Notes under the pieces: generated by a model
The model's input: only the letters and a program-made list of their open reading frames with translations
Database searches by the model: none
Told to the model about the DNA's origin: nothing
IMG/VR virus record: IMGVR_UViG_3300027367_000006
Location: 1-31,923 of that record
Strand: one strand, 5' to 3'
DNA from: a virus
Taxonomy: Duplodnaviria > Caudoviricetes
DNA length: 31,923 nt
In this document: positions 1-31,923 of the stretch, piece by piece
How the letters are laid out: every line of letters begins with the position of its first letter
Position numbering within the stretch: the first letter of the stretch is position 1
Program-made: the position numbers and the translations under genes

Positions 1-582
1 CTAGATGGCTTTAAAGCTATATCAACCAATACAATGACAAATGAATACTGCATCAAACAGAATGCATCTACTAGAAAAGATAACATTTGTACCGTTTGTT
101 ATTCACATACAATGTTAAAAAGCTACCGCAAGAATATGCAACCAGCATTGCAAAGAAATTCAGAGGCGTTAGCTAATAGAGTTTTTGATATGGATTTGTT
201 GCCTACAATATTAGATGCATTCTTTAGATTTAACGCACACGGGGAACTAATAAACCTTACCCATTTAGAAAACTTAGTAAGGATTGCCAAGAAAAACCCG
301 CATTGTAACTTTGCATTGTGGACAAAACGCAATGATTTAATTGTCAAATACTTTAAGAATAGAGACAAACCGAAAAACTTTATTCTAGTATATTCAAATC
401 AAAAGGTTGGTACGGTTATGACAAAACCGCCTAAGCATTTTGATAGAACCTTTAACAATGTGCTAGAACATGAACATAAAGAATTGCAAAATTGTACTGG
501 TCAAAAGTGCAAAGACTGCAGACTATGTTATACTTTAGATAATGGTGTGGATACTATTGTAGAGATGGTAAAGAAATATTAA
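1..582 (+). CDS. Cys-rich Gp88-like / radical-SAM-like Fe-S protein, 5'-truncated by the window edge
   Basis: Frame is open from base 1 (LDGFKAISTNT before the ATG at 34). Motifs C-x12-C-x2-C-Y, FFRFNAHGE, LWTKR and C-terminal CTGQKCKDCRLCY resemble phage Gp88-type proteins. Confidence 0.55.
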   Translation, partial: LDGFKAISTNTMTNEYCIKQNASTRKDNICTVCYSHTMLKSYRKNMQPALQRNSEALANRVFDMDLLPTILDAFFRFNAHGELINLTHLENLVRIAKKNPHCNFALWTKRNDLIVKYFKNRDKPKNFILVYSNQKVGTVMTKPPKHFDRTFNNVLEHEHKELQNCTGQKCKDCRLCYTLDNGVDTIVEMVKKY

Positions 583-605
583 TTTATAGAAAAGGATTTA
601 ACAAA

Positions 606-767
606 ATGGAAAATACTTCTTATTATGTAAGACGTTTAAAAGATAATAGACTAGTTGCGGGTTTGTTTTTACCTATCAAAACAAAAGAGATTGCCAATCG
701 CTTTCTAAAACAATGGCAATATAACTTTCCTAACGATGAATTTTTTATAGAAGAAAGAAAGGATTAA
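606..767 (+). CDS. Hypothetical early protein, 53 aa (not in ORF track)
   Basis: ATG 606 after AAGGA RBS; MENTSYYVRRLKDNRLVAGLFLPIKTKEIANRFLKQWQYNFPNDEFFIEERKD; TAA 765-767. Confidence 0.7.
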   Translation: MENTSYYVRRLKDNRLVAGLFLPIKTKEIANRFLKQWQYNFPNDEFFIEERKD

Positions 768-789
768 ACAAATTGATAATATGTTAAAA

Positions 790-840
790 GTTTAGTCTTA
801 TTGGTGGCATTCTTTTGAGTGTCACTAGATAATACTAAAC
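790..840 (+). promoter_or_regulatory. Long intergenic RNA hairpin, candidate RNase III processing site
   Basis: GTTTAGTCTTATTGGTGGCATTC-TTTT-GAGTGTCACTAGATAATACTAAAC pairs over ~22 bp with one mismatch, one bulge and three G-U pairs that work only on the + strand; no U-tract. Confidence 0.55.
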
Positions 841-862
841 CAAAAGAGAGAGAGTAAATAAA

Positions 863-1036
863 ATGATTGATAAAGATATAATAATGAATTTAACAGATAT
901 AGAAATATCATGTTTAGAGATTGTTTCATGTAACTTTGAAACGCAAGCTGATATTGAGAAAGAACTCTACAGGATCGCAGAGCTATGCAAAACTTTGTCA
1001 AATGAATTAAGAGATAGGATACAGGAAGATGAATAA
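863..1036 (+). CDS. Hypothetical acidic early protein, 57 aa (not in ORF track)
   Basis: ATG 863 after GAGAG; MIDKDIIMNLTDIEISCLE...RIQEDE; TAA 1034-1036 overlaps the next start. Confidence 0.65.
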   Translation: MIDKDIIMNLTDIEISCLEIVSCNFETQADIEKELYRIAELCKTLSNELRDRIQEDE

Positions 1037-1214
1037 ATCTTTAAGCTGTTGTCCTGAGTGCCTGAGTAAAGGTTATAGGCTTAAGCTAAAAATAATTGAT
1101 ACAAGGGAATATTTTAAACTTGGCTACCCGTCAACTAAACGCCGTAAAAAATGTTTGACGTGTGGGTATAGAGTTAATACTGTAGAAATACAATTGGAAA
1201 AGGAGAATAAATAG
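1029..1214 (+). CDS. Stand-alone NrdR-like zinc-ribbon protein
   Basis: CPEC...KIIDTRE...TKRRKKCLTCGYRVNTVE parallels the NrdR N-terminus (CPxC...VIDSR...RRRRECxxCxxRFTTxE); no ATP-cone; AGGA RBS. Confidence 0.7.
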   Translation: MNKSLSCCPECLSKGYRLKLKIIDTREYFKLGYPSTKRRKKCLTCGYRVNTVEIQLEKENK

Positions 1215-1418
1215 ATGGATGTTCAAGATAGATTAAGACTTGCTCATGAAACGGTATGCAAACAAGAGAATAAAAGAATGCGTCAAGTTTTTAACATGCG
1301 TAATTATAAAGAAGGTGACCAGTGGACACAACAAAAGAATAGACAGGTTACAGGTGCTAAGGGTGGTAAACAAAACAAACTTAAAAGACTTTGGGTAAAA
1401 GAAAGGGTAGCAAAATGA
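1215..1418 (+). CDS. Hypothetical basic protein, 67 aa
   Basis: AAGGAG RBS; starts immediately after the upstream stop; K/R-rich with TGAKGGK. Confidence 0.75.
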   Translation: MDVQDRLRLAHETVCKQENKRMRQVFNMRNYKEGDQWTQQKNRQVTGAKGGKQNKLKRLWVKERVAK

Positions 1419-1654
1419 GTAATAAGATAAGTTTAGAAGGGTGCTATACAGTTGCAGCATTTGCTGAGATAGAATTGCCAGAAGGTAAGACAGGCGAAGA
1501 CATACGTCACGTCTATGACAAGTGGGGTACGTTATACATAGAGCTAGACGATGGCAAAGTGTATGAGTACATGATTGATTATGGTGATGTTGACAGTAAA
1601 CGACTAGACTATATGGATTTATATACAGATGAAAGGGAGTTACTAAATGTATAG
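1415..1654 (+). CDS. Hypothetical acidic protein
   Basis: Start moved to ATG 1415 (ATGA overlap with upstream TGA, AAGGG RBS). Confidence 0.75.
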   Translation: MSNKISLEGCYTVAAFAEIELPEGKTGEDIRHVYDKWGTLYIELDDGKVYEYMIDYGDVDSKRLDYMDLYTDERELLNV

Positions 1655-1805
1655 AGTTAGGACATATGACAAAGACGGTAAGCTAATACAAACCTATTGC
1701 AGCTACAACAGGTCTACGTTAGAAGCCTATGTGAGTTCGTCACTAGATAAGGTTAAAGGTATTAAACATATTAAGAGTTGGGAAGAGGATAGAGAAAATG
1801 GATAA
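1647..1805 (+). CDS. Hypothetical protein, 52 aa (not in ORF track)
   Basis: ATG 1647 after GGGAG; MYRVRTYDKDGKLIQTYCSYNRSTLEAYVSSSLDKVKGIKHIKSWEEDRENG; fills the gap with overlaps on both sides. Confidence 0.7.
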   Translation: MYRVRTYDKDGKLIQTYCSYNRSTLEAYVSSSLDKVKGIKHIKSWEEDRENG

Positions 1806-1926
1806 GCAAGAATTTTATGATTGGATTTATAATGGTGATGCATCCTTTGAAGCTATAGAAGATTTAGGTGATGGTAACTTTGCTGTATACTTTTGTGATA
1901 TAGAAGGTGATGATGATGACGACTAA
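1798..1926 (+). CDS. Very acidic 42-aa protein (not in ORF track)
   Basis: ATG 1798 after GAGGA; MDKQEFYDWIYNGDASFEAIEDLGDGNFAVYFCDIEGDDDDD. Confidence 0.7.
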   Translation: MDKQEFYDWIYNGDASFEAIEDLGDGNFAVYFCDIEGDDDDD

Positions 1927-2077
1927 ATCTAAACCATTACATAGATACCACAATGAATTAATCAAAGAGATAGACGATGCTGAGTGGTTGGATAAAGAAA
2001 TATCTGACCACGAGAAGCAAGAGAATAAAGAGTATCTTATATCTTTAACTAATGGTGGTAAGGCATACCGTAATTAA
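1916..2077 (+). CDS. Hypothetical protein, 53 aa (not in ORF track)
   Basis: ATG 1916 after GAAGGTG (alternative ATGs at 1910 and 1913); MTTKSKPLHRYHNELIKEIDDAEWLDKE...AYRN. Confidence 0.65.
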   Translation: MTTKSKPLHRYHNELIKEIDDAEWLDKEISDHEKQENKEYLISLTNGGKAYRN

Positions 2078-2088
2078 CCTATAGAACC

Positions 2089-2135
2089 CTTGTCAGGGAC
2101 AAGCCCTAGGGTATCAACATTATTTAATCTGTCAA
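2089..2135. promoter_or_regulatory. Intergenic control region with overlapping opposite-strand promoter-like elements and palindromes
   Basis: + strand TTGTCA(2090)-16-TATCAA; - strand TTGACA(2135)-16-TACCCT with extended -10 TG; palindromes CTTGTC-AGG-GACAAG and CCCTAGGG. Confidence 0.45.
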
Positions 2136-2152
2136 GAGGGAAAATAAATTAA

Positions 2153-2398
2153 ATGGATTACAGAGCATACATAAGAAGAGGCAAGCAAGAACTCGAAGTC
2201 TTTGGACAGGTTTGGGATGACGGTTCTGGCTACTGGGATGAACACCAGTTCATTGTAGATCAAGAGCCAGAGTTTGCTATCACAGAACTATATGATAACG
2301 AAGATAGAGAGATCGTTAAGCTTACCACCTTGACACCTGAAGAAATACAGGTCATTTTAGATATGTTTACACAAGATTATTGGGATCAAATATTATGA
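2153..2398 (+). CDS. Hypothetical acidic protein, 81 aa
   Basis: ORF track; D/E- and aromatic-rich; ATGA overlap with primase-helicase. Confidence 0.75.
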   Translation: MDYRAYIRRGKQELEVFGQVWDDGSGYWDEHQFIVDQEPEFAITELYDNEDREIVKLTTLTPEEIQVILDMFTQDYWDQIL

Positions 2399-4023
2399 GT
2401 AACTGGTTAAGCCATAAAGAATGTCCATATGAGGACTGTGGCAGCACAGATGCCTTCAGCTACAATACTGAGAGCTGCTCAGGCAGGTGTCATAGCTGCG
2501 AAAGAGTTTACCCTAGGACTAAAGACAGTAAGTTCGAGTGGGCAGAAGAAACATACCCTGTAATGGGGCAAGAGCAAAAGGATGGATGGGATATGAACCC
2601 ACAACAAACGCAGATTAAACCTGTACCTACCGAGGTACTAACATCAGTATACAGGTCAGTAAGATCAATAAGCAGAGAGACAATGCAGTTCTATGGTGTC
2701 AAGACATACGTTGACAGCAATGGTAAAGAGGTTAAGCAAGAGTACCCATACCCATCAGGTGGCATAAAGACTAGATTTTTCCCAAAAGAATTTAGAGCTA
2801 CCAACCTTAAGTCAGATGAACTATTCGGTATGAACCATTGGAACGCAGGGTCAGGTAAGATTGTCACCATAACTGAGGGTGAACTAGATGCTATGTCAGC
2901 ATACCAAATGTGTAACTCAGCTAAGTATTCATCAGCCTTTGTGTCACTACCATCAGCTACACCATCAAATAAACTTTGGACTAAAGCTGCAGATTGGTTA
3001 GGATCATTCGAGAAGATCATACTATCCATTGAACATGATGATCAAGGGAATGCTGTAGCACAAAGGATAGCTAACCTATACCCTAACAAAGTATACAGGG
3101 TACAACATGACAAATACAAAGATGCTAATGAGTTCCTAGAGGCAGGTGCTCGTAATGAATTTTATAATGCATGGTTCAATGCTAAGAAGTATACACCTGA
3201 GAACATAATCAATACATCAGATCAGTTCCTTAAGATGTACAACAATAGTGAGAGCCATGTATATGTTGAGACAGGGGTACAAGAGTTCGATGACTTATGT
3301 ATGGGTCTGATGCAGGGTCACTTCACCTTGTTCAAGGCACAGACAGGCATAGGTAAGACTGAGTTCATGAGATACTTAGAGTACCACATACTTACCAAGC
3401 ACCCTGAGATAAGCATTGCAGCTTGGCATATGGAAGAGACAAAACTTAGATCACTACTTGGGTTGGTGTCATATGAACTAAAGGATAACCTGACACGTAA
3501 AGATTTGATAGCACAAGCAAGTGCTGAACAGAAAGTACATGATGCTATCGTTAAGCTAACTAAAGATGAGAGACTATATCAGTTCTTCTTAAATGATGAG
3601 GATGATCCTATAGATATACTAGGACACATCAGGTATTTGTCACAAGCATGTGGTGTTCAGTATATATTCTTTGAACCTATCCAAGATATTGCAGCTAACA
3701 TGGGTGGTGATGAAAGCAAAGAACAATTCCTAGCTGATCTATCTGTAAGGTTATCTAAGTTAGCTGCTGAGTTAGGCGTTGGCATTGTGACAATCGGACA
3801 TACCAATGATGATGGTGCTGTTAAGTACTGCCGTATGATAGAGCAAAGAGCATCAGTTGTTGTTGAGTTACAACGAGATAAGATGTCAGAAGATATTGAT
3901 GAAAGAAATACAACCAAGCTTCTTGTCACAAAGAACAGACCAGTTGGACCGACAGGATATGCAGGTCAGTTGACTTTCAATACAGATAGCTTTACTCTGT
4001 CAGAAAAATATGGAGAGTACTGA
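2395..4023 (+). CDS. T7 gp4-like primase-helicase
   Basis: Zn finger CPYEDC...CHSC, TOPRIM ITEGELDA and KDANE, Walker A AQTGIGKT, H1a WHMEE, KNRPVGPTG; start at ATG 2395. Confidence 0.95.
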   Translation: MSNWLSHKECPYEDCGSTDAFSYNTESCSGRCHSCERVYPRTKDSKFEWAEETYPVMGQEQKDGWDMNPQQTQIKPVPTEVLTSVYRSVRSISRETMQFYGVKTYVDSNGKEVKQEYPYPSGGIKTRFFPKEFRATNLKSDELFGMNHWNAGSGKIVTITEGELDAMSAYQMCNSAKYSSAFVSLPSATPSNKLWTKAADWLGSFEKIILSIEHDDQGNAVAQRIANLYPNKVYRVQHDKYKDANEFLEAGARNEFYNAWFNAKKYTPENIINTSDQFLKMYNNSESHVYVETGVQEFDDLCMGLMQGHFTLFKAQTGIGKTEFMRYLEYHILTKHPEISIAAWHMEETKLRSLLGLVSYELKDNLTRKDLIAQASAEQKVHDAIVKLTKDERLYQFFLNDEDDPIDILGHIRYLSQACGVQYIFFEPIQDIAANMGGDESKEQFLADLSVRLSKLAAELGVGIVTIGHTNDDGAVKYCRMIEQRASVVVELQRDKMSEDIDERNTTKLLVTKNRPVGPTGYAGQLTFNTDSFTLSEKYGEY

Positions 4024-4235
4024 TGCAAGAACTTTTAGAATATGATCCTTTGGTATACATAACAGCCAGTATATATTTCTTGGGTGTTGTTAATCACTAC
4101 GTGCTTATGAATACAATACACATAATACTCGAAGCACCAAGAGATTCCACAGCAATGCGTATTAAAGCTATCTTGTGGCCTTGGGAATTAACACTATGCT
4201 TGTGGGCTACATGGCAAGACAGGGATTACGAATGA
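4023..4235 (+). CDS. Small membrane protein, 70 aa
   Basis: GGAG RBS; coupled on both sides (TGATG, ATGA); hydrophobic segment LVYITASIYFLGVVNHYVL and ILWPW motif. Confidence 0.7.
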   Translation: MQELLEYDPLVYITASIYFLGVVNHYVLMNTIHIILEAPRDSTAMRIKAILWPWELTLCLWATWQDRDYE

Positions 4236-5128
4236 AAATATTAGCAATGGACATTGAGACTGACGCATTGGATGCTACTAAGATACATGTCATCTGTGCT
4301 CAGGATGTTGACACCAATGAGAAGTATCAGTTCCTTAATGTATGTACAATACCTGAGGAAAGAGAAGCTTTCTTTCTACTGTGTCAACAGACAGATAAGT
4401 TTATATTTCACAATGGGATAGGGTTCGATGTTAAAGTAATCAACAGACTGTTACAACCTAACCTGATTAACCCAAGTGATGTCATTGACACATTGATCAT
4501 GTCAAGGCTTATAGACTACAGCATCAAGGGTGGTCACAGTCTCAAGGCATGGGGTCAAAGACTAGGTGAGTTTAAGATTGGGTTTGATCAGTTCGAAGTA
4601 TTGACACAAGAGATGGTTGACTATTGTCATCAGGATGTTGAGGTTACAGTTAGACTATACAATAAGTTTAAGTCTAGTATCTTTGACCCTGATCTACAGG
4701 ATGCCATCAAGTGTGAACATGACATACAAATCTTATGTGAAGAGATGACAGATGCAGGGTTCTACTTCGAGAAAGATAAAGCTGAACACCTCTTGGATGA
4801 GGTTGAGCTACGCATGATAGAATTAACTGAAAGTTTCCAACGTGATTTCCCACCACAATTAGAAGAGGTGAACAGGATTAAGTACCGAAAGAAACAGGAT
4901 GGTACTACGATGGCAAGTGTAAAGAAAGCACAAGAGAAATACTTTAAGACAACAGTTGATTGGTCAGTTAACCCACCCGACTTAGTGTGCTACGATTGGA
5001 TAGAGTTTAATCCAGCATCACCTAAGATGAGAATAGAAAGACTATGGGAAGCTGGTTGGCAGCCATATGAGAAAACAAAGGGACACATACAATATGATAG
5101 AGAACAAAAACAAAGATCGTGGAGATAA
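4232..5128 (+). CDS. polA: DNA polymerase family A, N-terminal part (3'-5' exonuclease plus first half of thumb)
   Basis: ExoI MDIETD, ExoII HNGIGFD, ExoIII YCHQDV, thumb FNPASP...EAGWQP; start at ATG 4232. Confidence 0.92.
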   Translation: MKILAMDIETDALDATKIHVICAQDVDTNEKYQFLNVCTIPEEREAFFLLCQQTDKFIFHNGIGFDVKVINRLLQPNLINPSDVIDTLIMSRLIDYSIKGGHSLKAWGQRLGEFKIGFDQFEVLTQEMVDYCHQDVEVTVRLYNKFKSSIFDPDLQDAIKCEHDIQILCEEMTDAGFYFEKDKAEHLLDEVELRMIELTESFQRDFPPQLEEVNRIKYRKKQDGTTMASVKKAQEKYFKTTVDWSVNPPDLVCYDWIEFNPASPKMRIERLWEAGWQPYEKTKGHIQYDREQKQRSWR

Positions 5129-6125
5129 GTTTGCACGTTATGGTTGGACATTATCTGAGGCTAACCTTGAGACACTGCCTGATGAAGCACCTGCAGGTGG
5201 TAAAAGATTAGCTGAGTGGTTGACACTTGAAGGTAGGAGATCATCGTTGGTTGAATGGCTAGGACATTGTGGTGATGACCACCGTATACATGGCAGGTTC
5301 ACCCATCTTGGTGCATGGACAGGACGTATGGCTCACTCAGCACCTAACCAAGCTAACATACCATCTGAGTTTCATGGTACACCTAAGTCAGCTGTTGAGG
5401 AAGTTAAGGCTAGGTATGACGGACAGTTCCGTGCCTTATGGGGTGTCGAGAAAGGTAACTACCTAGTGGGTACGGATGCTGAAGGGATTCAGCTGCGAGT
5501 ACTTGCACATCTAATGAAGTCAGAAGAATATGTGGATGCTATTGTGTCAGGTAAGAAAGAGAACGAGACTGACATACACAACCTGAACAAGAAAGCATTA
5601 GGTATGTCACACATAACAAGAGATGATGCTAAGACTTTCATCTATGCATTTTTACTAGGGGCAGGTACAGCTAAGATAGCTCAGATACTACGTGTCAATC
5701 AACGTGAGGCAAGTCAATGTGTTGAGAACTTTATGCAATCAATCCAAGGGCTTGCTAACCTAAAGAAGAAAGTTATACCACACATAGCTAAACGTGGTTG
5801 GTTCAAAGGTATGGATGGACGTAAGGTTCTAGTACCATCTGAACATAAGACACTCGCAGGTATGCTGCAGAATGGTGAGTCTGTCATCATGAAACACTCA
5901 GCACTACAGTGGGTGCGTCAGGCTAAGGATAAAGAGATAGACTTTAAGCTTGTCACATGGCCTCATGATGAATGGCAGACTGAGGTGTGTGGTAATTATG
6001 CAACAGCTGAGGAGTTAGGGGCTATGCAACGTCAATCTTTTGTTGACATAGGAGAGAAGTTTAATATGGTATGCCCATTAGCAGGGTCAACTGACATCGG
6101 ACGTAACTGGAAGGACACTCACTAA
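5067..6125 (+). CDS. polA: DNA polymerase family A, C-terminal polymerase part (+1 frame; start uncertain, ATG 5067 or 5094, or frameshift)
   Basis: TGRMAHSAPN, motif A DAEGIQLRVLAH, motif B RDDAKTFIYAFLLGAG, motif C PHDEWQ, terminal GRNWKDTH. Confidence 0.92.
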   Translation: MRKQRDTYNMIENKNKDRGDKFARYGWTLSEANLETLPDEAPAGGKRLAEWLTLEGRRSSLVEWLGHCGDDHRIHGRFTHLGAWTGRMAHSAPNQANIPSEFHGTPKSAVEEVKARYDGQFRALWGVEKGNYLVGTDAEGIQLRVLAHLMKSEEYVDAIVSGKKENETDIHNLNKKALGMSHITRDDAKTFIYAFLLGAGTAKIAQILRVNQREASQCVENFMQSIQGLANLKKKVIPHIAKRGWFKGMDGRKVLVPSEHKTLAGMLQNGESVIMKHSALQWVRQAKDKEIDFKLVTWPHDEWQTEVCGNYATAEELGAMQRQSFVDIGEKFNMVCPLAGSTDIGRNWKDTH

Positions 6126-6227
6126 ATGTTACCTTATATCGTAGCACTCTCACCTGTAATTTTTGTATTGACAACAGAATTAATTGTTTATATTGTAACT
6201 AAATCAGAAGCTAAAAAAGGAAATTGA
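6126..6227 (+). CDS. Putative 33-aa single-pass membrane peptide (not in ORF track)
   Basis: ATG directly after the pol stop; MLPYIVALSPVIFVLTTELIVYIVTKSEAKKGN; ends 1 nt before the SSB ATG. Confidence 0.45.
   Translation: MLPYIVALSPVIFVLTTELIVYIVTKSEAKKGN
6168..6196 (+). promoter_or_regulatory. Sigma70-type promoter upstream of SSB
   Basis: TTGACA-17 nt-TATTGT. Confidence 0.65.
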
Positions 6228-6228
6228 T

Positions 6229-6717
6229 ATGGCTGATAAAAAGAAAACTAAGTATGGTGTATTCGAAGGGTCTTTATACTATGCCCGTGTATTCCAAGAC
6301 AACATGGACAACTCAGATTACCATGTAAATACACAAGGTCAGTACAACACAATGTTTGTACCTAAAGACAGTGAAGAAGTTAACCGTATGATTGCGATGG
6401 GTTTCCCTGAGACAGCAATGGGTAACCAAATGATTAAACCTATTGATGCAGCAGGTGGTAAGGTAGGGATGAAACTTAAACGTCCTAACGTACACCCATC
6501 TGGCATTGATGATTTCGGTGGTGCACCTTCAGTAACCAAAGGTACTACAAGTTCTAAGTGGGACTTTGTAGAAGATGGTGCACTAGGTAATGGTACAACA
6601 GCTAAGGTTAAGCTATCTATTTATGGTGAAGGATCAACAGCATCTGTACGCCTAGAAAAGATTGGTATCTTAGAGCATGTAGCCTATGAAGAATTAGCCA
6701 CAGAAGATCGTTGGTAA
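6229..6717 (+). CDS. Single-stranded DNA-binding protein (T7 gp2.5-like)
   Basis: LYYARVF...LGNGTTAKVKLSIY OB-fold-like pattern, acidic tail ending in an aromatic residue (EELATEDRW), position between pol and exonuclease, own promoter and terminator. Confidence 0.75.
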   Translation: MADKKKTKYGVFEGSLYYARVFQDNMDNSDYHVNTQGQYNTMFVPKDSEEVNRMIAMGFPETAMGNQMIKPIDAAGGKVGMKLKRPNVHPSGIDDFGGAPSVTKGTTSSKWDFVEDGALGNGTTAKVKLSIYGEGSTASVRLEKIGILEHVAYEELATEDRW

Positions 6718-6735
6718 GCTTTCCCTCCCCGACTT

Positions 6736-6767
6736 GGGCATCCCTTAATTGGGGTGCTCTTTTTATT
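6736..6767 (+). terminator. Rho-independent terminator after SSB
   Basis: GGGCATCCC-TTAATT-GGGGTGCTC followed by TTTTTATT. Confidence 0.8.
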
Positions 6768-6785
6768 ATATAAAGGATTATATCT

Positions 6786-7505
6786 ATGATGACAAAACCT
6801 AAACAGGTGTTAGTAGATGGTGATCCGTTTGCATATCGTGCAGCTTTCTCATGTGAGAACGATCCAGTTGAGGATGCACTAGATAAACTAGATGAGATAC
6901 TTGAGCAATCACTTAACGAAGTGATGTGGGAACTAGACCCTGAGCAGTATCAAGTATTCCTGACAGGCAAAGGTAACTTCAGGTACAAGTACTCTACTAC
7001 GCATGAGTACAAAGGTAACCGTAAGAACACAGAGAAACCTCAGCACCTACAAGCTATCCGTCAACACATGATAGATAACTGGGATGCTGTTGTATCCAAA
7101 GGTGAAGAGGCTGATGACCTATGTGGTATATGGGCTACTAACTATGGTAAAGAATCTATTGTCATATCTATAGACAAGGACATGCTGCAGATACCATGCT
7201 CACACTACAACCCCAACAAACGTACAATGACAGAGATGGGTGAGTTTGAAGGCTTACGTTTCTTCTATACTCAAATCCTAACAGGTGACAAGGCTGATAA
7301 CATCATAGGCTTGTATGGTATAGGTCCTAAGAAAGCTGACAAGATACTTGCTGACTGTACAACTGAGGCTGGTATGTACGAGGAATGCTTACGTTCCTAT
7401 GGTGGGGATGAGGCAAGGGTCATTGAGAATGCTAGACTACTCTGGCTTCGACGTTACGAGAACCAAATATGGGAGCCACCTAAATGCGTTTCAGATCAGG
7501 CTTAG
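6786..7505 (+). CDS. 5'-3' exonuclease (T7 gp6-like flap endonuclease family)
   Basis: LVDGD, YKGNR, EADD, SIDKDMLQIP, GDKADNIIGLYGIGPKKA motifs. Confidence 0.93.
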   Translation: MMTKPKQVLVDGDPFAYRAAFSCENDPVEDALDKLDEILEQSLNEVMWELDPEQYQVFLTGKGNFRYKYSTTHEYKGNRKNTEKPQHLQAIRQHMIDNWDAVVSKGEEADDLCGIWATNYGKESIVISIDKDMLQIPCSHYNPNKRTMTEMGEFEGLRFFYTQILTGDKADNIIGLYGIGPKKADKILADCTTEAGMYEECLRSYGGDEARVIENARLLWLRRYENQIWEPPKCVSDQA

Positions 7506-7855
7506 AGAAGAGGACAGCAGCCTACCTCAAGAAACTAAAGATTAAATTTGAATACGAAAAGATGCGTATCAAATGGCAAGACCTAAGATTTAAAACATAT
7601 ACCCCTGACTTTGTGCTTGACAATGGTATAATAATTGAGACCAAAGGGCGGTTCATTCACTCAGATAGAACCAAGCATTTAATGGTCAAGGCACAACACC
7701 CCGAACATGATATTCGTTTTGTATTCAGCAACCCTGCAGCTAAATTGTATAAGGGTTCTAAGACTACATATGGTGATTGGTGTGAGAAGAATGGATTCAA
7801 GTATGCTAAAGAAATTATTCCTGTCGAATGGACTAAAGAAAAGAAAAGAAGGTGA
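7484..7855 (+). CDS. Endonuclease I / Holliday junction resolvase (T7 gp3-like)
   Basis: FRSGLE, YTPDFVL, IETKGRF, IRFVF, WCEKNGF motifs. Confidence 0.93.
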   Translation: MRFRSGLEKRTAAYLKKLKIKFEYEKMRIKWQDLRFKTYTPDFVLDNGIIIETKGRFIHSDRTKHLMVKAQHPEHDIRFVFSNPAAKLYKGSKTTYGDWCEKNGFKYAKEIIPVEWTKEKKRR

Positions 7856-7884
7856 TTGACAATGTTTGATTTTGATAGTAAAAT
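7856..7884 (+). promoter_or_regulatory. Sigma70-type promoter for the nucleotide-metabolism cluster
   Basis: TTGACA-17 nt-TAAAAT, overlapping the start of ORF 7862. Confidence 0.7.
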
Positions 7885-8047
7885 TCGTGCTCTTGTCCAA
7901 AATTATGGGTTAGAACTTCTCCTTGAACAGAACGAAATATCAGAAGAGTTTGTGGTATCATGGCTTGTGGAAGAGAAAAGAATTGATGTCGAAGATTACT
8001 TTAATCTAGATGCAGAATTAGAAGAGTGGAAGAGGATAGAGGAATGA
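7862..8047 (+). CDS. Hypothetical acidic protein, 61 aa
   Basis: ATG 7862 after AAGGTG; ATGA overlap with the MazG-like gene. Confidence 0.7.
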   Translation: MFDFDSKIRALVQNYGLELLLEQNEISEEFVVSWLVEEKRIDVEDYFNLDAELEEWKRIEE

Positions 8048-8373
8048 GTAAAGTAAAAACATTAGATGAGTATCAAAGGGCAGCTGCAACCACAGCTATA
8101 TACCCTGAGAATAGAGCATTAGAATATTTAAGTTTAGGTTTGTCAGCTGAGGTTGGTGAGCTTACAGGTAAGTTAGCTAAGTGGTATCGTAAAGATGAGA
8201 TGGCATACCCACATGGTGACGTATTAGATGAGCTAGGTGATGTACTGTGGTTTGTCAGTGAGTTTGCTAGGCAACATAACACCAGCTTATCTAAGTTAGC
8301 AAATAGGAATATTAGTAAGTTGTCAGATAGATATGAACGTGGTGTTCTTAAAGGATCAGGAGATAAGAGATGA
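8044..8373 (+). CDS. mazG: MazG-like nucleotide pyrophosphohydrolase
   Basis: YQRAA...LGLSAEVGEL...DELGDVLWF...NISKLSDRYERGVLKGSGDKR; start at ATG 8044. Confidence 0.85.
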   Translation: MSKVKTLDEYQRAAATTAIYPENRALEYLSLGLSAEVGELTGKLAKWYRKDEMAYPHGDVLDELGDVLWFVSEFARQHNTSLSKLANRNISKLSDRYERGVLKGSGDKR

Positions 8374-8561
8374 AAGCATTCGGACGTTGGTGGTATAGGT
8401 TTATTAACTACATGATTACATGGCAGCTACATAGAGATGCAGTTAAGCATTTAAATAAGTTGACAGATAGGGAGTTAAAAGATATAGGTCTTACTCGTGG
8501 AGAAATTGATCGTATGATCTGGTTCAAAGAAGACAAGAAAGATAGAGGGACAAAAGAATGA
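8370..8561 (+). CDS. DUF1127 (YjiS-like) small protein
   Basis: HLNKLTDRELKDIGLTRGEI matches the LxxLxDxxLxDIGLxRxxI signature. Confidence 0.85.
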   Translation: MKAFGRWWYRFINYMITWQLHRDAVKHLNKLTDRELKDIGLTRGEIDRMIWFKEDKKDRGTKE

Positions 8562-10453
8562 ACAACTACTTACCAACAGATTACCAAGCATTTATACATA
8601 AGTCACGGTATGCTAAATACTACGAAGGTAAAGGCCGTGAGTCTTGGGGCGACACAGTAGATAGGTACATGGATAATATTGTAGGTAACTTAGCTGACAT
8701 AGTTACCAAGAAAGAAATCAAAGAAGCTATACTAAACTTAGCTGTTATGCCTAGCATGAGATCATTGATGACAGCAGGTAAGGCTGCAGAACGTGACAAT
8801 ACATGTATGTATAACTGTTCATACTTAGCTGTCGATGATGTTAAGGCATTCGATGAGGCTATGTTTATTCTACTGTGTGGTACAGGTGTTGGGTTCTCAG
8901 TTGAACGTCAGTCAGTACAGAAGCTACCTGAAGTACCAACCTTATTTGTCAGTGAGACTAACATAGTTGTCAAAGACAGTAAGGAAGGTTGGGCTAAGGC
9001 TCTACGTCAGATGATCGCATTACTTTACAGTGGTGAAATACCAACATGGGATGTATCTAAAGTTAGACCTGCAGGTGCACCTCTTAAAACGTTTGGTGGT
9101 AGAGCATCAGGACCTGCTCCATTGGTTGACCTGTTCACCTTTGTCATCAAGACATTTAAAGATGCACAAGGACGTAGGCTATCCTCTCTTGAGTGCCATG
9201 ACATTATGTGTAAGATAGGCGAAGTAGTGGTGGTAGGCGGTGTACGCCGTAGTGCTATGATTTCATTGAGTAATTTATCAGATGACCGTATGCGTCATGC
9301 TAAGTCAGGTTCATGGTGGGACAACGATCCACAACGAGCATTAGCTAACAACTCTGTGTCATACACTGAGAAGCCTGACAGCTTATCGTTCATGAGAGAA
9401 TGGATGGCCTTAGTTGAATCAGGTTCAGGTGAACGAGGTATCTTCAACAGGCAAGCATCTAAGGTACAAGCTGCTAAGAATGGTAGGCGTGATGCTGACC
9501 ATGACTTCGGGACTAACCCATGCAGTGAAATAATTTTAAGACCGTCACAATTCTGTAACTTAACAGAGGTGGTTGTAAGAGCAACAGACACACTAGACAC
9601 CTTAAGTGAGAAGGTAAGGCTTGCAACTATCTTAGGTACTATTCAATCTAACTACACTAAGTTCCCATACTTACGTAAGGTCTGGAAGAATAACACCGAA
9701 GAAGAAAGACTACTTGGTGTGTCGTTAACAGGTGTCATGGATAATCCATTGATGACACTCAAAAACAAAGGATTGGAGAAGACTCTTGACCATCTTAAAC
9801 AAATCGCCGTTACTACTAATGCTACTTGGGCTGAACGCCTTAATATCCCTGTCAGTACTGCTATCAGCTGTAATAAACCAAGCGGTACTGTCAGCCAATT
9901 GGTTGACTCTAGCAGTGGCATTCATGCTCGTCACTCAGCCTATTATATTAGGACTGTTCGTGGAGACAACAAAGACCCGTTGACACAATTCATGATTGAC
10001 CAAGGTATTCCTAATGAGCCAGATGTAATGAAGCCAGATGCTACAACAGTATTTAGTTTCCCTATGAAAGCTCCTAGGGATGCTGTGGTTACAGCTGACA
10101 TGACAGCCATTGAACAACTTGAGATGTGGTTAGCTTATCAACGATCATGGTGTGAACACAAACCATCTGTTACAATTAATGTTAAGAGTGATGAGTGGTT
10201 TGAAGTAGGAGCATTCGTATACAAACACTTTGATGAGATGAGTGGTGTGTCATTCCTACCGTTCAACGAACATACATACCAACAAGCACCATACCAAGAT
10301 GTTGACAAAAAGAAATACTTAGAGACACTAGGTCAGATGCCTAACAAGATTGATTGGTCATTACTGTCAGATTACGAGAACGAAGACAATACAGCTGGAA
10401 GTCAGACAATGGCATGTAGTGGTGACGTTTGTGAGATGGTAGACTTAACTTAG
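8558..10453 (+). CDS. nrdJ: Class II adenosylcobalamin-dependent ribonucleotide reductase (monomeric RTPR type)
   Basis: PSMR, YNCS, GTGVGFSVE, GGVRRSA, TNPCSEI, KPSGTVSQL, C-terminal ACSGDVCE; no ATP-cone and no adjacent class I beta subunit. Confidence 0.92.
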   Translation: MNNYLPTDYQAFIHKSRYAKYYEGKGRESWGDTVDRYMDNIVGNLADIVTKKEIKEAILNLAVMPSMRSLMTAGKAAERDNTCMYNCSYLAVDDVKAFDEAMFILLCGTGVGFSVERQSVQKLPEVPTLFVSETNIVVKDSKEGWAKALRQMIALLYSGEIPTWDVSKVRPAGAPLKTFGGRASGPAPLVDLFTFVIKTFKDAQGRRLSSLECHDIMCKIGEVVVVGGVRRSAMISLSNLSDDRMRHAKSGSWWDNDPQRALANNSVSYTEKPDSLSFMREWMALVESGSGERGIFNRQASKVQAAKNGRRDADHDFGTNPCSEIILRPSQFCNLTEVVVRATDTLDTLSEKVRLATILGTIQSNYTKFPYLRKVWKNNTEEERLLGVSLTGVMDNPLMTLKNKGLEKTLDHLKQIAVTTNATWAERLNIPVSTAISCNKPSGTVSQLVDSSSGIHARHSAYYIRTVRGDNKDPLTQFMIDQGIPNEPDVMKPDATTVFSFPMKAPRDAVVTADMTAIEQLEMWLAYQRSWCEHKPSVTINVKSDEWFEVGAFVYKHFDEMSGVSFLPFNEHTYQQAPYQDVDKKKYLETLGQMPNKIDWSLLSDYENEDNTAGSQTMACSGDVCEMVDLT

Positions 10454-10485
10454 TGTTGACATCAGTAGGTATATATGTTGTAGTA

Positions 10486-10519
10486 ATATTAGCCCTTGGT
10501 TTATTCCAAGGGTTAGTAT
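10486..10519 (+). promoter_or_regulatory. 14-bp hairpin downstream of nrdJ (processing/stability element or weak terminator)
   Basis: ATATTAGCCCTTGG-TTTATT-CCAAGGGTTAGTAT, no U-tract. Confidence 0.5.
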
Positions 10520-10545
10520 AAAGTATTAGAGTAAAGGGAATACAA

Positions 10546-11004
10546 ATGGCAGTTAAAAGACAATTCAGTAGGGCATTGTATGAGGCATATGATGGTAAGG
10601 CTAAAGACAGATTAGTTGAGTACCTCACCAGTGTAGGCCATACTATTGTCAGTACTGAAGAGAACTTCAATGTGGATGTTGTATCTCAGAAAGGTGACTA
10701 CACCTACTTCAATGAGGCTGAGGTTAAGACAGGTTGGAAGGGTGATTGGAATACTAACTGGGCAGAGATAAGATTACCTGAACGTAAGGGTAGGCTTGTC
10801 AAACTATACAAAGAAAAGAATGGTGTGCTTAACTTCTATATCTTCAGGGCTGACATGCAGCAAGCATGGAGAATTAAAGACACCTTACTAACAGAAGAAA
10901 GCCTGAAGGAAGCTAAGGGTAGATACATTACCAAAGGTGAGAAGTTCTTCCATATTCCATACACAGATGCTGAATTAATTAACTTAGAGAAAGAAGATGT
11001 ATAA
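10546..11004 (+). CDS. Putative PD-(D/E)xK nuclease-fold protein
   Basis: NVDVV...NEAEVK spacing resembles the (P)D...ExK active site; AAGGGA RBS. Confidence 0.5.
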   Translation: MAVKRQFSRALYEAYDGKAKDRLVEYLTSVGHTIVSTEENFNVDVVSQKGDYTYFNEAEVKTGWKGDWNTNWAEIRLPERKGRLVKLYKEKNGVLNFYIFRADMQQAWRIKDTLLTEESLKEAKGRYITKGEKFFHIPYTDAELINLEKEDV

Positions 11005-11264
11005 TGGCTAAATGGAATTTAGATGCTGTACGTGATGAGGTAGAGGATGATGTTGTCAACCAACCACCACACTACGGTAACGGTAGGATAGAATGCATAG
11101 AGTATATGAGGGACAACATGGATCACATGATGTTCATGGGTTACCTAGAAGGTAATGCTAAGAAGTACATGCATAGGTACAGGTACAAAGGTAAACCTGT
11201 AGAAGACCTAAGGAAAGCCAAATGGTACTTAGAATATCTTATACGAGAGATGTCACAAGAGTAA
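11004..11264 (+). CDS. DUF3310 protein (T7 gp1.7 nucleotide-kinase-related)
   Basis: DVVNQPPHY...IECIE...GNAKKYMHRYRYKG...EDLRKAKWYL. Confidence 0.88.
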   Translation: MAKWNLDAVRDEVEDDVVNQPPHYGNGRIECIEYMRDNMDHMMFMGYLEGNAKKYMHRYRYKGKPVEDLRKAKWYLEYLIREMSQE

Positions 11265-11265
11265 T

Positions 11266-11305
11266 AAAAAAGCCCCTCAGGATTTCTCCTTGGGGCTTCT
11301 TCTTT
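11266..11305. terminator. Bidirectional rho-independent terminator between convergent genome arms
   Basis: A6-GCCCC(TC)AGGA-TTTC-TCCT(T)GGGGC-TTCTTCTTT; all genes on either side point toward it. Confidence 0.88.
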
Positions 11306-11393
11306 ATTTCTTCTTCATTGGTTTCTTTTTAACAGGTTTCTTTTTATTTGTACCCTTACCGTAGGGAACTTTCTTTCCGTTCTTGTATGGCAT
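11304..11393 (-). CDS. Lys-rich 29-aa peptide (not in ORF track)
   Basis: AAGGAG RBS 7 nt upstream; MPYKNGKKVPYGKGTNKKKPVKKKPMKKK. Confidence 0.7.
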   Translation of the reverse strand: MPYKNGKKVPYGKGTNKKKPVKKKPMKKK

Positions 11394-11405
11394 AACGTTT
11401 CTCCT

Positions 11406-11567
11406 TTATTGTTTAGCCGCCCACATATTGTCAATCATGTTAGGGTATTTTCTACCAGCTCTAGATGCTCTAGCTCTAGCCTTTTTCTTCTGTCCATCTG
11501 TCAACGGTTTAGATTTACCTAAAGACTTAGGACGTTTCTTTTTCCATACGGGTTGTTTATTAGCCAT
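11406..11567 (-). CDS. Very basic 53-aa protein (not in ORF track)
   Basis: TAATG coupling; MANKQPVWKKKRPKSLGKSKPLTDGQKKKARARASRAGRKYPNMIDNMWAAKQ. Confidence 0.75.
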   Translation of the reverse strand: MANKQPVWKKKRPKSLGKSKPLTDGQKKKARARASRAGRKYPNMIDNMWAAKQ

Positions 11568-11818
11568 TACCACTTCACCTTGTTAGCCCAGTAAGCTGCA
11601 CTCATCTTACCTTTTTTAATGTTCTTAGCATGACGTGCCTTGAATGCTTTATTTCTAGCTGATCCTTTCGGACTACCTTTGACACCCTTCTGCCCAAACC
11701 TAATTACCTTTTCTTTACCACCAGCACAAGCCTTAACAACATGTGACTTAGTTTTGTGACTTGGTGTAGTCCTAGGGGAGTTACACTTCATCTTAGCTTT
11801 GTTAAGTTTCTTAGGCAC
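11567..11818 (-). CDS. Basic conserved phage protein (IRFGQ...FKARH...SAAYWA type)
   Basis: GTG 11818 with GAGGT RBS (alternative ATG 11833); motif pattern recalled from marine phage hypotheticals. Confidence 0.75.
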   Translation of the reverse strand: MPKKLNKAKMKCNSPRTTPSHKTKSHVVKACAGGKEKVIRFGQKGVKGSPKGSARNKAFKARHAKNIKKGKMSAAYWANKVKW

Positions 11819-11832
11819 GTTCTTACCTCTCA

Positions 11833-12288
11833 TTAGTTAAGTGGGTTGTCTACTAGGGAATCATAGGCTTTCCATATATCATCTATTTCTGTTTGGTATT
11901 TGTCAAGCTTATCACCCAAACTATCAGTGATCCCAGTCGATCTCTCAACTTGACTACGTAAGTCAAGCAAGTCTTTCTGTTGTTCCAAGATTGTTTGCAT
12001 CTGCGTACTAATCGTTGACAACCTTGTGTTAAGTCCTCTAACATCATTATCTTGTACCGCCTGTTCTAGTGTTTGTATACGAGAACCTAAGTCCCCTGCT
12101 GTTTTATCGAATGTTCCTGACTTAGTGACAACTGTCTCAATGCCTGACTCAACAGCATAGAACCTTTGTAATGTGTCATAGCCGTAGTATATACCACCAC
12201 TAAGAGAACCTAATATGGGTAGGGCAGCAGCTATGTACCACCCTTTGAATGTAAACCCACCAACTTTTACTTCAGCATCTTCTATCAT
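11833..12288 (-). CDS. Single-pass membrane protein with long coiled coil
   Basis: TM WYIAAALPILGSLSGGIYYGY, then heptad-rich helix to the C-terminus; ATGA coupling. Confidence 0.8.
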   Translation of the reverse strand: MIEDAEVKVGGFTFKGWYIAAALPILGSLSGGIYYGYDTLQRFYAVESGIETVVTKSGTFDKTAGDLGSRIQTLEQAVQDNDVRGLNTRLSTISTQMQTILEQQKDLLDLRSQVERSTGITDSLGDKLDKYQTEIDDIWKAYDSLVDNPLN

Positions 12289-13109
12289 GGCTGAGGATCG
12301 TTGTTAGCTAATGAACCGTGTTGCATTATGTAAGTAGCAGCACCGTAGATGTCATCAGCATCCTTCATTTCACTTGTTAAGTAACCGTTCCAACCTGTAG
12401 CATTACCGTAGTTATCCCATGTAATGACAAACTCGTCAACACTTTGTGTGTATGTTAAGGCTGAGTAGTTACCTATGACAATGCTGTTCTGTGCTGCATA
12501 ACTGTCAATGCTTGCTGTAAGGCTGTCAGTATTAGCAGCTGCCATGAATGCACCAGCTTGTTGAGCATACCCTTCAACAGAATCTAATGCTTGGTTGTAT
12601 GTAGCTACTTCAGCTGCATCTATAGAGTACTCATCTGTAGAAAGCATGTCTTGTAGAGCTACCTGTTCAGGTGCTGTGTCAGCTTCCATTGCAACTTCAG
12701 CAACTGACGTAGCTGTCATAAGAACATCTGTAGCATCAACTAATGTGTCAACAGCTAAGGCTAGGTTGTTCATAGCAGCTACATGTTCTTGTACGAAGAG
12801 CTGTTCAGCTGTTGTAGCTGTAGCATAATCATGTTGCATTACCTGATCAACAGCATCTAAGTAAGCTGTAAGCATAGAACTAGAAATATGACCATCATCT
12901 AATGATCCATCTACTATGACACCACCAACTTCAGCATAACCTGTAGCACCAACACCCAACTGAATTGACAACTGTAGTCTGTTATCTATAACATTAATAC
13001 TATCAATCAGTGCTTGTAGTTTCTCTTCCCCTGTCTGTGCGTTTGCTTGTCCTGAAACGGTCACTAAGACTGAGCTTGCTAACAGTAGTTTTTTCATCTG
13101 ACTCTTCAT
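12285..13109 (-). CDS. Secreted acidic helical protein of unknown function
   Basis: Sec signal MKKLLLASSVLVTVSGQANA|Q; Ala/Asp-rich mature part with no Cys. Confidence 0.8.
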   Translation of the reverse strand: MKSQMKKLLLASSVLVTVSGQANAQTGEEKLQALIDSINVIDNRLQLSIQLGVGATGYAEVGGVIVDGSLDDGHISSSMLTAYLDAVDQVMQHDYATATTAEQLFVQEHVAAMNNLALAVDTLVDATDVLMTATSVAEVAMEADTAPEQVALQDMLSTDEYSIDAAEVATYNQALDSVEGYAQQAGAFMAAANTDSLTASIDSYAAQNSIVIGNYSALTYTQSVDEFVITWDNYGNATGWNGYLTSEMKDADDIYGAATYIMQHGSLANNDPQP

Positions 13110-13716
13110 TTGATTCTATGTCCTCTCCTACCTTTAACAAGGTGTCCCAAAATTGTTTGTCATCAACATACCCCACCACATAAACGGAAGGATTCTCTCT
13201 ATACTTTAGTAAAGCATTCTTACCCATAAGAAGTTTACCAGTTTTGAAATCGTTTACAGGGCAGGGCGTATTAGCTAAAACCATCGCCTTAAATACAGCT
13301 GGATCAGCACATAAAATACTGATGCCAGAAATCTGCAAACCTAAACCTCCTACTTGCTGAGGTGCTCCTAAAAGCCTAGCATTCTTACGTCTGTTACAGG
13401 AGTTATCTTGCTGCATACCACCTGATGACAAGCCTATGACACTTAACTGTATACCTACAGAACTTGGCATTAAGCATGAGTCGTTACCACCGCCACCCAT
13501 AATCGTAGGTGCTATACTGGACATGACAGGAGCTTTATCCCCTGCACCTGTCGCATTGTAGTTGTTGGTAACAGTTTCGTCTGTGTTGTTACTGTCTACT
13601 GTACTGTCTTGGTAATTATTACTGAAGTCACCTGTAACATCATTGGCTAGTACACTGGTCACCAAGAACATCTTTAAGATTAGAGTCTTGGCACATAAGC
13701 TGAACAGCTGCTTCAT
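13003..13716 (-). CDS. Secreted Cys-containing protein of unknown function
   Basis: Signal-like ...KMFLVTSVLA|ND, Asn/Thr-rich linker, APT...NDSC, CNRRKNA, LCAD, TPCP motifs; start uncertain (ATG 13716 chosen). Confidence 0.75.
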   Translation of the reverse strand: MKQLFSLCAKTLILKMFLVTSVLANDVTGDFSNNYQDSTVDSNNTDETVTNNYNATGAGDKAPVMSSIAPTIMGGGGNDSCLMPSSVGIQLSVIGLSSGGMQQDNSCNRRKNARLLGAPQQVGGLGLQISGISILCADPAVFKAMVLANTPCPVNDFKTGKLLMGKNALLKYRENPSVYVVGYVDDKQFWDTLLKVGEDIESNEESDEKTTVSKLSLSDRFRTSKRTDRGRETTSTD

Positions 13717-13858
13717 CTTTACCGATAAGAGATAGTGTTTGTGCATTTAAATTTCTTTGACATTTAGGCTCGTTGTTAGGACATACCGAAGGGAACTGTA
13801 TTGTTGTGGACGTACAGGCAATCAATACCAAAACTAATACGAGGTAATATTTAATCAC
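13640..13858 (-). CDS. Small lipoprotein (o-spanin-like position)
   Basis: MIKYYLVLVLVLIA|C lipobox-like; four further Cys. Confidence 0.7.
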   Translation of the reverse strand: MIKYYLVLVLVLIACTSTTIQFPSVCPNNEPKCQRNLNAQTLSLIGKDEAAVQLMCQDSNLKDVLGDQCTSQ

Positions 13859-14117
13859 GTCTGCTGTCTTCCATCATAATCCTGATTGACTTAATGTTCT
13901 CATCAATACGAGCTAGGGTTAAAGCTTGTGTTTGTACAATCTTATCGAGGGTTTCGATACGTACTTCATGACGTAGTATCTCACGAGTGTTGTTCTTAAC
14001 GGAGTTGTCAAGTGATGACACATACCATACAAGGGCTATAGTTTGACAGATGATAGCTACTACTAGAGTAACAGGTACTGTCTTCGATAAGTGCCAATCT
14101 GTATCTTTGTCCATCAT
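13851..14117 (-). CDS. Membrane protein with N-terminal TM and coiled coil (holin- or i-spanin-like)
   Basis: Start at ATG 14117 (ATGA overlap); TM VPVTLVVAIICQTIALVWYV; coiled coil ending LARIDENIKSIR. Confidence 0.7.
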   Translation of the reverse strand: MMDKDTDWHLSKTVPVTLVVAIICQTIALVWYVSSLDNSVKNNTREILRHEVRIETLDKIVQTQALTLARIDENIKSIRIMMEDSRRD

Positions 14118-14557
14118 TTTGTAAACCCTGCTCCGAAGTATAGGCCAACAATAGCTGACACAATGTGAGTATCTAGTGGTGTTATGACAAAGCCAGAGGC
14201 AGCTTGCCATCTTACAGTTTCGTTAGCACCAAGCAGCCAGTTAATAATACCACCCTCAACTTCAGTGTAACCTACGATAACGTTTATCTCAGGGTAGAAT
14301 ACAGCAACTAACTTAGGTAGTACAATGATAGCAAACACAGCTGATAGAGCTATAAGCCTACGTGTCCAAGCAAAGTGTTTGTCAGTCTTACCAGCTTCAC
14401 GAGCTATGTTAACTTGTTCAGCATTGAAGTTAGCTCGTTCCATGAGCATCTTGTTGTTCTCTTGTTTAGCCTTAATGCTTTGACCCCATATGGACATGAC
14501 CCCACCGAGAACGGTAGAGCCTAGCATTGTAATTAGTTCTAATGGTAATCCAAACAT
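14114..14557 (-). CDS. Putative three-TM holin
   Basis: Three hydrophobic segments, WTRRLIAL and terminal IVSAIVGLYFG similar to 3TM holins; follows the muralytic virion gene. Confidence 0.6.
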   Translation of the reverse strand: MFGLPLELITMLGSTVLGGVMSIWGQSIKAKQENNKMLMERANFNAEQVNIAREAGKTDKHFAWTRRLIALSAVFAIIVLPKLVAVFYPEINVIVGYTEVEGGIINWLLGANETVRWQAASGFVITPLDTHIVSAIVGLYFGAGFTK

Positions 14558-17391
14558 TAGTTTACAGAGCCTCCTTTTTGTATGTCCTCTGTTATTTCTG
14601 AGAATGTTTCTTGAGAAAGTTCTTGTACCTTACCCATACGTCTAATACCTTGCACTTGACTAGAAGGGTAGGAAGAAACATTTACCTCATTAGATTGGTT
14701 TCCCCCTAACATTAAAATGTGGGGTGCTACTGTTGCGTCCCTACCTAAAAGGCTCTTGAATGTCTCAGAATCCATCAGTCCTGTATCCTGTAATCCTTCA
14801 GCCTTTTGAAATTTCTTTAAGGCTGAAATAGTTTCAGAACCAAAATCCCCGTCTGCTCCAAACTTAGGAAGGTTATACCCTTTAGTCATAAGGGCATTTT
14901 GAAATTCAGCTATACCCACCTTTCCCCCTAGGTCTACAAGTTCCTCTGTACCTACAAAGAAACCAACGTGGTATTGCTTCCCCGTCTTTTTTACAACAAT
15001 ATCTCCAGATTCTGCGTCTTGAATGTTGACAGAACTTCCAATATTTAGGTACTTTCTTGCCCTAACCCTGTCGTACCTATCTGATGAAGCCACACGAGGT
15101 AAACCTAGGTTAGTTAAAACATGATCTACAAAAGTCCCACACCAAGCCCTTGATCCTTGAGATACAGACGTGTCGCCCTTTCCAGATGTAGCAAACTTTT
15201 GAGTTTTCCCAAGAGAGTTGTTAAAGAAACCAACAATAGTTGACTGAGTGGTAAGGTCTTTCTCGTCTAGTCCTATAAAACCTTGGTCATAAATGTACTG
15301 TACTGGATTTTGGGTTAATACTTCTGGCACTTCTGTTTCTGTCGTAATAATTTCTAAAGCCGCAGCAGTGTTTGGTGCATCTTCTACTTTATCTAATACT
15401 TCTGGAGTTATAGTAGAGTTACCATCTGAATCAAGAGGTGTTACTACAATCTCTTCGTCAGGTTCTCTAGGTGTAGCTTCAGCATTAGACTCAAAGTCAA
15501 TATCTTCTAATGGTACTCCTATAAAATCTTCATTGATAGCTGCAGTTACATCCGCATTCTGATCAGGTGTTAGGTTATTGTTGGTATCTACTGGAGCTGC
15601 GTCATCCTCTTGACGAGTAAGTAACATAGATTCCATTGCAGATGGGTCACCACCTAACCTACGCCAATAGTTAGCATATGTCTTGAACTGGTCGTTAGCT
15701 CGTGTAATCTCTGAGTAGTTTCTACCTAGAGCCTCAACACCCCAACCTTTACCACGTAACTCTGTTCGTTCACCCGTTGACAAAGCCCTACCACTATCTT
15801 TAATCATGCGGTAGATATTACCACCGTAATACTTATCAGCTTTATCTTGGAATAAACCACCAGCCCACTCTGAAGGACTTGTAGTTTTCTCAGCTTTCAG
15901 TTTAACCTCACCAATACCTGTCAATTCAAATACTGTACTCTCTACAATACCTTTCATTGTGGTAGCAAAGATATTAGACTGAGACTGTAGTGCATCCTTT
16001 AACTGGTTGACAGCAAGGGTATGGCCTTCAGGGTCTAACTTCTTGACAATATTTAGTTTGTCAAATACATCGTTGGCATATAATACATCCATTGTTTCTT
16101 TACTTAAGAGTTTGTTTGATGTACTGACGTTAACTGTAGCTTGACCAACACCATTCAAGAATGAATCTCTATGCTCAGGTTGGTTAAGGTTCACAGGTTC
16201 TGTTAACTTCACCTTAAAATCAAAAGCATTGTTTATTGCATTTAATCTGTCTTTGTCACTACGGTCTGTGGCTATTTCCAATTCTTCATTGTTGTGTAGT
16301 ATGACAGCTGCACCAACTTCAGGTTCATCTAAACCGAATACATTTAAGTTAGTGTACACTGTGTCTTTAGTTTCTGTCTTTTCTAAAGTCTTTAAGATTT
16401 CAGGCCATTTACCAGCAACATAACTAGACCAATCAACTTTATCTGACAATAAAGCTTGAGCTAATTGAGGGTCTGTTTTACCTAACACTTTAGCTTGCTT
16501 TAGAAGGGCTGCAGATATTGGCTCCATTGCTGCCATAGTTTCAGCTGTAAGCATATCTTTGTCATACGTTTCAAGACGACCCAGAAGAGAATCTAATGTG
16601 TCAATCTGTGATTTAACAGGGGAGAACTCATCGGCTGTTATGTTGAGTGGTCTTGTAAGTTGGGACTTAGCTATATCAAAGCTAGTTCTTAGTTGAACCA
16701 TAGACTCAGGGCTGACATCACCACCAGCTATTTCAGCTTGTAGACCTACTAAAGCTATTGCTCTAATGTTCTGTAGTATTTTGTTAGCATGAGGCATATA
16801 TGACTCTTGGAATTCCATCTTGTCTATGTTAGATGCTGACGTTATATATAATGCCGCAGCTTCAGAAGTCTTCATATCATTTAAGGCTATAGTAGCTACA
16901 TCTTGACTCGTGAAAGGTTTACCTGATTGACTTAACTTTTGTTCAGCTAGGAACATATATGCAGGGTTTTCTATTAACTGTTTGTTAGCTGCCTCAGCTG
17001 CTGCCATAGCAGGGTTAAAGGTTAGAGAACTTATGTCAACACCTGTACGCCTAAATACAGCATCAGCCTCACCGTCACCTAATTGAAAACCTAAAGATTC
17101 ATATGAGGATACAGCTGAGTTAATACCAGCCTTAAGACGTGTTGGGTCTGTTACACCTTTAAGCTTGTCTAGCTGTGTGACAAAATTAGCAAAACCAGCT
17201 TTATTCAAGGAAGCTTCTGTAGGTTTACCTCTAGTTTGTGCTTTGGAATATGCATCCATAGCACCAAACAAACCTTTTGTCAGGTTAGCCATGCCTTGAG
17301 CTGCAGCTGCTGAAGCACTGGCACTAGGTGCATTGACACCCTTCTCATAGGCTGTACCTTCGTCACCTAAATCCATAGCAAAACCTGCCAT
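14557..17391 (-). CDS. Internal virion (ejection) protein with C-terminal NlpC/P60-like peptidoglycan hydrolase and PG-binding domain
   Basis: 944 aa; AWCGTFV, GDIVV, HVGFFVG, LGGNQ (TIGR02594-like) and ADGDFGSETISALKKFQ (PG_binding_1). Confidence 0.8.
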   Translation of the reverse strand: MAGFAMDLGDEGTAYEKGVNAPSASASAAAAQGMANLTKGLFGAMDAYSKAQTRGKPTEASLNKAGFANFVTQLDKLKGVTDPTRLKAGINSAVSSYESLGFQLGDGEADAVFRRTGVDISSLTFNPAMAAAEAANKQLIENPAYMFLAEQKLSQSGKPFTSQDVATIALNDMKTSEAAALYITSASNIDKMEFQESYMPHANKILQNIRAIALVGLQAEIAGGDVSPESMVQLRTSFDIAKSQLTRPLNITADEFSPVKSQIDTLDSLLGRLETYDKDMLTAETMAAMEPISAALLKQAKVLGKTDPQLAQALLSDKVDWSSYVAGKWPEILKTLEKTETKDTVYTNLNVFGLDEPEVGAAVILHNNEELEIATDRSDKDRLNAINNAFDFKVKLTEPVNLNQPEHRDSFLNGVGQATVNVSTSNKLLSKETMDVLYANDVFDKLNIVKKLDPEGHTLAVNQLKDALQSQSNIFATTMKGIVESTVFELTGIGEVKLKAEKTTSPSEWAGGLFQDKADKYYGGNIYRMIKDSGRALSTGERTELRGKGWGVEALGRNYSEITRANDQFKTYANYWRRLGGDPSAMESMLLTRQEDDAAPVDTNNNLTPDQNADVTAAINEDFIGVPLEDIDFESNAEATPREPDEEIVVTPLDSDGNSTITPEVLDKVEDAPNTAAALEIITTETEVPEVLTQNPVQYIYDQGFIGLDEKDLTTQSTIVGFFNNSLGKTQKFATSGKGDTSVSQGSRAWCGTFVDHVLTNLGLPRVASSDRYDRVRARKYLNIGSSVNIQDAESGDIVVKKTGKQYHVGFFVGTEELVDLGGKVGIAEFQNALMTKGYNLPKFGADGDFGSETISALKKFQKAEGLQDTGLMDSETFKSLLGRDATVAPHILMLGGNQSNEVNVSSYPSSQVQGIRRMGKVQELSQETFSEITEDIQKGGSVN

Positions 17392-17403
17392 AATTACATA
17401 TCC

Positions 17404-20400
17404 TTATTTTTGTTGTTGTTGGAAAACCTGTGCATCAAACTCAAGACCTAATCTTGTAGCATTTTTTATCATGTCAGGGAAGGTTTCACCTCGTGCAAGT
17501 CTCTTCTGAATCTGTACTTTTATCTGATTCGAGAAGGGTTGTGCCCAAAGCTCATCGTTTATCTCGTAGAAGAGTTTCTCACCTTTTAGCATATCATCTT
17601 TATTGCCCTCTGTCAAGAGCCTTATGGCATAATCAGACTTAGCCCTCATTCTTTTCTCGAAATCACGTACAACTTTAGTCTCTTTGTAGATCATTTCGTT
17701 TAAATCATAGAAGTTTTGTACAGGTGCTGGTGTCGCACCGAATAATACTGCAGCCCAAGTTATAGGGTCTAGGTCACCTACTGACAGCTTACGTGTACGG
17801 CTACGATAATTACCTGTTTCAATCAGTTCTTTTATCTTGACTGCTTTATCTGCAGTAGAAATGTTACGTACTAACTGTGTCAAATCCTCACGAGCTAGTT
17901 CACCTTGCCCTTTGAACATAGCAGAAAAGGCTGATGTAGCTACTTTGTACATGTCTCTTGCAATCTCACCAGATGGTCCAGTAAGTACTGTCATAAACTC
18001 ATCATCAAAAAGTTTACGGTACGTGTCTACAAGCTGATCTACAGGAGCTACACGAGTAGCATATGCTGTTTCAGTCCCTAATAGCTCAGACAGTAAGGCA
18101 TCAACAGCACCATACTTAATACGGTTAAACATCTTGACAGTCTCAGGGTCTTGAGGGTCATACCCAAGTTTCTCTGTGACGTAACCTGCAGATTTACCTA
18201 AGCCTAAACCTGTTAACCCGAACATCGGCCCCATTGCAGCAAACATGCGTATACGTTCACCAGCTGTAAAGTTACGACCAACTGTAATATTTTCTAATGC
18301 TCGTAAAGAAAACGATAACCACTGTGTTGGTACTCTCATTGGTCCTGACTGTGCAAAACTACGTGATGATGTAGTCATACGGAATGACAAATCTTGTTCA
18401 CGGTTAGTAATCCAGAGTTTACCCTCAGGTGACAGTGGGTCAATTAATGGGCGTTTAGCTCTATGCTCTAGGAAAGCTGTAGTAAGAGCTGACATACGTG
18501 TAGCTCGTTCACCTTCCTTAAAGAATATAGTTGACTTGTCTAAGAACTTATTAGCATTATCTACAGCTTTACCTGTAAGAGTACTTGCAGCACCAAACTT
18601 CTGTGCTTGCTGAAGTTCTAAGATTTGTGTGTCAATAATGTTACGACCACTCTCATCAATGTACTGGATTAAACCCTTAAGTTCTGTCTCATCCATTAAA
18701 CCTGCTTTGCTTAAACGTTTAATAGCTAAGTCACGGGCTGGTCCAACTGGTAGTTTAGTAATAATCAACATAGGTGCTGTTAGACCTAGGGCTTTACTGC
18801 CTTGTACTGGTGATACAGCTGCTATTGTTAATGCATGTAGTGACTGTAAAAAGAATTGGTCAGGGTTAAGGAAACCAAACTTAGAGTAGAACCCAACCTT
18901 CATAAGAGTAGACGATGGGTCAGTCTTAGCTAGATCGACCTTCATACCTGATTTCTCGAAAACATTCTCAGCTACTGAGTTACTAAAGGATTCCCACTTG
19001 TCACTTAACCATGTTGGTTGGTTGAGCCTACGTTTAATAACATCTTGTTGTTCACGTAACTGTGCTGCTGTGTCATTAAACTTACCTGTCTTAGTTACCT
19101 TAGCCCCTAAGAAACGATTAAGGAAATCACTCTCTGGAATACCTTTAGGGAACTCTACAATGTTAGGGTTGTTGTTAGCTAACTTAGTCCAACCTACAAT
19201 AGCATTCTGTGATGCTGCACGGTTAGTATACCCGAACACCTCAGAACCGAACTGGTCTGCTATAGCTGATACAGGGCTTGCGTTGACAGCTTCCTTACCA
19301 CCAAACTCAAACAATGGTGTGTCACCACGTTTAGTGTTTAGGCGAGTACCTACAACTTCACCGTAAGTAGAACCAGATAGAGATATATCCTCACCTTGGT
19401 CAACTATACTTACCTTCTCATCACGAGCTTTTGCTACAAACTCTTCTCTAAACTTAAAGTTGTACTTTGTACCTAAAGCAACTAAGTCTTCGTAGTCAAC
19501 TATGTGTTTATTCCAAGAATTATTCTGTCTGATTACATCACCTAGGTCATCATACTCAGGTTTAGATAAGGCAAGCTTACCTATATCGTCAACACCTTGA
19601 GTATCCATAAGTGCTTTAACTTTACGGGTGATGTTGTTTATTTGTAAGACAGCTAACTGTGCTTGCTCTTTACCGAAAGAACCTAACAGTGTCTTAAATC
19701 CACCACTAATCTTGTTACCTGACACCAAGGTTTGTTCCTTAGTTGTACCAACAAACCAACGGAACTCAGCATTTGTACGAGGACCACCTACGTTGTAAGG
19801 CATAACATCCACACGTTCTAGTGCACGAGTAGACTTGACGTTAGTGACAAACAAATGATCCATATATGTACTAGGAACTTTAAATACGATTTGGTCTGGA
19901 TTTAGTTCTGCTTTACGAATGCTACGTCCTGTAGCAAAGTCTAATACTAATTCGTCATCTGGTAGTTTTACTCTTACATTGTCAACACGGTAAACAATAT
20001 CTGCAAAGTCATCTGTAAACTCAGCATATACACCACCCTCAGCTACAACTTTCTTAAGGCGATCACTTGATCTGATCTGCCAAGATGTATCACTGATGTC
20101 AATTATAGCATCATAAGCTTCTAAGGTTTGTTTGGATGGGGTACTACCGTACATAGTCTTGTACAATGCTTCAAAGCTTTCCTTAGTAGGAGCTTTACGT
20201 AAGTATGACAACTCACCATCTCTTAGTTGTGTCATAAAGTCACTTAGGTTCGTTCTCTCAGAACCCTTAACTTTGTTAATAATCTTCTGGTATGGTTTAA
20301 CTAGGTCACCTACTAAAGCTTGACCAGCTTCAGCTTGCATAAACTTACCACCAATCTTCTCACCTAGACGAACAGTAGCTGGACCAAACATTTTATTAAT

Positions 20401-21852
20401 TGAGTCACCAATAATACCACCCTTGTCAAACCTATCAGCTGCCTCAGGTAATTTAAGTATGTCTACTCGTTGTTCAGCTTCTATGAAGTAACCGTTACCC
20501 TCTTCTCTCTTGACAACCTTAAGACTTGGGTCACCCTCAGCTATAGCTTCAGCATCTCGTTTCAAACGGAAAGGAGCACCTGAGCCATTCTTACCCATAC
20601 GAACCACAACCTTGTAGTCGTCTGATCCTTCGTCAAAGATTTTACGGCTGTTAACAACCACATCATTTGTACGGTTAGCTATATTAACAGCAATATCATC
20701 AGCTGCTTTGGCTATTGTTGATGCTGATACATACTCACCGAAAGAACCTCGACGGTTCATCTCTTCAATCTTTTCCATCAAGACTGTCTTACGGTTGTTC
20801 TGACGTAAGGTGACACCTGAGGGACGTGCTGATGGTCCTTGTACTGGGTCTAGTTCTTCAGGTAGGTTACGCCCTGCAGCTATCTCATCGACCTGTATAC
20901 CCATGTCATCGACTGACTTAGATAGTACATTAGCTGCTGGTACTTCACCTTTAATGACAGCAACAGCATCTACAGGTCTACGTACTTTTGTCAGAGACAA
21001 TAGCTTGTTTGCTGTAGTTGAGTTCTTACCAGCTTTGAGTGCTGTTGCAAGTGTTGTAGCACCTTTAAGATAACCTAAGGTAGCTATGTCAGCTACACCA
21101 AATACAGCATTAGCTCCAGCCATAGGATCATTACCTACGTATAGAGCATCGTTAGCTGACTTGTGTAAGTTCCATATAGAGTCAGTAGAGAAGATACCCT
21201 CACTCTTACGTTCCTTTACATACTCCTTAGCCCACTCCTCAAACTCACTAGGTTTAAGGCTTGTGAATGCCTCTCGTATGTCAACACCCTCACGATTAGA
21301 ACGGAAGGTAACATTCTCGAAAGCACCTATTGTAATCTCACGTAAGATGTTAACGTCTAAGAATGTTAGAGCCTTAGATAAACCTGACTGATCGTTATCC
21401 TCTATCTCTCTTTGGATAAGACGATTCCATGTTTCCATGTTGGTGAGGGTACGAGCACCGTAAGGATTAATATCGTTGTCAGATAACATAAGGTTCTGCA
21501 TGAGCATATACTCAGGTAAACCCATGTCCTCACCTTTGTCTTTACGGTTCTGGATTACTTCTGCAATGTCTTCAGGTTTTAGTCCATCGTTGTAGGCTTG
21601 GTCTATTGACAAATTATAGTCGAACTCACCACCTTCTGTCTTTACCACAGACGTATGGTTGGTGTCACCGTTAGCACGAGCCTCACGGATTTCATTCTCG
21701 TCACCATCTATTGCAATAGCTAACTCTTGAGCTTTAATAGTTTCAACTTCAGATAGTGGGTTAAACACTTCTGTTTCATTTTCTTCCTCTAGTTGTTGAG
21801 ATAATGTTTGAGAGTTGAAAATAGAATCTTCAAGAGTCAAGATGTTAGCCAT
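17404..21852 (-). CDS. Large internal virion protein, 1482 aa
   Basis: Size, helical composition and position after nozzle/GNAT/small internal protein as in T7-like podoviruses; no catalytic motif recognised. Confidence 0.7.
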   Translation of the reverse strand: MANILTLEDSIFNSQTLSQQLEEENETEVFNPLSEVETIKAQELAIAIDGDENEIREARANGDTNHTSVVKTEGGEFDYNLSIDQAYNDGLKPEDIAEVIQNRKDKGEDMGLPEYMLMQNLMLSDNDINPYGARTLTNMETWNRLIQREIEDNDQSGLSKALTFLDVNILREITIGAFENVTFRSNREGVDIREAFTSLKPSEFEEWAKEYVKERKSEGIFSTDSIWNLHKSANDALYVGNDPMAGANAVFGVADIATLGYLKGATTLATALKAGKNSTTANKLLSLTKVRRPVDAVAVIKGEVPAANVLSKSVDDMGIQVDEIAAGRNLPEELDPVQGPSARPSGVTLRQNNRKTVLMEKIEEMNRRGSFGEYVSASTIAKAADDIAVNIANRTNDVVVNSRKIFDEGSDDYKVVVRMGKNGSGAPFRLKRDAEAIAEGDPSLKVVKREEGNGYFIEAEQRVDILKLPEAADRFDKGGIIGDSINKMFGPATVRLGEKIGGKFMQAEAGQALVGDLVKPYQKIINKVKGSERTNLSDFMTQLRDGELSYLRKAPTKESFEALYKTMYGSTPSKQTLEAYDAIIDISDTSWQIRSSDRLKKVVAEGGVYAEFTDDFADIVYRVDNVRVKLPDDELVLDFATGRSIRKAELNPDQIVFKVPSTYMDHLFVTNVKSTRALERVDVMPYNVGGPRTNAEFRWFVGTTKEQTLVSGNKISGGFKTLLGSFGKEQAQLAVLQINNITRKVKALMDTQGVDDIGKLALSKPEYDDLGDVIRQNNSWNKHIVDYEDLVALGTKYNFKFREEFVAKARDEKVSIVDQGEDISLSGSTYGEVVGTRLNTKRGDTPLFEFGGKEAVNASPVSAIADQFGSEVFGYTNRAASQNAIVGWTKLANNNPNIVEFPKGIPESDFLNRFLGAKVTKTGKFNDTAAQLREQQDVIKRRLNQPTWLSDKWESFSNSVAENVFEKSGMKVDLAKTDPSSTLMKVGFYSKFGFLNPDQFFLQSLHALTIAAVSPVQGSKALGLTAPMLIITKLPVGPARDLAIKRLSKAGLMDETELKGLIQYIDESGRNIIDTQILELQQAQKFGAASTLTGKAVDNANKFLDKSTIFFKEGERATRMSALTTAFLEHRAKRPLIDPLSPEGKLWITNREQDLSFRMTTSSRSFAQSGPMRVPTQWLSFSLRALENITVGRNFTAGERIRMFAAMGPMFGLTGLGLGKSAGYVTEKLGYDPQDPETVKMFNRIKYGAVDALLSELLGTETAYATRVAPVDQLVDTYRKLFDDEFMTVLTGPSGEIARDMYKVATSAFSAMFKGQGELAREDLTQLVRNISTADKAVKIKELIETGNYRSRTRKLSVGDLDPITWAAVLFGATPAPVQNFYDLNEMIYKETKVVRDFEKRMRAKSDYAIRLLTEGNKDDMLKGEKLFYEINDELWAQPFSNQIKVQIQKRLARGETFPDMIKNATRLGLEFDAQVFQQQQK

Positions 21853-21859
21853 AATTTAG

Positions 21860-22387
21860 TTACCCTGCTGTTGATGATGTAATATAGTCACTTCCAGTAC
21901 CAAAAGTTTTTTCACCTGCACTTAAAGAAGGTGGTCTTGAACCAATGTTACTAAAACCAAATTGAGCTACTTGCATACCAATGTTTGATATAGCTCCATA
22001 TCTTTGGGATGCTGCTGTTTGTTGTGCAGCAAGACCTGACAACCCAGTAAACTGCTGACCTAACCCACTCATCATAGAACCAAAACCTAGGTTAGAACCA
22101 AGCTGAGATGACAAAGATGATATGCCGCCTTGGAATCCTGATGATGTTGCTACACCACGGCCTTGTGCAGATTGTTGTCCTCTTGCTCTAGCTATGATAC
22201 TAGAACGTACAGCACTTCTACGTTGACGAGTGGCTGTTTGTTGTTGTTGCTGGATTTGAACTTGAGTAGCTTGTTGTGAAGCTTGTGCAGCTTGTTTAGC
22301 AGCTTTTGCTTGTTTCTGAGCACCTACTACTGCTACACCAGTACCTACAACTGCTGCCCCTATTGCTATGGTCGTTAATGCTGCCAT
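21860..22387 (-). CDS. Small internal virion protein (T7 gp14-like)
   Basis: Hydrophobic Ala/Gly N-terminus then Gln/Ala-rich helix; GGAG RBS; synteny. Confidence 0.7.
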   Translation of the reverse strand: MAALTTIAIGAAVVGTGVAVVGAQKQAKAAKQAAQASQQATQVQIQQQQQTATRQRRSAVRSSIIARARGQQSAQGRGVATSSGFQGGISSLSSQLGSNLGFGSMMSGLGQQFTGLSGLAAQQTAASQRYGAISNIGMQVAQFGFSNIGSRPPSLSAGEKTFGTGSDYITSSTAG

Positions 22388-22388
22388 T

Positions 22389-22835
22389 CTAAATCTCCTT
22401 TATGTACACGGACTCAGCCTTTTTATAGCCCATCCTAGTGTATAGATGTTCTAGGTTAGAGATACCTTCAATATCTCCCATACCTATTTGATTTGCGCCT
22501 TTGTCAATAGACCATTTTTCAAAAGCTTTTACTAATCTAATGGAGCTTGGTTTACCTCTATATTCTTTTGTAATAAACCATGCAAGTTCAGTAGATTGAA
22601 CTTTGTGTGACATGTAAACTTCAATAACAAAACCTAGTATTGAACCTACAATTTCACCGTCTACTTCTAATACAAACAAAACCATGTTGTCGTTCAGTAA
22701 GGCTGAATTAAGGAATGCTTCTGTTTTATTCTTGTCCCAAGTATGTGTGCTGGGTGCTTCTTTAGAAAACTCTTTGGCTAGTATTAGAACATCAAAGATG
22801 TCTTCTTCTGTTGCTTCTCTAATTATAGTTGACAT
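22389..22835 (-). CDS. GNAT-family acetyltransferase-like protein in the tail module
   Basis: IIREATEED, WFITKEYRG, LYTRMGY GNAT motifs. Confidence 0.8.
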   Translation of the reverse strand: MSTIIREATEEDIFDVLILAKEFSKEAPSTHTWDKNKTEAFLNSALLNDNMVLFVLEVDGEIVGSILGFVIEVYMSHKVQSTELAWFITKEYRGKPSSIRLVKAFEKWSIDKGANQIGMGDIEGISNLEHLYTRMGYKKAESVYIKEI

Positions 22836-24949
22836 TAAAACCTATTGTTTCTACCTTGTACCAGACCCCAACCTAAAAGAATAAAGTCTTTGCCTTGTTC
22901 ACTCTCATACTTGATACGTACAGAACGACCATGACCTCTTACTTTAAGTCTAGTTGTAATAACATCCTCAGGGTAATTAAAGGTTGCTAGATTGTCAGGG
23001 TCTACAACTACAGGGTGCTTCAGTCTGTATGCCTGTTGACCAGCACCAAAGTTAGAGTTGAAGTCCCATGCTGTTGACACAAGCAATGAGGATGGTCTGA
23101 TTGATTCATACCCTGCTTGTTCACTACCAGTAAAACCTTCTTCTGTCAACCTAGAGTAAACTGCAATGTAGGGTGTATTCTTCTTAGCTATCAGGTCACC
23201 AACAAAGTCATACCCTGTCTCAGCAAAGGATGAGTAGTTAATACTACCCCAATCTAAGAAGTTAGTATCTGAGAATGTACCCATTGTAAGTTTGTTAGTA
23301 GCACCATCTCTTATAAGTAGAACAAGGGCTGGGTCACCAGTTGTAAAATCTGACACCTGAGTAGATATAACTTCGTCACCTGCGGATGTAACAACGTTAT
23401 CACCCAATGAGGTAATGACATCTAAACCAAGTTCAGCTGCGCCAAACCCTGAGTAGAATGATAGGGCTACAACAGCATCTGAGTTAGAGGCTTCATCTGC
23501 TATTTTCCAAGGGTAGAAAGCCTGTAGTGTAAGGTCTAAGATAAGTATGTTGTTTAACTTAGCCTCTACAGTTTCCTCATTGTCAGGATATGCCCAATAT
23601 ATTTTCTTGTTTATATTGTCATATACACTTGTGACTTTAGACTTAGCTTCTGTAGAAATCTTATCCCAAAAGGATTGTATTGTTGGTATGGTTATATTCT
23701 GTTCTGAACCCTGACCTGATACTTCGTCAATGTTTAGTGTATGAATACCAAAACGTGACCACCAGAAAGGTAAGCCTTCAGCTTGAATAAATGTTTGTGG
23801 ATTAAGTAAACCTATGTTAGACACACGGTTAACACCGTAAGCTGTGGCTGAGAAGATACCATCAACACCTGTAATCTGCCACACACCGTTCTCCGCAAAG
23901 ATAAACAATGATGAACGAAAAGGATATAGAAGCTGTATGTTAACAGCATCTGGTATGTTTAGAACACCACCGTCAGTATCTAACAGGTCTGACAAATACT
24001 CAGCTGTTGGATCGTTCTGTTGGTGACAATTACCTAAGTCCTCTGTGTCTTCTACAAGACGAGAGAACAGGATTGTACCTGCATGTTTAGCACTTGTTAG
24101 ACCTGCATAGAACACTCGACCTGAGAATGATGCAACGGATTTAAAACGAGATGATTCTGTTTCAGTAGCTAGACCACTACGTACTTTACTAAAGAAGTCT
24201 AGTATGAAGTGACCATTACCAGTTAAGGTTGTACCAGCAAATACCTTATCCCATTCAGCTTCGTCGTAGTTACCGTCTTGATCCTTACCTGCATACCAAG
24301 GGTGTGTCAGAGGCTTAGTGAAATCAGATGGACCACCACTCTGTCCCCACCCTGTATTCTTAGCATCGTATGTACGAGCTGCAGATGGTGAGTTGTCTTC
24401 TGTGCTATAAGTATCTGTGTCACCCTGCCAATCGAAGTCCCTGACCTTAAACGATATGGATGATACTGATATACTAGAACCATTGTATGACACAACAATA
24501 GTATTGATACCAGCTGAGGATACTACAAGGTTACCGTTAATACTAGCAAACTGACAGTTAGAGTTGTTAGCACCTGATGAACCTGAGAACTCATAAGAAG
24601 ATAAGTTAACAGTACCACCCTGTATCTGTGCTGAGTACGGTAGTTCAGCTTTATTATAAAAATATAAAGTGTTGCCTTTTTGCACCACTAAGAACTCAAG
24701 AGCTGCGTTACCACCAACGTTTACCCAGTTACCTGTGTTAACTCTTTCGGAGTCACTGATGGTAAAGGATGACAGAACATTGTTACTCTCTAGAGCTACA
24801 CCTTGTCGCCTACGCCGTGAACCATCACGTCGAAGATCACAGTTCAACTCATTAACAGAAGCACCTTCTGGAAACGTTAACTCAGCAGCCTCAGTGATAA
24901 GACCTTTGACAAAGTTGTTAACTGTCTTTTGTGTTAAGCTTTGGGCCAT
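22835..24949 (-). CDS. Tail tubular protein B / nozzle
   Basis: 704 aa beta-rich; NNFVKGLITE, FSGRVFYAG, RLKVRGHGR; synteny. Confidence 0.78.
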   Translation of the reverse strand: MAQSLTQKTVNNFVKGLITEAAELTFPEGASVNELNCDLRRDGSRRRRQGVALESNNVLSSFTISDSERVNTGNWVNVGGNAALEFLVVQKGNTLYFYNKAELPYSAQIQGGTVNLSSYEFSGSSGANNSNCQFASINGNLVVSSAGINTIVVSYNGSSISVSSISFKVRDFDWQGDTDTYSTEDNSPSAARTYDAKNTGWGQSGGPSDFTKPLTHPWYAGKDQDGNYDEAEWDKVFAGTTLTGNGHFILDFFSKVRSGLATETESSRFKSVASFSGRVFYAGLTSAKHAGTILFSRLVEDTEDLGNCHQQNDPTAEYLSDLLDTDGGVLNIPDAVNIQLLYPFRSSLFIFAENGVWQITGVDGIFSATAYGVNRVSNIGLLNPQTFIQAEGLPFWWSRFGIHTLNIDEVSGQGSEQNITIPTIQSFWDKISTEAKSKVTSVYDNINKKIYWAYPDNEETVEAKLNNILILDLTLQAFYPWKIADEASNSDAVVALSFYSGFGAAELGLDVITSLGDNVVTSAGDEVISTQVSDFTTGDPALVLLIRDGATNKLTMGTFSDTNFLDWGSINYSSFAETGYDFVGDLIAKKNTPYIAVYSRLTEEGFTGSEQAGYESIRPSSLLVSTAWDFNSNFGAGQQAYRLKHPVVVDPDNLATFNYPEDVITTRLKVRGHGRSVRIKYESEQGKDFILLGWGLVQGRNNRF

Positions 24950-25226
24950 TCTCTACCGCCTTGCGTTGTTGTCTCTCTTTGCTGAAGTTCTCTCTCCGAA
25001 CTGCCTGAGTCTCTCTTTTATTACTCAAGTACTTCGTGACAGCTTTCTTAGCTTCAGCTATGGATGAGTATCTACCGTTTAACTGGTGAGGTACTGTACC
25101 TACTTCTACTTTGACAATGAAGAATATAAATCCACCTAGTTCTTTTTCGATAATAAGGTTGGTTGCCATCTTATCTGACTTACAGACACACCTTTGGTTA
25201 GATGTATCTTCAATGAACTCTAACAT
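24918..25226 (-). CDS. Hypothetical protein, 102 aa
   Basis: GGGAG RBS, TAATG coupling; VPHQLNGRYSS motif. Confidence 0.7.
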   Translation of the reverse strand: MLEFIEDTSNQRCVCKSDKMATNLIIEKELGGFIFFIVKVEVGTVPHQLNGRYSSIAEAKKAVTKYLSNKRETQAVRRENFSKERQQRKAVENGPKLNTKDS

Positions 25227-25957
25227 TAAGTTCTCCCGTAAACTGGTCTTTTGTTTGCCTTCTTAGTATTGTGCATGTCATTCTGCACATAGGCTTTCAA
25301 ACGTCTAGCTGACTGCTCAACCTTAGGGTCTGAACCACTCTTGAATAAAGAGAAGCAGGTAGACTTAGCCTCAGCTAAAAGGTAAGGTAGCATGTTGTCA
25401 TCTAGGTCAGGCTCAAAGGAGTCAGTAATAGAGAACGTAGGATAAACAGAACCATATGCTCTTGTCTTGTCAGCTGCTAGTACAGAATCAATTGTACTGT
25501 CATATGAGTTCATTACAATGTGTTCATCATCGAAGGATGTGTAGTATGTTGGTTGTATGTCATTAAGAACGAACAGGTCTGTGTTACCCTGTTTGTCAGC
25601 AATCTTAAGTGAGTTAGGTGAGTGTTCGTCCATCTTAAGGATAAACTCTAATGGCTCAATATAGTAGATTGCCTTGTAGCTAGAACCTGCAGCTGATGTA
25701 TTGTAGTGTATACTCTCGATCTGCTTAACGTTAGCTGGGTATTTAAAATGGGTGGGTCTTGTACTGTCTGACAAAGAGGTAAGCTTTAGGAGTTGCCTAT
25801 GCTCAGGTATGTCACGAGCTGATACAATGTTATAGTATGCGTCTTCAATTACCGAAGCTACTTGTTGAGCTTCTATTGTGTCACTTATTGCGTTAACATC
25901 CTCTGAGTCCATATCACTCAGAATGCTTTGAACCATTTCTAGGAGTGTACGTTTCAT
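25226..25957 (-). CDS. Tail tubular protein A / adaptor (T7 gp11-like)
   Basis: TLLEMVQSILSDMDSEDVNAISDTIEAQQVA N-terminus typical of gp11-like adaptors; synteny. Confidence 0.8.
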   Translation of the reverse strand: MKRTLLEMVQSILSDMDSEDVNAISDTIEAQQVASVIEDAYYNIVSARDIPEHRQLLKLTSLSDSTRPTHFKYPANVKQIESIHYNTSAAGSSYKAIYYIEPLEFILKMDEHSPNSLKIADKQGNTDLFVLNDIQPTYYTSFDDEHIVMNSYDSTIDSVLAADKTRAYGSVYPTFSITDSFEPDLDDNMLPYLLAEAKSTCFSLFKSGSDPKVEQSARRLKAYVQNDMHNTKKANKRPVYGRT

Positions 25958-26427
25958 TATGATCTATCCAATACAATTGTAAATCTTAGTTTAGCTTGGT
26001 TAGTGGATGCACCGTTACTAGATACTGTAATAAAACTATCTGCTGTAACTGTGTTATTTGTTGAAGGAGATAAGGTGTCAACATCACCAGCAGCTGAACC
26101 TGATGCTGTAATTGTAAGTGTACCCATAGAAGCAGCTGAAGAGTTCTTTACATCTACTGTGGCATCAGCTGAACTGATTGCACCTTCAAGAACTGTTATT
26201 ACTTTAGATATTGTACCTGCGTAGGGTACTGGGATATGTACAGTCTCAACCGATGAGATATCCTCTAGGTATCCGTTAAGAGTTTCACCTACTAAGGTTT
26301 CTTTAGCTGTCCAAGCACCTGACCCTGAACCATTAGCTACATATACCCTACCAGCAGCTGCCGTTGCAGTACCTTTAGGTTCGTGAATGTAGGGGTCTGT
26401 AAGTGAACTGTGGTTTACGTTAGCCAT
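25957..26427 (-). CDS. Virion structural protein (possible head decoration/fibre)
   Basis: HEPKG...VYVANGSGSGAW fibre-like N-terminus, Ser/Thr/Ala-rich beta domain; GGAGAG RBS; follows capsid. Confidence 0.6.
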   Translation of the reverse strand: MANVNHSSLTDPYIHEPKGTATAAAGRVYVANGSGSGAWTAKETLVGETLNGYLEDISSVETVHIPVPYAGTISKVITVLEGAISSADATVDVKNSSAASMGTLTITASGSAAGDVDTLSPSTNNTVTADSFITVSSNGASTNQAKLRFTIVLDRS

Positions 26428-26477
26428 TGTTATCTCTCCGTAGGGGTATATACTACTGGCCCTGCCAAGGTAAATAT

Positions 26478-26506
26478 ATTATACCGTAGTTTTAAACTTC
26501 TGTCAA
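26478..26506 (-). promoter_or_regulatory. Perfect-consensus sigma70 promoter for the tail/internal/lysis operon
   Basis: TTGACA-17 nt-TATAAT on the - strand. Confidence 0.88.
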
Positions 26507-26508
26507 TA

Positions 26509-26545
26509 GAAAAGTAAGGTAGGGCTAACTAAAGCCCCACCCCTT
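26509..26545 (-). terminator. Rho-independent terminator after major capsid gene
   Basis: GGTGGGGCT-TTAGTT-AGCCCTACC then TTACTTTTCT on the - strand. Confidence 0.75.
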
Positions 26546-26553
26546 ATAGATAA

Positions 26554-27528
26554 TTATACGTCAGGGTTAGTTACTACTGTAACGATACCTTCTGGACGGT
26601 ACTTCTTAACACCGTAACGAGCTGTTGTAACATACTCATGACGTTGGAAGTCTTTGTTGTACTCATAGTCAACTTCTGGCATTTGTCTCCAAGCACCCAC
26701 GAATGGGTTAGATGTTGGATCAGCTGAGAAGAATAGGTTAGCAACACCATTGTTAGATGAGAAGTCATTAGCTGTTGAGCCATCTTTCTCTACTAATGCT
26801 GCGTCAGCTACTGTTGACTTCAAGTAGTTAGATGTGTATACATCAAACCCATATACGTTAGCTACGAAACGCATACCTGTTGCAACACCTGCACTTACAA
26901 TACCTTCAAACTTAGGGTTGTTTGATACGTTAGTAATGTTAGTTAATGTGTTTAACATGTATTCAGCTGATGGATCAACAATAGCAACCATACCACGATC
27001 TGCAACGTTTGACTTTTTCAAGGCATAACGAGCAAATGCGAAGTCAGCTAATTCTAAACGTCCAGCATTACCACCTGAGATACGGTGTGCAACACCATCA
27101 AGAGTTTCTGCTGAGTTAGCTGACACACCTACTTCTGGTGCTGAGAATGTTGTTGACTCGAAGTGTTCCATGATAGCACGTTCTTGCTCAGGAACAAATC
27201 TAGCTTCCAATTGTGCACTATAGAATGAATCTTGTGCAGCTTTCTTTGTCAAGTATGACGCAGACTGTAGGTATTGGTCTACAGTGAAAGCAAATTCAGC
27301 TGTGTCCATCGGTGTATATGCAACTTGTGTATCTTCTGTGTAGTTAGCAGTTACAGTTTTACCGATTGTTGGGATTGTAAATGAATCACCATCTGGGAAT
27401 CCATCTAGCATACGCACGTATTTTTGTGCTTGCATTTCATCCCGAAGGATGTCTTTTAGTTCAGAAGAATAAACCTCTGCCCTGATTAAACGCTGTGTAT
27501 CAGCATTTGAGGAAATCATACCAGCCAT
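26554..27528 (-). CDS. Major capsid protein (HK97 fold)
   Basis: 324 aa after scaffold; LIRAEVYS, GDSFTIPTIG, terminal YGVKKYRPE; AAGGA RBS; followed by a terminator. Confidence 0.9.
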   Translation of the reverse strand: MAGMISSNADTQRLIRAEVYSSELKDILRDEMQAQKYVRMLDGFPDGDSFTIPTIGKTVTANYTEDTQVAYTPMDTAEFAFTVDQYLQSASYLTKKAAQDSFYSAQLEARFVPEQERAIMEHFESTTFSAPEVGVSANSAETLDGVAHRISGGNAGRLELADFAFARYALKKSNVADRGMVAIVDPSAEYMLNTLTNITNVSNNPKFEGIVSAGVATGMRFVANVYGFDVYTSNYLKSTVADAALVEKDGSTANDFSSNNGVANLFFSADPTSNPFVGAWRQMPEVDYEYNKDFQRHEYVTTARYGVKKYRPEGIVTVVTNPDV

Positions 27529-27550
27529 TGTGCTAGTCCTTTCTTAGAGT

Positions 27551-28318
27551 TTAGTTACCGAAATTATCCCCTAAACGCATTCTATCTTGTAATAGTTGTT
27601 GCTGCATTTTAGGTTCATAGTACTGGTTAGGGTTCTCTCGACGTAGCTTCTGGTAGTATTGCCAATTTCTATCCGTCGAGACTTGCATGTTGACACCCTC
27701 AGTGCGTACTGAGCCATTAACCATAGGGTTAAATGTTGGCTTAGGTTCACCGATCAGAGTGAAGAAGGCGTTAGGAGATTCAGAAGCAATTTCACTTAAA
27801 CGATCCATTGACATTCCTAACTCTGCAGCTTTCTTCTTAACAACCTCTTCAGCATTAGTGCCAAAGCTTTTGTCAAGTTCCTCATCAACACGTTGTAGAT
27901 TTGTCTTAGTGACAGCATCTGCTTCACGTTGAGTAAGTGTCTGTTCAACAAGGCTCTTCAGGTCTTCCTCACTGATGTTACGAGTGGTGTTCTCTCCGTC
28001 AGTGTTACTGTTGTTATTGTTGGGCACTCCATTATTCACTGCAGTAGATTCAGTGGCCTTTTTCTGGAGCTGTTCAAGAACTTCTTCCTGATACTCTTTC
28101 TTCTTCAAGTCTTCACGCATTTGTGTCAACTGACCTTCTAGAGTTTGGATATAGCCATCGGCTTCAATTTTACCTTTAGCTAGAACCTCAGGGTCTTTCC
28201 AGTTCTCTCCCTTTGCCTCTACGAGCTTTGACAAAAAAGAACCCTGTGGTGAGGTTTCTTCTTGTGTTTGCTCTGGCTGAGTGGTCTGTGTGGTTTCAGT
28301 TCCCTCAGTAAATACCAT
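27551..28318 (-). CDS. Capsid scaffolding protein
   Basis: Acidic/Gln-rich, low-complexity and coiled-coil; between portal and capsid. Confidence 0.8.
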   Translation of the reverse strand: MVFTEGTETTQTTQPEQTQEETSPQGSFLSKLVEAKGENWKDPEVLAKGKIEADGYIQTLEGQLTQMREDLKKKEYQEEVLEQLQKKATESTAVNNGVPNNNNSNTDGENTTRNISEEDLKSLVEQTLTQREADAVTKTNLQRVDEELDKSFGTNAEEVVKKKAAELGMSMDRLSEIASESPNAFFTLIGEPKPTFNPMVNGSVRTEGVNMQVSTDRNWQYYQKLRRENPNQYYEPKMQQQLLQDRMRLGDNFGN

Positions 28319-28322
28319 AATA

Positions 28323-28565
28323 TTATTCCTTGTTTAAGTTAATAAGATCAAGCACAGTGGTTAGTGCTCGGTTGTATCCTATCCTGTCAGCTTGCTTATA
28401 AGCCCACGAGGGGCTGTCATAGTCTGCTGTAGGTAGGGTATCCTTTCGCATAGGCTCAAGAATCTCTTGTAGGCGTTCTAGGCTCTCACGGTTAGACATG
28501 ATGCTCTGACGAACTGCCAATTTCTCTTCTTTAGTTTTACATTTGTTAAACCAAGCTGACTTCAT
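28323..28565 (-). CDS. Hypothetical head-module protein, 80 aa
   Basis: Abuts the portal stop; DYDSPSWAYKQADRIGY motif. Confidence 0.75.
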   Translation of the reverse strand: MKSAWFNKCKTKEEKLAVRQSIMSNRESLERLQEILEPMRKDTLPTADYDSPSWAYKQADRIGYNRALTTVLDLINLNKE

Positions 28566-30311
28566 TTATAAGCCCTTCTCGATTGCAATCTCTTGTTCTT
28601 CTTCGAATTGAACCTGAGCTTCTGTAGCAATCTTCTGTGTTTCCATTTGTTCTATGACAGTTATATTCTCAGAGAACAGTGCTGGTTCACCTAGCTCATC
28701 AGCTAAGATACGAGCAAACTCTTTACCTGACATATGTGCAGCAATGGTTGGGTCTTGTAGTTTAAGTTGGTACAGCTGTGTGATTGACTGTACACGTTGA
28801 GCACGTTCAGCAAAGTGACGAGCACCCATAGGGATGATCTTACCGTTAGCTGCTATGTCCTCTTTTGTTATCTGCTCAAAGAAGAATATGCCAGTGTCTT
28901 CGTTAAGTACTCTGATCGTATCAGCATAGTCCATGTTACGTCTGGCAGCTTCTAGCATTGTATTTAAGATTGGCTCTAAGAACACACGTTCAAAGTGAGC
29001 TGTCTTGTGCTGGAAGATACGACCTGCAGCTGTCATTAAGGACTGTACCTCAAAGGCTGTCTTCTCACCTGCACTACGGATACCCATAGCTTCACGAGGT
29101 GCACCAGCTAACATCTCCATCTTGTTCTCTAAACCTTGAATCTGGAAGTCAGCATTAAGTGCAGTTGAGTCAGGCACTAGGTAACCAACATCACCCTCAT
29201 CACCTAAGTAGATACGAGCTGCTGGTTCAAAGTCGAAGTCCTCAACGTCACCCCGTATCTTAAGGATAGGGTATGCGATCTGGTCAAAGACATCAGCCTT
29301 TAAGTTCTCTAAGTGGTCAATACGGTACTGCATACCTACCAAGTTATCAAGAGGACCCATTGCATATAGGTTGTCAGGTCGTTCTCTCCAACCAGCATGG
29401 AAGACAGGTGACTTACCTAACCAGCTAGGGTTCTGTTCATTGGTGAGAATGTATGCACGGTCAACAACTGTAATGATACGGTTCTTGTGGAATGTATCAG
29501 TATCTTGGTCGTATATGTCACCGTAAAATGTTAGGACTTCAACATACTCAGACTCATAGTATTCCTGTAGGGATGAGAACCCATCTGCAATAAATGCTTG
29601 TGACTTAGCTACGTCAACATCGTTACCACTCGCAGCTGAACGGTTGACCAACATCTTATCGAAGATTTCTTCCATGTACTTGTTGTCAACTGTTTCAGCA
29701 ATCTTACGTTTGATCTCACCTGTTGTCATAATAGATCGGACAATCTTAGGAGAGTTATCGAAGTCAGGTGCTAATGGATTAAAACAAATATCGAAAGGTG
29801 ATATACGTACTAGCTTAGGGCCTATGTAGTTGACAACCCTTTCACCATCCTCATACGTTGTATAGTCTTTGACAAAATCAATAGTAGCAAAGCAATTACC
29901 ATACTGGATGTAATCGTTGAGTATCTTGCTTGTTGTATTCTCGAAGTTGGACTGACGAACCTTGTTATCCATATAGGCTTGGATGACATCTCGTTTAGCT
30001 TTAGTGTTAGACTCTTGGTCTTCAGCTTCGAATCTGAACCAACGTTTCTGTGGAAACAAAGCTGAGAAGTAGTTAGCATGTAAGTTGTCAGCTATCTGTG
30101 TCAGCTTAGGTGTTGTCGTACTGTTAGTCCAAGGTAACTTAGAGTTAGATGTTGTACGAGTATCTGTAGCATAGATATAGTTACGTAACTCTTTCCATTC
30201 CTCTAGCTTAGGTTTTCTAGAATTATTCCATGATGTCCAACGGTCTGCAATATCAACTGCTACACTGTGAGGATTAATAATATTTTCGATGTCAACTGTT
30301 GTGCCAGCCAT
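28566..30311 (-). CDS. Portal protein
   Basis: 581 aa after TerL; IQYGNCF, RISPFD, GEKTAFEV, FLEPIL podovirus portal features. Confidence 0.9.
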   Translation of the reverse strand: MAGTTVDIENIINPHSVAVDIADRWTSWNNSRKPKLEEWKELRNYIYATDTRTTSNSKLPWTNSTTTPKLTQIADNLHANYFSALFPQKRWFRFEAEDQESNTKAKRDVIQAYMDNKVRQSNFENTTSKILNDYIQYGNCFATIDFVKDYTTYEDGERVVNYIGPKLVRISPFDICFNPLAPDFDNSPKIVRSIMTTGEIKRKIAETVDNKYMEEIFDKMLVNRSAASGNDVDVAKSQAFIADGFSSLQEYYESEYVEVLTFYGDIYDQDTDTFHKNRIITVVDRAYILTNEQNPSWLGKSPVFHAGWRERPDNLYAMGPLDNLVGMQYRIDHLENLKADVFDQIAYPILKIRGDVEDFDFEPAARIYLGDEGDVGYLVPDSTALNADFQIQGLENKMEMLAGAPREAMGIRSAGEKTAFEVQSLMTAAGRIFQHKTAHFERVFLEPILNTMLEAARRNMDYADTIRVLNEDTGIFFFEQITKEDIAANGKIIPMGARHFAERAQRVQSITQLYQLKLQDPTIAAHMSGKEFARILADELGEPALFSENITVIEQMETQKIATEAQVQFEEEQEIAIEKGL

Positions 30312-31846
30312 TAGAAGGAAACTCCACCAAATCTTGAATTAAATTGTACAACGTTATCTCGTGTACGTCTTACACTACGTGAGGGCTTTATAGCCATGTC
30401 TACCACAGAGGCCAATGCGTCGATTACGTCATCGTGTGGTGGGTTGCGAGAGGATAACTCTTCCTCTAGTATTTGAGTATTACCACCTCTGTAGTGCCAC
30501 ATACTAAGGTTGTCGTACCTAGGCTCTAAAGCTGAAGCTATACGTTCTTGTTTATTACCTTGGTTCTTGTTAGGTCTGTACTCTTCTATACTTATAGATA
30601 GACCGTGTTGTTTAACTAATTCTTTTAGCTGCTTAACGATTGCAACCTGAGCTACTGTTGTCTCAGCTCTCATCTTACGGAATGACCACTTGGTTGACAA
30701 ATCAAATATGTGTTGGAAGTAATCAGATATACGGTCAGTCTTAAACCTGTCAATATCTAACACATACACATTATTCTCAGCATCTATTCCTATGACAACG
30801 ATAGCTGTGTAGTCAGCTTTCTTAGATAAACTAAATGCGAAGTCAACTGCTGCATATACATTAAGTTTATTGTCTCTGTAGAACCAGTACCCATTGTCTT
30901 GTCTTAGGTGTTTACGGTCATAATACTGAAACTTATCACGACCTACAGGTACATTATCAGGATCACTTGGGTCATTGTAGTACTGTGCTCTAAACTGTCC
31001 TTTGTCTAAGTACTGTCCTCTTTTCTTAGCTAGGACTCGTATGTCGAACCCGAACCACTTACCGTCTTTCCTTTGAGTACGAGGCCATAGCATCTGCCCT
31101 GTACCATCACCACTATCTTCAACTGGCCTCTCAAAGATTTCATAGATGTTGTCATCACCTGTCTTATTACCGTCATCATCATACAAGTCTTCTGTCATCT
31201 GTAGAAGATCGTTATATAAGTCAGCTGGGTGGTAACGAGTACCTACTACCCACTCCTTTGCGTCAGCACCCTCAATGGATGACAAAAGAGAGTATTGGCT
31301 CTTAACTTTATTTCTGCCTTCACCTGTGTACGCATTCTCGTATACGACTATATCATCGAGTACAGCAATGTCGCAGTGCATCCCTGTAAGAGAAGTAGTA
31401 AGGCCGCCAGTAAAAACAGATGGGTCACGAACATTTTCTTTCTTACGATCAGGATGGTCTAGCATAATCTCTGAGTTTGTCCATCGGGTACGTTTGCCTT
31501 CGTCAGCATTGACATGATCAGGCCAGTACCTTGTGTATATCTCAGAAGTTAAGATACCCTTTATGAATCCTAATTGTTTCTCAGCTAGGTTAGCTGTTGC
31601 TGATATATACAGGATTCTAAGAGTTGGTTCTTTTGTTAATTCCCATGCTACACGATAAGCTATAAGTCTTGACTTACCGTGATCACGAGGAAACAGCAAT
31701 AACTGATGTGACTTATGATCTGGTCTTGTCCACCAATCACAAACATCTTCGTGACATTGCCCTAGTACTTGTTCAGGTGCTATCAGTTTGATGAATGTTG
31801 CTAAGTCAGTCTCAGCTGCTTGTCTTATTTGGTCTATTGTTGCCAT
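30311..31846 (-). CDS. terL: Terminase large subunit
   Basis: Walker A PRDHGKS, Walker B IAVLDD, VGTRY, nuclease AAVDFA...ADYTA and HDDVIDA. Confidence 0.95.
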   Translation of the reverse strand: MATIDQIRQAAETDLATFIKLIAPEQVLGQCHEDVCDWWTRPDHKSHQLLLFPRDHGKSRLIAYRVAWELTKEPTLRILYISATANLAEKQLGFIKGILTSEIYTRYWPDHVNADEGKRTRWTNSEIMLDHPDRKKENVRDPSVFTGGLTTSLTGMHCDIAVLDDIVVYENAYTGEGRNKVKSQYSLLSSIEGADAKEWVVGTRYHPADLYNDLLQMTEDLYDDDGNKTGDDNIYEIFERPVEDSGDGTGQMLWPRTQRKDGKWFGFDIRVLAKKRGQYLDKGQFRAQYYNDPSDPDNVPVGRDKFQYYDRKHLRQDNGYWFYRDNKLNVYAAVDFAFSLSKKADYTAIVVIGIDAENNVYVLDIDRFKTDRISDYFQHIFDLSTKWSFRKMRAETTVAQVAIVKQLKELVKQHGLSISIEEYRPNKNQGNKQERIASALEPRYDNLSMWHYRGGNTQILEEELSSRNPPHDDVIDALASVVDMAIKPSRSVRRTRDNVVQFNSRFGGVSF

Positions 31847-31874
31847 TATACCCCAAGTTGATTACGGTTGTCAA
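31845..31874 (-). promoter_or_regulatory. Consensus sigma70 promoter whose -10 overlaps the terL start codon
   Basis: TTGACA-18 nt-TATAAT(G); the last two bases of TATAAT are the AT of the ATG. Confidence 0.7.
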
Positions 31875-31887
31875 CCTCAAAGTTTCT

Positions 31888-31923
31888 TTACTCAGCATCC
31901 GCAATAGTTAAAGTACCAGCTTC
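31888..31923 (-). CDS. 3' end of an upstream gene (...EAGTLTIADAE*), possibly tail-fibre-associated small protein
   Basis: Open frame from the window edge to TAA at 31890-31888; the terminus resembles small phage proteins recalled near tail-fibre genes. Confidence 0.45.
   Translation of the reverse strand, partial: EAGTLTIADAE

Follow-up and report, generated by a model that had tools for sequence, protein, structure and literature searches.

In the Klenow fragment of Escherichia coli DNA polymerase I, Glu710 and Tyr766 have been called universally conserved, and passages of the same study (PMC3715850) describe E710Q as a slow mutator with a Kd2 for correct dTTP of 230 μM (0.83 μM in the wild type), Y766A as a mutator, and the 710-766 hydrogen bond as having a minor role. 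For closing on rUTP, K2 is given there as 0.056 for E710Q, 0.083 for the wild type and 0.16 for E710A. According to passages on KlenTaq, E615, N750 and Q754 bind one shared minor-groove water (PMC6125688). Split genes for T7-like PolA are already known from the accessible text of PMC10201439. No description of a natural Gln710 PolA was found in the literature passages covered, with the logos and supplements of PMC10201439 and subscription papers on E710 mutants lying outside that scope; term searches in the accessible text of two virioplankton PolA papers (PMC9069017, PMC6302109) likewise returned no discussion of positions 710 or 766. Here we describe a T7-like PolA in which both residues are replaced, encoded by a stretch of 31,923 nucleotides of caudoviral DNA (IMG/VR record IMGVR_UViG_3300027367_000006; the whole stretch is hereafter the window). 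It is a real and widespread variant of a known enzyme that has apparently gone undescribed.

A Veravirus-like cobavirus with a divided polA gene

The window represents 31.9 kb of a genome type of roughly 40 kb and is organized as two oppositely transcribed arms, with replication genes on the left and virion genes on the right, in the order seen in the ORF layout of ICBM2. It encodes a class II ribonucleotide reductase (PF21995, PHROG 367), the cobalamin-dependent RNR that serves as a criterion for Cobavirinae, and its polymerase is 81% identical to that of CRP-5, 73% to that of ICBM2, 60% to those of CRP-4 and CRP-13, and 44% to that of SIO1, with the tree placing PolA nearest to Veravirus members. 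Judged from these sequence comparisons, the phage is a Veravirus-like cobavirus. Other criteria for the group are the lack of a phage RNA polymerase, whole-genome clustering with the genus, direct terminal repeats and a roseobacter host. The largest left-arm ORF does not exceed 631 aa in the window, which is a partial genome, or in its relative G002, which was classed as having terminal repeats. The portal gene of G002 (L232 7280-10560) is represented by two ORFs of 322 and 184 aa, and that of the window by a single ORF of 581 aa. Two AT-rich stretches of the early region (583-1028 and 1655-2152) contain no ORF of at least 60 aa and probably hold small genes.

The polymerase is encoded by two overlapping ORFs:

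4232..5128, + strand: 5′ half of PolA, 3′-5′ exonuclease domain and start of the thumb (Pfam DNA_pol_A_exo1; aligns to T7 residues 1-357)
5078..5083, + strand: Shine-Dalgarno-like AAGGGA, within the exonuclease ORF and 10 nt before the ATG at 5094 (putative function)
5094..6125, + strand: 3′ half of PolA, remaining thumb, palm and fingers (Pfam DNA_pol_A, E 2.9e-32; T7-like predicted fold)

The break falls in the thumb, after about T7 residue 357, and the acidic exonuclease motifs at 4250-4264, 4409-4429 and 4622-4636 are intact in the alignment to T7. The polymerase ORF opens at 5067, with 5094 as the likely start; the equivalent ATG is conserved in all 63 related loci with overlapping halves, and purine runs similar to AAGGGA are found in overlapping relatives. 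These 63 belong to a set of 80 loci, in which a further 16 have the two halves 332-692 nt apart, one is without the exonuclease part and none is fused; in T5S1, the primase and small genes lie between the halves. Among cultured phages, polA is split with an overlap in CRP-5 and ICBM2 and is one fused gene in CRP-4, CRP-13, SIO1 and ICBM1. A programmed frameshift was rejected for the clade on account of the 16 loci with separated halves and the genes intervening in T5S1, and a sequencing error or dead gene was rejected because the residues discussed below and the split recur across 80 loci and in cultured phages. We regard polA as truly divided into an exonuclease and a polymerase gene, not as the product of an assembly error.

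Replaced residues of the nucleotide pocket

The polymerase half carries the following motifs, assigned by alignment:

5319..5327, + strand: TGR motif, intact; Arg87 corresponds to T7 R429 and E. coli R668
5475..5498, + strand: motif A, DAEGIQLR; catalytic Asp137 intact, Gln142 (CAG 5490-5492) at the site of T7 E480 and E. coli E710
5631..5660, + strand: motif B, KTFIYAFLLG; Lys189 and Tyr193 (762 site, TAT 5643-5645) intact, Leu197 (CTA 5655-5657) at the site of T7 Y530 and E. coli Y766
5856..5879, + strand: motif 6, in a helix spanning residues 259-288 of the predicted model; Ala264 for Asn (T7 N611, E. coli N845), Gln268 kept, and a new Glu271 (5877-5879) at the site of T7 G618 and E. coli A852
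5964..5972, + strand: motif C, His-Asp-Glu, intact

Motifs A and B align without gaps to T7 DASGLELR and KTFIYGFLYG, with the reference positions (T7 E480, Y526, Y530; E. coli E710, F762, Y766) read from database records. A preliminary description of this DNA had pointed to the CAG and CTA codons as changes of both the E710 and the Y766 equivalents and to a Tyr at the 762 equivalent, as in T7 (Y526); the sequence and the alignment to the T7 and E. coli enzymes bear out all three readings. The gene split and the motif-6 changes are features absent from that description. Because Gln142 and Leu197 stand in place of the Glu710-Tyr766 pair that serves as a criterion of family A polymerases, the window enzyme is a variant. 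The remaining machinery is conserved: R87, D137, H171, R185, K189, H300, D301 and E302, corresponding to the R668, D705, H734, R754, K758 and H881-D882-E883 sites, are invariant in alignment A1, and E271 is invariant in a 142-row alignment. The AlphaFold model of the polymerase half has a mean pLDDT of 92.4, and its best fold match is T7 polymerase.

The Gln/Leu pocket in cobaviruses and the wider clade

Gln and Leu at the 710 and 766 sites were found in all 80 IMG/VR loci and in seven of nine GenBank records, and thus do not reflect an error in a single contig. They are common to the cultured phages SIO1, ICBM1, ICBM2, CRP-4, CRP-5 and CRP-13; the GenBank records of CRP-804 and HTVC103P have Glu and Tyr instead. 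Since the Gln/Leu combination occurs in fused and split polA alike, the pocket change and the split are independent. Across 71 distinct DNA variants, both positions change only synonymously (CAG in 64 and CAA in 7 for Gln; five codons for Leu).

For the wider clade, the best 150 of 574 cluster representatives (50% identity; E up to 1e-30) were considered. These comprise 115 Gln/Leu, 19 His/Asn, 5 Gln/Phe, 1 Gln/Met and 3 Glu/Tyr enzymes, besides one Lys/Leu fragment with an odd motif A and six Gln fragments without motif 6. The 19 His710/Asn766/Glu852 representatives form a subtype within the Gln/Leu clade, often with Phe762 and in three cases also with Gln849 changed to Leu (examples are P0152, P0154, P0162, P0170, P0180 and P0219, and the loci L094 9986-11857 and L158 10001-12151). 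Two further variable sites were observed among P0123-P0272: TGR reads THR or TQR at position 86 in most of the clade, the window keeping TGR, and the residue two before Leu766 (position 195) is often Trp.

Among 120 close homologs, 119 carry the full residue set of the window enzyme. The sole exception, P0116, combines Gln/Leu with Asn and Gly in motif 6, that is, without the new Glu; its identity to the window drops sharply after about residue 255 and its last 100 residues resemble a Glu-type enzyme, a pattern as might be expected of a chimera or recombinant.

A motif-6 glutamate accompanies the change at position 710

Within the best 150 of 574 representatives, all 141 non-Glu enzymes with motif 6 in view have the new Glu at 852/618, three residues after the conserved Gln, and have lost Asn611/845, and the three Glu-type representatives have Gly and Asn at these sites. 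No Glu852 was seen in any of the 66 T7-like sequences of the Glu type that show all sites. More distant phages carry the same Glu next to various residues at 766 and 845: DSS3_VP1 and DSS3_PM1 read Gln/Tyr/Asn/Glu at 710/766/845/852, CRP-7 and Kolga Gln/Phe/Asn/Glu, and Vibrio phage 1.253.O, RIO-1, CVT22 and Klyazma Gln/Phe/Val/Glu, with Slicky01, GX1 and VpV262 being Glu/Tyr. Of 120 DSS3-like (Naomviridae-like) homologs, 118 are Gln/Tyr/Asn/Glu and the other two break frame at motif B.

In the enzymes compared, the steady partner of E710Q is the new motif-6 Glu, not Y766L. An obligate coupling of Gln710 and Leu766 was rejected, Gln710 being found also with Tyr766 or Phe, and the retention of Tyr766 in many Gln710 enzymes, both of dU-DNA Naomviridae and of bacteria (see below), marks Gln/Leu as a lineage feature. 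The preliminary description had proposed a co-evolved nucleotide pocket and a survey of Q710/L766 covariation across phage PolA. The survey reveals no fixed pairing, given Tyr766 in the Naomviridae-like and bacterial enzymes and Phe in CRP-7, Kolga, RIO-1 and CVT22. Co-evolution itself is supported, with the motif-6 Glu as the partner and Y766L as an optional addition (Gln occurs with Tyr in 118 of 120 Naomviridae-like and 72 of 73 bacterial enzymes).

Bacterial Pol I and enzymes with two glutamates

Bacterial Pol I belongs to another subfamily of PolA. A scan of GTDB for bacterial motif A with Gln returned 93 loci, of which 73 were used after setting aside 8 that are not PolA and 12 without motif 6 in view. 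Glu852 is present in 71 of these 73 E710Q enzymes, the exceptions being L280 and L285, and Tyr766 is kept in 72. Most of the GTDB cases come from one group of Alphaproteobacteria MAGs and hence represent few events. Pol I with Gln710/Glu852 and Tyr766 kept was seen in Ca. Enterousia and related Alphaproteobacteria MAGs (GTDB loci L234-L326). In the matched part, the bacterial E710Q sequences share 42-50% identity with E. coli Pol I, as against an E value of 4e-6 for the window enzyme versus Klenow; a scan of viral sequences found no bacterial-type Gln motif A.

The reverse scan, for motif 6 with Glu, covered 120 metagenome loci from 3 of 64 collection parts and 4 viral loci, yielding 87 PolA, 53 of them with motif A in view. 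Glu710 is kept in 49 of the 53 and replaced by Gln in four. A strict two-way swap between 710 and 852 was therefore rejected, double-Glu enzymes being common. Glu852 is tolerated beside Glu710, while Gln710 is nearly always found with Glu852, so the dependence is one-way; the occurrence of Glu852 beside E710 also suggests that Glu852 arises first and permits the change at 710. In 38 of the 49 double-Glu enzymes (L327-L446, bacterial-type Pol I), motif C reads His-Asp-Ser, with Ser for Glu883, so that Glu852 may have more than one use. Glu852 is accordingly not specific to loss of E710 and may serve another role in these 38 enzymes without Glu883. The resulting pattern is nested: Glu852 occurs with Glu710, Gln or His at 710 almost never occurs without Glu852, and Leu766 is seen only with a non-Glu residue at 710.

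Number of origins

In trees built with the diagnostic columns masked, the Gln/His enzymes form three groups around the T7-like Glu clade, and His/Asn enzymes appear in about four to five places. AU tests on 59 chosen rows did not reject a single origin for Gln/His (p 0.44) or for His (p 0.059), and a test on 31 rows did not reject a single origin of cellular Gln (p 0.14). Repeated origins of His/Asn are not claimed, the trees scattering these enzymes but the AU test giving p 0.059. Only two independent pairs were found. From the nearest relatives of each, the phage and the bacterial cases would have separate origins.

These results bear on the reading that the changes are linked by descent only, with Glu852 having a separate structural role and Gln710/Leu766 being tolerated for reasons elsewhere in the protein. 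It is in line with the AU tests, which rejected a single origin neither for phages nor for cellular enzymes, with the frequent company of Glu852 with Glu710 and Ser883, and with the two bacterial Gln710 sequences without Glu852. However, both T7-like phage enzymes and bacterial Pol I show the same pairing, and these are as far apart as the above identities and E value indicate, and none of the 66 Glu-type T7-like sequences has Glu852. We hold linkage by descent alone to be decidedly improbable.

Genomic neighbourhood and the nucleotide pool

Four genes singled out in the preliminary description accompany polA in the window, as assigned from domain or profile matches:

34..582, + strand: Cys-rich GP88-family protein, the 'Fe-S protein' of the preliminary description, putative metal binder; patchy among relatives
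8026..8373, + strand: MazG-like pyrophosphatase, genomic context
8558..10453, + strand: class II (B12) ribonucleotide reductase, NrdJ; context, not tied to the pocket
11004..11264, + strand: DUF3310 protein, genomic context

From such neighbours, it had been suggested that a non-canonical nucleotide pool, with dU, a modified base or, when B12 is limiting, rNTPs, has shaped the pocket. The presence of NrdJ, MazG and DUF3310 in the window would fit this suggestion, as would the failure to find ThyX in five near-complete relatives (G001-G005) and the Gln710/Glu852 combination of the dU-DNA phages DSS3_VP1 and DSS3_PM1 (L221 11830-13815, L222 2830-4815). However, CRP-804 combines a canonical pocket with MazG, DUF3310 and an NrdJ that shares 78% identity with that of the window, and with the same cassette next to a canonical pocket the argument from the neighbourhood fails. 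Of five Glu-type genomes, three match the window NrdJ (one weakly), one MazG and three DUF3310, and of five Gln-type phages, only CRP-7 matches this NrdJ, with DSS3_VP1 annotated as having class I RNR subunits. In CRP-7, the match (MK613349 35555-38170, W07) falls into two segments with about 560 nt between them, a pattern suggestive of an insertion within the gene. Of four near-complete close relatives, three lack the GP88 protein, which was matched in two of five and one of five genomes in two scans.

Other evidence also speaks against an unusual pool. Thymidylate synthase (ThyX) is annotated in CRP-5 and ICBM2, and a putative thymidylate synthase in Kolga. dCMP deaminase was not found in any of the four near-complete relatives, the control DSS3_VP1 being positive, and the dU phages keep Tyr766. 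Among 17 ORFs scanned in a complete relative, the sole DNA-modifying match was a methyltransferase. According to the accessible text of PMC6775973, cultured cobaviruses are lytic and both Nextera XT and PacBio libraries were used to sequence ICBM DNA, whereas dU-DNA failed in Nextera in a passage of PMC8323127. The evidence does not support a link of the pocket to B12 limitation or to an unusual pool of nucleotides, given CRP-804 with the same cassette, NrdJ in one of five Gln-type phages, and the patchiness of GP88; an adaptation of the pocket to such a pool is highly improbable.

In three other loci, Gln/Leu and His/Asn polymerases are preceded by a cluster of phiEco32-like glutamine amidotransferase, COOH-NH2 ligase and amidoligase genes (L093 2905-7884, L094 1489-6018, L158 1117-7291). 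Downstream of the polymerases lies a dATP/dGTP diphosphohydrolase domain, and in L158 a UDG-family gene (9321-10004) directly precedes polA.

A likely compensated pocket

Arg668 pairs with E710 in the canonical pocket. Since Klenow E710Q alone binds dTTP poorly, a replicative phage enzyme with this change would need a compensator, and the pocket is likely compensated. For the two-gene cobavirus PolA with Gln710, Leu766, Ala845 and a new Glu852, we consider it probable that the Glu replaces the charge of E710 and would leave the enzyme able to copy ordinary DNA. Residues 264, 268 and 271 span no more than 60 degrees around a single helix in the predicted model; Glu852 would thus share the helix face of Asn845 and Gln849 and could restore charge near Arg668 and the minor-groove water. 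Gln at 710 would keep the bulk that blocks the ribose 2′-OH. Once residue 710 carries an amide, its hydrogen bond to Tyr766 would cease to matter, and 766 might drift to Phe, Leu or, together with His, Asn. The likely order of events would be A852E, then E710Q, and then Y766L and loss of Asn845 in the cobavirus-type branch.

A working pocket might still have truly altered properties, that is, less accurate base selection or less effective exclusion of rNTPs than in T7 polymerase, tolerated through the proofreading domain and host repair. Ribonucleotides might likewise be present in the DNA at a low level. E710Q and Y766A are both mutators in Klenow (passages of PMC3715850), Glu710, Tyr766 and Asn845 have all disappeared from the cobavirus-type branch, a combined loss beyond that in any bacterial or Naomviridae Gln enzyme seen, and the exonuclease motifs are intact. 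However, the pocket residues are under strict purifying selection, Gln710/Glu852 is carried by bacterial Pol I, and E710Q did not favour closing on rUTP according to the same passages, which makes altered properties rather unlikely. The Gln/Leu combination probably represents a second functional form of the nucleotide pocket, not a sign of unusual DNA.

A bolder scenario, which we consider unlikely, is that the cobavirus Gln/Leu/Ala/Glu pocket, with its His/Asn offshoot, is a second and measurably different nucleotide-selection architecture (for example, with relaxed base or sugar checking) across a very large radiation of marine phages. Gln710/Glu852 might then be ancestral to T7-like polymerases and have eased the move of Naomviridae to dU-DNA, the Glu-Tyr pocket of T7 being a reversion.

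Textbooks present E710 and Y766 as universal residues of fidelity, and the E710Q change cripples Klenow. In abundant, cultured marine phages, the replicative polymerases have other residues at both sites. The observed pattern singles out A852E as a likely suppressor, with the double-Glu state as a natural stepping stone, and together these separate a steric from an electrostatic role of the gate. They also bear on polymerase engineering and on virome studies in which position 762 is the sole basis for interpreting PolA.

Comparison with known systems

The same two positions are changed in the Klenow mutants E710Q, Y766A and Y766F, which, as presented in passages of PMC3715850, are single laboratory changes without Glu852, unlike the combined natural set of the window enzyme; these passages hold no tested counterpart of Leu766. 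DpoZ of Z-DNA phages, compared by its description in part of PMC10201439, also has a natural change at the 766 site, but to Phe, not Leu, and is tied to 2-aminoadenine genomes. Naomviridae PolA (DSS3_VP1, DSS3_PM1) shares Gln710 with Glu852; unlike the window enzyme, it keeps Tyr766 and Asn845 and has Phe762, and these phages encode dCMP deaminase and class I RNR. S-SBP1-like split T7-type PolA is similar in its fission into overlapping exonuclease and polymerase ORFs with a new start codon but belongs to another phage group, compared here by the description in part of PMC10201439 and not by break point; in the 16 relatives of the window noted above, the halves lie apart. Cultured cobaviruses and kin (CRP-5, ICBM2, CRP-4, CRP-13, SIO1) carry the same Gln/Tyr/Leu/small/Glu set as the window, CRP-5 and ICBM2 also its split, and the pocket goes unmentioned in the literature passages on these phages. 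The best match to the window enzyme is T7 DNA polymerase (gp5; cluster 5 in the accessible text of PMC10201439), with E 3e-28 and, in Foldseek, E 8e-21 and TM 0.76-0.80. Tyr762, the intact Asp, Arg, Lys and His-Asp-Glu residues, an active-looking exonuclease and an adjacent primase-helicase are shared with gp5, whereas E480Q, Y530L, N611A, G618E and the division of the gene after about T7 residue 357 set the window enzyme apart.
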